Positions 1 to 64,000 of a stretch of 64,000 bases of DNA are shown here, one piece after another. Each line of letters starts with the position of its first letter. Position 1 is the stretch's first letter. The DNA lies in NCBI GenBank assembly GCA_045600445.1, contig JAZRXZ010000182.1, positions 1,659 to 65,658 of the forward strand, in the 5' to 3' direction. The translations under genes were made by a program, and so were the position numbers. The notes beneath the pieces were generated by a model that was not told the origin of the DNA, did no database searches, and worked only from the letters and a program-made list of their open reading frames with translations. This stretch comes from Bacteroidales bacterium. Its GTDB lineage: Bacteria; Bacteroidota; Bacteroidia; Bacteroidales; UBA3663.

Positions 1-4035
<4,035 letters not shown>

Positions 4036-4049
4036 GTTTTCTGTTTTTA

Positions 4050-4121
4050 CTCCATCAAAGAAATCAAAGGAAATCATTTCTGAAACAAAGCTTTTGATTT
4101 TCTATGATTTTTTTGATGGAG
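4050..4121. repeat. Intergenic imperfect inverted repeat (stem-loop) between the GH43-CE1 and GH31 genes
   Basis: ctccatcaaagaaatcaaaggaaatca ... tgattttctatgatttttttgatggag; the arms are built from short repeated units. Confidence 0.6.
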
Positions 4122-4142
4122 AATAAGATTTATAGAATATAC

Positions 4143-6815
<2,673 letters not shown>

Positions 6816-8768
6816 TTATTTCTTTGCAACAATAACAAATCCTCCGCGAGGCATCGTGGTGAATTTATTTTCATAATGTGTCACCGTTTCTCCCTCTTCT
6901 TTGGTGACCTTGCCTTTCTGAATCATCCAATACTTGGCAATTTCTTCCGGATCGGTCAGCGTCGTTGGCATCTGTGCAGGTACATCCCAAAACTTAGTCA
7001 CCTGCATACCGGCAAAGTCGGTCATATCGACTGAGAGTTCAAGCTGTTCATCAGTGCCATTGATACCTGCAATATACCAGGTTTCGCCACTGCGGCGAGC
7101 CATGACAACATGATGACCAGGATCGCCACTCAGGAGGCGCGTCTCGTCCCAGACAGAAGGTAGGTTCGAAAGGAAATCCTGAACCTCTTGTGGCTGGTTA
7201 AGATAAGACGACGGGCGATCGGCCAAATGCTGTAGACCTGACTCAAACAACACGGTCAATGCCAGTTCATGTGCATTCGTCGTGATGTGAGGGTGCTGCG
7301 AATCGGTGAACGTACAAGGCGTATAATCCATTGAGCCAATCACGTTACGAGTGAAAGGCAACGTAGCATTATGAGCCGCTGCACGATCAGTGAGTATTGG
7401 CAGGTTGTTATACCACTCCGCACCATAGACAGCCTCAGTGCTGACGAGGTTAGGATAAGTACGGAACCAACCACGAGGGATAGTAGCGCCGTGGAAGTTG
7501 ACCAGCAAGTGATGACGAGCAGCACTCTCCAAAAGGTCGATGCAGTAGTTCATCGTCGCCTCACGATCCCCCTGGAAGAAGTCAATCTTCACACCGGCAA
7601 TGCCATGATCCTCGCACCACTGGAACTCAGCCTCACGCTTCTCAGGGTCATTGAGACGATACTTCGGTCCTGGCGCCCAGTCAATCCATGCGGTGGTAGA
7701 GTTATACCAGATGAGAGGCTTGACGCCTTTCTCCTTGGCATAATTGAGTGCATCCTCGATGGTGCCGCCATTACCCATCTCGTCCCACTCTGCATCGATG
7801 AGCATGTAGGGGAGGTTGAGTTGTGCAGCCATATCGATGTAGTCGCACACGATCTTATAATCATTCGAGCCGTGGTTGTACGCCCAGTAAATCCAAGAAA
7901 CAACGCCAGGCTTAATCCAGGAAGTATCTTCATAAACACATGGCTGAGCAAGGTCGGTGATCAATGTAGACTCACCCACATCTGCAAGACTTCCTACGAT
8001 GAGTACGCGCCAAGGAGTGGTCCAACCTGTCTGCACCTGACTCTCCATAACATCTGGCTGAATGCGATAACCTTCTCCATCCACAGTAGTCGTATAGAAG
8101 CTCGATGCGCTATGACCTTTTTCTACATTCGACTCTGAAAGAAGAACATAAAGAGGCTCTGTTTCTCCTGCATGGCAAGGATTGAAGAGCGCAGGATACC
8201 CCCAATGATCACCCTCCTTCTCCTCAGGATTTTTCGGGAAGAAAGCCTCGTATGGCTCTGTCCACGGCTGCAACCAGCGCTGATATCCATTGTCAAAGTG
8301 GAACTGCAATGTAGTATTCTCTCCGAGTAAAGGCTGTGGCGTCTCATATCCCTCGCAAAGCACATAGCGGAAAGCCACGCCATCAGTATAGGTGCGCACC
8401 TCAAGGCGCTGCTTGTGCCCCTGGTCATCCTCGAGCATATAATCTACCTGCTGTCCCTCATTCTCGCAATGGAGCTTCTTGCCGATGAGCATGTCATACG
8501 ACTCATGGAGCTGCACAGGCTTGCTTGTCGAGGCCACTGTCCAGACGCTGGCACTATCCAATGGCGTGACTAGTCCCAGTCGAGTAACCTCTGCAAACGA
8601 TTTGCTCTGCTGATCTGATACATAACTCAAGATCAGTGTACTATGACCATCTGCTGCCGAATTATTGACCGCAACCTGCACAGGTGGAATATAATCCAGC
8701 TTCTCTGTGCAGGCAGAGAACAATATCGATCCTAATGCTAATGAATAAAAGAAGTTCTTCATACACAT
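6816..8768 (-). CDS. GH97 glycoside hydrolase, lipoprotein (retaining-type, alpha-galactosidase-like)
   Basis: Lipobox FSAC, then TPWR, WIKPG, IDAEWD, GVKIDFF, NFHG and MDYTP. The start may be 8762. Confidence 0.9.
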   Translation of the reverse strand: MCMKNFFYSLALGSILFSACTEKLDYIPPVQVAVNNSAADGHSTLILSYVSDQQSKSFAEVTRLGLVTPLDSASVWTVASTSKPVQLHESYDMLIGKKLHCENEGQQVDYMLEDDQGHKQRLEVRTYTDGVAFRYVLCEGYETPQPLLGENTTLQFHFDNGYQRWLQPWTEPYEAFFPKNPEEKEGDHWGYPALFNPCHAGETEPLYVLLSESNVEKGHSASSFYTTTVDGEGYRIQPDVMESQVQTGWTTPWRVLIVGSLADVGESTLITDLAQPCVYEDTSWIKPGVVSWIYWAYNHGSNDYKIVCDYIDMAAQLNLPYMLIDAEWDEMGNGGTIEDALNYAKEKGVKPLIWYNSTTAWIDWAPGPKYRLNDPEKREAEFQWCEDHGIAGVKIDFFQGDREATMNYCIDLLESAARHHLLVNFHGATIPRGWFRTYPNLVSTEAVYGAEWYNNLPILTDRAAAHNATLPFTRNVIGSMDYTPCTFTDSQHPHITTNAHELALTVLFESGLQHLADRPSSYLNQPQEVQDFLSNLPSVWDETRLLSGDPGHHVVMARRSGETWYIAGINGTDEQLELSVDMTDFAGMQVTKFWDVPAQMPTTLTDPEEIAKYWMIQKGKVTKEEGETVTHYENKFTTMPRGGFVIVAKK

Positions 8769-8798
8769 TATTTATAATATATAGGCTTTTCTCGCAGA

Positions 8799-11294
8799 TT
8801 ACATCTTTATGCGAAGCTGCTTGCCTTCGTATTGCACAGATTTCTGTGTACCATCAGGCAACTGCACATTGAACGTACGACTTTCAATCATTCCTTCGTA
8901 TGCTCCCTGGCGCTTACCAATGGTGAGAGTACGAGACTTGTCATTCCAACAGAGAGGGATCTCAGTAAACTTGCCTTCCTCATAGTTATAGTTATCGAAC
9001 TCATCCTCATACAAGACAAAAGAAGCGTCAGCACCAGGATAAACGCGGAGCGTCAGGCAATCCCAAGCCTTCTCGGTGGTGTATTGTACTTCAGGACCCA
9101 TTGGCACGATGCTACCAGCACGTACCATCAATGGAATTTCATCGAAACGAGTCGGATAAGAGATCTGCTGTCCGCCCTCATACTTTTTGCCAGAATACCA
9201 ATCATACCAACCAGCATCGGCAGGAAGATAGATATTCATCTCACGAGCCTCGGTAAAGTTGACCAGTTGCTTTCGCTCTGTTGCCTGATTGTTGGTATGA
9301 TTCCATCCTTCCATAGCACCGATATGTCCTTCGATCTCTGGAGTATATTGTGCATGAAGCACAGGCGCTACAAGGAAAGCATCGCCAAACATATACTCGC
9401 TGTTGAGATCCCATACCTGCTTATCCTTCGAGAAGTCCATCGCCAAAGCACGCATGAACGAACCTTGCTTGTGTGTCACTTGCCAAGAGGTACTATATAT
9501 ATAAGGTATAAGAGAATATCGCTGACGGATGCTCTTGGCAATGGCTTCATACACCACAGAACCAGGCTCTCCGAACTGCCAGATCTCGCGAGGAGCATCA
9601 GCGCCATGGCTTCGCATCATCGGACAGAATACTCCGAACTGCAACCAACGGACGTAAAGTTCCTGATAAAGCGGATTCTGTGCAGCTTTAAAGCCCGGGC
9701 CATTATATTTGGCACAGAAGAAACCGCCGAGGTCGGTATTCCAATGAGGCATACCGGTAAGATTGAAATTCAGACCTGCTGGAATCTGTGCACGGAAAGA
9801 CTCCCAGGAAGAACCGACGTCGCCTGTCCAGACATTCGAACCATAGCGCTGCTGGCCAATGAAGCCCGAGCGTGTGAGGATGAAGATTCGCTTGTTGGCA
9901 TTAGCAACATCGTTCTTGCCAAGCTCTTCGTTAGCAGCAATCTTTGCTTTCAGATTCTTGATCTCAGCACGATGACGGTCATAGACACCACCTACGCTCA
10001 GCAATGGAAAGGCATTGCGCACACGGCGCCACGATCCGATGCCGGTCTGCAGGTTAAGGTCTGAGTCTGGCCAATATAGATGATCAGGTTCGGTAGAGTC
10101 CATCCACCATCCGTCCATACCCAGACGGAAGATTCCCTGATTGAGATATTTCCAATAGACATCTCGAGCCACGCTCGAGTAAGGATTATAGACCATTACG
10201 CCCGAAGGATAATCCTCTTCCTTCGGTGGCCAGAGGGTACTGCCTGACTGAGGCCAGGTCTTGATCCCCCAAAGGAGATTATCTCCCTTGGCCTTGAGTT
10301 CACGATAAGGTTTAGTCTGTGGGCCGAAAGAGGCCCAGATAGAAATGACTTCATGCGCATTCATCGCATGTACCTCATCTACCATGCGCTGTGGATCAGG
10401 GAACTCGTCATTGAGGAACTCCATGGCATTCCAAAGATAATTCGATCCCCAGTACTGCCAGTCCTGAATGACACCATCGAGAGGTATTCCCAGTTCACGG
10501 TGACGGCGTACGACGCCTACCGTCTCATCCTGGCTCTTATAGCGTTCCTTGCTCTGGAAGAAACCGTATGTCCAGAGAGGGAACATGGGTACTTCGCCTG
10601 TAAGTTTGCGCAAACCGGCCACGGTGCCGTCCATCGAGCCGCCCCAGATGAAGTAATAGTCCATGCAGTCTCCTACCTCACTGGCAAAGGTAGTACCCTG
10701 CTCATTGTCTCTAAAAATGGTAGGAGAATAGTTGTCCCAGAACAATCCGTAGCCACGTACCGACTGGATCACAGGCGAAAAGTCCTCGGTATTGTTCTGA
10801 ATCATCTTCTTCTCAATGCCACGCTGCGACATCTTACCGCTCTGCGTCTGGCCCAAGCCATAGATAGCCTCATCAGCTCGCAACTTGAACGACTGTGTCA
10901 CAGCATAGCTAAGACGACCTGCATCATCGATCTGGCGGAAAGCCTCCGTCATTGGCAACTCACTCAGGAGCAACGTATCGCGCTTGTCGTAGAAGCTGAT
11001 AGCTCCTGTTGCCTCATCAATACGAACCGTCAGTTCACTACTCTTCAGCATCAGGTTCTTCTGCGAAACCTTAACTTTCTCAGGGTTTGCGATGACCGCG
11101 AAGCTGGGTAATTCCTCAACGGTCGAGTTCATCGGTTTCTTATGAACACGTACGATATTCGGAGCGTAGTAAGTGATCTGTACCTCATTTCCTTTTATAT
11201 AAGCAGTTAAGCCCTGGGGCATGACCTGATAGTCATGCGCCAAGGCTGATAATGTTGCAAAAAGAAATGATGTGATTAATGCAAGTCTTTTCAT
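8799..11294 (-). CDS. GH31 glycoside hydrolase (probable alpha-xylosidase)
   Basis: QSKERY, VIQDWQYW, WWMDSTEP, WTGD, RSHG and LYEDE; signal peptide. Confidence 0.9.
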   Translation of the reverse strand: MKRLALITSFLFATLSALAHDYQVMPQGLTAYIKGNEVQITYYAPNIVRVHKKPMNSTVEELPSFAVIANPEKVKVSQKNLMLKSSELTVRIDEATGAISFYDKRDTLLLSELPMTEAFRQIDDAGRLSYAVTQSFKLRADEAIYGLGQTQSGKMSQRGIEKKMIQNNTEDFSPVIQSVRGYGLFWDNYSPTIFRDNEQGTTFASEVGDCMDYYFIWGGSMDGTVAGLRKLTGEVPMFPLWTYGFFQSKERYKSQDETVGVVRRHRELGIPLDGVIQDWQYWGSNYLWNAMEFLNDEFPDPQRMVDEVHAMNAHEVISIWASFGPQTKPYRELKAKGDNLLWGIKTWPQSGSTLWPPKEEDYPSGVMVYNPYSSVARDVYWKYLNQGIFRLGMDGWWMDSTEPDHLYWPDSDLNLQTGIGSWRRVRNAFPLLSVGGVYDRHRAEIKNLKAKIAANEELGKNDVANANKRIFILTRSGFIGQQRYGSNVWTGDVGSSWESFRAQIPAGLNFNLTGMPHWNTDLGGFFCAKYNGPGFKAAQNPLYQELYVRWLQFGVFCPMMRSHGADAPREIWQFGEPGSVVYEAIAKSIRQRYSLIPYIYSTSWQVTHKQGSFMRALAMDFSKDKQVWDLNSEYMFGDAFLVAPVLHAQYTPEIEGHIGAMEGWNHTNNQATERKQLVNFTEAREMNIYLPADAGWYDWYSGKKYEGGQQISYPTRFDEIPLMVRAGSIVPMGPEVQYTTEKAWDCLTLRVYPGADASFVLYEDEFDNYNYEEGKFTEIPLCWNDKSRTLTIGKRQGAYEGMIESRTFNVQLPDGTQKSVQYEGKQLRIKM

Positions 11295-11312
11295 GTAGTT
11301 CGATTCTTCTTT

Positions 11313-12779
11313 TTAACGCTGCTTGAAGTTCCACTTAGCGTTGTCAGAGTTGAAGTCCCAGTTGGTAAGGGTTGGTGTGCTATCACCGATAGAGTAAAGC
11401 ACATACTTGGTATTGAGACCCTCCTGGCCAGGAATCTGCTTTGGCATAATGCGATAGGTACCATCGGTACACTGCTCGATACGCCAGAGCTGCTCGTTGG
11501 CACCAGTATACTCAGGAACGCTGATCACGTCACCCTCAGCAGTAGCAGCAAGTGCACGGTTGGTTCCCTCGATGCAGATCTTGAAGTAAGGTGCGCTCAG
11601 GTAGCCACCAGCCTCAGGAACAGCGGTGATGGTCCAGCGCTGGTGAGGACGGAACATATAGTCACCGATACGGATGTCGGTGTTACCTGCTGGCCAAGTA
11701 CCCTTCACCTCGTCAAGGGTCTGAACAGGCAATGACTTGATCGGCTCATTAGGGTCGATCTGCCAATGACGAGCACGCTCCTGCTGCTGACGCTGGAAAT
11801 CTACAGCCAACTCAAGGGCGTAGCCACGACGCTCCGACTCAATCATATATGTACCCTCCTTGAACTGCTCGCCAGCCACTGGCCAACCGTTCTTCCAGAG
11901 CAATGGGTGAATAGCTAAAGTGCTACGTCCACTCATATCATAGTCAGCCTCCCAGTGGAAAGAGGTAATCTCCACGCCCTCGTCCACGACAGTACGGCCA
12001 AAGTGACCAGCACCCGTCTTGCGATTACCTGCATAAACTACCATTTTACCACCACCAGCGAGCATGTCGCGACCTACATTATCAATATAAGGACCAGTGA
12101 CATTCTTCGAACGACCGACGACGATGTTGTAAGTTGAGTTCACTCCGTCGCAGCAAGTGCCATGGGTGCCAAGGAGGTAATACCAGCCATCACGATAGAG
12201 GAGGTCGGTTGCCTCACAGTCGATAGCGATATCCTTAGCGACATTGCCCTCGACACGCTTACCGGTCTTAGGATCAATCTCAATGATACGGATGTTGCCG
12301 AAATAAGTACCGTAGGAAACCCACATACGACCAGTAGTAGGGTCAAGCAGGATACCTGGGTCGATGGCATCGTTGTCCTCAAAACCATCCGATGCAGCTA
12401 CCTGCACAGCTTCAGTATACTTGAAGTCAGGATGATTAGGATCGAGATTCTTGTTCCACATAGTCAGGATGGTTCCATTGTGACGGCCACCGAGGCCACC
12501 GCCGGTTGCACCATAGACGATGAGGTAGTTGTTAGGACCCATCTTGATAGCATCAGGAGCAGCACCACCACCTGGGCGAGCCTCACGTGGCAGCGAAGTC
12601 CAAGTCCAACCGTCAGCTGTAACGAGGCCGCCACCGCCAGTGCCGTAAGTATACCACTTGCCATCGCACTCTACGAGAGTTGATGGGTCATGAATATAAG
12701 GAGTACCGATCTGAGCGTCGGCGGTATAGTATGCGAGAGTAGCGAGTGCCAATGTGGCAAAAACGTTCATCTTTTTCAT
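11313..12779 (-). CDS. GH43 glycoside hydrolase (arabinanase-like) with C-terminal ricin/beta-trefoil-like domain
   Basis: HDPS, DAIDPG, CEATD and GAGH motifs; C-terminal HQRW and EQLWRI (QxW-type) repeats. Confidence 0.82.
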   Translation of the reverse strand: MKKMNVFATLALATLAYYTADAQIGTPYIHDPSTLVECDGKWYTYGTGGGGLVTADGWTWTSLPREARPGGGAAPDAIKMGPNNYLIVYGATGGGLGGRHNGTILTMWNKNLDPNHPDFKYTEAVQVAASDGFEDNDAIDPGILLDPTTGRMWVSYGTYFGNIRIIEIDPKTGKRVEGNVAKDIAIDCEATDLLYRDGWYYLLGTHGTCCDGVNSTYNIVVGRSKNVTGPYIDNVGRDMLAGGGKMVVYAGNRKTGAGHFGRTVVDEGVEITSFHWEADYDMSGRSTLAIHPLLWKNGWPVAGEQFKEGTYMIESERRGYALELAVDFQRQQQERARHWQIDPNEPIKSLPVQTLDEVKGTWPAGNTDIRIGDYMFRPHQRWTITAVPEAGGYLSAPYFKICIEGTNRALAATAEGDVISVPEYTGANEQLWRIEQCTDGTYRIMPKQIPGQEGLNTKYVLYSIGDSTPTLTNWDFNSDNAKWNFKQR

Positions 12780-12830
12780 TGCTTACTTTCTTTTTTGCAG
12801 CGTACTCTTTATGAGTGCACATTAACAATC

Positions 12831-13601
12831 TTATTTCTTCTTCACAGAGGTAGAGACGACACTATAACCCTTTACTGGATTACCCTTCTCGTCGATGATA
12901 CGCACACAGAAGTCGCTCATACCCGGACCGTTGATCACAGCACCACGGAGCACGTTAAGACCCTTCTTAAGTGTGAGGCGCTTCGACACACAGTCATCCT
13001 GCACCATACGACGGTCACCGCTGAGGATGAGAGCCTCCTCGCCATTGAGCCACCACATTGAGCCAGAGTTTGAGCCGATGGCCAGACGTACGTCCTGCAT
13101 CTCCTCTGGGCAGTCAATCACGGTAACAGCAAAGAAAATCACGCCATAGACCTGCTTGTCGAGGCCTGAAGCGAAACGGAAGAGCTTCACATTCTGGCGC
13201 TTGCTCTCCAACTCGTGCCACATCAGCTTCTCCTTCACCGTCTTCACGGTTGGTGGCTGTGGGTTACGATAGTCGAAGTTGGCAGGCATTTCCTCCACCT
13301 TGAAGGTAGCCGTTACCTTCTGGCCATTCTTTGGCATGATGGTAGCCTGATCCTTGAAATACTCCTGGGTCAGATGCTCACGCAGATAGCTATCTACGAA
13401 AGGAGTGTTCGAGCGGTTAGGCTTGCCCACGGGTTCGAGCAACATCCAGCGACGGATGAAGCCCTGGTCATCAGGAGTTGACACCTGAGTGGCTGCCACT
13501 TCATCAAAATAATCGGTCAACACTGGACCTTCGTGTTGAGCCATAGCCGACAGACCCATCATCAGGGCGGCGACTACGCTAAAAAATCTTTTGTTCTTCA
13601 T
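12831..13601 (-). CDS. Secreted PUL-associated protein with a beta-sandwich (PA14-like) C-terminus; function unverified
   Basis: Signal peptide and co-oriented within the operon. RLAIGSNSGSMWWLNG..LTLKKGLN is a PA14-like pattern. I see no GxSxG or GDSL catalytic motif. Confidence 0.65.
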   Translation of the reverse strand: MKNKRFFSVVAALMMGLSAMAQHEGPVLTDYFDEVAATQVSTPDDQGFIRRWMLLEPVGKPNRSNTPFVDSYLREHLTQEYFKDQATIMPKNGQKVTATFKVEEMPANFDYRNPQPPTVKTVKEKLMWHELESKRQNVKLFRFASGLDKQVYGVIFFAVTVIDCPEEMQDVRLAIGSNSGSMWWLNGEEALILSGDRRMVQDDCVSKRLTLKKGLNVLRGAVINGPGMSDFCVRIIDEKGNPVKGYSVVSTSVKKK

Positions 13602-13645
13602 AATTTAATAGGTAATGTTTTGTTGTAGTCCAAAAAAGTGAGTTG

Positions 13646-15655
13646 CTATTTTACCACCACACCGCCATCAGTAGGGATGACGACATCAAGTCCCTTCTTC
13701 AGCAGACTCTTAGTCACCTTGAGGGGCTTCATCTCATTTCCGACATAAAGACTTACCTCCTGGCCCTCAGCAAAGAGGCTAAGATCCAACTTCACCTTCA
13801 TCGGCTCACGATTCGCATTGATACCTGCGAGGTACCACTTGCCCTCGGTGTCCTGACGAGCCATGATGAGATATTTACCAGGATAGCCATCGACATACTT
13901 CATATCCTGCCAGAGTGTTGGCACGGTCTTCATGAAGTCAACGGCCCAAGCTGGAGCGTCGGTGAGGTTATTTGGAGTGAGTGCAAAATTCTGTACTGGT
14001 GTCTGGAAGAGCACAGCGGTAGCCAGAGCATAGACGTCCGAAGTCTTGCGGGTTGTGCCATGCTGATTGTCCTTCGAGTAGTGCTTATTGAGAGTTGAAC
14101 CACCGAAGTCCATGTTACCGATAGCATTGCGGAGGATTGGCAGGATGGTGCCAGCCACAGCCTCCATATCGTTATCATACTGGCCAAAGGCGAGGTTCTC
14201 ACTCACACGTGCAGCCTCACAAGCCACGAAGTTAGGGAACATACGCTCCCAGCCACGTGGGATGGTGCAACCGTGGAAGATGAGCATCAAACCAAACTCG
14301 TTAGCATCGACGAGCATATCCTCATACATCTGCATCGTCTGCTGCTTGTCCGAACCGATGAAGTCGATCTTGAGGCCCTTGATGCCCGCCTTCTGTAGCC
14401 AGGCCATCTCGCGACGACGGTCAAGCATGCGATGCATCTTGCCACGAGGTCCCTGAGGCGCATCGTTCCAGTATCCATTAGAGTTATACCACAGGAAGAG
14501 GCCTATTCCCTTCGTCGCCGCATACTTTGAGAGCTGCTCCATCTTCTCATAGCCGATGTTAGCATCCCACCAAGCATCAATCAGGACATACTGCCAGCCG
14601 AGGTCGGCAGCGAGATCGATATATTCCTTCTGCTCGTCGAAGTTACAGCTGGCATCCATGCGGATCACCCAGCTCCAGGTACTCTTGCCATACTTATATT
14701 CCTGCGAGGCTTCATACATTGGCTTCACAAGGTCCCACATGATGGTGGTCTCTGCTATCGGAGCCATGGTCTTGCCCACAGTGATGGTACGCCAAGGAGT
14801 ATAGCCTGGCAGCATGATACCTGGCTCAACGTTGCCAATGCCACCGAACTCAGTCATCTCTGGATAAGTCACCTTATACACATTGTCCTTGCATTCCAGA
14901 CGAGAGCCGCAATAGTTACCTGCCACATCGGTCTCACAGAGCATCACCCAGATATTCTCAGCTTCTGCTATCTGAGACTTCGGACCCTTTGTCTTAACTG
15001 TCGAGCCTTTCACCTTGAAGAGTGCAGGGAATGTGAATCCACGGCCGTGACCGTTCTTTCCCATCTCTCCATCGTACTCATAATAGGTCTCATAGCTTGG
15101 CGCGGTACGAGCAAAACCTGTCTGAGGAGTCATTTGAGGACAAAGGAAAGTCGTTGTTCTGGTTGGCATCACAAAGTCGGTCATCTCATCGGTTACCAGA
15201 CAAGCCACACGCTCATCCTGGCGAGGCTGTTTCTGACGATATACCATATAACGGAATGCTACGTTCTGGTTATCTACATGGAACTGGATGTCAACAGCAG
15301 GCTTACCATCTGACTCGAAGGTAAATGTCTGCTCATTGGCAGTATAAGAGATGTTACGCTTCTTGAGAGTGGCAATATCATAAGTATCGCTCACCTGCTT
15401 AACCTCACCTGCCTTGGCCAGCGAGAGACCCTGGGTAAAGTCTGCAATAGAGGTATTCAGGCCAAGATGAGAGTTCATAATCACAGTATCGTTGCCGAAA
15501 GTGACACAATACTGAGGACGACCGCCCTCGGCCATCGAAAGATGAACTTTCAGATTCCCGTCAGGACTGCTTACGATTTCATTTGCCGCCATCATATCAG
15601 AGGCAGATAGCATAGCTACAGCCGCAATAAAAGATACAGATTGGTATAGTTTCAT
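13646..15655 (-). CDS. GH97 glycoside hydrolase (retaining-type)
   Basis: SPDG N-terminus, TPWRT, IDAWWD, GLKIDF, IFHG and MDFGG. Confidence 0.9.
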   Translation of the reverse strand: MKLYQSVSFIAAVAMLSASDMMAANEIVSSPDGNLKVHLSMAEGGRPQYCVTFGNDTVIMNSHLGLNTSIADFTQGLSLAKAGEVKQVSDTYDIATLKKRNISYTANEQTFTFESDGKPAVDIQFHVDNQNVAFRYMVYRQKQPRQDERVACLVTDEMTDFVMPTRTTTFLCPQMTPQTGFARTAPSYETYYEYDGEMGKNGHGRGFTFPALFKVKGSTVKTKGPKSQIAEAENIWVMLCETDVAGNYCGSRLECKDNVYKVTYPEMTEFGGIGNVEPGIMLPGYTPWRTITVGKTMAPIAETTIMWDLVKPMYEASQEYKYGKSTWSWVIRMDASCNFDEQKEYIDLAADLGWQYVLIDAWWDANIGYEKMEQLSKYAATKGIGLFLWYNSNGYWNDAPQGPRGKMHRMLDRRREMAWLQKAGIKGLKIDFIGSDKQQTMQMYEDMLVDANEFGLMLIFHGCTIPRGWERMFPNFVACEAARVSENLAFGQYDNDMEAVAGTILPILRNAIGNMDFGGSTLNKHYSKDNQHGTTRKTSDVYALATAVLFQTPVQNFALTPNNLTDAPAWAVDFMKTVPTLWQDMKYVDGYPGKYLIMARQDTEGKWYLAGINANREPMKVKLDLSLFAEGQEVSLYVGNEMKPLKVTKSLLKKGLDVVIPTDGGVVVK

Positions 15656-15696
15656 GTGGTAATGTTTGTATTAGAAGTTCGTTCTTATTATCGGGG

Positions 15697-15728
15697 CAAA
15701 GATACAAAAAAATGCCATAAACACCAAA
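15697..15728 (-). promoter_or_regulatory. Bacteroidetes sigma70 promoter for the GH97...esterase operon
   Basis: Minus-strand TAtcTTTG (15697-15704), with TTTG (15725-15728) 20 bp upstream. Confidence 0.65.
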
Positions 15729-15829
15729 CATTCACTCCTTATTTTGTAGTTATTGTAGAAAAAACACACTGAAACCATATTTTTATAAAAGAAATCTTTC
15801 TTTTTGCTCAATTATTTCCAGATAATTAT

Positions 15830-15837
15830 TATCTTTG
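15830..15837 (+). promoter_or_regulatory. -7 promoter element for the M15 peptidase
   Basis: TAtcTTTG about 45 bp upstream of the ATG at 15881. Confidence 0.55.
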
Positions 15838-15880
15838 TACCCTAAAAAACAAACATTTGGCAAATCGTCTATGCTTGTCT

Positions 15881-16654
15881 ATGAACAGAATCACAAAACT
15901 AATTATCATTGTCAGCATGACACTCAGCACCATTGCATCATGCACCTCCCCTGCTCCCAAAGAGCAAAATCTGAAAGTGCAGGAAGAACCGATCATAGAT
16001 CCTGTATCAGTACCTATCCGAGAATATTATCCAGGAGATGAGGTTCCGGACGATTATCTGGAGCAATATGGCTGCGAGCAGTTCTTCCAGAACATCGCCA
16101 TCCCCGATACGATCTTTGCATTGATGCAAGGCAAAACTTACAAGGCCAACTGCACCATTCCGCGCGATGAACTACGCTACCTGCTCTGCCTGCACCGCGA
16201 CAAAGACAGCCGTGCATGGGTCGGCGAGATGATTGTAAATACCAGTATTGCCGATGATGTCCTCGACATCTTCCGCCAGCTCTTTGATGCAGCTTATCCG
16301 ATTGAGCGGATGCGTCTACCGGATTATTGGGATGCAGATGATGAGCGACAGATGACTGACGACAATTCTTCCGGATTCAATTTCCGCTTTGTCTCTCACA
16401 CCCATATTGTTTCAAAACATGGGCAAGGTACGGCCATAGACATCAATTCTCTCTACAATCCTTATCACAAAATCCTTGCAGATGGCACAGAAGTGATTGA
16501 GCCAGCCATCGGGAAACCGTACTTGGATCGCAGCAAAGACTTCGACTATAAAATCAAGAAAGGAGATCTATGCTATAGACTCTTCACTTCGAAAGGATTT
16601 TCATGGGGAGGTGACTGGTCGAACAGAAAAGACTATCAGCACTTTGAGCTTTGA
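15881..16654 (+). CDS. M15 family metallopeptidase (D-Ala-D-Ala carboxypeptidase-like), lipoprotein
   Basis: Lipobox IASC; NSSGFNFR, SKH..G.AIDIN and WGGDW..KDYQHFE zinc motifs. The start at 15881 is preferred over the track's 15857. Confidence 0.85.
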   Translation: MNRITKLIIIVSMTLSTIASCTSPAPKEQNLKVQEEPIIDPVSVPIREYYPGDEVPDDYLEQYGCEQFFQNIAIPDTIFALMQGKTYKANCTIPRDELRYLLCLHRDKDSRAWVGEMIVNTSIADDVLDIFRQLFDAAYPIERMRLPDYWDADDERQMTDDNSSGFNFRFVSHTHIVSKHGQGTAIDINSLYNPYHKILADGTEVIEPAIGKPYLDRSKDFDYKIKKGDLCYRLFTSKGFSWGGDWSNRKDYQHFEL

Positions 16655-16684
16655 TACACAAAGTACTGACAACAAATATCAAAA

Positions 16685-16738
16685 AACAAATATCACCAAT
16701 CTGCGTCGATATGATACGCCAGATTGGTGATATTTGTT
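16685..16738. terminator. Inverted repeat (probable bidirectional terminator) between convergent genes
   Basis: Perfect 19-bp arms aacaaatatcaccaatctg / cagattggtgatatttgtt. Confidence 0.7.
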
Positions 16739-16768
16739 ATTTGATTCTATGTACAGATGTACACTGAC

Positions 16769-19456
16769 TTAAAGCAGTTTAACATCGATGCACTTCAAAT
16801 CCTTATCAGCTGAGCTGGTACCATAGAAGACCTCATACTGGCCAGGGATTGGACGCATGGTGTTAGTAGAAGCATCAAAGCTTTCGAAGCTGTCAATGTC
16901 GAGGAGGAACTCAACCTGCTTGGTCTCGCCTGGCTTGAGCGTGACGCGCTGATACTCACGCAGTGACTTGCGAGGACCCTGAGCATCGTCGGTGCGACGG
17001 ATATAGATCTGCACGACCTCGGTGCCTGCACGCTTACCAATATTAGAGACTGGTACAGTAAGGGTGATGCAAGGACGCTTCTTGCCGTCAGGATGGATGT
17101 CGAGGGTCATGAGCTGCGACTCGAGTTCGTTGCGGTCAAGCTGTGCCTGACCTACATTGAACTGGGTGTAGCTCAAGCCATAACCGAACTGGAAGAGAGG
17201 CTCCTCGGTCATGTAGCGATAGGTGCGGCCCTTCATCGAATAATCCTGGAAGTCAGGGAGCTGAGCGACGCTCTTGTAGAAGGTGATAGGGAGCTTGCCC
17301 GATGGATTGTAGTCGCCATAGAGCACATCTGCGATGGCCTGACCGCCACGCTCGCCAGCATACCAAGCCTGGAGGATTGCGTCGCACGACTCCAACTCAG
17401 GAACCATGGCCATGGCCGAGCCAGAGAAGTTGACGAATACAACCTTCTTGCCTGCCTCATGGAGCTTCTGGAGGAACTTACGCTGCACGGTAGGGAGCTC
17501 AATGTCGGTACGGTCGCCACCCTTGAAGCCAGGGAGGTTGATAGGCATCTCCTCACCCTCGAGGCGAGCCGAGATACCACCTGCGAAGACGACGGTCTCT
17601 ACGCCCTTGAGTTGAGCGATGAGCGCATCATAGTTGACGTCATTCTCACGACCGATATTGACCTTAAGATCTGCATTGTAAGTCAGGATCTGTGCATAGC
17701 GGATCTGGATCTTGTACTCCTCGCCTGCCTTGGCCTCGAAGACGGTGCGGGTGTCAGTGTCGCGCCAGGTGAACTCACGGGCGGTAGACTTGCCATTGAC
17801 GAAGACCTCGAAGTAAGAACAGCCCTCCACGTCGAGCAATACAGTACCGCTCTGCTTCGGGCGGAATACGGTCTCGTAAAGTCCAGAGAACTTCTTCAGG
17901 TTGATGCCAGGAGCGAAAGCGTAATTGCCGAAAGTGGTGACGTTGATCGGACGGTCATGATGACGCTTCGAAACAGGTGCTGGGAGGTTGTTGATGTCAG
18001 CAGCCTTGGCAGGATCGTACTGCTCGGTGCCACGGGTCCAGATATCCTCGTTCCAGAAGATGCCACGGAAACCGGTCTTACCGTCGATAGAGCACTGATC
18101 ATAGTATGATTCGAGCACCTTGTCATGTACGAGCTCACAACCCTTGAAAGTGACGACGCGGCCCTTATCGACCTTCTGCTGGATGCCTTCGAGGAGCGAG
18201 ACGGTCTGGTTAGGCGTGCCGTTGTAGTTGCCCCACATCAGTACCTCGTCCGCAGCGTTTGGACCAATGACGGCGACCTTACCCTTCTGGAGAGGGAGGA
18301 CGTTGCCACGGTTCTGCAGGAGGACGAGCGACTGGCGAGCCATCTCGAGCGAAGTGAGCTGGTGCTCCTTGCTGTTGAGCAGCTCAGGACCGAGTTTTGA
18401 CCAGCTGACGAGGCTTGGATCATCCATCTCTCCGAGCTCAAAGCGGCCTTCGAGGAGGCGGATAATCTTCTCATCGACAGACGATTCCTCAACCAAGCCG
18501 AGGCGAACAGCCTCTGGCAGACGAGCGTAGCCGTAGTCATAGCCACACTCTACGTCAGTACCGGCCAGGACGCCCTTGGCAGCCGCGTGCTGAGGAGTAG
18601 AAGAGGTCTTGTGGGTGGTCCAAAAGTCAGTGACAGCACCGCAATCCGAGACGACCATGTACTTAAAGCCCCACTGCTCGCGCAGGATCTTCTGGAGAAG
18701 TCGAGTGTTCGAGCAGCATGGCTCATCGTCCCAGCGCTGGTAAGCGCACATCACCTCACGGACATCGCCCTTCTGCACACAGGCCTTGAAGGCTGGCATA
18801 TAGGTCTCCCAGAGGTCACGAGGCGACACATTATTTATATTATCGACGTGACGCCCCCATTCAGGACCGCTGTGAATAGCATAATGCTTGGCGCAGGCAT
18901 AGAGCTTGCGATACTTGGTGTCAGATGGACCCTGGAGGCCCTTGACAACCTGCACACCGAGGCGTGAGGTGAGGTATGGATCCTCTCCGTATGTCTCCTG
19001 ACCACGGCCCCAGCGTGGATCGCGAAAAATGTTGACGTTAGGTGTCCAGACAGAAAGCGAGTGGAAACGAGTGTCCTCGTTGCCGTCAGCAATCCACTTG
19101 TTATAAGCAGCACGTCCTTCATCACTGGTCTGCGAGAATACCTCATAAACCAGATCGTCATTAAACGAAGCCGCCATGCCGATAGGCTCTGGATAGACGG
19201 TGACATTGCCCATGTTAGCCATGCCGTGCAGGGCCTCGCTCCACCAGTTGAACTTCTTGATACCCAGGCGTGGAACAGCCTCGGAGATATCGAGCATGAT
19301 GACAGACTTCTCCTCAATAGTCAAACGGCCACAAAGATCAATGGCACGCTCACGTGGAGAAAGATCAGGGTTCTGATAAGGGAGAAGCTCCTGAGCAGTT
19401 ACGAAAGACATTGCACTCCATGTCAGGAGTGCAATGCCAATAAATGTTTTCTTCAT
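16769..19456 (-). CDS. xyl3A: GH3 beta-xylosidase with PA14 insertion (Xyl3A-like)
   Basis: WWSEALHG, RDPRWGRGQETYGEDP, KHY, VSDC nucleophile, EGEEM acid/base region and FnIII C-terminus. It lies directly downstream of GH10-CE1, as in P. ruminicola. Confidence 0.9.
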   Translation of the reverse strand: MKKTFIGIALLTWSAMSFVTAQELLPYQNPDLSPRERAIDLCGRLTIEEKSVIMLDISEAVPRLGIKKFNWWSEALHGMANMGNVTVYPEPIGMAASFNDDLVYEVFSQTSDEGRAAYNKWIADGNEDTRFHSLSVWTPNVNIFRDPRWGRGQETYGEDPYLTSRLGVQVVKGLQGPSDTKYRKLYACAKHYAIHSGPEWGRHVDNINNVSPRDLWETYMPAFKACVQKGDVREVMCAYQRWDDEPCCSNTRLLQKILREQWGFKYMVVSDCGAVTDFWTTHKTSSTPQHAAAKGVLAGTDVECGYDYGYARLPEAVRLGLVEESSVDEKIIRLLEGRFELGEMDDPSLVSWSKLGPELLNSKEHQLTSLEMARQSLVLLQNRGNVLPLQKGKVAVIGPNAADEVLMWGNYNGTPNQTVSLLEGIQQKVDKGRVVTFKGCELVHDKVLESYYDQCSIDGKTGFRGIFWNEDIWTRGTEQYDPAKAADINNLPAPVSKRHHDRPINVTTFGNYAFAPGINLKKFSGLYETVFRPKQSGTVLLDVEGCSYFEVFVNGKSTAREFTWRDTDTRTVFEAKAGEEYKIQIRYAQILTYNADLKVNIGRENDVNYDALIAQLKGVETVVFAGGISARLEGEEMPINLPGFKGGDRTDIELPTVQRKFLQKLHEAGKKVVFVNFSGSAMAMVPELESCDAILQAWYAGERGGQAIADVLYGDYNPSGKLPITFYKSVAQLPDFQDYSMKGRTYRYMTEEPLFQFGYGLSYTQFNVGQAQLDRNELESQLMTLDIHPDGKKRPCITLTVPVSNIGKRAGTEVVQIYIRRTDDAQGPRKSLREYQRVTLKPGETKQVEFLLDIDSFESFDASTNTMRPIPGQYEVFYGTSSADKDLKCIDVKLL

Positions 19457-19472
19457 TTTTATGATTTAGAAA

Positions 19473-21725
<2,253 letters not shown>

Positions 21726-21739
21726 TCAGTATGGTTGGG

Positions 21740-21747
21740 CAAAGATA
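21740..21747 (-). promoter_or_regulatory. -7 promoter element for the GH10-CE1/GH3 operon
   Basis: caaagata on the plus strand reads TAtcTTTG on the minus strand. Confidence 0.55.
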
Positions 21748-21884
21748 ATAATTTTAAAAGGTATAAACAATAAAAATATGTGAAAGAATGCAAAAGATAT
21801 AGCAAAAAAGAGTTGAATGTAACATGAGTGATGAAAATTAAGAAGAATTTCAATATATTCAGTCCTCATATCATATATTTTATG

Positions 21885-21892
21885 TATCTTTG
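21885..21892 (+). promoter_or_regulatory. -7 promoter element for the GH5 gene
   Basis: TAtcTTTG upstream of the ATG at 21919. Confidence 0.55.
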
Positions 21893-21918
21893 TACCCAGA
21901 TAAATAATTCAATGTTTT

Positions 21919-23877
21919 ATGAATCTAAAAAAATTCACACTCATTTCTTTATCCTGTATGCTCTTAGCATCCTGTGATGAAGAGAAAAAACCTTGGGAGA
22001 CACAGGATCCTTACGTAGATCCTACTCCATCGCAAAAGCCGGATCCAAAACCAGATCCGGTAGACCCGACACCAACAGTTCAAGCAAAGCTCGATCCTTT
22101 GCATGTCGATGGCCGCTGGCTTTGTAACTCTGCAGGAGAACACATTAACCTACATGGATTCTGGCAGACCTACAGTCCTTGGTTCAACGGAGATGCATGG
22201 GGCGTACACAACTGGGGAGACTATAACGTCGATGATTGCCTACGCTACAACAAGAAAGAGATTGACAACATTCTTGCTGCTGGCTGGAAAGTAGACTTTA
22301 TGCGCCTGCACATGGATCCCTATTGGAGCGTCTCACGGTCTCGGCCTTGGCCAACAACTCGCGAAGAATACGAAGATTTTGACGAATCTCTTTTTAAGGA
22401 ATATTTGGATAAGGTCTTTGTTCCTATGGTCGAATACTGCATATCCAAAGGGCTCTATGTCGTACTGATGCCAGGATACTCTGCTCCTGAATTCTTGGAA
22501 TACGATGACCAATTTTTCAAAGTACTTGAGAAACTTTGGACAAATATCAGCAAGCATCCTAAGTTAGGCAACAATACAGATGTCATGTTCGAGATTGTCA
22601 ATGAGCCGCGTTCAATTAAGGCGAATGGAGTAATTGGCAATAACGATGACGCACATAACAAAGAGCTTACCCGATATATGCAGCATTTTGTAGATTTGAT
22701 TCGCAAGAATGCCAGCAATATTATCTGGGTGCCTGGTACAGGCTATCAAAGTCAGTATGCTGGCTATGCAAAACACAAGATGCAAGGCAAAGACCTTGGG
22801 TTTGCCGTACATTGCTATCCTGGCTGGTATGGCAGTGATGCAGAACAAGAGAGTGCAGAGCTAGGAGGATCAATGGGAGGCGGCTACGATGCATTCCAGG
22901 CAGGCTGGAACAATCAGATTCTTCCTGCTGCAGAAATCGCTCCAATTATGATCACTGAGATGGACTGGGCTCCTAAGATTTATAATAAGTCTTGGGGCAA
23001 AAGCTTTACAGGTGAAGCTGGTGGCAGTGGATTCGGTGCAAACTTCAAATATTTGGCTGACAAGACCGAGAATGTATCATATATTCTTTTTACAGCGCCT
23101 AATGACCTCGCTGATTATGGCACAAAAAGTGTTGCAGGTGGCACTAATTACTGGAATGACTGGAGAGGATGCCCATGGCAGATCTATCACTGGTATCAAG
23201 AGTACGCAGAAGGGCGCATCCAGCCGACGAGTGCTGAGAGTATCAAAATCGGAGGTTCTGATGGAGGTCTTAAACTGACTGCTGGTACTGAACGGAACCT
23301 CATCGTAAATGCCGTTCAGACGGGCAATGTGATTTACCCACTTTACTCTGGTGTAGAAGCTCAAACGACAGATCCTACCATTGCTCGTATTGATGGAGAG
23401 AAAATCGTTGCAGTAGCAGAAGGTGAAACGACAGTAACTGCCAAAGCTTTAGGTAAAGAAGTCTCTTGCAAAGTGATTGTCAATAGTCTCTTTCCTCTAG
23501 ATGCTGCATCATTTGACGTTAATATCTGGGAGAAGGGCACCTACAATGAGGAAACAAAAACATTCACTACTGGACAATATGGTTTTGCAGGTTGGCATTA
23601 TAGCGGTCTTGATATCTCTGGTCACAAATACATTGTGGTAAGACTCGGTGATGGTACAGATTTCTCATGCCAACCATCATTCAGGCTCTTTGACAAAGGC
23701 TATTGGGATGGTGCTGCCGAATACAATTTTAATAACCAGAAAGAATTACGCGTAGAAATTGCAAAGATCAAACGTGCAGATGGAGGATCATTCAATACAA
23801 AAAATGTAAACATCATCGGATTCTGGACACTTGGTTTCAAACCCATTTCTATCGATTATATCGGATTTGAAGATTAA
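21919..23877 (+). CDS. GH5 lipoprotein (probable xylan-active, GH5_21-like) with Ig-like (Big_2) and C-terminal beta domains
   Basis: Lipobox LASC, Pro/Asp linker, RLHMDPYW, FEIVNEP (acid/base), HCYPGWYG, ITEMDW (nucleophile) and an Ig-like AVAEGETTVT segment. Confidence 0.82.
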   Translation: MNLKKFTLISLSCMLLASCDEEKKPWETQDPYVDPTPSQKPDPKPDPVDPTPTVQAKLDPLHVDGRWLCNSAGEHINLHGFWQTYSPWFNGDAWGVHNWGDYNVDDCLRYNKKEIDNILAAGWKVDFMRLHMDPYWSVSRSRPWPTTREEYEDFDESLFKEYLDKVFVPMVEYCISKGLYVVLMPGYSAPEFLEYDDQFFKVLEKLWTNISKHPKLGNNTDVMFEIVNEPRSIKANGVIGNNDDAHNKELTRYMQHFVDLIRKNASNIIWVPGTGYQSQYAGYAKHKMQGKDLGFAVHCYPGWYGSDAEQESAELGGSMGGGYDAFQAGWNNQILPAAEIAPIMITEMDWAPKIYNKSWGKSFTGEAGGSGFGANFKYLADKTENVSYILFTAPNDLADYGTKSVAGGTNYWNDWRGCPWQIYHWYQEYAEGRIQPTSAESIKIGGSDGGLKLTAGTERNLIVNAVQTGNVIYPLYSGVEAQTTDPTIARIDGEKIVAVAEGETTVTAKALGKEVSCKVIVNSLFPLDAASFDVNIWEKGTYNEETKTFTTGQYGFAGWHYSGLDISGHKYIVVRLGDGTDFSCQPSFRLFDKGYWDGAAEYNFNNQKELRVEIAKIKRADGGSFNTKNVNIIGFWTLGFKPISIDYIGFED

Positions 23878-23931
23878 TCTTTTATATTAAATATAGGTAT
23901 CGCTAGTCACGCGTCATTACCTATTATAACA

Positions 23932-23969
23932 AAAAGTATCCGCAGTGTTTTGCCACTGCGGATACTTTT
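23932..23969. terminator. Bidirectional rho-independent terminator
   Basis: aaaagtatccgcagtg-loop-cactgcggatactttt between convergent genes. Confidence 0.8.
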
Positions 23970-23987
23970 ATGTTGTGTATTGAAGTA

Positions 23988-26900
23988 TTACTTCTTGAGA
24001 CCCTCTGCCCAGCCGCCGTAAGCAGGCTTGCGAGAGTAATCCTGATACCAGAGACCTACAGGCTCGCCACCACGCCAACCGCTTGACTCTGGAGAGTCAG
24101 TGAGGCACCACTGGCAGATACCATACTGCTGCTTAGGTGGAACGATACGGAAGTACTCCGCGATAATCCACTGATAGTAGTCAGCCATAGCCTTTTCTAT
24201 CTCGAAGCCATCTGGACGCTTAGCGAGCTCGGCTGAAGTGATAGCTGTACCGAACTGCTTCTCTGCTACGCCCATGTCGAGCTCTGAGATACGAACGAGC
24301 TTACCAGTCTTAGCCATATCCTCAAACATCTTTGTGATATGCTTCTTCTGATTATCCTGGCTGGTTGAATCGAGGTAGTAGCTGATATGCATCTGAGTAC
24401 CGATACCATCGATCTTAGCGCCACCCTTCTCCCAGACTCCGATCCAGTAGATGAGAGATGCGAGCTTCTTGTTATCATCCCAAGTAGACTCGAGGTTGTA
24501 GTCATTAACGAAGAGCTTGAGGTCAGCTGGGTTAGCACCTTCCTGCTGAGCATAAGCATTACGAGCAATGCTATCAACGATTACGCCATAGTTCTCAGAG
24601 CCGAAGTAATCCTGCCAGTAGAAGGCGTCGCCGCCGACATCCCAAGTACCTGACTGGTAGCCATCGTAGTGCTGGAGATCATAGTGGCCATTGACGTTAC
24701 CGCCACCTGAGACAGCCTCGTTGATGAGATCCCAAGACTTAACCTTGCCTTCGGTAGCTTCCATCATACCGTAGATCCACTGCTTCATAGCGTAGATTAA
24801 GGTATCACGCTTCTCCTCAGCGGTCAATGGGATGGTGCTCTTAATCTCATGCTCCTCTTCCTTCCATACGCGGATGTTATCGAAGTAGTAGGTAACCTGC
24901 TGATCACGATCCTTAGAAAGGTTGAATGCGATAGACTTGAGGCCACCCTTAGAAGCCATTGAGCCATCGACCGTCAATACCTGAGTATAGGTCTGCCACT
25001 CAGTAGAGAAGTTTGGAGAACCGATACATGCCCAGTGAGCATAGTCACCTGGCTCACCGTGAGCCTGAGTATCACCAGTAGCAGGAGCAGAAGCCTTATA
25101 ATCGAACTGCACATTGACAGTTTCGCCTTCCTCAAGAGGCTGATTGAGCTTGATCCAGAACTGAGTATCCCAGTCCTCTGCAGCGCCAGCGTTGCTGGTA
25201 ACCTTCACACCACGTGAACCGCCGACACCGACGCCATCAGTGATTACAGTCTCGTTGCCTCCATTATTCTCCTTGCGGACGAAATTAGCAGCATCGGTAC
25301 CCTCCATATCAGAGTTATTGACATAGTCTACAACGACAACCTCTACCTTTGGAACCTCAACCATCTGGCAAGACTCCCAAGTAATATCTGCGAACTCGTA
25401 GACGATCGATGTGCCAGGATCAGACTCCTTATTCTTGTTGAGGTTGAATGCGATAGACTGCTGAGCGCCACCACCCTCAGAAGGGATGGTTCCTTCCCAG
25501 GTACCCTCCTGCCAATCGGTAGTGAAGGTTGGGTTTGGACTGAGCATCTGATAGTGTTTGTAGTCGCCAGGAGCAGCGTGTACCTGAGAGTCGGTACCGA
25601 TACCCTTAGAAGCCTTGTACCACATGTGGAACTTATACTTCTCGCCAGCCTCCCACTTCTTGTTAGGAGTATATACAAAGAACTGGGTATCCCACTCCTC
25701 TGCAGGATTAGTCTTACCTACGATCTTGATGCTGTTCAATCCGTTAGGGCCACCACCGACAACGATGTCAGCAGGAGCATCTGACTTAACCTGATCACGA
25801 GCAATGAAACTCTCCATTGGCTGTCCCTCCTTCATCTCTGAGTTGGTGATCTGGTTGGTCCAGACCTCCTTGTACTCAGGAGCGTCACCACCAGTAGTCT
25901 TGGTGATGTGCTGAACGATCTTCAATGACTTGACGTCAAGAACACCGTCAAACATCTCTGGCTTGAGGATGAAGTCGTAGTTCTCTGAAGGCTCACAGGT
26001 GATGCCGTTGAACTTAACCTCTACCTCCTCGAAGTCATCGCCACCGGTGAGGTTGACATCTCCGTTGAGAAGCTGCTGGTTGCTCCAACCATTCTGAGCA
26101 GTAAGGGTAATCTTGCCCTCCTTGCTTGACTTGATGGTAAGGATAGCAGAGAAGTCACCTGGCTCCAACTTGATAGCGTTGGTGATAAAGAACTGAGACC
26201 AATCACCAGATGGAACGAAGTGGAGAGCGCCACCGATTACAGGAGGCTCACAACCCATTGCATAGAATGGGAATCCGCCATCGGTATACTTGACAGTAGT
26301 AATATCCTTATCCTCGGTAACAGTTGTAGAACCAGCTACCTCCTTGAGTTCACAGATAGTGAGTGACTTTACGTCAAGAACGCCGTCAAACATCTCTGGC
26401 TTGAGGATAAAGTCATAATTCTCTGAAGGCTCACAGGTGATGCCGTTGAAAGCAACGGCGATCTCATTCCAACCCTCCTCAAGGTTTACATCGCCATTGA
26501 GGAGCTGCTGATCGCTCCAGCCATTCTGAGCGGTAAGGGTAACCTTGCCAGCCTTATCAGACTTAATCTCAAGGATTGCAACATAGTTACCTGGCTTAAG
26601 ACCAATAGCATTGGTGATGAAGAACTGTGACCACTCACCAGATGGAACGAAGTGGAGAGCACCATCAATTACTGGTGGCTCGCAACCCATTGGATAGAAT
26701 GGGAAACCGCCATCGGTATAGGTGACCTTCTTAACCTCCTCCTGCTTGATCTCAGTAGGACCAGAAGGATCAACTGGCTTTGGCTTATCAGCGATGAGCT
26801 TGCTGAGCCACTTGACTGGCTGCTGTGAGTGCCATGCCAAGGTGTGACCATAGACGGTAAGTCCACCAGCCTCTGCTGCTGACACGAAGTCAGAGACAGT

Positions 26901-27227
26901 ACCAAAATTGAACTCACCCTTATCGCTAACCACTGAAGACATCTTCATGGCGTTGCCAGCAACAACCTCGTCGAAGTTTGCACGAGCGAGGGTGTAGACA
27001 TTACCCTTATTATTGAACTCAGAAGCGGTAAGCGCACCACTCACCTTGAAGTTAGGATGTGCTGTACGATCTACGTAGTTCTTGAGAGGCTCGTAGTCGT
27101 TCAAATATTCGTAATCAGCGCTGTTGCCTGGCTTGTTTACAACGTAGCCGTTGGTGTCGAAGTCATCGACACAGGAAGTGAGCATTGCTGCTCCTGCCAT
27201 GGCAACCAACCATTTTGTATATTTCAT
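23988..27227 (-). CDS. Surface GH10 endo-xylanase with the catalytic domain interrupted by inserted modules (Xyn10C/Xyn10A-type)
   Basis: Lipobox LTSC. N-half GNAMK..GHTLAWHSQQP; C-half WDLINE, VNDYN, GTQMH and ISELD. An insert of about 650 aa holds two WDTQF CBM4-like modules and two other repeats. Confidence 0.9.
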   Translation of the reverse strand: MKYTKWLVAMAGAAMLTSCVDDFDTNGYVVNKPGNSADYEYLNDYEPLKNYVDRTAHPNFKVSGALTASEFNNKGNVYTLARANFDEVVAGNAMKMSSVVSDKGEFNFGTVSDFVSAAEAGGLTVYGHTLAWHSQQPVKWLSKLIADKPKPVDPSGPTEIKQEEVKKVTYTDGGFPFYPMGCEPPVIDGALHFVPSGEWSQFFITNAIGLKPGNYVAILEIKSDKAGKVTLTAQNGWSDQQLLNGDVNLEEGWNEIAVAFNGITCEPSENYDFILKPEMFDGVLDVKSLTICELKEVAGSTTVTEDKDITTVKYTDGGFPFYAMGCEPPVIGGALHFVPSGDWSQFFITNAIKLEPGDFSAILTIKSSKEGKITLTAQNGWSNQQLLNGDVNLTGGDDFEEVEVKFNGITCEPSENYDFILKPEMFDGVLDVKSLKIVQHITKTTGGDAPEYKEVWTNQITNSEMKEGQPMESFIARDQVKSDAPADIVVGGGPNGLNSIKIVGKTNPAEEWDTQFFVYTPNKKWEAGEKYKFHMWYKASKGIGTDSQVHAAPGDYKHYQMLSPNPTFTTDWQEGTWEGTIPSEGGGAQQSIAFNLNKNKESDPGTSIVYEFADITWESCQMVEVPKVEVVVVDYVNNSDMEGTDAANFVRKENNGGNETVITDGVGVGGSRGVKVTSNAGAAEDWDTQFWIKLNQPLEEGETVNVQFDYKASAPATGDTQAHGEPGDYAHWACIGSPNFSTEWQTYTQVLTVDGSMASKGGLKSIAFNLSKDRDQQVTYYFDNIRVWKEEEHEIKSTIPLTAEEKRDTLIYAMKQWIYGMMEATEGKVKSWDLINEAVSGGGNVNGHYDLQHYDGYQSGTWDVGGDAFYWQDYFGSENYGVIVDSIARNAYAQQEGANPADLKLFVNDYNLESTWDDNKKLASLIYWIGVWEKGGAKIDGIGTQMHISYYLDSTSQDNQKKHITKMFEDMAKTGKLVRISELDMGVAEKQFGTAITSAELAKRPDGFEIEKAMADYYQWIIAEYFRIVPPKQQYGICQWCLTDSPESSGWRGGEPVGLWYQDYSRKPAYGGWAEGLKK

Positions 27228-27246
27228 AATACTATCAGATTATTTA

Positions 27247-28206
27247 TTATTTGTACTCGACAGCGAACTCTACAACGGTGTTGTATGGATCGCCCTCAGT
27301 GGTGCGAACCTGAGCAACGAGAGTCTCGTCATAGCTCTTGCCATCAACTGTGTACTTGAGGTAGAGGGCATCACGGTCCTTGTTACCCCATGCCTTGATC
27401 TCACTCTTCTGCTTGAACTCTCCATTGCCGCTGACGCCAGCGCCAGTAACAGTACAGTTATCACCGCTGAACTGGAGGGTGACAGTCTTACCATCAACAT
27501 TGGTATAGGTGCACTCGTTAAGGCCGGTGGTCTTAACTGTTACACGCTTGGTGGTCTTGTCAATCTCCTTGCCAGCCTCCTTAACGAGGTAAGTACCATG
27601 CCACTTGTTGACATAGCGTACACACCAGAGAGCATAGTCCATTGGAGCGGTATCCCACTTCTTGCTGTCAACACGAGAAGGATTAGTACCATCAACCAAT
27701 GGAGTACCAGAGAGGATACGATCAGCACCCGACTGGCCGGTGATCACTACAGGAATGACGTAGGTAGTAGTGATAGATGCTGGATCAGCAAAGAAAGCAT
27801 CTGTGAGCTGAACCTCGGTCTGACCCATCAGTGAGTTAGCGAAAGAATTGTCATAAGTCAATGTAGTAGAAGCAAGGCTATAGTAGCTGCTTGGCATTGG
27901 CTTGACAGGAGCGCCATTAGCGAAATAGAGATTCTCACAAAGTGACTCATCGACCTTGATCTGCACCTGGATGTTCTTGCCATTGTAGGCACCACCCATA
28001 GCGCTCACGATCTTGAACTTGTGAGCATTGTCAAGATCCGTATTGATCTCGTTGTCCTCACCCAGCTCGATGGTACGGACAGGATACTGATATGCGAAGT
28101 ATACTGATGTGCCACCCTCATAGTCAGGGAAAGTCTTATCTGCGTTCTCACAGGCAGTGAAAGCAACTGCACTCAGAGCGAGAACTGGAAGAATATATTT
28201 TTTCAT
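27247..28206 (-). CDS. SusE-positioned surface lipoprotein (DUF1735/DUF5627-like)
   Basis: Lipobox FTAC; VYFAYQYPVRT, MPSSYY and LTDAFFADP motifs; downstream of susD. Confidence 0.75.
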   Translation of the reverse strand: MKKYILPVLALSAVAFTACENADKTFPDYEGGTSVYFAYQYPVRTIELGEDNEINTDLDNAHKFKIVSAMGGAYNGKNIQVQIKVDESLCENLYFANGAPVKPMPSSYYSLASTTLTYDNSFANSLMGQTEVQLTDAFFADPASITTTYVIPVVITGQSGADRILSGTPLVDGTNPSRVDSKKWDTAPMDYALWCVRYVNKWHGTYLVKEAGKEIDKTTKRVTVKTTGLNECTYTNVDGKTVTLQFSGDNCTVTGAGVSGNGEFKQKSEIKAWGNKDRDALYLKYTVDGKSYDETLVAQVRTTEGDPYNTVVEFAVEYK

Positions 28207-28233
28207 ACTATATTAATCTATTAACAGTAGAGA

Positions 28234-29988
28234 TTATCTCCAGCCATCATTCTGCTGAAGGTTGCTATACTTCTTGATCTCAGAATCTGGGATAGGACCA
28301 TAGACCATGTGAGACTGGAACTGACGAGGATCGACATCCATGATGCTCATGTTAGCAGCATTGATACCCTTGGCAGTAGTGTTGATATCTGCATTCCAAC
28401 GACGGAGGTCATAGAAGCGCTGGTTCTCGAAACAGAGCTCCAGACGGCGCTCGTTACGGATCAACTCACGCATCTTCTCTGTGCTTGAAGCACATTCCTC
28501 AAGGTAAGGATCGGTCACACCGACACAAATACCTGCGCGCTCTCTGATATCCTTGATGATCTCCTTGACGCTCTTACAATTGCCGATCTTAGTACCTGGG
28601 CCACTAACCTCGTTAGCTGCCTCAGCGTATGCAAGGAAGAGCTCAGTCCAACGGATACGAGCGGTATAGTGCTTCTGCTCTGTCTTTGAAGTTGGATTGA
28701 CGTTTACATCCTCACGGAGGAGCTTACGCATATAGTAACCAGTGCGGGTAGACTTACCCTGCTGACGGTCGAGGTTATCATCGGTAGCCTTATCACCAGT
28801 GTAGTTACCAGTCCAGATAGTAGCCTCCTCAACACCTGCCTGAGCACCATCAACGATGATGTACTTTTCAAGACGTGGGTCACGGCCTGCGTATGGGTTC
28901 TTTGGATCATAACCAGACTTAGGGTCTGTGATAGGATAACCATTAGCCATTGGGAAAGCATCTACGAGATTCTGGGTAGGGTTGGTACGACCATTACCGT
29001 AGATTGAAGGAGGATAGTTATCAGACTCGAGAGTGTTGCTGTTACCTGGATTGGACATCCAGATAGCCTCAGGAGTATTCTGAGTACGCTTTACGTCATC
29101 GATCTCAGCCTTGTTAGCATACCAGGTGTTACCACCCTCTACCACCTTCTTATTACCGATAACAGCAGCAGCAGCCTCTGCAGCCTCCTGCCAGCTTGAA
29201 ACACCGTAAGCAGGGCTGGCTGCGAAGAGAAGCACCTGAGCCTTGACAGCCTTGAGGATCTGACCACAAACCTTACCATGGTGATGATCACCAAAAGCAC
29301 GATTGTAACCACCCATATCAGCACCGATGGCCTGATACTTGGCAGGGATCTGGCTCTTATCTGCAATAGTAGCGTAATTCTCAGGAAGGATATCGATAGC
29401 CTTGTTGAGATCAGCAAGAATGCTGTCGATACACTCCTTGAATGGAAGACGAGCGAGATTCAGATCAGAAGCACCAGTCTGATACTCGTTGAAGAATGGA
29501 ACACCCATGAGCTCACCATTTACCTTGCCGGCATGAGCACGGAGGAGGTAGAAGCGCTGGATAGCACGCATGCCGAGTGCATCACCACGCATAAGGTCAA
29601 TGAACATCTGGTTGATAGGGCCATCACCGGACCACTTTACCTTCTCGACGTTCTCAAGCATGATGTTACAATACTGGATGGCATTGTTACGAGCCTGCCA
29701 CTGTGACATAGGGTCATTGATAGCACTCCATGAACCAGCAGCCATCTGACGATAGGTGTTGCCGTTCTCGTTTGAGACAGCATCATCGGTTGTCAGGTCG
29801 CTATGAGGGGTGCCATCGTATGGCATGAGGATGTAAGCATTGCCCAGAAGACCAGAAGCGAAAAGAGGGTCATTGTACATCACCTCGATATCGCTGATCA
29901 TCTCATTGGCTGGTTCGAACACATCATCGCAAGAAGCCATGACAGCGCCAGCACAAAGAATTGGCAGAATATATTTATATGTTTTCAT
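28234..29988 (-). CDS. susD: RagB/SusD family lipoprotein
   Basis: Lipobox MASC; PTQNLVDAF, RDPRL, R..ELFLAYAEA, ERRLELCFE..RFYDLRRW and QNDGW. The ATG at 29988 is preferred over the track's TTG at 29997. Confidence 0.92.
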   Translation of the reverse strand: MKTYKYILPILCAGAVMASCDDVFEPANEMISDIEVMYNDPLFASGLLGNAYILMPYDGTPHSDLTTDDAVSNENGNTYRQMAAGSWSAINDPMSQWQARNNAIQYCNIMLENVEKVKWSGDGPINQMFIDLMRGDALGMRAIQRFYLLRAHAGKVNGELMGVPFFNEYQTGASDLNLARLPFKECIDSILADLNKAIDILPENYATIADKSQIPAKYQAIGADMGGYNRAFGDHHHGKVCGQILKAVKAQVLLFAASPAYGVSSWQEAAEAAAAVIGNKKVVEGGNTWYANKAEIDDVKRTQNTPEAIWMSNPGNSNTLESDNYPPSIYGNGRTNPTQNLVDAFPMANGYPITDPKSGYDPKNPYAGRDPRLEKYIIVDGAQAGVEEATIWTGNYTGDKATDDNLDRQQGKSTRTGYYMRKLLREDVNVNPTSKTEQKHYTARIRWTELFLAYAEAANEVSGPGTKIGNCKSVKEIIKDIRERAGICVGVTDPYLEECASSTEKMRELIRNERRLELCFENQRFYDLRRWNADINTTAKGINAANMSIMDVDPRQFQSHMVYGPIPDSEIKKYSNLQQNDGWR

Positions 29989-30015
29989 TTGAGTCAAAAC
30001 TTTTTACTTTTTAAC

Positions 30016-32859
30016 TTAGAATGTCACTGTCATACCACCCTGGAAGAAGCGAGACTGTGGAGCTGAACCGACGTTAAGCTCGAGAAGCTCCTTCTCTGGT
30101 GCGAAGGTGAATACATTGTTAGCATTGACGAAGAGTGAAACACCAGATACGACGCGCTGGCTCTGGAACCAAGAGCTTGGGCAGTCATAAGTCAACTGAA
30201 TCTTGGCAATGTCAAAACGATCGGTCTTGTAGAGCCAGAAGTCAGAAGCGCGGTAATTGTTGTCACCAGCGTCCTTAGAGATACGTGGATAAAGTGGATG
30301 TGAAGCAACTCCCCAAGTGTCGCGTGCATAAACACTATACTTGTTCTCACCTGCGAACTTGAAGTAGGTACCCTTATCGAGCTTGCTTGCCTGACCACCC
30401 CAGCCGCCTACACCGAGGACGAAGAGAGTGAAGTTCTTATACTTAGCAGTAAGGTTTACACCGAGTGTCATAGGAGCACCATACCAACCGCCACGGCCGA
30501 GATCGACCTCGTCCTTGCCGTTGATAACGCCATCACCGTTCTGATCCTTATACTTGAGATCACCTGCGCGAACTGCACCGAGCTCAGAAGTCTTGCCATA
30601 AGCCTCTGCCTCTTCATCAGAACCGATAAAGCCAAGACACTCAAGACCCCAGATAGTGTCGAGACGCTTACCCTGACGGTAGCGATAGGTATCATCACCG
30701 TAAGCGGTATCCTCACGACGAGTAGCCTCAGTATCATACCAGGTAAGGTTAGCACCGAGACCCAGCTCTACCTCACCGAACTTCTTGTCGTAGTTAGCAC
30801 CAATCTCGAAACCATAACGCTTGTCATTGTTATAGTTGATGATAGGGTTGAATATAGAAGGATTATTAGCATTGCCATAAATATTAAGACTAAAATAGTT
30901 AGGCATAATGCTGGTTGGCTCAATAGGCTTACCTTCGATAGAGTTGGTAAAGAAAGAAGCATTGAGCTTCAAGCTCTTCTGGAGAAGAGAAGCACGGAGG
31001 CTTGCGCTATACTCAATACGCTTTACGAAGCCGAGATCCAAATTCTGACCACGACGTGACTGAGTAGACTCACGACCATCTGATCCACCCCAGTCCCACC
31101 AAACACCATCGGCCTGGTTGAAGTTACCGGCATAGAGGTAGAACTCACGGCGGCTATCGCCTGAACCGATATAGAGGTCGAGATCCTGATTGATCTGGCT
31201 GTGGCTGGCACTGATGGTCAAGTCATCGAAGATACCATCCTCCATAAATGCCTCCTTAGCGATGTTGTAGCCCAAAGTGACTGAGTAGTTGAGTGCATTG
31301 CGATGACCCTCAGCAAGCTTAGCAGTGTGAACGAGAGCTGTACCCAACTGTGCATAGTACTTATGTGCATAGTTGTAATCAATGCTCAAGCCCATGTTAG
31401 CATTGGCAGTAGAGTGGTAAACACCAGACTTGGTCTGCTGGAAACCATTAGCAAGCAACATAGCGAATACGTTGTGATTGCCGAATGAGCGGTCATAGTC
31501 AAAGTGTGCATTGAATGCGATGGTCTGGCTGGTGCTTGAACCACCGGTGGTCTGGTTACCAGTGTGCTCATCCTTACCAAGCTGAGTAAGGCCAGTGATC
31601 TGAGGAGCACCATTGAAGGCTGACCAGTCTGCAGTATAGGTAGAATAGTTATCTTCCATCCAAACCTGATAGATGTTTGCATAGTCTACACCGATCATGG
31701 TCTTGAATGAGAGACCCTTGGTAACGCGCTCGAGGTCGAGGTTGATACCAGCGGTGAACTGGAAGTTACGGTTGTAGTAGTGGTTGATACCCTTGCGATA
31801 GATATCAGCTACAAAGTTGGTCTCGTTGGTACCTGCCTTTGCACCGAGGAGCATGCCATTGACGAGCTGAGCATTCTGGAGGACATCCATAGCACCGCTG
31901 GCATACTCACTGACTGCAGTAGGATCGATGAAGAGGTGGAAACGGTTAGGAAGCATCTCTGCCTGACCTGACCAGAAATTGGTACCACGAGTGCTACGAC
32001 CCGTGTAGAAAGTCGCATTAGCATCAACGTAAGCAGAAACCCAATCAGCCAGGTTCATATCTACATTACCACGCACATTGAGACGGTCGTTGTAGTTGCG
32101 CTTAGCATTACCGAAGTTAACGAACTCACTGCCACCGTCAGAACCATTGCGAGAATAACCGATGTTGCTGTAGTAGCGAGCGCGCTCACCACCACCCTTG
32201 ATCTCTGCAACAACCTCCCAACGGTTGAAAGCCTTCTTAATGAAATCTTTAGAAAGGAAGTCATTGTTAGCGGTATACTCTCCCCAAGGCTGATCGCCAG
32301 CATAAGCACCGTAGATGTCATTCTCTGAGTACTTAGGATCGACTGTATTATAGAGAGTCATGTACTCTGCAGAACCGAGGTACTTAGGAAGAGCCTTGAT
32401 GGTGTTCCAACCAGTGTTAGCGTGTACATCAATCTGGATGTCACCCTGCTTACCACGCTTGGTGGTGATGAGGATAGCACCATTAGCAGCGCGACTACCG
32501 TAAAGGATCACAGCATTAGCGCCCTTCATGAAAGTAACAGTAGCAATCTCCTCTGGCTTTACGCTACCTGCCTCGCGAGGTACACCATCGACGAGTACGA
32601 GATAGTCAGACATACCCCAAAGAGAGGCTCCGTTGAAACCGCTGGTATAACCCTGCATGTTTGAGAGGCTGTTGGTCTCGTTGTTCTTTGCAGCAATCTC
32701 CTCATAGTTGATTGATGAGATACCACCCAACACATCCTCAGCAGCTACCGTGCGGAATGCTACATTGACCTGCTCACTCTTAGTCTCTTCCTGGCCGACA
32801 GCGACGGTAGAGATGAGTGCTGCAGGAAGCAGCATATATTTGATATATTGTGTATTCAT
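30016..32859 (-). CDS. susC: SusC/RagA TonB-dependent transporter (short N-terminus)
   Basis: LVLVDGVPR, A.ILYGSRAANGAILITTKRG, GDLKYKDQNGDGVI and a C-terminal Phe. Confidence 0.9.
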   Translation of the reverse strand: MNTQYIKYMLLPAALISTVAVGQEETKSEQVNVAFRTVAAEDVLGGISSINYEEIAAKNNETNSLSNMQGYTSGFNGASLWGMSDYLVLVDGVPREAGSVKPEEIATVTFMKGANAVILYGSRAANGAILITTKRGKQGDIQIDVHANTGWNTIKALPKYLGSAEYMTLYNTVDPKYSENDIYGAYAGDQPWGEYTANNDFLSKDFIKKAFNRWEVVAEIKGGGERARYYSNIGYSRNGSDGGSEFVNFGNAKRNYNDRLNVRGNVDMNLADWVSAYVDANATFYTGRSTRGTNFWSGQAEMLPNRFHLFIDPTAVSEYASGAMDVLQNAQLVNGMLLGAKAGTNETNFVADIYRKGINHYYNRNFQFTAGINLDLERVTKGLSFKTMIGVDYANIYQVWMEDNYSTYTADWSAFNGAPQITGLTQLGKDEHTGNQTTGGSSTSQTIAFNAHFDYDRSFGNHNVFAMLLANGFQQTKSGVYHSTANANMGLSIDYNYAHKYYAQLGTALVHTAKLAEGHRNALNYSVTLGYNIAKEAFMEDGIFDDLTISASHSQINQDLDLYIGSGDSRREFYLYAGNFNQADGVWWDWGGSDGRESTQSRRGQNLDLGFVKRIEYSASLRASLLQKSLKLNASFFTNSIEGKPIEPTSIMPNYFSLNIYGNANNPSIFNPIINYNNDKRYGFEIGANYDKKFGEVELGLGANLTWYDTEATRREDTAYGDDTYRYRQGKRLDTIWGLECLGFIGSDEEAEAYGKTSELGAVRAGDLKYKDQNGDGVINGKDEVDLGRGGWYGAPMTLGVNLTAKYKNFTLFVLGVGGWGGQASKLDKGTYFKFAGENKYSVYARDTWGVASHPLYPRISKDAGDNNYRASDFWLYKTDRFDIAKIQLTYDCPSSWFQSQRVVSGVSLFVNANNVFTFAPEKELLELNVGSAPQSRFFQGGMTVTF

Positions 32860-32902
32860 TGTTTTTCTTTGAATAAAGTAATTTATACTTCGAGTAGCTT
32901 AA

Positions 32903-34939
32903 TTACCAACCTGGGTTCTGGTTGAACTCTGGATAGAGATAAACATCCTTGTTAGGAAGTGGGAACCAGTAGTGCTTGGTACCGAGGAGACGATCACAGA
33001 TCAACTTCTCGCTCCAGCCAGAAACCTCACCATCACGTGGGTCATTCTCGCGATACCATGCATTCTCAACGACAATGCCATTCTCATTGGTCTCATTCGC
33101 CTTAACGCGCTTGAACTCCTGAGAAGTCTTCTTGTTGAAACGAGAGTCGGTAAGGAGAAGCCAGCGCTGAAGATCATTCCAACGGAAGCCCTCGAATGCG
33201 AGCTCGCAAGCACGCTCACGACGAATCTCATCCATCAGCTTGTGGTAGTTACCAGCATAACCTTCGTCAACATGACCAGCACCTACACGATCGCGAAGTA
33301 CATTGATTGCATCAACAGCCGATCCTGAGCTACCCCACTTACTACCCTTATAGGTGATAGTTCCATTACCCTGCTTAGCTGCAACGGTAGCCTCTGCATA
33401 CATAAGGTAAATATCTGCAAGACGGAGGTAAGGAAGATAGCACTCGAGAGCACCTGCCCAGTCATACATCTTGTCAAACTTGTTAGCAGACTTAGAAACA
33501 AGTTTCTGGCAGAAGTAACCACTACGGCTGCCAAGCTCAGCATTACGGAGCGCAGAACCAGTCTGGAAGTCAGCATACTGCTGTGCGCGCTCTGCTTCCT
33601 TCTCTCCGATCTCGGTGGCAGCTACGCGCATGCCATCGAATACGATATCGTGATAGAAGCGAGGATCACGATCCTTGAATGGATGAGTTGGATCGAAACC
33701 TGAATTAGGGTCGGTGATAGGAAGACCGTTAGCCATACCGTAAGCGTAGTTTACATAGTTAGCAGTTGGCATGTGGATGATCTTATCGTGCTCAACGAAA
33801 CCATCGATCTTAGAACCCCAAAGCTTAGAAAAGTTCCAGTTAGAACCATTGACATCAGGCTGAGGACCACGGAAGATAGCCTCAACAGAACCTGGCTGCT
33901 TCCAGCCCTGGCCTGTGGTATAGAAGATGTCGGTAAAACTATTGGTAACACCAGCAGCCTTAATGTGGTTGTAGACATCCTCATAATCATAAGAGCAGAG
34001 ATCGTATGGAGTCTTACCTCCCTCAACCTCGTTGAGAGCAGTACCTAAGCACTCAGCAGCCTCCTGTGCGAGAGCTGTGTTGTACTTATAAGTCATGTCG
34101 CCAGCGTTCATCACACCCTGATCGTTGTTCTCCATCAATGGAGAAGCAGCCCAGAGGAGGCACTTGCCTGCATAAGCAAGAGCTGCAGTACGGGTAACAC
34201 GGATCTGGTTATGACCAGAAGTCTTCTTACCAGGGCCTGACTTATCCCAGTCAAGTGGCAACAGCGAAGCAGCCTTTTTGAAGTCATCAGCAGCCTTGCG
34301 TGCACACTCCTGATAAGAGAGACGTGGGAACTTCATCTCCTCACCGCTGTCAAGCACCTTATCAATATATGGCATACCACCAAAGTACATCATTACCTCA
34401 TTGTGCCACCAAGCACGGAAGAAGTAAAGCTGACCGAGAAGGATGTTCTGCTCCTCCTTTGAACCGACGAAGAGACCGTCCTCCTCGATAGCCTTGATGC
34501 CATAGTTACACTTACGGATGCAATACCATGAGTGTCCATAGATACGATGTGAGAACTTATCACCAGAAGTAGTGCTAAGACCACCAACGGCTTCTACGCC
34601 GCCGTCATTCTTGCCGAGATAGTTCTGTGAATCAGTCATCCAGTGACGGTAGTTGCCGAGGTCCATCTGGTGGCTCAAGTGAGTATTACCAGCACCGTCG
34701 TTCATAATCTCATCCTCACCCCAGTTGAAGGTAGTACACCAGAAGCAACTCTCCTTCTCAGGGATACAGTTATACATCTCCTCGATGAAACCCTGGAAGT
34801 TGGTGAAGTTCTGGAAAGCGACGGTCTCAGATACCTCGATAGACGGATCGCGGTCCAGGTAATCGGTGCAGGATGTTGCGCTCATGGCCAGAACGGCGCT
34901 GAGTGACAAGCCTGCTATATTATATATAATGTGTTTCAT
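32903..34939 (-). CDS. susD: RagB/SusD family lipoprotein
   Basis: Lipobox ATSC; RDPRF, RLADIYLMYAEA, ERACELAFEGFRWNDLQRW and QNPGW. Confidence 0.92.
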   Translation of the reverse strand: MKHIIYNIAGLSLSAVLAMSATSCTDYLDRDPSIEVSETVAFQNFTNFQGFIEEMYNCIPEKESCFWCTTFNWGEDEIMNDGAGNTHLSHQMDLGNYRHWMTDSQNYLGKNDGGVEAVGGLSTTSGDKFSHRIYGHSWYCIRKCNYGIKAIEEDGLFVGSKEEQNILLGQLYFFRAWWHNEVMMYFGGMPYIDKVLDSGEEMKFPRLSYQECARKAADDFKKAASLLPLDWDKSGPGKKTSGHNQIRVTRTAALAYAGKCLLWAASPLMENNDQGVMNAGDMTYKYNTALAQEAAECLGTALNEVEGGKTPYDLCSYDYEDVYNHIKAAGVTNSFTDIFYTTGQGWKQPGSVEAIFRGPQPDVNGSNWNFSKLWGSKIDGFVEHDKIIHMPTANYVNYAYGMANGLPITDPNSGFDPTHPFKDRDPRFYHDIVFDGMRVAATEIGEKEAERAQQYADFQTGSALRNAELGSRSGYFCQKLVSKSANKFDKMYDWAGALECYLPYLRLADIYLMYAEATVAAKQGNGTITYKGSKWGSSGSAVDAINVLRDRVGAGHVDEGYAGNYHKLMDEIRRERACELAFEGFRWNDLQRWLLLTDSRFNKKTSQEFKRVKANETNENGIVVENAWYRENDPRDGEVSGWSEKLICDRLLGTKHYWFPLPNKDVYLYPEFNQNPGW

Positions 34940-34991
34940 ATTTTTTATCGTTTTCTTCTAAGTTATCGTTGTAATACTTGTTTTCGTTAGC

Positions 34992-37900
34992 TTAGAGCGA
35001 GAACTTAAGACCGAAGTTAATACGCTTAACGGTAGGATAAGCTGAGGTCTGTGCGCCATTGGCCTCGCGGTCATCTGGCATGTTGGTGTACATCCAGAGG
35101 TTGTTTGCACTGACGAAGAGACGGAGATTGGTCAAACCGATCTTCTTGACCCAACCCTTATTCCAGGTGTAAGCCATCTCAACGTTCTTCAAACGGATGT
35201 ATGAACCATCATAGTTCATCTGTGTGCCATAGTAGTAGCTTGGGGTTGAGTTGTAACGTGGGGTTACAACATCAGCACTGCTACCCTCCTGGCTCCACCA
35301 AGAACCCTGGTCGAATACAGCGTTCAACTTGTCACCGAATGAACCAAGACCTACATAACGGTTAACGTTGGTTACACCATAGAACTGAACGAAGCAGCTA
35401 AAGCCCTTCCATTCATAACCAATGGTAGCATTGTAGGTATTCTCAGGAGTACCGGTATAGCCATAAGGAGCAGCATCATTCTGGTCAACTACACCATCAC
35501 CATTGAAGTCAACGATATAGTAGTCACCGACAAGCTTCTGTCCGTCACTTGAGTCATGCTTTGGAGAACCATAGAGCTCATCAACTGTGTTAATGAAACC
35601 ATTGTTGATATGGCTGGTTGGCTGACCGATGGCATAGCTCTGTGACTTCTGATAGTTAGGAAGCAATGGCTTATCATCCTTCTGGATAACCTTATTCTCT
35701 GCATGAGTCATGCTCATGTTAGCCCAAACGCGATGACCGCCCTGGAAGGTCTTGTTGAGACGAAGCTCGATCTCATAACCATTGGTCTTAACCTTACCAA
35801 GGTTAGCGGTAGGAGCACCTGTACCGAAATAGCTTGGGATAGCACGATCATTAGCACCTACGATGACGTCAGAACGGGTATCCTTAAAGATATCGACAGC
35901 ACCAGCTACCATACCGTTGAGGAATGAGTAGTCTACACCGAAGTTATGCTTGCGGACAACCTCCCAGTGGATATCAGGATTACCAAGTGAAGCCTCACGG
36001 TACCACTGGTAAACAGAATTACCCTGGTTGACATCGAGCTTGGAAGTACCACCGTATTCCCAGCTGTTCATAAAGAGCCAGCGACCAGCGACATTATCAT
36101 CACCGATCTCACCGTAAGAATAACGGAGCTTCAAGAAATCAAATACATGGTTATCGCCCCACTTGAGATCCTTTACAGCCTTCATGAATGGCTCGTTGGT
36201 GATAGTCCAACCGATAGCGCCTGACTGGAAGAAACCGAAACGATACTTACTTGCGAACTTCTCAGAACCGTTGTAAGCGCCATTATACTCAGCATTGTAA
36301 CGGTCTGCATAGTTATAGGTTGCACGGAATGCCCAGCTCTCTCGGAATGAGGTAGGGTTAGAACCGGTGGTATACTCCGAACGGTTGAAGAGGCCCATGG
36401 CGCTGAGATCATGCTTGCCGAACTTGCGGTTCCAGTTGAGCTGGAGCTGATAGTAGAGGTTACGTGTGGTAGCCCAGTCCTGTACAGAACCGTTGCTGAT
36501 GCTCCAGTGACGACCCTCTGAGAAGTCGAACTGCTGGTTAGGATCACGGTCCTGAGTGTGCTGATAGAGACCAGTCTCAGGGTCTACCCATGTGCGCTGC
36601 GCGTTATTATAAAGGTCATTGATACCACGATTCTTCTCCTGGAAGCGGTTATCCCATGCCACATTACCACGGAATGAGAGACCTGGGGTAATGAACTTGA
36701 GATCCTGCTCAAGGGTGAAGTTGGTATTGATAGTAGAGTTGGTGGTCTTATTAGTACCTGCCAAGGTGAACTTCTCAACTGAGTTGGTTACGTTCGAAAC
36801 CAATGGATAGTAACCATAAGAGCCATCAGAGTAACGTGGAAGGAATACGTCTGGAGCAAGGTTGAATGCACCAGCAAACTGCTGAGAAACCTGCCAATCA
36901 TCCAAGTTAGCATTCTCATAAGTAGCCTCGGTGATACCGGTAGAACCAGAGAGGTCGACCTTGAGGACGGTAGTGTTGGTGATATGGAAGTCGAGGTTAG
37001 AGCGGACGTTGATACGGTTGTAACCATACTTAGGAGTATAGCCACGACCGCTGTCGAATGTCTCGAAAAGGTCACCCTCATTTACATAGTCAACAGCAGC
37101 GAAGTAACGTACGTGCTTGGTACCACCGCTGACGTTGATAGCAGCATTGTATGACATACAGTAGTCCTTGAAAAGGAGCTTCTGCCAGTCAACATTAGGA
37201 TAACGCTCCTTCTGCTCCTGAGTGGTCTGGTTGCGGAAGTTCTCAATGAAGCTCATTGGACGGTAGTTCTCCCATGAACCAGGGTTGAGGTTCATCTCGT
37301 GCTCAAGTGCGATGTTACGCATCATATAAGCATCGTAAGAGTCAGCCTTGCCAGGGAGAGCCGAAGGAACCTTCATGATGGCGTTGGCGCTGACGTTGAT
37401 CGAAGGACGACCCTCCTGACCACGCTTGGTGGTAATCAAGATGACACCGTTAGCACCACGTACACCGTAGACTGCAGTTGCAGATGCGTCCTTCAATACA
37501 GAGATGTTCTCGACAGAACCCATATCTACAGAAGACATAGGACGCTCGATACCATCGACGAGCACGAGAGGCTCGCTGTTGTTCCAAGAAGAAGAACCAC
37601 GGATGACGATCTTTGGATCCTCCTCACCAGGAACGGCTGAAGAAGTCATGGTTACAACACCAGGGAGGTTACCAGTCAAAGCGGCACCGACGCTGGTGAT
37701 ACCAGCTGCACGCTCGAGGGTCTTACCTGAAGCCTGGGTAATAGCACCTACGACAGATGCTTTTTTCTGCTGGCCGTAACCTACTACGATTACTTCTTCC
37801 AGCTGCTCGTTATCCTCATCGAGGATGATACGGAGGTTCTTGCCATTGCCAGTGACCTCCACTGTCTTCATACCCACGTAAGAAACCACGAGGGTAGATT

Positions 37901-38123
37901 TTGCACTTGGCACCTTCAAGGTGAAGTTACCATCCAGGTCGGTTGTGGTACCCACAGTCTTGTCGGTCTTGAGTACAACCGTTGCTCCAATGATACTCTC
38001 GCCCTGAGAGTCCACTACAACACCCTTGATGATGCTGTCCTGTGCCCACGCCGTAGCGCAGAAACACCAAACCGCAATCAACAAAGCGAGGAGCCTTTGT
38101 CCTTTCTGCATTGTTTTTTTCAT
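34992..38123 (-). CDS. susC: SusC/RagA TonB-dependent transporter
   Basis: N-terminal carboxypeptidase-regulatory-like domain, EVIVVGYG, LKDASATAVYGVRGANGVILITTKRG, YNGSEKF and GNPDIHWE. Confidence 0.95.
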   Translation of the reverse strand: MKKTMQKGQRLLALLIAVWCFCATAWAQDSIIKGVVVDSQGESIIGATVVLKTDKTVGTTTDLDGNFTLKVPSAKSTLVVSYVGMKTVEVTGNGKNLRIILDEDNEQLEEVIVVGYGQQKKASVVGAITQASGKTLERAAGITSVGAALTGNLPGVVTMTSSAVPGEEDPKIVIRGSSSWNNSEPLVLVDGIERPMSSVDMGSVENISVLKDASATAVYGVRGANGVILITTKRGQEGRPSINVSANAIMKVPSALPGKADSYDAYMMRNIALEHEMNLNPGSWENYRPMSFIENFRNQTTQEQKERYPNVDWQKLLFKDYCMSYNAAINVSGGTKHVRYFAAVDYVNEGDLFETFDSGRGYTPKYGYNRINVRSNLDFHITNTTVLKVDLSGSTGITEATYENANLDDWQVSQQFAGAFNLAPDVFLPRYSDGSYGYYPLVSNVTNSVEKFTLAGTNKTTNSTINTNFTLEQDLKFITPGLSFRGNVAWDNRFQEKNRGINDLYNNAQRTWVDPETGLYQHTQDRDPNQQFDFSEGRHWSISNGSVQDWATTRNLYYQLQLNWNRKFGKHDLSAMGLFNRSEYTTGSNPTSFRESWAFRATYNYADRYNAEYNGAYNGSEKFASKYRFGFFQSGAIGWTITNEPFMKAVKDLKWGDNHVFDFLKLRYSYGEIGDDNVAGRWLFMNSWEYGGTSKLDVNQGNSVYQWYREASLGNPDIHWEVVRKHNFGVDYSFLNGMVAGAVDIFKDTRSDVIVGANDRAIPSYFGTGAPTANLGKVKTNGYEIELRLNKTFQGGHRVWANMSMTHAENKVIQKDDKPLLPNYQKSQSYAIGQPTSHINNGFINTVDELYGSPKHDSSDGQKLVGDYYIVDFNGDGVVDQNDAAPYGYTGTPENTYNATIGYEWKGFSCFVQFYGVTNVNRYVGLGSFGDKLNAVFDQGSWWSQEGSSADVVTPRYNSTPSYYYGTQMNYDGSYIRLKNVEMAYTWNKGWVKKIGLTNLRLFVSANNLWMYTNMPDDREANGAQTSAYPTVKRINFGLKFSL

Positions 38124-38376
38124 TGTGAATTAGTTTTTATAATAGATAATTGTTTTGTGATTTCTATTGCGAAGTGCATTACCAGACATCTCGTCTCTAT
38201 CTGTGTTTTCGTTTTTGCAAACCGTCGGATCTGAATTTATCCAAAAAGTGGATTATAGAAATCCGACGGCCTGCTCAACGGATGACAAATAAAGGTCATC
38301 AAAATTAAGGAAAATATTGTGTTAGGTAATGTGAATCTAATAGTGTTTTGTATCACGTGTTATTAAAATAACGGGG

Positions 38377-38408
38377 CAAAGATACTAATTTTTGACAAAA
38401 AAAGCAAA
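38377..38408 (-). promoter_or_regulatory. Promoter of the susC operon
   Basis: Minus-strand TAtcTTTG (38377-38384) and TTTG (38405-38408), 20-bp spacer. Confidence 0.7.
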
Positions 38409-38415
38409 TTTTTCA

Positions 38416-38484
38416 CGTTGCAGACATCAAAGAAATTGTTACTTTTATAATATTATTTGTTACAATTATCTATCCAAATGTTAC
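38416..38484. promoter_or_regulatory. Phased direct repeats, candidate HTCS activator site
   Basis: TGTTAC at 38437, 38458 and 38479 (21-bp period) plus a degenerate CGTTGC at 38416, immediately upstream of the -33 element. Confidence 0.6.
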
Positions 38485-38621
38485 ACGGCTTGATTTTCAG
38501 CACTTTCCAAATTGGTTAATTTTTTCTTTTTTTGGCAAAAAATAAGCAAAAGAAAGCGTTGTTTTGCGACTTATCAACACTTTCTTTTGCCGATTAATTA
38601 TAAAATATGACCGATTAGAGT

Positions 38622-40763
38622 TTAGAAATTGACCGAAACACCTCCCTTAATCAGCATTCCTGGTTGCTCGACGAAGGTATATTCGTAGTATTTTTTATTG
38701 AGGATATTGGTCAGATCGCAATAGATCCTAGAACGCTTCATCGACCATGAAAGACGCGCATCCAAGAGGCCATAACTTGGGTTTTCATCACCGATTCGGT
38801 CCATCCAGCGCCAGGCAACAGACAAGTCAAGATGTGAGAACAAGTGTGTCTCGGCCTGAGCAACGAACTTGTTGCGAAGGTACATCATTGCATACTTACT
38901 CGACAGAATAGAGCGCTCATACGACGAAGACTCATCGAGGTAAGCCCACTGCAGACTCAGCTTCTGGAGCGGAGACTCTGGGTTCAGCTCTCGAGGCAGG
39001 AAAGCAATCTGTGTTTCAATACCGACGTTATCAAGACGGAAGTTGGTTGAGTGGAAGGTCTTGCCATCTGCAAAAGTCTCGTCCTCACCAGGACGCTTAG
39101 CCGAAGGATCGAAGATAACCCAATCGATCATATCCTGCTTATGGCTGTAGAAAGCCTGCGCCTCCACGTGCCAGCCAGTGCGACGGTAGCGGACTCCGAG
39201 GCTCACATCCTGTGTCTTCTCCGGCTTGAGATCGGTGTTGCCAATGATGTTGGCTCCACTATAATAAAGGTCGGTGAAGGTTGGCAGACGGAGCGCCATG
39301 TTCCACGATGCAAACACTTTCCAGTAAGAAGACGGTCTCCAGGCAATATCGGCACCCGGATAGAAACGCCAACGGTGATCGAGGCCAGAATTGCTATTGG
39401 CCAACAAGCCTAAGCTGATAGTCCACTGGTCCAGCAGGACGTCATGCTCCAGGAAGAAATTATGATTGACGCGACTGTCCTTATACTTATAATATACATC
39501 GCCATCCGCATCATGACCCGCCGTCTTCTTCCACTCATTCTCAGCGAGTGGCAGGCCGAGCTTGGTGCTGTAGATACCTTCATAGCGTCCTTCATAGCCG
39601 AAGTTGGTCTTGCCATGTGCAGACGAATGATTGATCAAGGCTTTCCAGGCAGCAGCATCGACCTGATGGAAGTTCTCACCGGCAGGACTGTCCTTATGCC
39701 ACTGATAATGATCATACCAGCGGTTCCAGTCGCCACCTGCCTTCAGGTTCCACGACTTACCAAGAGGCACTTGCACCTGTAGCGAAGTAATGAGGCGTTC
39801 GTTACTCTCCCACTGGTCAGTCGATGAAGCTCCGTAGAACGTGTTGGCACCATAATCCTTGTAACTGTAGCCAAACTGGCCGTCGACCGTCACATCCCGA
39901 TGCTGCAGCGAGCCTTGATAGAAGACACGGGTCGAACCGAAATCGGAGTTAGGAGTAGCACCGTCACTGCGACTGTAGCCACCGGTCAGCAGGTTAGTCA
40001 AAGAAGTGTTCTGTCCCAGCGAGTTAGCCGACGACAGCGAGAGGTCGCCACCTGCATAGCCATACGAGCCGCCATAGACATGCGCCTTGCCGCCGAACTG
40101 CTGCGGATCATCGTCAGACACGACGGCTTTGCGCGTGACGATATTGATGACACCCGTGAATGCACTAGTGCCAAAGACACGCGCAGCCGGACCTTCCAGT
40201 ACCTCCACCTGCTCAATGTCGAGCGCAGTGACTGGGAAGTCGGCCGTCAAATGCCCCGTGTGCGGTGAAGAGATGTTCACGCCATTGAGCAGAACCGTAA
40301 TCTGATCGAAATTTCCTCCTCTGACCGAAACGTCTGTCTGGACTCCAAATTCTCCGCGCTGCCGCACATCCACGCCGACAGCATACTCCAAGAGATCATT
40401 CACACTGTGTACCGCAGCCGCTGCGATATCTGCAGCGCGCAGTACAGTCACCATACGTGGTGTCTGCTCAGCGGTGAGCGACACGCGAGTGGCAAGGACC
40501 TCAACGTCCTGCAGCACGTCTACCTTCAGCGAATCATCACTGGCCGCACCAGCCGTGTCGAGGGCTCCAGCATTTGAGCGAGCACCTGCGGCAACAGACA
40601 TCGAGCCAGCCTCGCCTGCCATAGCCTTCAAGCCAGCACTGCTGAGCATAGCCACGGTCAGGACACCGATTCCGACCTCACGATGGAGGCTCTGGAAAGC
40701 AGCGTACGAAGCGCCACTGAAGCGCTTCCACTTGACTGTTTTTTTCTGATTGTTGTTATACAT
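38622..40763 (-). CDS. TonB-dependent receptor (non-SusC, BtuB-like plug + barrel)
   Basis: Plug motifs GVDVRQRG, VRGG..DQ..VLLNG and IEQVEVLEGP..FG..GVINIVT; LPTFTDLYY, LKPE and a C-terminal F. Confidence 0.88.
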   Translation of the reverse strand: MYNNNQKKTVKWKRFSGASYAAFQSLHREVGIGVLTVAMLSSAGLKAMAGEAGSMSVAAGARSNAGALDTAGAASDDSLKVDVLQDVEVLATRVSLTAEQTPRMVTVLRAADIAAAAVHSVNDLLEYAVGVDVRQRGEFGVQTDVSVRGGNFDQITVLLNGVNISSPHTGHLTADFPVTALDIEQVEVLEGPAARVFGTSAFTGVINIVTRKAVVSDDDPQQFGGKAHVYGGSYGYAGGDLSLSSANSLGQNTSLTNLLTGGYSRSDGATPNSDFGSTRVFYQGSLQHRDVTVDGQFGYSYKDYGANTFYGASSTDQWESNERLITSLQVQVPLGKSWNLKAGGDWNRWYDHYQWHKDSPAGENFHQVDAAAWKALINHSSAHGKTNFGYEGRYEGIYSTKLGLPLAENEWKKTAGHDADGDVYYKYKDSRVNHNFFLEHDVLLDQWTISLGLLANSNSGLDHRWRFYPGADIAWRPSSYWKVFASWNMALRLPTFTDLYYSGANIIGNTDLKPEKTQDVSLGVRYRRTGWHVEAQAFYSHKQDMIDWVIFDPSAKRPGEDETFADGKTFHSTNFRLDNVGIETQIAFLPRELNPESPLQKLSLQWAYLDESSSYERSILSSKYAMMYLRNKFVAQAETHLFSHLDLSVAWRWMDRIGDENPSYGLLDARLSWSMKRSRIYCDLTNILNKKYYEYTFVEQPGMLIKGGVSVNF

Positions 40764-40804
40764 ATAAAAATAATAGGGCTTTTGTACCCCGTTTTTTCAC
40801 AGCG

Positions 40805-40895
40805 CAAAGATAGTGAAAAAATCTATTGCAGACAACTAAAAGTATGTTTTTAAACACCTATAAAGCACAAATATTATTTAAAATGTGTACTTTTG
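40805..40895. promoter_or_regulatory. Divergent -7 promoter elements (TonB receptor on minus, CBM20 gene on plus)
   Basis: caaagata at 40805-40812 (TAtcTTTG on minus); TActTTTG at 40888-40895 on plus. Confidence 0.5.
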
Positions 40896-41000
40896 GCCGA
40901 AAAAATTTTGCCACTACAGACATTATTTGTATATTCGCCCTCAGAAAGTCATTTCTTTCAACGTCTCAGACCTTTTGTTTCAGTAATTATTGACACGATT

Positions 41001-41762
41001 ATGACCATTTTCCTGCATATCGAATACCAGACACAATGGGGTGCACAGCTCTATGTCACCACGGGCAAAAAACCAGCCATCGGAAGCAAACTCCCGAACA
41101 ATGCCATCGAGATGGACAATGATGGCCGCGGAAACTGGTTTGTCGAGGTCGAGGCCGACCGTCTCAATAATCAGCATTATCATTACGTGCTGGCTTATCA
41201 GCGTCACGTGCTGAGAAATGAATTTGGCAATGGTCATCTGATTGCAGACATCAGCGAAGCTACGGGTGTACCAACGCTTCACATCTGGGACATCTGGCGT
41301 CGCTTGCCGCAAATTCGCAGCTTCTTCTCGCTGGCCTTCCGTCGTCGTCACGAGATACAGCAACTCTACAACACAGCTCATCCATTGGTCGACGAACTGG
41401 CTCCAAACCGCATGACGATGGTATGTGAAGCCGGCAAATTGCAGGATGACTGGCAGTTAGCACTCATCGGCAATACTGACGTGCTCGGCAATTGGGATCC
41501 TGCCCTTTCCCTCCCGATGGAACAGGTCAGCCGTGGCATCTGGAGCGTCTCGTTCGACCGCTCGGCCATCCGATTCCCCTTGCGCTATAAATTCGTCGTC
41601 CTCGAACGTCTCACTCACCGCTTCATCGGATGGGAAGACTGCACCAACCGCTTCTTCCAGCCAAGTATGATGGAGATTGGCGACAGCCTGCTCATCTGCG
41701 ACCAGCGATTCACGCGTCTGGCTCAAGACAAGGATGGAAATCCACAAGAAACTACAGAATAA
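41001..41762 (+). CDS. Tandem CBM20-like protein resembling the N-terminus of Bacteroidetes 4-alpha-glucanotransferase, without a GH77 domain
   Basis: IEYQTQWG.., then LALIGNTDVLGNWDP..W..YKFV..WE..NR (CBM20 consensus). The stop comes soon after the second module. The ATG at 41001 is preferred. Confidence 0.75.
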   Translation: MTIFLHIEYQTQWGAQLYVTTGKKPAIGSKLPNNAIEMDNDGRGNWFVEVEADRLNNQHYHYVLAYQRHVLRNEFGNGHLIADISEATGVPTLHIWDIWRRLPQIRSFFSLAFRRRHEIQQLYNTAHPLVDELAPNRMTMVCEAGKLQDDWQLALIGNTDVLGNWDPALSLPMEQVSRGIWSVSFDRSAIRFPLRYKFVVLERLTHRFIGWEDCTNRFFQPSMMEIGDSLLICDQRFTRLAQDKDGNPQETTE

Positions 41763-41777
41763 TTTATAATCGCAAAA

Positions 41778-42452
41778 ATGAAAAAAATCTCAATTTATGC
41801 CATGTCTATGGCTCTTTTGAGCGGATGCATAGCTCCAATGACTATGAATAATCCGCAAGCAGGAACTACCCAAACCACTCCACAGACAACGACACAGGCC
41901 GGAGCACCGACCTCCAGCGCTTCTCAAAGCACTTTAGGAGGCATCTTAGGCAATATTCTGGCCAGCGTGACCGGCAGTATCACTACTACCCAGGCCAACC
42001 TGATCGGCACCTGGACCTATACTGAACCAAGCGTACAGTTTGAAAGCGATAATCTTCTGACTCAAGCCGGTGGCGCTGCCGCAGCTGCTAAGGTCGAAAA
42101 ACAGCTCGTCTCGATCTATCAGATGGTAGGAATCACTCCAGGCAAGGTCTCCTTTACTTTTACCAAAGATGGTAAAGTCAACTATACCATCGGCAATCGC
42201 AATGCTACAGGCACCTATGTCTTTGACGCTCAGAACAAGATGGTGAACATCACCACGGCCAACGGAGCTAAGATCAATGCTTACGTGACTATCAGTGGCA
42301 ATCTCATGAGCCTCTGCTTCGATAGCAGCAAGGTTCTCTCCCTCTTCTCTGCAGCTGGTAACCTCAATAACGGACAGTCGACCTTAGGCAATATCGGTGC
42401 CATCGCACAAAACTTCAAGGGAATGAAGACTGGATTCAAGTTCAAACGATAA
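41778..42452 (+). CDS. Lipoprotein, DUF4923-like
   Basis: Lipobox LSGC, low-complexity T/Q linker, LIGTWTY.EP.V.FESDNLL..AGG and a C-terminal GMK.GF.F. Confidence 0.7.
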   Translation: MKKISIYAMSMALLSGCIAPMTMNNPQAGTTQTTPQTTTQAGAPTSSASQSTLGGILGNILASVTGSITTTQANLIGTWTYTEPSVQFESDNLLTQAGGAAAAAKVEKQLVSIYQMVGITPGKVSFTFTKDGKVNYTIGNRNATGTYVFDAQNKMVNITTANGAKINAYVTISGNLMSLCFDSSKVLSLFSAAGNLNNGQSTLGNIGAIAQNFKGMKTGFKFKR

Positions 42453-42460
42453 TTCTTTAT

Positions 42461-42697
42461 GGATACTGACATTAGGTACCAAGTGTTAGTATTCATGTTC
42501 TTGAATACTGACATCTGGTACCAAATGTCAGTATTCTGCATCAACGAATCTAACACTACGTCCGTAGTGTTAAACTCATAGACCTCCGAAACCAACACTA
42601 CGGACGTAGTGTTAGACTCATACGTCAAAGAAACCAACAACAGGAACGTAGTGTTGATCTCCACGATATGGAAAGTCAACACTACGTTCCTGTTGTT
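42461..42697. repeat. Array of six palindromic or near-palindromic units with an exact 42-bp period, arranged as three inverted doublets
   Basis: Unit centres at 42477.5, 42519.5, 42561.5, 42603.5, 42645.5 and 42687.5. Cores are atactgacat..ggtacc..rtgtyagtat (two copies) and aacactacg-nn-cgtagtgtt variants (four copies). Confidence 0.85.
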
Positions 42698-42713
42698 AAT
42701 ATATTCTCAAAAG

Positions 42714-42786
42714 TCGGGGTTACCCGATTCGAACGGGCGACCTCTACGTCCCGAACGTAGCGCGCTACCAGCTGCGCTAAACCCCG
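42714..42786 (-). tRNA. tRNA-Pro (anticodon CGG); CCA not encoded
   Basis: Reverse complement cggggtt-ta-gcgcagctggtagcgc-g-ctacg-tt-CGG-ga-cgtag-aggtc-gcccg-ttcgaat-cgggt-aaccccg-a forms a complete cloverleaf. Confidence 0.96.
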
Positions 42787-42815
42787 ATATTATTTATGGA
42801 AGTCCACAAATAATA

Positions 42816-42889
42816 TAATTACGAATTACAAATTACTAATTACATGCAGGTCGAGAAACCCGTAATTTGTAATTAGTAATTTGTAATTA
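42816..42889. repeat. Inverted pair of heptamer arrays (AATTACN)x4 / (NGTAATT)x4
   Basis: taattacgaattacaaattactaattac-18 nt-gtaatttgtaattagtaatttgtaatta, between tsf and the tRNA. Confidence 0.85.
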
Positions 42890-42902
42890 TCTCGTCAGAG
42901 AA

Positions 42903-43889
42903 TTAGTCCTGATTGAGGTTGATACGCTTGAAAGCAGTAGCAGTAAGACCCTTCTGAACCTTGTCGAGATACTGCTGAACGCTAACCTTAGAATCGCTGA
43001 TGAACTCCTGCTCAACGAGGCAGTTCTCCTTGAAGAACTTAGCCATACGACCCTTAGCGATGTTCTGGATCATACCCTCATTGAGGTTTGCAGCCTTCTC
43101 AGCAGCGGTAGCTGCCATGATCTCGCGGCCCTGAGCTGCCTGCTCAGCGGTGATCCAGCCCTTAGACATGTTGCTCTCGATGTGATCCTCGCTGTCGAAG
43201 TGGTTAGGATTGAGACCAGCCTTCTTGAGTGCAGCAGCAACTGCCTTCTCAACCTGCTCCTCCTTAGTCTTCTTGATAGCAAGCTCGAGCTCCTCGTCCT
43301 TCTTAGCCTGTGGGATCTCGTCAGCGTTAACTGCGAGTGGGTTCATTGCAGCAACCTGGCAAGCAACCTCCTTGAGAGCCTCCTCCTCAGCGGTAGCGTT
43401 GAATGCTACGATTGCAGAAAGCATGTGGTTGAAGTGGTTGTAAGCAATAACACATGGACCCTCAACAGCCTCGAATACAACCTCCATCTTCTCACCACAA
43501 GCGCCTGAACGCTCGGTGATGACCGAAGCAACGGTACCCTCCTCAAGTGGGAGAGCGAGGAGAGCCTCATTGTTAGCTGGCTTGTTAGCCATTACGAGGT
43601 CAGCGATAGTATTTGCGAGCTCCTGGAAACGATCGTTGTTAGCAACAGACTCAGTCTCACACTTGAGTGCTACGACTGCGCCATAGTTACCCTCGGTGCG
43701 AGCGATAACTACACCCTGAGCTGCCTCACGAGCCTCACGCTTTGCAGCGATCTTGGTGAACTTCTCACGGATCCACTTTACAGCGGCATCGAAATCACCA
43801 TTTGACTCCTCAAGTGCCTTCTTACAGTCACCCATACCGGCCTGAGTCATCTCACGGAGCTTCTTGATATCAGCAATAGAAACTGCCAT
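42903..43889 (-). CDS. tsf: Translation elongation factor Ts
   Basis: IKKLREMTQAGMGDCKKAL, QVAAMNP and IAKGRMAKFFKE; Bacteroidales-type insertion; downstream of rpsB. Confidence 0.97.
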   Translation of the reverse strand: MAVSIADIKKLREMTQAGMGDCKKALEESNGDFDAAVKWIREKFTKIAAKREAREAAQGVVIARTEGNYGAVVALKCETESVANNDRFQELANTIADLVMANKPANNEALLALPLEEGTVASVITERSGACGEKMEVVFEAVEGPCVIAYNHFNHMLSAIVAFNATAEEEALKEVACQVAAMNPLAVNADEIPQAKKDEELELAIKKTKEEQVEKAVAAALKKAGLNPNHFDSEDHIESNMSKGWITAEQAAQGREIMAATAAEKAANLNEGMIQNIAKGRMAKFFKENCLVEQEFISDSKVSVQQYLDKVQKGLTATAFKRINLNQD

Positions 43890-43898
43890 AATTTTTCG

Positions 43899-44050
43899 AA
43901 AGTTATAAGTTAAAAGTTAAAAGATAAAAGTTGCCAGTCCCACGAAACAATTCCGCAAGGAATGGCAGTTTGTCAAGAGTTTTATATTGCTAAGAGTCAA
44001 AAGCCAGCGCGTAGCTTAACTTTTAACTCTTAACTTTTAACTCTTAACTT
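43899..44050. repeat. Inverted pair of heptamer arrays (RAGTTAA-like / TTAACTY) in the rpsB-tsf gap
   Basis: aaagttataagttaaaagttaaaagataaaagtt at about 43899-43932, and ttaacttttaactcttaacttttaactcttaactt at about 44016-44050. Confidence 0.85.
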
Positions 44051-44052
44051 AT

Positions 44053-44823
44053 TTAAGCCTCTGCCTCCTCAGCAGGAGCAGCCTTCTTGCCGCCCTTGTT
44101 TGAAGCCTCAGCAGCATCCTGGTCAGCCTTCTCTACCTTGCGCTCCTCGAGACCCTCGTTGATAGCGTCGCACATAGCGCCTACTACAGCCTCGATAGAC
44201 TTGGTAGCGTCGTCATTTGCTGGGATCACGAAGTCGATGTCGCGTGGGTTAGAGTTGGTATCAACCATGCCGAATACTGGGATACCCAGACGGATAGCCT
44301 CAGCAACTGCGATGTGCTCCTTCATAACATCAACTACGAAGATAGCTGATGGGAGACGGGTAAGGTCGGCGATAGAACCGAGGTTCTTCTCCAACTTCTC
44401 ACGCTGGCGGCTGATCTGGAGACGCTCGCGCTTTGAGAGGTTGTCGTATGTACCGTCCTTGGTGAGCTTGTCGATGGTAGCCATCTTCTTCACAGCCTTG
44501 CGGATGGTAGTGAAGTTGGTGAGCATACCGCCTGGCCAACGCTCGATAACGTATGGCATGCCAACAGCCTGAGCCTTCTCGGCTACGACCTCCTTGGCCT
44601 GCTTCTTAGTAGCGACGAAAAGCACCTTACGGCCGCTCTTAGCGATAGCCTTGAGCTCCTCAGCTGCCTCGTCGATTTTAGCAACTGTCTTATTCAGGTC
44701 GATGATATGGATGCCGTTGCGCTCCATGAAGATGTAAGGAGCCATTGCTGGGTTCCACTTGCTCTTGAGGTGTCCGAAGTGAACGCCGGCTTCCAAAAGT
44801 TGATCAAAGTTTGTACGTGACAT
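44053..44823 (-). CDS. rpsB: 30S ribosomal protein S2
   Basis: LLEAGVHFGH, WNPAM, RWPGGMLTNF, VDTNS and PANDD. Confidence 0.98.
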   Translation of the reverse strand: MSRTNFDQLLEAGVHFGHLKSKWNPAMAPYIFMERNGIHIIDLNKTVAKIDEAAEELKAIAKSGRKVLFVATKKQAKEVVAEKAQAVGMPYVIERWPGGMLTNFTTIRKAVKKMATIDKLTKDGTYDNLSKRERLQISRQREKLEKNLGSIADLTRLPSAIFVVDVMKEHIAVAEAIRLGIPVFGMVDTNSNPRDIDFVIPANDDATKSIEAVVGAMCDAINEGLEERKVEKADQDAAEASNKGGKKAAPAEEAEA

Positions 44824-44878
44824 AATTGTCGAAATTGTTTTTTGTTTACATTCTTGTTATGCAACCCAAGGGTATTAT

Positions 44879-45085
44879 GATTGACGATTTGACAATTTAC
44901 GATTTACGATTTTAGTTTGTCTATGGGTCAAATCCTTTGGGTTTAGATACTAAACACGTTATTTAAATAGATGTACACGCGTACTATATTTAAATGACGT
45001 TTATGACGCTAATTTCATCTGGACCTTACAAAACTTTACGCAGCGCGAAGCCAATCGTAAATTGTAAATTGTCCAATTGTAAATG
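44879..45085. repeat. Inverted pair of heptamer arrays (ACRATTT / AAATYGT) in the rpsI-rpsB gap
   Basis: gattgacgatttgacaatttacgatttacgatttt at about 44879-44913, and aatcgtaaattgtaaattgtccaattgtaaat at about 45053-45084. Confidence 0.8.
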
Positions 45086-45087
45086 AA

Positions 45088-45477
45088 TTAACGCTTGCTG
45101 AACTGGAAGCGACGACGAGCCTTTGGCTGACCTGGCTTCTTACGTTCAACGATACGTGCATCGCGGGTGAGGAAGCCAGCCTTGCGAAGAGCTGCCTTGT
45201 TCTCAGCGTCGATCTTAACGAGAGCACGTGCGATAGCGAGACGGAGAGCCTCTGCCTGGCCCTTAAAGCCACCACCCTTGAGGTTTACGTTGATGTCATA
45301 GCTCTCAGCTACGCCAACCTCGTTGAGAGGCTGCTTAACGATGAACTGAAGGATTGAAGATGGGAAATAAGCCTGAAGCTCCTTCTTGTTGATGGTGATG
45401 TTACCAGCACCAGCAGCAACATAAACACGGGCTACAGCGGCCTTACGACGGCCGATTGCATTGATTACTTCTGCCAT
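45088..45477 (-). CDS. rpsI: 30S ribosomal protein S9
   Basis: GRRK.AVARV, GGG..GQA and ERKKPG..KARRRFQFSKR. Confidence 0.98.
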   Translation of the reverse strand: MAEVINAIGRRKAAVARVYVAAGAGNITINKKELQAYFPSSILQFIVKQPLNEVGVAESYDINVNLKGGGFKGQAEALRLAIARALVKIDAENKAALRKAGFLTRDARIVERKKPGQPKARRRFQFSKR

Positions 45478-45505
45478 AGTTGTAAATGTTTGTTTGTGGT
45501 GTTGA

Positions 45506-45964
45506 TTACTTCAAAGTGTTGATGTCGATAGCCTTAGGCTGCTGAGCAACCTCCTTGTACTCTGAACCCTCGTAGATACGAACGTTCTTGAGAAGCTGAC
45601 GACCGAGCTTGTTCTTTGGGAGCATGCCCTTGAGAACGATGAGGAAGAGCTCCTCGTAGCCGTTCTTCTTAACTACGCTGGCAGCGGTGTGTACGCGCTG
45701 GCCGCTTGGATAGCCGGTGAAAGTAAGCCACTCACGCTCGGTCCACTTGTTACCGGTCATAGTGATCTTGTCGGCATTGATAATGATAACGTTGTCACCG
45801 CAGTCAACGTTAGGGGTGAATGATGGCTTGTACTTACCACGGAGGAGCTTAGCTACCTTAGAGCAGAAGCGACCCATTACCTGGTCAGTTGCATCAACAA
45901 CCACCCATTCCTTCTGTGCAGTTGCTTTGTTCACAGAAATGGTCTTGTAAGATAAAGTATCCAC
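45506..45964 (-). CDS. rplM: 50S ribosomal protein L13 (GTG start)
   Basis: WVVVDA, GKYKPSFTP.VDCGD and GMLPKNKLG. Confidence 0.98.
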   Translation of the reverse strand: MDTLSYKTISVNKATAQKEWVVVDATDQVMGRFCSKVAKLLRGKYKPSFTPNVDCGDNVIIINADKITMTGNKWTEREWLTFTGYPSGQRVHTAASVVKKNGYEELFLIVLKGMLPKNKLGRQLLKNVRIYEGSEYKEVAQQPKAIDINTLK

Positions 45965-46100
45965 TGTTGATTGTTGGATTAAATAATGAATAAAATAATT
46001 GTTTATCTCGACAGCGCCTCGACTTACGGACTAGAGCTCACCGAGGGTGCCACTGGCTTTCAGAGAGACATAGTTCCCCTAAAATCAGCGCGCAAAGATA
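45965..46100 (-). promoter_or_regulatory. rplM promoter and structured 5' leader (candidate L13 r-protein leader)
   Basis: Minus-strand TAtcTTTG at 46093-46100. The leader has hairpins aggggaac-tat-gtctctct and cagtg..cctcg..cgagg.cgctg. Confidence 0.5.
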
Positions 46101-46227
46101 CGATTTATTTTTAAAATAAATGCGAAGTTTCTCTTCGAACCTTCTTTTTAGTGCCAAAATCGCTCATTTTAAATAAGAAATGCTATCTTGGCAGCACAAA
46201 TTCAGTACTAAAAGAGTGTTGATAACC

Positions 46228-47100
46228 TTATTTCTTCCTTTTGACTAGAATGGTCTGCATCAGCACTGAGACGACAATGAGCAATACTCCTATCCAGAAG
46301 CTTCGCGAGAGTTCGCGGCCTTCATCGAAGAGGATCATCGCATAGAGGATGCTATAAACGGGTTCGAGGTTGTAGCTCAACGTCATGGTGAAGGTAGAGA
46401 CTTTCTGCAAAGCGCGGAGCTGCAGCATGAAGGCTCCGATGGTGAAGACCGAGGCCAGCAAAACGAGGTAAAGGAAGTCTGACGTGGCTGGCACAACCGG
46501 CAATTCAGGTCGCAAGTAGACGACCAGGGGCATGATAAGAGTCAGGAGCAAGACGCCACCAGCCAACTCTCCATAAAGCATCGTGCTACTCGAATGGCCA
46601 TGTCGGCTTATCAGCACCTTGCTTCCGATAGAGAAAAAAGCGCAGGCAGCCGACGAGGCGACACCCAGCAGAATACCGTAGCGATAATGCACGTCGAGCT
46701 GGAAGATCAGCAGGATTCCCAAGACAGGCAAGAGACTGAGAATGAGCTCTGTCCAGCGTGGCTTCGATTTCGTCAATAATGGTTCGAGTAAAGCGGTGAA
46801 GAAGCTCACCAACGTCAAACAGATGACTCCGATGGAGACGTTGGAAGCCTGAATACTGCCATAGAAAAAGATCCAGTGGATGGCCAGCAATACACCGCAG
46901 CCAGCAATCTCAAGAAAGCGACGAAGTGGGAGTTTGTGAAACTGCTTGGTGAACAGCAGGAGAGGCAACAGGATGACCAGTGCGAACATCATGCGATACC
47001 ACACGAGAGGCAACTCGGTGAGCGTGATGAGACGGCCGAAAAGTCCCGTGCCGCCAGCCAAAAGGATGGCGACATGGAGACAGATAAATGCTTGTTTCAT
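46228..47100 (-). CDS. DMT/EamA family transporter
   Basis: About 10 hydrophobic segments; HWIFFYGSI and YNLEPVYSI. Confidence 0.88.
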   Translation of the reverse strand: MKQAFICLHVAILLAGGTGLFGRLITLTELPLVWYRMMFALVILLPLLLFTKQFHKLPLRRFLEIAGCGVLLAIHWIFFYGSIQASNVSIGVICLTLVSFFTALLEPLLTKSKPRWTELILSLLPVLGILLIFQLDVHYRYGILLGVASSAACAFFSIGSKVLISRHGHSSSTMLYGELAGGVLLLTLIMPLVVYLRPELPVVPATSDFLYLVLLASVFTIGAFMLQLRALQKVSTFTMTLSYNLEPVYSILYAMILFDEGRELSRSFWIGVLLIVVSVLMQTILVKRKK

Positions 47101-47132
47101 ATCAGAAGATTGTCACGTGCGAGACCCGAGGA

Positions 47133-47894
47133 TTACTGCTCACGCCAGACCATAGGACCGCTGGCCTGATGGGTAGCAAGGATCAGGACTTCAGCGATTT
47201 GCACATGATCAGGAGCAGAGGCTGCGAAGTAAGCGGTGTCGGCGATGTCCTCGCCAGTGAGTGGCTTGATGCCGGTGTAGAGCTTCTTGGCAGCAGCCGT
47301 GTCGCCATGCAGACGGATGTTTGAGAAGTTGGTCTCAACGAGACCTGGCTTGAGGTTAGTCACGCGGATCGGTGTCTGATAGAGATCCATGCGGAGGCCA
47401 TCGCTCAAAGCCTTGACAGCAGCCTTGGTGGCACAATAGGTGCTGCCGCCAGGATATGCAGCGTCGCCAGCGACCGAGCCGATATTGATGATATGACCAG
47501 CGTTGCGCTTCACCATGCCAGGAACGACGAGGCGGGTGATCATCAGGAGGGCCTTCACGTTGGTGTCGATCATGGTGAAGCACTCATCGAGGTCACACTC
47601 ATGCTCCTTGTCGACGCCAAGAGCCAAGCCTGCGTTATTGATCAGGATATCAATGGTCTGCCACTCGACTGGAAGGTTGGTCAGCACCTGGGTAGCGGTC
47701 TCACGGTCACGGACATCGAATGGGAGGAGCAGTACCTCGGTACCATACTTGGTTTCGAGCTCCAGCTTGAGCGCTTCGAGCTTATCGGTGCTACGAGCGT
47801 TGAGGATCATTCGGCAACCATTAGCTGCAAACTTACGAGCACAGGCCTGGCCGATACCAGAAGAGGCGCCTGTGACAAAAACGGTCTTATTCAT
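47133..47894 (-). CDS. SDR family NADP-dependent oxidoreductase (YdfG-like)
   Basis: TGASSGIG, NNAG, YCATK and PGLVETNF. Confidence 0.92.
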   Translation of the reverse strand: MNKTVFVTGASSGIGQACARKFAANGCRMILNARSTDKLEALKLELETKYGTEVLLLPFDVRDRETATQVLTNLPVEWQTIDILINNAGLALGVDKEHECDLDECFTMIDTNVKALLMITRLVVPGMVKRNAGHIINIGSVAGDAAYPGGSTYCATKAAVKALSDGLRMDLYQTPIRVTNLKPGLVETNFSNIRLHGDTAAAKKLYTGIKPLTGEDIADTAYFAASAPDHVQIAEVLILATHQASGPMVWREQ

Positions 47895-47928
47895 TTCTTT
47901 GGTTTTTAATTGGTTCTATTATCAGCGG

Positions 47929-48018
47929 CAAAGATACGGATTTTTTCTGAGACGACGACATAAAAAGTGTATTTTTTGACACAAAATTTGGCAATGTGGA
48001 TTATAAGACGTATCTTTG
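47929..48018. promoter_or_regulatory. Divergent promoters (SDR on minus, GH2 on plus)
   Basis: caaagata at 47929-47936; TTTG at 47987-47990 followed by TAtcTTTG at 48011-48018 (20-bp spacer). Confidence 0.6.
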
Positions 48019-48080
48019 CACGGAAAAATGTCCTTATTGCAAGGGCAAAAAGCAAGATAGACAAACAAATACCTATTTTC

Positions 48081-50717
48081 ATGAATAAGTTTACTATATC
48101 CACACTCCTCTTTTCGGCACTTGCATGCCTACAGGTAAATGCACAGAGCCAGCAGATCCTATTGCTCTCAGGTTGGCGTTTCCAGAATGGTGCTAACGCC
48201 GGTGCCGAAGCCTCTACATTTGATGATTCACGCTGGCAGCAGGTCACCATACCGCATGACTGGGCCATCGCAGGTCCTTTTGACAAAGATATCGACAAGC
48301 AGGTCGTACGCATTGAGCAGAATGGAGAGAAGGAAGCTACCGAGAAGACCGGACGCTCAGGTTCTCTGCCATGGATCGGCGAGGGATGGTATCGCACGCA
48401 GTTTGAAATCCCTGAGGGTTACTCGATTGCAGAGCTGGTATTCGATGGTGCGATGTCCGAGCCACGTGTCTATGTGGACGGTCAGGAGGTCGGCTACTGG
48501 GCCTACGGATATAATACTTTTAAATTAGATATCACCAACTTCCTGCCACGCAACCGCTCGATGGAAGGCGGCCTCCTGCCTGGCACACATACGTTGGCCG
48601 TGCATCTGCAGAACGTAGAGGAGTCATCGCGCTGGTATCCTGGCGCGGGTATCTACCGTCCTGTCTCGCTGCTGCTGCATCAGCGCAAGTACCTCGAGAC
48701 CTGGGGAACCTTTGCTCGTACAACCATGGTGAAAGGTGTCAATGCCGACGCTTCCCAGGCAGAAGAGGCTCGTGTCTATATCACCACCAAAGCGGAGGTT
48801 GATAAGCACGACGGAATGCAGATCGTCCATACGCTCCTCGACGCTGCAGGCAAAAAGGTAGCAGAGAGCTCAGGTTGGGTCAATAGTTCACACGAGACCG
48901 CGCAGATCCTCTCTGTCAAGGACGCGCAGCTCTGGAGTCCTGAGCAGCCGACGCTCTATACGCTTGTTACTGAGCTTCGTGAGGGGGATAAGGTCTGGGA
49001 TCGACAGGAAACCAAGACGGGTCTCCGCAGCATCGAATATACCGCTGAAGGATTCAAACTCAACGGACAGGTACGCAAATTCAAGGGCGTCTGTCTGCAC
49101 CACGACCTCGGTCCTCTCGGTGCAGCATTCAACAAGGCGGCTTTCCGTCGTCAGGTCCGACTCCTCAAGGAGATCGGTTGCGACGCGCTCCGTACCTCTC
49201 ATAATATGCCAGAGCCTTGGCAGATGGATATCTGTGACGAAATGGGTATGCTCGTGATGGCGGAGTCGAACGATATGTGGGTTTCGGCTAAGTGCAAGAA
49301 TGGCTACTCTCGCTTTTTTGAGGAGATTGAAGACAAGGCTTTCAACCGCGACGGCAAGGCCTGGTGGGAGCGCGACTTCACCAACCTCGTCCTCGTGCAT
49401 CGCAACCATCCAAGTATTGTGATGTGGAGCATCGGCAACGAGATTCCTGATCAGGGAAGCGCTGTCGGTCTCAAGTATACGCGTCAGATTCAGAAGCTGA
49501 TTCATGAACTCGACGGCACTCGTCCTTGCACTCAGGGTATGGATCAGGGCGAAGCTCCGATGTGGAGCGGTGTCTTCCAGGAGATTGACATCCCTGGCTT
49601 CAACTACCGCTTGCATGTCTATGAGAAGGGTCTGGAGATGGCTCCAAAGGGATTTGTACTTGGTTCGGAGACCGCGTCGACCATCTCTTCGCGTGGTGTC
49701 TATAAGTTCCCTGTCGAGGAGGTTCATGGCGTGGCTTACGACGATGGACAGATCTCAAGCTACGACCTCGAGTCTTGTATCTGGAGCAACCTGCCAGACG
49801 ATGACTGGATGTGGCAGGATAAAAAGCCTTGGGTCATCGGAGAATTTGTCTGGACAGGCTTCGACTACCTCGGCGAGCCAACTCCTTACGACGAGTACTG
49901 GCCATCGCGCAGCAGCTACTTCGGCATCTATGACCTCGCAGGTCTGCCAAAGGATCGCGCCTTCCTTTATCGCACACACTGGGCTCCAGAGAAGGAGACA
50001 TTGCACCTCCTGCCTCACTGGAACTGGAAGGGTCGCGAGGGAGAGGTGACTCCAGTCTTCTGCTATACCAACTATCCTGAGGCCGAGCTCTTCGTCAATG
50101 GCAAGAGCCAGGGCCGCATCAAGAAGTGTGACGTCTCGATGGAGGATTACCTCGCTGAACGCCACGCTGAGCCTATGCCATGGGGTGGCGAGGTGATGTT
50201 TGCCAATGGCGATGCGCCACGCGGCAAGAACCGTCTCGATCGCTATCGTCTGCGCTGGATGGACGTCAAGTACGAGCCAGGAGAGCTCAAGGTCGTTGCT
50301 TATGACGCCAACGGCAACAAGGCAGCAGAGGAAGTCATCCGCACGGCAGGCAAGCCTCATCACATTGAGCTCGTGGCTGATCGCAGCCAGCTCTGCTCCA
50401 CCCCTACCGATACTAACGGCAATTTGCTCGACTCTCCAGACCTCAGCTTTGTTACTGCACGCGTAGTAGATAAGGATGGTAATCTCTGTCCAGATGCTAA
50501 CCAGCAGCTCCGCTTCTCAGTCAAGGGCGCCGGCACCTTCAAGGCTGCTTGTAATGGCGACGCTACTTCTGTCGAGGTCTTTACGCAGCCAACCATGAAG
50601 GCTTTCCATGGCGAGCTCGTCGTCATCGTCGAGGCTGGCACTACCGCTGGCAATGCCACGCTGACCGTCACTGGCAATGGATTGAAGCCAGCAAAGATAA
50701 ATCTCAACATACAATAA
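48081..50717 (+). CDS. GH2 glycoside hydrolase (beta-galactosidase-like)
   Basis: PHDWAI, SRWYPGAGIYR, KGVCLHHDLG, RTSHN, WSIGNE, SET and WTGFDYLGEP. The start at 48081 (MNKFTIST, signal peptide) is preferred over 47967. Confidence 0.92.
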   Translation: MNKFTISTLLFSALACLQVNAQSQQILLLSGWRFQNGANAGAEASTFDDSRWQQVTIPHDWAIAGPFDKDIDKQVVRIEQNGEKEATEKTGRSGSLPWIGEGWYRTQFEIPEGYSIAELVFDGAMSEPRVYVDGQEVGYWAYGYNTFKLDITNFLPRNRSMEGGLLPGTHTLAVHLQNVEESSRWYPGAGIYRPVSLLLHQRKYLETWGTFARTTMVKGVNADASQAEEARVYITTKAEVDKHDGMQIVHTLLDAAGKKVAESSGWVNSSHETAQILSVKDAQLWSPEQPTLYTLVTELREGDKVWDRQETKTGLRSIEYTAEGFKLNGQVRKFKGVCLHHDLGPLGAAFNKAAFRRQVRLLKEIGCDALRTSHNMPEPWQMDICDEMGMLVMAESNDMWVSAKCKNGYSRFFEEIEDKAFNRDGKAWWERDFTNLVLVHRNHPSIVMWSIGNEIPDQGSAVGLKYTRQIQKLIHELDGTRPCTQGMDQGEAPMWSGVFQEIDIPGFNYRLHVYEKGLEMAPKGFVLGSETASTISSRGVYKFPVEEVHGVAYDDGQISSYDLESCIWSNLPDDDWMWQDKKPWVIGEFVWTGFDYLGEPTPYDEYWPSRSSYFGIYDLAGLPKDRAFLYRTHWAPEKETLHLLPHWNWKGREGEVTPVFCYTNYPEAELFVNGKSQGRIKKCDVSMEDYLAERHAEPMPWGGEVMFANGDAPRGKNRLDRYRLRWMDVKYEPGELKVVAYDANGNKAAEEVIRTAGKPHHIELVADRSQLCSTPTDTNGNLLDSPDLSFVTARVVDKDGNLCPDANQQLRFSVKGAGTFKAACNGDATSVEVFTQPTMKAFHGELVVIVEAGTTAGNATLTVTGNGLKPAKINLNIQ

Positions 50718-50751
50718 TATTGAGAACAAAAGAAACTACTTTCCCCTTAAA

Positions 50752-51663
50752 ATGAACAACAATCTCGGCTGGCACGCGCTGGCACTCCTTGTGGCCTGTA
50801 TTTGGGGTAGCACCTTTGTAGCCAGCAAAATACTGCTGATGGCAGGGCTTACCCCAGCGCAGATCATGACCTTCCGTTTCCTGATCGCCTGGCTGCTGAT
50901 GCTACCCTGGTGCCACAAGCGACTGAAAACAAATATAAAAGATGAGCTGTGGTTTATGTCGTTAGGCCTCAGCGGCGGTTCGTTCTACTTTCTTGCTGAG
51001 AATACAGCTGTGCAGCTCACCTCGGCCACCAGTACCGTAGCACTACTCGTCTGCACCACCCCTATCCTAACGGCGCTGATCAATCGCATGGTCCATCGCT
51101 CAGAGCATCTCTCTTCACGCTTCCTGATAGGATCGATGGTGGCGCTGGTCGGTGTGTCGCTGGTAGTGTTCAATGGCGTGTTCGTCCTCGATGACGATCC
51201 GTTGGTCATCATCCTCAGTATCGCAGCGTCACTGACCTGGGCGATTTATTGCCTTATCATCCGCAAGCTCGACAAACGCTACTCATCGGCCGTCATCACT
51301 CGTAAGGTCTTCTTCTGGGGAGTCATCACCATGCTGCCAGTCGTCTTCTGTGAGGATCTCGACTTCCACATCTTGGCCGACCCTACCGTCATTGGCACCA
51401 CCTGCTTCCTGGCCATCGTAGCCAGCTTAGGGTGCTTCTTGGCTTGGAACATCGTACTGAAGCGTCTGGGAGTCGTCGTCACGGGCAATTATCTCTACTT
51501 TAATCCCGTCACCTCGCTCATCGCTGCTTATCTGGTACTCGACGAGCACATCACGGTATTGGCTATCATCGGATGCATCCTGACCATCGCCGGTGTATAT
51601 CTGTGCAACAAAAAGAAAAAAGGACCATCATCCCGACGCCCCCTTTCTCGTGTTTTATTCTAA
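50752..51663 (+). CDS. DMT/EamA family transporter
   Basis: IWGSTFV..K.LL, RF, YFLAENTA and YLYFNP; about 10 TM segments. Confidence 0.88.
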   Translation: MNNNLGWHALALLVACIWGSTFVASKILLMAGLTPAQIMTFRFLIAWLLMLPWCHKRLKTNIKDELWFMSLGLSGGSFYFLAENTAVQLTSATSTVALLVCTTPILTALINRMVHRSEHLSSRFLIGSMVALVGVSLVVFNGVFVLDDDPLVIILSIAASLTWAIYCLIIRKLDKRYSSAVITRKVFFWGVITMLPVVFCEDLDFHILADPTVIGTTCFLAIVASLGCFLAWNIVLKRLGVVVTGNYLYFNPVTSLIAAYLVLDEHITVLAIIGCILTIAGVYLCNKKKKGPSSRRPLSRVLF

Positions 51664-51688
51664 GATATAGTAGTTATGTTTGTTTTAC
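51607..51688 (-). ncRNA. Candidate ~80-nt sRNA antisense to the EamA gene 3' end
   Basis: Minus-strand TAtaTTTG at 51694-51701, no ORF, and a GC-rich imperfect hairpin followed by a long U tract. Confidence 0.35.
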
Positions 51689-51843
51689 TGGTGCAAATAT
51701 AACTACATTCTTTGAATAATAGCACAAACAAGGGTGAAAAATTTCAAAAAAAGGGCTTTTTTTGATTGTGCAATCGGTTTTTGTGTTTTTAAACATATAA
51801 AAAAATTTGTTTAGGACAAAAAATACCTCTATCTTTGCACCAC

Positions 51844-52026
51844 CTTAAAAAATTAAGAATAACCATAACACAATACCTTAAATAACGCAACCTGAAAGAC
51901 CTGAATATCTAATACAAGCCTCACAAAGGCACATGTGACACACTAAAAAAGAAGTTCATTTTTCCTCAGGAACGCAACCCTGAGGGGGGAAAGTAAAAAG
52001 GGCGGATCGAGAGATCCCCCCTTTTT
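51844..52026 (+). ncRNA. Candidate ~180-nt orphan sRNA
   Basis: Canonical TTTG(51806)-20 bp-TAtcTTTG(51830) promoter; no ORF (the only ATG is followed by TGA); internal hairpin cctcagg/cctgagg; ends at a terminator. Confidence 0.45.
51995..52026. terminator. Bidirectional terminator
   Basis: aaaaagggcggatc-gaga-gatccccccttttt, just beyond the MATE stop codon. Confidence 0.8.
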
Positions 52027-52029
52027 GTT

Positions 52030-53397
52030 TTAACTCTTAACTTTATCCCATGAACTTCCCTTGAGCCTCCACAAGAAGATCGCTCCTCGGAAACAGAGCT
52101 CGATGGCCATAGCAATCCACACACCCTTGAGACCCATCGTGCCAGCCATCAGCGCTGCCAGCGTGATACGTACGGCCCAGATAGAAGCGAGATTCATCGT
52201 GCAAGGAATCTTAGTATCACCCGCGCCGACAAAGACTCCATAGCAGACAATGGCTGCGGCAAAGCCTGGTTCGGCCCAAGCCTCGATACGGAGCACATCG
52301 GTTGTGAGCTGCTGCACCAGCGCATCGGGAGACATCAACTGCATCACCCATGGTGCTGTGACATACATCACCACCGCCATCAGCGTCATCACTCCCACGC
52401 CTGCTGCCACGGTGATATAGGCAAAGCGTCGAGCCAAGAACTTACGCTTAGCTCCTAAACTCTGACCTACCAGCGTCGTAGCAGCATCAGCCATGCCATA
52501 ACCAGGCATGTAGCAGAGGCTTTCGACAATGATACCGAAGCCATTGGCCGCCAGTGCCACCGTACCTAACGGAGCAACAATGATGGTGCTAGCGATCTGC
52601 GCTCCACACATGATGACGTGCTCAATACCCATCGGTCCTGCGATGTTAAGACACCAGCGGAGCGTGACCTTGTCTGGTCGGAAACTGCGCTTGCCGTCCT
52701 GTCGGAGATTCATTTCAGGCGAACAGACCGCCGCGTACCACATCGTCAAAGACGTGGTTACGATCTGCGCAGCCACCGTTCCTAACGCGGCTCCGAGTAC
52801 TCCCATTCCCAACTGGAAGATCAGAATATAGTTGAATACGACATCGAGCAGACACGTCAGCGCCTGCATCATGGCAGGGATCTTGACATTGCCCGAACAA
52901 CGCAACACGCCTGCCGACAAAGACATCATCTGATGCAATGGCAGCGTGAGGCAGAAGATGGCGAAGTAGAGCGTCGAGTTGTGGCAGATCTCCGGATCGC
53001 CTCCCAGCCAGATCGGGAGCCAAGGCGAGATACAGACACCTAACACCATCAGCAGCGAACTGAATGCCAACGAAGTGGTGATACCTTGACGATAGACGTC
53101 TCTCGCTCCCGGGAAATCATTGCCACCGACATGGTGCGCCACCTGCACATAAAAGCCCGTCGACACGGAGTGCGACAAGCCTCCCAACAGCCACAAAGAC
53201 GTCGAAACCAACGCAATAGACGCCGACGCCGTGGCTCCCATCGAACCCACCATAGCCGCATCGATATACTCCATCGCGATGGTGGAGAGCTGCGAGAGCA
53301 TGGCAGGGAACGACAGCAGCGCGGCCAGCTTGAACTGGTCACGCGTAGAGAGATGTTTGCCGTTGCGTATCAGCGCGAGGAGTTCGTCCTTGGTCAT
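52030..53397 (-). CDS. MATE family efflux transporter
   Basis: About 12 TM segments; D..MVG..G..A.A, LR..G..K.P, DVVFNYILIF..GV.GAA and LVGQSLGA. Confidence 0.92.
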   Translation of the reverse strand: MTKDELLALIRNGKHLSTRDQFKLAALLSFPAMLSQLSTIAMEYIDAAMVGSMGATASASIALVSTSLWLLGGLSHSVSTGFYVQVAHHVGGNDFPGARDVYRQGITTSLAFSSLLMVLGVCISPWLPIWLGGDPEICHNSTLYFAIFCLTLPLHQMMSLSAGVLRCSGNVKIPAMMQALTCLLDVVFNYILIFQLGMGVLGAALGTVAAQIVTTSLTMWYAAVCSPEMNLRQDGKRSFRPDKVTLRWCLNIAGPMGIEHVIMCGAQIASTIIVAPLGTVALAANGFGIIVESLCYMPGYGMADAATTLVGQSLGAKRKFLARRFAYITVAAGVGVMTLMAVVMYVTAPWVMQLMSPDALVQQLTTDVLRIEAWAEPGFAAAIVCYGVFVGAGDTKIPCTMNLASIWAVRITLAALMAGTMGLKGVWIAMAIELCFRGAIFLWRLKGSSWDKVKS

Positions 53398-54584
53398 TGA
53401 TTCTCTTTGATCCAGTTGACAAAGCGCTGCAAAGCCTCAGCGAGTGTAGCACGGCTGGTAGCCAGATTGATGCGCAAGTGATTCTCGCCAGCCTTGCCAT
53501 AGATGGTTCCTTCTGTGAACCAGATCTTAGCTTCCTGCTGCAGTCGATGGCTGAGTTCCTCGCTCGTCAGACCTGGCAGCACGTCGCTATAATTTACCCA
53601 CATCAAGTAAGTGGCCTGTAGGTCGGCGATCTTCAAAGCCGGCACCTCCTTATTTAAATAATCACGCGCGAAAGCGTAGTTGCTCCACACATACTGGCAG
53701 AGCTCCTCCAGCCAAGGCAAACCTTCGTCGTATGCTGCCATGATGGCTTCCACACCGAAAGGATTGACGTCGCAGGTCTCATTGATATTGATGGCACGGT
53801 CGATCTTTCTGCGCAAGTTAGTTTCTGGCACGATGATGTTGGCATTCTGCAAGCCAGCGATGTTGAACGCCTTGCTTGGCGAGGTGCAGATGCAGTAGCG
53901 GAGGCCTTCCAAACCTGCTTCCTTGTCCGATGCCACAGCGCCGAATGGCACATAGAGCGTACCCGGTGTCGTGAGCTCGTTGTGAATCTCGTCGCTGATG
54001 AGCAAAATACCATGCTTCTGGCAGAGCTGACCTACGCGGATCAGTTCCTCGCGGTTCCAGATACGACCTGCTGGATTCTGTGGATTACAGAACAGCAGCA
54101 CCGTGGTCTTGACATGCGAGAGAGCGGTCTCAAGCGCCTCCCAGTCGATGTCGTAGGTCATCATCTGACCCTCTGTAGTTTCTATCAATGGCACGTCAAT
54201 CTCGCGGCAACCCGCATTGCGGATCAATGTATAGAACGCGTTGTATACAGGCGATAGCACCACCACGTTATCTCCCACCTGGCACTCCGCCTTGAGGATA
54301 GCAGCGATGGCAGGGATGACACCGATGGTATAAAGAATCTCCTCAGCCTTGATGCGCCACTGATGGCGCTGCCAAAACCAACGGACGATCGACTGATAGT
54401 AGTCAGCCGGCACGAGCGTATAGCCATAGCATGGATGCATGGCACGCTTCATCACCGCTTGCTGCACACAGGGGGCCGTCGCAAAGTCCATATCAGCCAC
54501 CCACAATGGCAGCACGTCTGGCATCTCGTCCCACTTCACGCTGCGGGTATTGCGGCGGTCGGGAGTATGATCGAAATCGAACAT
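53394..54584 (-). CDS. MalY/PatB family PLP-dependent C-S lyase (cystathionine beta-lyase)
   Basis: KWD, PLWVADMDF, CNPQNP.G, SDEIH, SPSKAFN and ATYLMW. Confidence 0.92.
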   Translation of the reverse strand: MFDFDHTPDRRNTRSVKWDEMPDVLPLWVADMDFATAPCVQQAVMKRAMHPCYGYTLVPADYYQSIVRWFWQRHQWRIKAEEILYTIGVIPAIAAILKAECQVGDNVVVLSPVYNAFYTLIRNAGCREIDVPLIETTEGQMMTYDIDWEALETALSHVKTTVLLFCNPQNPAGRIWNREELIRVGQLCQKHGILLISDEIHNELTTPGTLYVPFGAVASDKEAGLEGLRYCICTSPSKAFNIAGLQNANIIVPETNLRRKIDRAININETCDVNPFGVEAIMAAYDEGLPWLEELCQYVWSNYAFARDYLNKEVPALKIADLQATYLMWVNYSDVLPGLTSEELSHRLQQEAKIWFTEGTIYGKAGENHLRINLATSRATLAEALQRFVNWIKENQ

Positions 54585-54608
54585 TTGATGTTAATTACGA
54601 ATTACGGA

Positions 54609-55460
54609 TTACAAATTACTGGCCTCAACGATGGCGTTGGCTGGCGCTTTCTGATTCTCGTCGATGATCAACTCTCCGACCTTACCCTCCACCTTGATAG
54701 TTCCTGAGGTAGGGTTCTTGATCGAAACCACGTCACCCTTGATCGTCGCATTGACCTTTGAATACTCAAACATCAGATTAGCATCTTCGCCAAACGTACA
54801 GTCCTCCAGAATGAGACCATCCACATAGCAGAGCAACTGCTCGCCAGTCAAGTGGCAGCGCACCAGACGGATGTTCTTGCCATACCACGCCAGGTACTCG
54901 CCATTGAGCTCCGAGTCATAGATCGTCACGTTCTCGCTCTCCCAAAAAGCATCCTTCGAGTTAATCACAGCGTTGTGAATCTCTACGTTCTTAGCATACT
55001 GGAATGAGTAGTTTCCGTCCTGGCGATAGTCATCGATGCGAATGTTCTCCGAGTGCATGAAGAGATAATCCGCCTTGGCAATCTCCACATTCTTCAGCTT
55101 GATATCGCTACAATCCCAAAATGTCTCCAGCGCATTTGGGAACTTACAGTTCTCCACCTCGATACCCGTCATCCTACGGAACATCTTAGGCGCATCGACC
55201 TGACAATTAGTCATCTTCAGGTCCTTGCTATACCAAAGGCTGCTTCGTGCGCTCTCGGCAAAATAACTGTTGTTGACCTTAAAACCGTATGTTTCCCAAA
55301 ACACGTACTTCCCTTCAAAACGGCAATTTTCTGCCTCAATGTTCTTCGATTCTTTGATCGATGACTCACCCACGTGGATAGTCACCTCTTCAAGACGCAA
55401 ATCGCGGGAAGCGTAAAGGGGACGCTCCCCGCCAAATTCTTGGTTTTTGATTATTTGCAT
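54609..55460 (-). CDS. DUF3737-like beta-helix protein
   Basis: FGGERPL, GES.IKE, DAPKMFR, SKDAFW and GEYLAW; directly upstream of the PatB-like gene. Confidence 0.8.
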   Translation of the reverse strand: MQIIKNQEFGGERPLYASRDLRLEEVTIHVGESSIKESKNIEAENCRFEGKYVFWETYGFKVNNSYFAESARSSLWYSKDLKMTNCQVDAPKMFRRMTGIEVENCKFPNALETFWDCSDIKLKNVEIAKADYLFMHSENIRIDDYRQDGNYSFQYAKNVEIHNAVINSKDAFWESENVTIYDSELNGEYLAWYGKNIRLVRCHLTGEQLLCYVDGLILEDCTFGEDANLMFEYSKVNATIKGDVVSIKNPTSGTIKVEGKVGELIIDENQKAPANAIVEASNL

Positions 55461-55478
55461 GATTCTATTTTGAGTTAT

Positions 55479-56690
55479 TCACGATTCTCCAAGTATCGTG
55501 AAACCATTTTCCGAGAGTACGCGACAGATCTCATTGATATGTTCCTGATCGCGTGTTTCCATCGAGATACGCAACACGCATGAGTTGACATTGATAAACG
55601 CGTTGGTACGCTCGTGCAGGACGCCTGTGACGTTTGCACCCAGGTTGGCAATCAGTTGGCTGACCAAGGTCAACTGACCCGGACGGTCAGCAATCTCCAG
55701 CGACAAGGTACAGAGACGACCACCCTTCTGCAGACCTCGGTTGATGATACGGTTGAGCATCGTCACGTCGATGTTACCACCGCTCACCACACAGACAGTC
55801 TTCTTGCCTTCGAGCGGCAAGCCTGCAAACATAGCAGCAGCCACAGATACGGAACCAGCGCCCTCGGCAATCATCTTATGCTTCTCGAGCAGATGCAGAA
55901 TAGCTGCACAGACCTCATCATCGCTCACCGTCACAATGCCATCGACATACTTCTGGCAGAGGCTGAAGGTCAACTCACCTGGCTCCTTCACCGCAATACC
56001 ATCAGCGATGGTGCTGACGCTATAGAGTCGCTCAATCTGACCATGAGCGAGGCTCTGCTGCATACTTGGAGCACCGGCTCCCTGCACGCCCCAGACCTTG
56101 ATATTAGGATTGAGCTGCTTGGCAGCGTATGCAATACCGCTGATCAAACCGCCACCTCCGACAGGGACGATGATGTTATCGACATCCGAGAGTTCGTTGA
56201 GAATCTCAAGAGCGATGGTTCCCTGACCGGCAATGACCTTTGCATTATCGAAAGGATGCACGAAAGTCATGCCACGCTCGTCGCGCAACTTCAGCGCATG
56301 AGCATAAGCGTCGTCATACACTCCTGGCACCAGACAGATCTCAGCGCCATAGCTGCGCGTCGCCTCTACCTTACTGATAGGAGCTCCCGCAGGCAGGCAG
56401 ATACAGCTCTTGATACCATACTTTTGTGCCGACAGAGCCACACCCTGCGCATGGTTTCCAGCCGAACAGGCAATCACACCGCGCTCCTTCTCCTCATCGC
56501 TCAACTGTGAGATCATGTAGCTGGCGCCACGCACCTTAAACGAACCCGTTACCTGCAGGTTCTCTGGCTTGATATAGATCTCGCAACCCGGTTTGATGGT
56601 GGGAGCCACCACCAAAGGGGTTTCGCGAATGATATTCTTAAGGACAAACTGAGCGCGATAGATTTCCTGAATCGTCAGTTCATTCTCCAT
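55479..56690 (-). CDS. ilvA: Threonine ammonia-lyase with C-terminal ACT domain
   Basis: K.ENLQ.TGSFK.RGA, SAGNHAQG, PVGGGGL, SGGNID and DRPGQL. Confidence 0.94.
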   Translation of the reverse strand: MENELTIQEIYRAQFVLKNIIRETPLVVAPTIKPGCEIYIKPENLQVTGSFKVRGASYMISQLSDEEKERGVIACSAGNHAQGVALSAQKYGIKSCICLPAGAPISKVEATRSYGAEICLVPGVYDDAYAHALKLRDERGMTFVHPFDNAKVIAGQGTIALEILNELSDVDNIIVPVGGGGLISGIAYAAKQLNPNIKVWGVQGAGAPSMQQSLAHGQIERLYSVSTIADGIAVKEPGELTFSLCQKYVDGIVTVSDDEVCAAILHLLEKHKMIAEGAGSVSVAAAMFAGLPLEGKKTVCVVSGGNIDVTMLNRIINRGLQKGGRLCTLSLEIADRPGQLTLVSQLIANLGANVTGVLHERTNAFINVNSCVLRISMETRDQEHINEICRVLSENGFTILGES

Positions 56691-56730
56691 CTCTTTCTGA
56701 TTAAGAAATAGTGAAAACCTTCACCTGAGA

Positions 56731-57678
56731 TCAGAGAGTCTCCAGATAAGCTGCTACGTTCTTCTCGATACGAGCTGAAATGTCATTGTTATCAGCAGCT
56801 GGCACGAACTTCTCGCCTACGATGTGCTCGTAAAGCTCGATGTAACGGTCACTTACGCTCTGAGCATAAGCATCAGAGATCTCTGGCATTACGTCGCCCG
56901 GACGGTTCATGAAGTTGTTTTCGATCAACCACTGACGAACGAATTCCTTCGAGAGCTGCTTCTGTGGCTCACCTGCCTCGAACTTCTCCTGATAACCCTC
57001 GGCATAGAAGTAACGTGAAGAGTCAGGAGTGTGGATCTCGTCGATCAGGATCACCTTGCCATCGCGCTTACCGAACTCATACTTGGTATCAACGAGGATA
57101 AGACCCTTGCTAGCAGCGATCTCAGAACCGCGCTGGAAGAGTGCACGGGTGTACTTCACCATGGTCTCCCAGTCCTCCTTGCTTACGAGGCCCTGTGCAA
57201 TGATCTCCTCAGCAGAGATATTCTCATCGTGACCCTCATCAGCCTTAGTAGTTGGAGTGATGATTGGCTCTGGGAACTTCTCATTCTCGCGCATACCCTC
57301 TGGCAACTTCACGCCACAGAGCTCACGGCAACCATTCTTATACTCACGCCAAGCCGAACCGGTGAGATAGCCACGGATGATCATCTCTACGCGGAAACCC
57401 TCAGCCTTCAAGCCAACGGTAACCATTGGATCAGGAGTAGCGAGCTTCCAGTTAGGAACGATGTCGCTGGTAGCGTCGAGGAAGCTGGCAGCAATCTGAT
57501 TCAGACACTGACCCTTGAAAGGAATACCCTTTGGCAGGATAACGTCGAATGCCGAGATACGATCAGTAGCTACCATGACCATAAGGTCATCATTGATGTT
57601 ATAAACGTCACGAACCTTGCCGTGATAAACAGACTTCTGACCCTTGAAGTTGAAGTCGGTGCGAGTAAGTGCAGACAT
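56731..57678 (-). CDS. purC: Phosphoribosylaminoimidazole-succinocarboxamide synthase
   Basis: [39 protein letters not shown] and SKEFVRQW. The start is 57678 (MSALT). Confidence 0.96.
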
Positions 57679-57964
57679 AATGATATTTATTATTTGATAT
57701 TTGTTACCAATTATTTGATATTTATTATAATATCCGCGCCAAAGATACATAAAAAAACAATAGGAAGGATTTTTCTTCTCAAATATCCAGCCTATTGTCA
57801 TTATCTTTATTCAAAACTTCGGTGTTTTGACATGTGTAAATATTCTTTTAAATATCAGAATTGCGATAATATGCGGAGAAATATCTATAATACCAATCAT
57901 GGCAGATTTTGAAAAATTGCAATACTCAAAAAGCATTTCATCGCATTTTATACAAAGTTTTAAA

Positions 57965-58023
57965 CAAATTATCCGATTTGGATAATCCAATTCGGATAAT
58001 TTGAAAAACATTGCGTACTTTTG
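57965..58023 (+). promoter_or_regulatory. 39-bp palindrome (candidate operator) upstream of the ATPase -7 element
   Basis: caaattatccgatttggat-a-atccaattcggataatttg (19-bp arms, one mismatch); TActTTTG at 58016-58023. Confidence 0.55.
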
Positions 58024-58039
58024 CAAAAAAATAATACGC

Positions 58040-59152
58040 ATGAACCCATTCCTTACCTTTGGTTATCACTCTGCAGAATACTTCTGCGACAGAGTTTCTG
58101 AGACGGCTGAACTCACAAGCCTGCTCACTAATGGCAATAATGTGACGCTGATTTCTCCGCGTCGCATGGGAAAGACTGGCCTGTTGTATCATTGCTTCGC
58201 CCAATCAGAGATCAAGGAGAAATACCATACATTTATTATCGACATCTATGCCACCAAGTCGCTTCAGGACATGGTTTATACCATGGGCAAATCCATCGTC
58301 AGCGCCCTGAAACCTCGTGGCCGTCATGCCTTTGACAAGTTTCTCGATGTTGTGACCTCACTGCGTCCAGGCATTTCGTTCGACGAAGCCGGTAATCCTT
58401 CCTGGAATGTAGAATTAGGCGACGTGAAGACCCCTGCCATCACGCTCGATGAGATCTTCAGTTATCTCGAACATGCTGACAAACCTTGCTTGGTAGCCAT
58501 CGACGAGTTCCAATCCATCACCGAATACCCAGAAAAGAATATTGAGGAATTACTGCGCACCTACGTGCAACGTTGCCACCAGACCTGGTTCGTCTTCTGT
58601 GGCTCACAGCGCAGCATGATGGGCGAAATGTTCCAGTCGCCAGCACGTCCATTCTACCAGAGCACCACCAACCTCCCTCTTTATGCCATACCTGCCGATA
58701 AATACATCCCATTTGTCGAGCATCATTTCAAGCAATCAGACAAATACATAGCCAAAGAAGCCATAGAGGAAGTCTATAACCGCTTCGATGGCACAACCTG
58801 GTATCTACAGAAAGTGATGAATGAGCTCTGGCGCACCACCCAAGAAGGCCAGCCTTGTCTCCTGTCCGACGTCGCTCCTGCCATCAAACACATTATCGAT
58901 TCAAATACAGAGACCTATCAGGACATCCTCTATCAACTCTCTACCCGCCAAAAAGAGCTTCTCCTCGCCATCAGCCGCGAAGGTAAAGCCACGCAGATCA
59001 CCGGCTCAGCTTTCATCAAGAAGTATCGTCTCTCATCTGCCAGCAGCGTGCAGAAAGCCTCCGAGATGCTCATCCGTCAGCATATTATTACCAATGACAA
59101 AGGCACCTACGAAGTATATGACAAATTCTTCGCGCAGTGGTTGGCGGAGTAA
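58040..59152 (+). CDS. AAA-family ATP-binding protein with probable C-terminal winged helix
   Basis: NPF..G, FCDR..E, Walker A SPRRMGKT, Walker B IDEFQ, CGS and a C-terminal YEVYDKFFAQWL. ATG at 58040. Confidence 0.85.
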   Translation: MNPFLTFGYHSAEYFCDRVSETAELTSLLTNGNNVTLISPRRMGKTGLLYHCFAQSEIKEKYHTFIIDIYATKSLQDMVYTMGKSIVSALKPRGRHAFDKFLDVVTSLRPGISFDEAGNPSWNVELGDVKTPAITLDEIFSYLEHADKPCLVAIDEFQSITEYPEKNIEELLRTYVQRCHQTWFVFCGSQRSMMGEMFQSPARPFYQSTTNLPLYAIPADKYIPFVEHHFKQSDKYIAKEAIEEVYNRFDGTTWYLQKVMNELWRTTQEGQPCLLSDVAPAIKHIIDSNTETYQDILYQLSTRQKELLLAISREGKATQITGSAFIKKYRLSSASSVQKASEMLIRQHIITNDKGTYEVYDKFFAQWLAE

Positions 59153-59282
59153 TACATGGCTTTCTTCAATACGAAGATATGATCTGCTGAGAAATACAGA
59201 CCTATGCCGTTTTTATTGGGACCTCCTTTCAAAATAACAATATATCCCTATCTAAAATACTGAAAGAAGTAGAGTTAAGCAA

Positions 59283-59319
59283 AGATTCAGTTATTAAGAA
59301 TTATTTAATAACTGAATCT
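59283..59319. terminator. Inverted repeat between the convergent ATPase and the Dnd-like operon
   Basis: Perfect 15-bp arms agattcagttattaa / ttaataactgaatct. Confidence 0.6.
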
Positions 59320-59356
59320 GATGATAAATAATAAATGAGGTAGAATACTCTATATA

Positions 59357-60937
59357 TTATATAAGGTGTGTCACCTTGATCTTCTTCCACTTCTTACCCA
59401 ATCCCAGTTCGATGGCATCAGGATTCTTGATCAGGAGCTCTCCCTTTTGCAGATTGCCAAGGTCAGAACGCAGTTCCTGCAGTTCCTTGCCACTCACTCC
59501 GAAGAGGTCTTTTAGTACCTGGTCATTGATACTCTGTTGCTTCATCAGCAACGGATACTGAGCGTTAGCATAGAAATCAAAATAAGGAGATTTAAAGCTA
59601 TCCATATTCTGTGTAGCCAGAATGACACTCATACCCTTATTTCGTCCTACAGCAATCAGATCTCGCAGAGGCTTGTTATCAAACGAGAGCATATAGTGAG
59701 CCTCGTCAATGATCGTGAAATGACGCACCTCGACACATTCCTCGCTGACGGCTTGTTTCTGTAGTTTCTCGTAGATGTTATTCAACTTCGATACCACAAA
59801 ATATACGATTGCCTTAGCGATAGGTCCGTCTTTCTGGAAGCGTCCCAAGTCGATGATATAGCAGTTCTTCAGCAAGTCAATACTGTCTGCCTCTGCAAAC
59901 AGACGGCTTCTGATCAGCTGCTTCAATACCGACGTCACGCTGTCATCCTTATCCTGCTGACGCTCTGGCAGCAGTGCCAGATACTTCTTCAGAATCAGCT
60001 CAAACGTAATAGGAGCACCACCCGTCTGCTTATAAGCCTCAATGATGGCCTCACTCAGATGATTGCTCATGTTGGCACTGATACGCGCCTGATCAATGGC
60101 ACAAAGAGCCGTAGCCATGCCCGTAGAATACAGGTTGATCTCATTCTGCACAGGAGCGGCTGAGAAGTCCTTGAACGGCGTAAAAGGTAAAGGCTCCTCC
60201 ATAGGACGGAGGATAGCATGAATGTCCGTGTCAAACTCAGCCAGCCATCCCGCATTCTGCGGATCAGAGAACTCTCCCTTATAGTCAAAGAACAGGAAGT
60301 TGACCGGATAGCTCGAATCTGTTGACAGATGGCGCAGCTGCTGTATCAGCACAGCCAGCAGATTAGACTTTCCGCTACCCGTGGTTCCTGCCACCAGGAT
60401 CTGGCTATTTGAGATATGACGACTGTTCACGCTCAGCATAGCCTCCATCTCATCCTCATAATGACCGATAATCAGATCCAGCATCGGAATCTCTCCATTT
60501 GCTCCACGCTGCTGCACACCCTGACTCATCAGCCATTCGTCCAGCGCTCCTTCCATCAGGAGTTGTCCACCTTTCAGTATCTCTGCATTGACAATTCGGC
60601 TCAACAATGCAGGTGACTCAGAGTCCACTCCCTCATAGCGCATTTTTATCAATGCCGAGAAGAGCGGTTTCATATTATCCTTGGTAAAAAAACTCGGTGT
60701 AAAACGCAAGTAACGCTTAAAAGCAAACGTCGGCAACGCCTCAATATCCCTAGCCTCAGCCTGTGACAATCCTGCCAGCAGACATAGTCGCATCATCTTG
60801 TTCCAGGTCAGCGACAGCGGACGTGTACCACGAGGATAGTTCTTCAGATTAAGCCTATCCTCCAGCAAGTTCTTCAGTGCGTTCAGATCCTCCTGCAGCG
60901 TATCTGCCTGTATACATTTTTCAAGTTCAAGTAACAT
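59357..60937 (-). CDS. DndE-like N-terminal domain fused to a HerA/FtsK-type (DUF87) ATPase
   Basis: N-terminal WNKMMRLCLLAGLS..LFSALIKMRY..IVNAEILKGGQLL resembles DndE helices. The C-terminal part has Walker A GTTGSGKS, FDYKGE, Walker B IIDEAH, GRNKG and LATQ. Confidence 0.7.
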   Translation of the reverse strand: MLLELEKCIQADTLQEDLNALKNLLEDRLNLKNYPRGTRPLSLTWNKMMRLCLLAGLSQAEARDIEALPTFAFKRYLRFTPSFFTKDNMKPLFSALIKMRYEGVDSESPALLSRIVNAEILKGGQLLMEGALDEWLMSQGVQQRGANGEIPMLDLIIGHYEDEMEAMLSVNSRHISNSQILVAGTTGSGKSNLLAVLIQQLRHLSTDSSYPVNFLFFDYKGEFSDPQNAGWLAEFDTDIHAILRPMEEPLPFTPFKDFSAAPVQNEINLYSTGMATALCAIDQARISANMSNHLSEAIIEAYKQTGGAPITFELILKKYLALLPERQQDKDDSVTSVLKQLIRSRLFAEADSIDLLKNCYIIDLGRFQKDGPIAKAIVYFVVSKLNNIYEKLQKQAVSEECVEVRHFTIIDEAHYMLSFDNKPLRDLIAVGRNKGMSVILATQNMDSFKSPYFDFYANAQYPLLMKQQSINDQVLKDLFGVSGKELQELRSDLGNLQKGELLIKNPDAIELGLGKKWKKIKVTHLI

Positions 60938-60950
60938 AAGCCGTAGGTTT

Positions 60951-62954
60951 TTATGGGTTCAACATGATTCCGAAGTAACCTTGTTCTATCGTCGTACACT
61001 GTTCCTCTCTGTTTCTATCCAATGTATAGGTCTTGGCAATGAAAGGCTCCAGGCGCTCATAGTCCTCACTGGTCCTGATCTCTGTATCCGTAGAGAGCAG
61101 GATGGTCTGCTCTGCCAGTGATGGGAAGTAATTCTCCATAATCGTCGTACGGCTATCCTTATCCAATACACCCATCACCGTATCAATCATTACTGGTGGA
61201 TCATAATCACCCAGTTCATGTAGCACCTTGAGCAATACCTGTATGACCACCTGCTTAGCACCCGCATTCAGCGTAGAGAGCGCAATCTCATTACCTGCCT
61301 TGTGATAGATCTTGAAGGTCAGATCCTGCAACTGCTCCGACAGCTCCACTCGTCCTATCACGCCACGATACGCTGCCAGATTCTGGTTCAGATACTCTCG
61401 CATCTTAGCCTCAATCTGCGTCTTCTTCAGTCGCAGCAAAGTGTTGGCTACATCATCAAAGAAAGGTTTCATCTCCACTAGCGTATCATACTTCGGATCA
61501 GGCTCCTGCTGTATCTGTATGTCATACTGGCTAATCTTATGCTGCTGTTTCTTGATCTGATCTTCCTGCGCCTTGATGGCCTCATTCAGTCGTGCTATCT
61601 CCACCTCATTATCTTCGTATGCTTTCAGCAACGCGTAGTCATTACCACTGATCTGCTGCTGCATCAGCTCAATGTCGGTTTTCAACGTCGGCAGATTATC
61701 GATCTCCAGATTGATCTGCGCATGATTGATTGCCAGCTGAGGCAAACTATTGAAGGTCTTACGGCTTACCAAAGCGCGCAGCGCCTCTACCTCCTCATTA
61801 TCCAGATATGCATAGTTATCAGCGGTTGCCGCTGGCTGTGTCTGCTTCTGCATCACCTGACTCACAATCTTTCCCTCATCCACACCCATCAGGAACGGAC
61901 AGTCCTCCTGCAGCAAGCTTACAATCTGGTGTGTCAGTTCCTTGACCACAGGTTCATCCACCTGCTGCTTCTGGCTATTGGCCAGTTCTGTCTTATTCTT
62001 CAGCACCAGACTCATCTCTGCTTGGCGCAGCTTCAGCAGGTGTGGCAGGAATACGTTGATCTCCAAAGATTCTACGATGGCCTCCAGGTCCTTCAGGTAC
62101 TGGCGGCTGCGGTCTTCCACCTCTGTGATCTTCTGCTGTGTCACTCTGATCTTGTTTCGCAGCGTCTCTTCCTCCTGCTTGCCATTCTTCAACATGTTAT
62201 ACATCTGGCTGTTGTTGGCCGAGTAGAGCAGACACTTGTCCAGATCATTCTTCAGCTGTTCCAGTTCACGCTTCTTGAGGTCGGTGTCATCCACCAGAGC
62301 ACGATACTCCTTCTGCTCATTCTCCTGTTTCAACTTCTTCTCTGCATATTCCTGTTGCAGATGTTCGCACACACGGCTCAGCTGTATATACTTATTGAAG
62401 CCCATCACATTCTCAATATTCTCCTTGATCACATGGTTCAACTGATCCTCCTTCAGCAGATTACCTGCCTCCATAGCATCGAAGAGGAAGTAGCGGCTCA
62501 GCTCCTGTGGCAGATTGGCCTTGATGATTTTCTGCACCACCTGCTGCATCTTGGCACGTTCTGTAGGAGGCGTAGCAGGTCCATAGGCAAAGACATTGCC
62601 ATTCATATTCAGACGCACATTCTCACCCACTTTACCATTTGGCATCAGTCGGTAAGTACGGCTCAGGATATATTGCTGTTCACGTCCTAACACACGTCCT
62701 GAGAAGGTCAGTTGCAGCACGATCTCCGAGTCAGCGCTCTGCTTTGTACCCATGTTGAGCAACAGATGGAAACGCTTGGCATCCATCTTCTCCAAGCCAT
62801 ACAGCGCACCATAGATGGCTTCAAACAGCGTGGTCTTACCACCACCATTCTTACCACCTATCAGGATGATCGGACGCTCTGGCTCTACGTTCAGATCCAG
62901 ATCAAGAGACTGATAGGTCTTATAGTTCGAGACTTTGATATTCTTAATGAGCAT
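60951..62954 (-). CDS. dndD: DndD-like SMC/Rad50-type ABC ATPase
   Basis: Walker A GGKNGGGKTT, YFLFD, long coiled coil, signature LNAGAKQ, P.MIDT.MG.LD, NYFP and Q.ILLSTDTEI, typical of DndD C-termini. Confidence 0.8.
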   Translation of the reverse strand: MLIKNIKVSNYKTYQSLDLDLNVEPERPIILIGGKNGGGKTTLFEAIYGALYGLEKMDAKRFHLLLNMGTKQSADSEIVLQLTFSGRVLGREQQYILSRTYRLMPNGKVGENVRLNMNGNVFAYGPATPPTERAKMQQVVQKIIKANLPQELSRYFLFDAMEAGNLLKEDQLNHVIKENIENVMGFNKYIQLSRVCEHLQQEYAEKKLKQENEQKEYRALVDDTDLKKRELEQLKNDLDKCLLYSANNSQMYNMLKNGKQEEETLRNKIRVTQQKITEVEDRSRQYLKDLEAIVESLEINVFLPHLLKLRQAEMSLVLKNKTELANSQKQQVDEPVVKELTHQIVSLLQEDCPFLMGVDEGKIVSQVMQKQTQPAATADNYAYLDNEEVEALRALVSRKTFNSLPQLAINHAQINLEIDNLPTLKTDIELMQQQISGNDYALLKAYEDNEVEIARLNEAIKAQEDQIKKQQHKISQYDIQIQQEPDPKYDTLVEMKPFFDDVANTLLRLKKTQIEAKMREYLNQNLAAYRGVIGRVELSEQLQDLTFKIYHKAGNEIALSTLNAGAKQVVIQVLLKVLHELGDYDPPVMIDTVMGVLDKDSRTTIMENYFPSLAEQTILLSTDTEIRTSEDYERLEPFIAKTYTLDRNREEQCTTIEQGYFGIMLNP

Positions 62955-62956
62955 AA

Positions 62957-63169
62957 CTAAATCTTTTTAAGTGCTTTCTCAATGATCTTCTCTACCGTAG
63001 CATCCTCTACGTCCAAGTCATTGGTCTTGGCTGCATGATACTGTTTTAGCACCTCTTCCTCTATCCACTCTGGCATCAGCTTATGCTTCTCTGCCAACGT
63101 AGCTATTACCTCCATGTCCTCCTTACGTATTCCGTAGTTCAGGAAGTTGCCATCTAATCCTTTTGCCAT
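62957..63169 (-). CDS. 70-aa small helical protein coupled to dndD (DNA-modification-system-associated small protein-like)
   Basis: Co-oriented, 2-bp gap to the dndD ATG; NFLNYGIRKED..W..E.LK.YH..IEKAL pattern. Confidence 0.7.
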   Translation of the reverse strand: MAKGLDGNFLNYGIRKEDMEVIATLAEKHKLMPEWIEEEVLKQYHAAKTNDLDVEDATVEKIIEKALKKI

Positions 63170-63208
63170 ATAGAAAATTGTAAATGGTAAATATAAAAAT
63201 GGTAAATG

Positions 63209-64000
63209 TCACAGCATCAGCGTTGTCCATCCCGTGATGTCATCCGTGTCTGTGATGTCCAGCTCCGGATACTTCCACGTTAGGCCGTCCTGTATCAACA
63301 CACCGCCCTTCAGTTTCGTGCCGTTCTTGTTCTGCTCCTCCATGAAGCGACGCAGAGCATTGTGCTTCGATGGTGCTTCCGGGTCACTGCCACGGGTTTT
63401 CGTGTCAAGCAGATAGATGCTGCCATCCTTCATATAGATAATGAAATCCACATAGAAAAGGCTGTCTCTGCCACCCGTGTCTTTATAAGCTACAGCAAAG
63501 TGATCAGCTCCATTATCACCATTCTTATACCACCACGCTACATTCTCTTTCTTATCAATCCATTCTGCGAAGTTCTTCTCTGGGTTCGATGCTTCTATCT
63601 GTTCATAGAACGGACGCAGAGCATGCTTATGAATGGTCTTGTCTTTGTTCTGGTAGAAATCAGGATTATAGCTACGTGAGTCTGGCAATGACCAGAAATT
63701 ATGTGTGATGGTAGCTCCCTCCGTCGGCTTTCCTTGTCTGGCTTGCAGCTTCAGTTCATAGCCTGCCAGTGTCTTCTTGATCAGATCCTCCCACTTTGAC
63801 ACATTCACTTTGGCCAGATACATACGCATGGCTTCCGCTTCCGTCATTCCCAAGTATTCATCAGCAAAGGCAATCAATGCACCACGCAATACAGGCGTTG
63901 AGTCGAACTTAGAGAACTTACCTACATGCGCCCTGCAGAACAGCGTAAAGAGTCGGCTGGTTTCCGAGGCGTTACGTGTCAATCTGGCTTTCTCCACCAC
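63209..64000 (-). CDS. C-terminal part of a type III restriction (Res)-like subunit with a PD-(D/E)xK nuclease; start lies beyond the window
   Basis: S.PEK.F..W.D....V.WWYKNGD..F.V.Y..FYVDFII..LLDTK nuclease signature. The frame is open to the window edge, so the track's start is an edge artefact. Confidence 0.78.
   Translation of the reverse strand: MVEKARLTRNASETSRLFTLFCRAHVGKFSKFDSTPVLRGALIAFADEYLGMTEAEAMRMYLAKVNVSKWEDLIKKTLAGYELKLQARQGKPTEGATITHNFWSLPDSRSYNPDFYQNKDKTIHKHALRPFYEQIEASNPEKNFAEWIDKKENVAWWYKNGDNGADHFAVAYKDTGGRDSLFYVDFIIYMKDGSIYLLDTKTRGSDPEAPSKHNALRRFMEEQNKNGTKLKGGVLIQDGLTWKYPELDITDTDDITGWTTLML

Follow-up and report, generated by a model that had tools for sequence, protein, structure and literature searches.

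A predicted methylation-based restriction operon, found mostly in Bacteroidota, that joins type III-like Mod and Res to three Dnd-related proteins

The window analysed here, a stretch of 64,000 nucleotides from a Bacteroidales bacterium, ends in four tightly packed minus-strand genes (Table 1). The intergenic gaps of 39 nt (Res to Sp), 2 nt (Sp to DndD) and 13 nt (DndD to DndE::HerA) in the ORF list are exactly those given in an earlier note on this DNA, which had described a four-gene operon. The four genes stand and the extent does not: the contig, read past position 64,000 as that note had advised, holds the helicase domain of Res and, beyond the window, a fifth gene encoding a type III Mod, which overlaps Res by 4 nt (contig ORFs). 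The order on the minus strand is Mod, Res, Sp-DndD, DndD-related ABC ATPase and DndE::HerA/FtsK. Gene content, order and motifs make it highly probable that this is a five-gene defence operon of the methylation-based restriction-modification (R-M) type, a restriction pair joined to three proteins derived from the Dnd machinery, with the sulfur-adding genes absent, and widely conserved. Our literature search found no experimental study of the five-gene operon.

Table 1. Features of the operon. Positions are those of the window, except where prefixed G000:C182, which count along the contig of the source genome.
Feature	Position	Strand	Basis or remark
P0001, last gene of the operon, 526 aa	59357-60937	-	ORF list and translation
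HerA/FtsK ATPase domain, P0001 residues ~150-526	59357-60490	-	invariant Walker residues, fold matches
DndE-like N-terminal domain, P0001 residues ~1-140	60518-60937	-	profile comparison and fold searches
P0004, DndD-related coiled-coil ABC ATPase, 667 aa	60951-62954	-	ORF list
P0002, Sp-DndD small protein, 70 aa	62957-63169	-	ORF list
Res, C-terminal part, 263 aa in the window, gene continuing past the edge	63209-64000	-	ORF list
PD-(D/E)xK nuclease core of Res, D715 ... D729-x-K731	63398-63448	-	conserved residues
Full Res gene, 793 aa	G000:C182:64867-67248	-	ORF on the contig continuing past the window
Type III Mod, fifth gene, outside the window	G000:C182:67245-69116	-	to 69338 if an upstream TTG is the start

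The Res-like PD-(D/E)xK nuclease read from the partial gene was borne out by the complete protein, which has a Pfam ResIII helicase domain (8.5e-19; PADLOC REase_III 7.8e-19) and a conserved D...DxK motif: across 43 sequences, conservation reaches 95% or more in helicase motifs I, II, III and VI, and it does so at each of D715, D729 and K731 in 43 aligned Res proteins. The C-terminal region weakly matches the NCBIfam BPTD_3080 restriction endonuclease family (6.6e-05), and phmmer against solved structures gave no match at E<=0.01. Res is, by prediction, an SF2 helicase with a PD-(D/E)xK nuclease, type III-like. As judged by sequence comparison, it is also a dedicated subfamily of its own: 33 of 401 Bacteroidota genomes match it at E<=1e-10, and besides the source genome a near full-length match (43% identity over residues 1-790) occurs only in G275, which carries the system; in G223 the match is split into two segments (36% and 29% identity) at the edge of a contig, and the remaining 30 matches cover the helicase core only, at 25-35% identity. 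In Mod, the DPPY and FxGxG motifs are intact. Four operons that were compared have three Mod alleles whose target-recognition regions (residues 176-400) share 25-27% identity, and in the same operons the HerA domains are 96-99%, the Mod catalytic parts 89-99% and the DndE domain 92-96% identical. Since the target-recognition domains are swapped and the DndE domain stays constant, sequence specificity is predicted to reside in Mod, and DndE would not choose the methylated sequence.

P0004 had been called a DndD-like SMC ATPase. The likeness to DndD holds (PADLOC DndD 1.1e-65 over residues 1-661, with PbeC at 1.8e-56; 195.4 bits on TIGR03185, under the cut-off of 245.85), but "SMC" was imprecise: the protein is a coiled-coil ABC ATPase, and the available part of PMC10853773 places DndD among the ATPases of the DndD/CxC kind. 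Neither the P-loop nor the Walker B residues vary among 25 relatives, and no cysteine is invariant in them; P0004 has no CxxC. The small protein P0002 scores 22.0 bits on Pfam PF20306 (Sp-DndD), under the gathering score of 27.2, and its orthologues reach 37.8 bits (L108) and 41 bits (L105); the gap from Sp to DndD has a median of 8 nt across loci. A model of the Sp-DndD complex scored 0.68, against 0.00 for the best of three controls, and puts Sp on the head-proximal coiled coil of DndD, with at least 92% of contacts agreeing between runs and a partner pLDDT of at least 80. Of 157 solved complexes 116 attain that score, and of 215 mismatched pairs 2 do, a calibration that is only rough for Sp-DndD because our own alignments and three chains were used. 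The model supports the prediction that Sp binds the neck of DndD.

The fusion of DndE and HerA noted in P0001 is supported by different means for its two halves. For HerA/FtsK the evidence comes from Pfam (DUF87 1e-08, FtsK_SpoIIIE 1e-06) and PADLOC (DndH C-terminus 5.3e-27, mad8 1.8e-23). The full-length AF2 model (mean pLDDT 88.2) has the DndH C-domain as its best Foldseek match (7es4, E 2.9e-22, TMt 0.83), the HerA domain matches the folds of DndH-C, VirB4 and HerA, and Walker A residues G184, G189 and K190 and Walker B residues D411 and E412 are invariant in 63 close and distant relatives. The Pfam search of P0001 did not hit a DndE domain, which was recognised instead by an hhalign comparison with the N-terminal parts of distant relatives that are Pfam-DndE-positive (probability 77.5%, E 1.9e-05, 79 columns) and by fold. 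An AF2 model of this domain from the close relatives' alignment only (pLDDT 88.2, pTM 0.83) has solved DndE structures (4lrv, 7x4e, 5wtu) at Foldseek ranks 1-10 (TMt 0.59-0.73, best E 0.014); in VIA-align, 5wtu_A gave Z 9.9 (rmsd 2.6, 104/104 aligned) and 7x4e_A Z 8.2, the first non-RHH row being rank 4 (6oaw_B, Z 4.1). The profile comparison and the two fold searches support a predicted divergent DndE (double ribbon-helix-helix) domain at the N-terminus.

The gene order proved to be conserved. In a sample of the best 80 of 338 loci, drawn from one protein family whose kin are not independent and with genes called by a simple ORF script, the four partners are all found upstream, with order and orientation kept, in 49 of the 50 loci that offer 6.6 kb or more of upstream DNA; taken singly, in loci with enough DNA, DndD is upstream in 70/71, Sp in 68/69, Res in 58/59 and Mod in 49/50. 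The HerA-type proteins of the conserved loci are 52-98% identical, and the carriers are mostly Bacteroidota, while the titles of a few records name Comamonadaceae, Opitutales, Alphaproteobacteria, Lachnospiraceae and Kapaibacterium. This co-conservation of Res with dndD and DndE::HerA excludes a chance adjacency within a defence island, which had been considered at the outset.

A full match to a described system had also been considered at the outset, and no PADLOC-DB 2.0.0 model matches the operon in full; a fusion of DndE and HerA next to a DndD-related ATPase has been published in NAR 2024 as part of phosphorothioation (PT) systems. Its likenesses and differences are as follows: (i) In type III R-M systems of the EcoP15I/EcoPI type, as here, Mod belongs to the beta-class N6/N4 methyltransferases and carries an exchangeable target-recognition domain in its middle, Res joins an SF2 helicase-like ATPase to a PD-(D/E)xK nuclease at the C-terminus, and mod is placed before res and overlaps it. 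However, here three more conserved genes follow res, and Res has ~790 aa, in contrast to mostly ~840-920 aa for the other type III Res ORFs of the Bacteroidota sample, the helicase core alone being similar. (ii) The C-domain of DndH, from DndFGH, is the closest counterpart of the P0001 HerA/FtsK domain in sequence models and fold, but DndF and DndG are not present here. DndH itself has ~1,700 aa and many other domains. (iii) PT systems of the DndC/DndD/DndE::HerA type ("clade-3" HerA/FtsK in the available text of PMC10853773, section 22) also have a DndD-related ATPase followed by DndE::HerA/FtsK, the latter of ~505-540 aa as in the operon; PT-type DndD plus DndE::HerA loci occur in 10 of 401 Bacteroidota genomes. 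These differ in having DndC upstream and no Sp, their DndE::HerA is 25-31% identical to P0001 in the ATPase domain only, and their DndE domains pass Pfam (25/37 at the gathering score), whereas that of the operon does not. (iv) PbeABCD/CxC-ABC-ATPase systems, as characterised in the available part of PMC10853773, also have a nuclease-SF2 helicase, a small protein, a coiled-coil ABC ATPase and a DndE-type protein, and some have DNA methylases. The PbeA-B-C-like layout that had been suggested for a Dnd-derived scaffold is supported in outline, but by its predicted proteins the operon is not a member of PbeABCD so described: the nuclease is of the PD-(D/E)xK and not of the HKD type, the ATPase scores best as DndD and has neither the CxxC hook nor a conserved cysteine, and DndE is fused to HerA/FtsK. 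Moreover, the small protein is of the Sp-DndD family, well conserved, neither disordered nor fast-evolving, and the methylase is a type III Mod rather than a cytosine-5 or permuted N4 enzyme. (v) MANTIS (Gao_RL) and MADS, in the available parts of their descriptions, resemble the operon in outline, with a methyltransferase, a helicase-nuclease and extra ATPases, but the protein families are otherwise unrelated: MADS comprises eight genes, kinase and OLD-like modules among them (PMC13662399), and of the eight only mad8, through the HerA domain of P0001, and weakly mad2 have a match in the operon.

We tentatively favour, at a shade below an even chance, an integrated mechanism on the restriction side, methylation-based and non-PT, that uses a Dnd-derived DNA-handling module. 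The exchangeable target-recognition domain of Mod would determine the short sequence at which this enzyme marks host DNA, and Res would be an ATP-dependent nuclease cutting DNA that lacks the mark. The clamp formed by DndD, to whose neck Sp would bind, may make up one co-evolving DNA-handling module with the DndE::HerA pump; this module would capture or translocate DNA, would not specify the methylation sequence, and would either hand DNA to Res or license it.

It is somewhat unlikely that the locus instead holds two separate systems travelling together, an ordinary type III R-M system and a self-contained Sp/DndD/DndE::HerA system whose effector is another or lies elsewhere. Mantel correlations of pairwise distances, whose p-values ignore relatedness among loci, are 0.94 for DndD-HerA and 0.61 for Mod-Res, against 0.45-0.48 for Res versus DndD or HerA and 0.40-0.46 for Mod versus DndD or HerA; the looser correlation between the halves fits module exchange and would be compatible with two cooperating but separable systems. 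Among the best 80 of 338 loci, unrelated genes are present at the Res|Sp junction in many, and the trio is paired with other partners in L042, L105 and L107. However, all parts keep one order in nearly every locus with sufficient DNA, the Res subfamily approaches full length only in the other carrier G275 and the one contig-edge case, and Pfam and PADLOC scans of the trio recognised no nuclease or other effector domain. Even L042, the one solid exception, has an SF1 helicase, a PIN-domain protein and an AAA ATPase ahead of Sp, DndD and DndE::HerA; because these other nuclease and helicase genes replace Mod and Res there, the position upstream of the trio can be read as an effector slot, and the swap suggests that it would hold an effector.

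An integrated system in which the trio acts on the modification side, loading or activating Mod on host DNA, much as DndD and DndE assist DndC in PT systems, while Res is an ordinary type III nuclease, we regard as unlikely. By ancestry such a role would be equally natural, since DndC directly precedes DndD and DndE::HerA in 5/5 canonical Bacteroidota PT loci with the upstream ORF scanned; DndD-DndE cores lacking PT genes have been proposed to direct other modifications (PMC10853773, section 24, available text), and the MANTIS methyltransferase requires an AAA+ ATPase and a co-regulator, according to the abstract of 10.64898/2026.09.23.753747. In contrast, L042 has the trio with no methylase among its four upstream ORFs, Sp is confined by ORF layout to non-PT variants, and the DndE domain hardly changes when the target recognition of Mod is swapped, although a sequence-blind loader would still fit. 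The restriction-side mechanism is also to be set against a non-defence role in the DNA processing of an integrative mobile element, in which the HerA/FtsK pump and the ABC clamp would work in transfer or segregation and the R-M pair would be an addiction module. The source genome and L002 have a VapE-like gene upstream of Mod, L018 and L037 have primase genes of the DUF3987/BT4734 type upstream, and a 15.6-kb record deposited as an unverified bacteriophage holds all five genes. Yet this role is very improbable: in the best 80 of 338 loci the five genes stay constant amid changing neighbours, those neighbours that recur are defence genes (GmrSD, OLD, McrBC and RmuC in the flanks; Abi_2, YhcG, RhuM and Schlafen at the Mod|Res and Res|Sp junctions), and tblastn of 72,556 plasmid records gave no match at E<=1e-20.

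Finally, a PT system enclosing a type III R-M module, which the earlier note had offered as one option and which would need dndC and dndA to act from elsewhere in the genome, is not supported and is exceedingly improbable: DndD-like and DndE-like proteins do define PT modification modules, and a distant dndC may have been missed in a genome that is 78.6% complete, but dndC is absent from the operon, TIGR03183 (DndC) has no match in the source genome or in 9/10 other carriers, no PAPS-reductase gene is among the scanned flanking ORFs (representatives of recurring neighbour clusters, best 80 of 338 loci), and no close housekeeping enzyme can replace DndC, as stated in the available text of PMC10853773, section 24. 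The exception, G406, has a DndC at 419.8 bits on a contig other than the operon's, a placement that the PT reading could accommodate and a match which shows that the same search is able to detect DndC.

The right end of the window carries four close-packed minus-strand genes, separated in the ORF calls by gaps of 13, 2 and 39 nt, exactly as the earlier note had described, and the rest of the 71,071-nt contig, on which the window occupies G000:C182:1659-65658, was read past the window end and extends this run to five genes: Mod, Res, Sp (a small Sp-DndD protein), DndD and a DndE::HerA fusion, hereafter P0001. The ORF truncated at the window edge encodes the last 263 aa of Res, a 793-aa protein with a Pfam ResIII helicase domain (8.5e-19), and directly upstream lies a type III Mod, a 697-aa ORF that overlaps the start of Res by 4 nt; a helicase domain and a mod gene were among the features that the note had proposed to look for beyond position 64000. 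A scan for sigma-70 promoters, which does not model Bacteroidota promoters, returned 16 against 14.0 expected from shuffles; terminators numbered 7 against an expected 5.6, so that neither count differs from the shuffles. No RNA run is listed among the sequencing runs carrying the locus, an absence that is uninformative as to expression. Among the scanned ORFs adjoining the operon there is no DndA/IscS cysteine desulfurase.

Coordinates of the operon genes, of neighbouring genes and of the compared loci (window positions unless a contig or locus is named)
Feature	Position	Strand	Source
DndE::HerA ORF, 526 aa	59357-60937	minus	ORF call
DndD ORF, 667 aa	60951-62954	minus	ORF call
Sp ORF, 70 aa	62957-63169	minus	ORF call
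Res C-terminal part, 263 aa, cut by window end	63209-64000	minus	ORF call
ATPase_2 (PF01637) gene, 383 aa	58001-59152	plus	
VapE-like gene (PF05272)	G000:C182:69701-70918		
Flavobacterium urocaniciphilum locus	L042:15-11554		
Sp-bearing loci with neither DndC nor Mod/Res	L105:4750-10798; L107:9375-15435		
Phosphorothioation (PT) loci	L103:11046-14820; L109:7121-10133		

Of 495 candidate stretches in a genome collection with one genome per species, a scan with P0001 as query confirmed 338, and with relatives at 338 places among 185,579 species the system is widespread. We took the best 80 of the 338 as our locus set and used tblastn to locate the window's proteins in each. These loci represent one protein family, 52-98% identical in the last gene, and are not independent samples; among those with enough DNA, same-strand partners lie upstream in nearly every case, DndD in 70 of 71, Sp in 68 of 69, Res in 58 of 59, Mod in 49 of 50, and all four together in 49 of 50. 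Because the partners recur in this way, chance adjacency of the five genes is rejected, and with it the possibility, raised in the earlier note, that Res is no more than a neighbour of dndD and DndE::HerA in a defence island. By record title most loci are from Bacteroidota, with single loci titled Comamonadaceae, Opitutales, Alphaproteobacteria, Lachnospiraceae and Kapaibacterium.

A few loci depart from this arrangement. L042 keeps Sp, DndD and DndE::HerA (together, the trio), but where Mod and Res would be it has a 1,094-aa SF1 helicase, a 729-aa PIN-domain protein, an ORF of 212 aa and a 536-aa AAA ATPase; downstream are genes for a UvrD-type helicase, a protein with a DarT domain and an ADP-ribosylglycohydrolase. 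L073 is a truncated remnant. L007, L023 and L058 each have DndD in two ORFs, in L023 together with a shortened Res, and L036, uncounted for want of upstream DNA, lacks Res, has pieces of Mod immediately ahead of Sp and ends in a truncated last gene; on simple ORF calls, L007, L023, L036 and L058 appear to be decayed copies. Single unrelated genes are inserted at two of the junctions. Between Mod and Res, the loci L007, L009, L019, L021, L023, L048, L050 and L081, and also L010 and L012, have either an Abi_2 gene (297-301 aa) or a gene for a YhcG/DUF1016 nuclease (336-341 aa); between Res and Sp, a RhuM gene (about 327-365 aa) is found in L016, L018, L020, L022, L028, L030, L037, L044 and L081, and Schlafen/AlbA_2 proteins in L051 and L076.

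The Mod protein matches N6_N4_Mtase (1.2e-32) and PADLOC MTase_III (2.5e-90), and its translation has motif IV (DPPY) ahead of motif I (FxGxG), the beta-class order, with the variable centre placed by the conservation profile at residues 176-400, between both motifs. Relatives align only from residue ~70-79, which probably puts its true start at methionine 75. Res matches PADLOC REase_III at 7.8e-19 within residues 155-390 only; across 43 sequences its SF2 helicase motifs I, II, III and VI and its C-terminal PD-(D/E)xK residues D715/D729/K731 are at least 95% conserved, and phmmer found no PDB chain for it at E<=0.01. Relatives of Res at E<=1e-10 are present in 33 of 401 Bacteroidota genomes. 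Besides the source genome, only G275, itself a carrier of the operon, has a near-full-length match (43% identity); the match in G223 consists of two pieces at a contig edge, and the remaining 30 cover the helicase core only, at 25-35% identity. By sequence, Res would thus constitute a dedicated subfamily. In type III restriction-modification systems the asymmetric site is hemimethylated, and cleavage needs two inversely oriented unmodified sites.

P0001 has a HerA/FtsK ATPase domain according to both Pfam and PADLOC, and in the full-length model (pLDDT 88.2) this part most resembles the C-domain of DndH (7es4, E 2.9e-22, TMt 0.83). Pfam DndE (PF08870) gives no match at E<=0.01 on P0001, whose residues 1-150 lack any Pfam match, nor on three closer relatives; it also gave none in the source genome, but there the search's own controls went unmatched too. 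Despite this silence, the DndE-HerA fusion proposed in the earlier note is borne out by four lines of evidence: (i) a library-wide search yielded same-length relatives, 25-31% identical over the ATPase domain, and 29 of the 37 distant relatives scanned have an N-terminal Pfam DndE at E<=0.01, 25 of them at the gathering score; (ii) hhalign aligned the N-termini of the close family with the DndE-positive ones over 79 columns (probability 77.5%, E 1.9e-05); (iii) AF2, given 29 close relatives and no others, modelled residues 1-150 with pLDDT 88.2 and pTM 0.83; and (iv) with this model Foldseek returned solved DndE structures at ranks 1-10 (TMt 0.59-0.73, with weak E values, the best 0.014), while VIA-align, over 48,161 chains, placed DndE 5wtu_A first (Z 9.9, rmsd 2.6, 104/104 aligned), followed by DndE 7x4e_A (Z 8.2) and an F-plasmid relaxosome chain (Z 7.3), before a drop to Z 4.1 at rank 4. 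The N-terminus of P0001 is accordingly modelled as a DndE fold, a double ribbon-helix-helix.

The 667-aa protein is a full-length relative of DndD (PADLOC DndD, 1.1e-65) rather than an equivalog, scoring 195.4 bits against TIGR03185, under the cut-off of 245.85. In the PDB phmmer found weak Rad50 head matches only; a CxxC zinc hook is absent from the translation, and no cysteine is invariant or nearly so among 25 relatives. Sp scores 22.0 bits against Pfam Sp-DndD (PF20306), under the gathering threshold of 27.2, and its orthologues in L108 (72 aa) and L105, which align with it, reach 37.8 and 41 bits; a protein Atlas search placed it with Sp-DndD clusters at 0.82-0.84, which under the 0.9 level is a lead only. 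The Pfam Sp-DndD family reportedly goes back to Krishnan et al. 2020. The gap between Sp and DndD has a median of 8 nt, with 274-928 nt in six loci. In a complex model of three chains (DndD, the DndE domain and Sp, the last scored as partner), the predicted Sp-DndD interface scored 0.68 against 0.00 for the best of 3 controls. In the calibration, which holds only roughly for a model with its own alignments and three chains, 116 of 157 solved complexes came up to that mark, as did 2 of 215 mismatched pairs. The runs share at least 92% of contacts, partner pLDDT is at least 80, and the modelled interface involves the base of the DndD coiled coil (residues 188-199 and 487-509) and nearby head residues. 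The model supports binding of Sp to DndD.

Loci that do have phosphorothioation genes form a separate and distant clade. A profile of distant DndE::HerA proteins matched 16 of the 401 Bacteroidota genomes, 10 of which have a full-length canonical fusion; in all five canonical loci with the upstream ORF scanned, a PAPS-reductase-type DndC directly precedes DndD, and in three more an ORF at that place is of DndC-like size, size being the only criterion. Two further loci, L105 and L107, have neither DndC nor Mod/Res: they encode a 734-746-aa protein (Sigma70_r4, HhH, HA), a 60-aa Sp-DndD (41 and 26 bits, respectively), DndD and a Pfam-positive DndE::HerA, and L107 has a 995-aa SF1 helicase downstream. 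Sp thus goes with the non-PT variants. In the PT loci L103 and L109, DndC, DndD and DndE::HerA are followed by HATPase_c_3 and Methyltransf_35 proteins and then, in L103, by RmuC or, in L109, by an HNH protein; DndB is present instead in L101 and L104.

The operon shares features with several known systems and differs from each of them: (i) with type III restriction-modification it has in common the Mod motif order and central target-recognition domain and a Res with SF2 helicase and PD-(D/E)xK, although this Res resembles other Bacteroidota Res in the helicase core only. (ii) It shares the DndE fold with Dnd phosphorothioation (DndABCDE), but lacks DndC, its DndD falls under the equivalog cut-off and its DndE is unmatched by PF08870. 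(iii) The order nuclease-helicase, small protein, ABC ATPase and DndE cognate is that of PbeABCD, to which the operon adds a HerA/FtsK domain; however, PbeA is an HKD endoDNase with an SF2 helicase, whereas Res has PD-(D/E)xK, no PLD/HKD match and no match to PADLOC PbeA, and the ABC ATPase of PbeABCD has a CxxC zinc hook at its coiled-coil apex where the operon's DndD has none. The operon reads as the PbeABCD layout made from different parts. (iv) The clade-3 HerA/FtsK of Rakesh, Aravind and Krishnan (NAR 2024, PMC10853773) is likewise fused to DndE next to a DndD-related ABC ATPase, but the available part of that paper places the pair in PT systems, whereas the operon's clade has Mod/Res and no DndC. 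(v) Membership of MADS (mad1-mad8) is rejected: mad8 on the HerA domain (1.8e-23) is the only real match, beside a weak mad2 on Mod (1.3e-05), and the operon otherwise matches none of the eight genes, which include kinase and OLD-like modules in the available part of PMC13662399.

The DndE::HerA fusion beside a DndD-related ATPase is already in print, in PMC10853773, which cites Krishnan et al. 2020 (PMC7544218) for it. In its available part, that paper also describes DndD-DndE cores without PT genes in numerous taxa, which may direct other modifications, and re-annotates PbeABCD as HKD nuclease-helicase, small protein, CxC ABC ATPase and DndE, to which cytosine methylases are added in some cases; there, 'type III restriction' occurs in the reference list only. 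The five-gene layout may already have been drawn in Krishnan et al. 2020 or in the supplements of PMC10853773. Literature searches under Sp-DndD, PF20306 and the DndE-HerA family names found no other paper, and none reporting experiments on the five-gene system.

What we have, then, is a conserved five-gene unit with intact active-site motifs, no PT enzyme and a swappable target-recognition domain in Mod. In the near-identical operons L001-L004 identity is 89-99% for the catalytic parts of Mod and 92-96% for the DndE domain, while the target-recognition region of Mod is only 25-27% identical between three alleles, one shared by L001 and L004 and the others in L002 and L003; because this region swaps as DndE stays, methylation specificity would lie in Mod and shift without a matching change in DndE. 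We favour a role of the trio on the restriction side, since the trio is without an effector of its own, other nuclease and helicase genes replace Mod/Res in L042, and DndE does not track methylation specificity. Mod would mark self DNA, Res would cut unmarked DNA, and DndD and Sp with DndE::HerA would form a sequence-blind module that captures or pumps DNA and so feeds or licenses Res. Going further, we tentatively suggest, at somewhat less than an even chance, that the type III-like Mod/Res depends on a DndD-Sp clamp and a DndE::HerA pump, the trio being a portable sequence-blind capture module. DndE::HerA would then be a hexameric double-stranded DNA pump tethered to a double ribbon-helix-helix domain, Sp would bind the neck, and the partners of the module would be DndC, type III Mod/Res, a PIN-domain protein with an SF1 helicase, or an HTH/HA protein.

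A serious rival puts the trio on the modification side, where it would load Mod. The analogy is to DndC, which is served by DndD and DndE, and to the methyltransferase of MANTIS with its two accessory proteins in the available part of 10.64898/2026.09.23.753747; the constancy of DndE across Mod alleles and the exchange of Mod/Res in L042 are what incline us to the restriction side. Mod/Res and the trio may also be two systems travelling side by side. Distance matrices from 43 complete loci gave Mantel correlations of 0.94 between DndD and DndE::HerA, 0.61 between Mod and Res and 0.40-0.48 across the two halves, with a permutation p of 0.001 that ignores relatedness; the system behaves as two modules, always together and sometimes re-assorted. 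Of the two alternatives in the earlier note, a Dnd-derived scaffold, here joined to a restriction enzyme, stood and is extended by Mod and the full Res, and a PT system with an embedded type III module is dropped, as dndC (TIGR03183) has no match in the source genome (78.6% complete) or among the flanking ORFs scanned and occurs in one of ten other carrier genomes (419.8 bits), on a contig other than the operon's.

The operon offers a natural experiment on the role of DndD and DndE without phosphorothioation, and a DndE that does not track modification specificity is relevant to the view, proposed in print, that target specificity is set by DndE. If the five genes are integrated, a classical restriction enzyme would have harnessed a DNA pump and an ABC clamp that forms loops, and the system would belong with MANTIS, MADS and BREX, multi-ATPase methylation systems that are currently under dissection; should Mod/Res depend on the trio, it would represent a distinct ATP-dependent class of restriction, with three different motor ATPases in one machine, and genetics showing this dependence would raise its interest. 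Judged from the model matches, a pipeline based on PADLOC-DB 2.0.0 would probably report type III restriction-modification and an orphan DndD, a split annotation that would mislabel the locus as partly PT.

As for the neighbourhood, a VapE-like gene (1.2e-34) follows upstream of the Mod ORF after a 362-nt gap; it is kept at 89% identity in L002, and DUF3987/BT4734-type primase genes take its position in L018 and L037. These genes upstream of Mod suggest carriage of the operon on integrative mobile elements. Plasmid records gave no tblastn match at E<=1e-20, and the sole match in the phage collection, L131 (MT835906.1), has the complete set of five in operon order, with proteins 40-56% identical to those of the window; it is a 15.6-kb unannotated record from a faecal metagenome, labelled 'UNVERIFIED: Bacteriophage sp.'. 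On the other side, the ATPase_2 gene converges on the operon's end, and L002 has a 374-aa ORF at that position in matching orientation. The G+C content drops to 0.40-0.45 at window positions 57000-59500; the operon has 0.47-0.49, and the housekeeping genes at 52000-56500 have 0.52-0.56.
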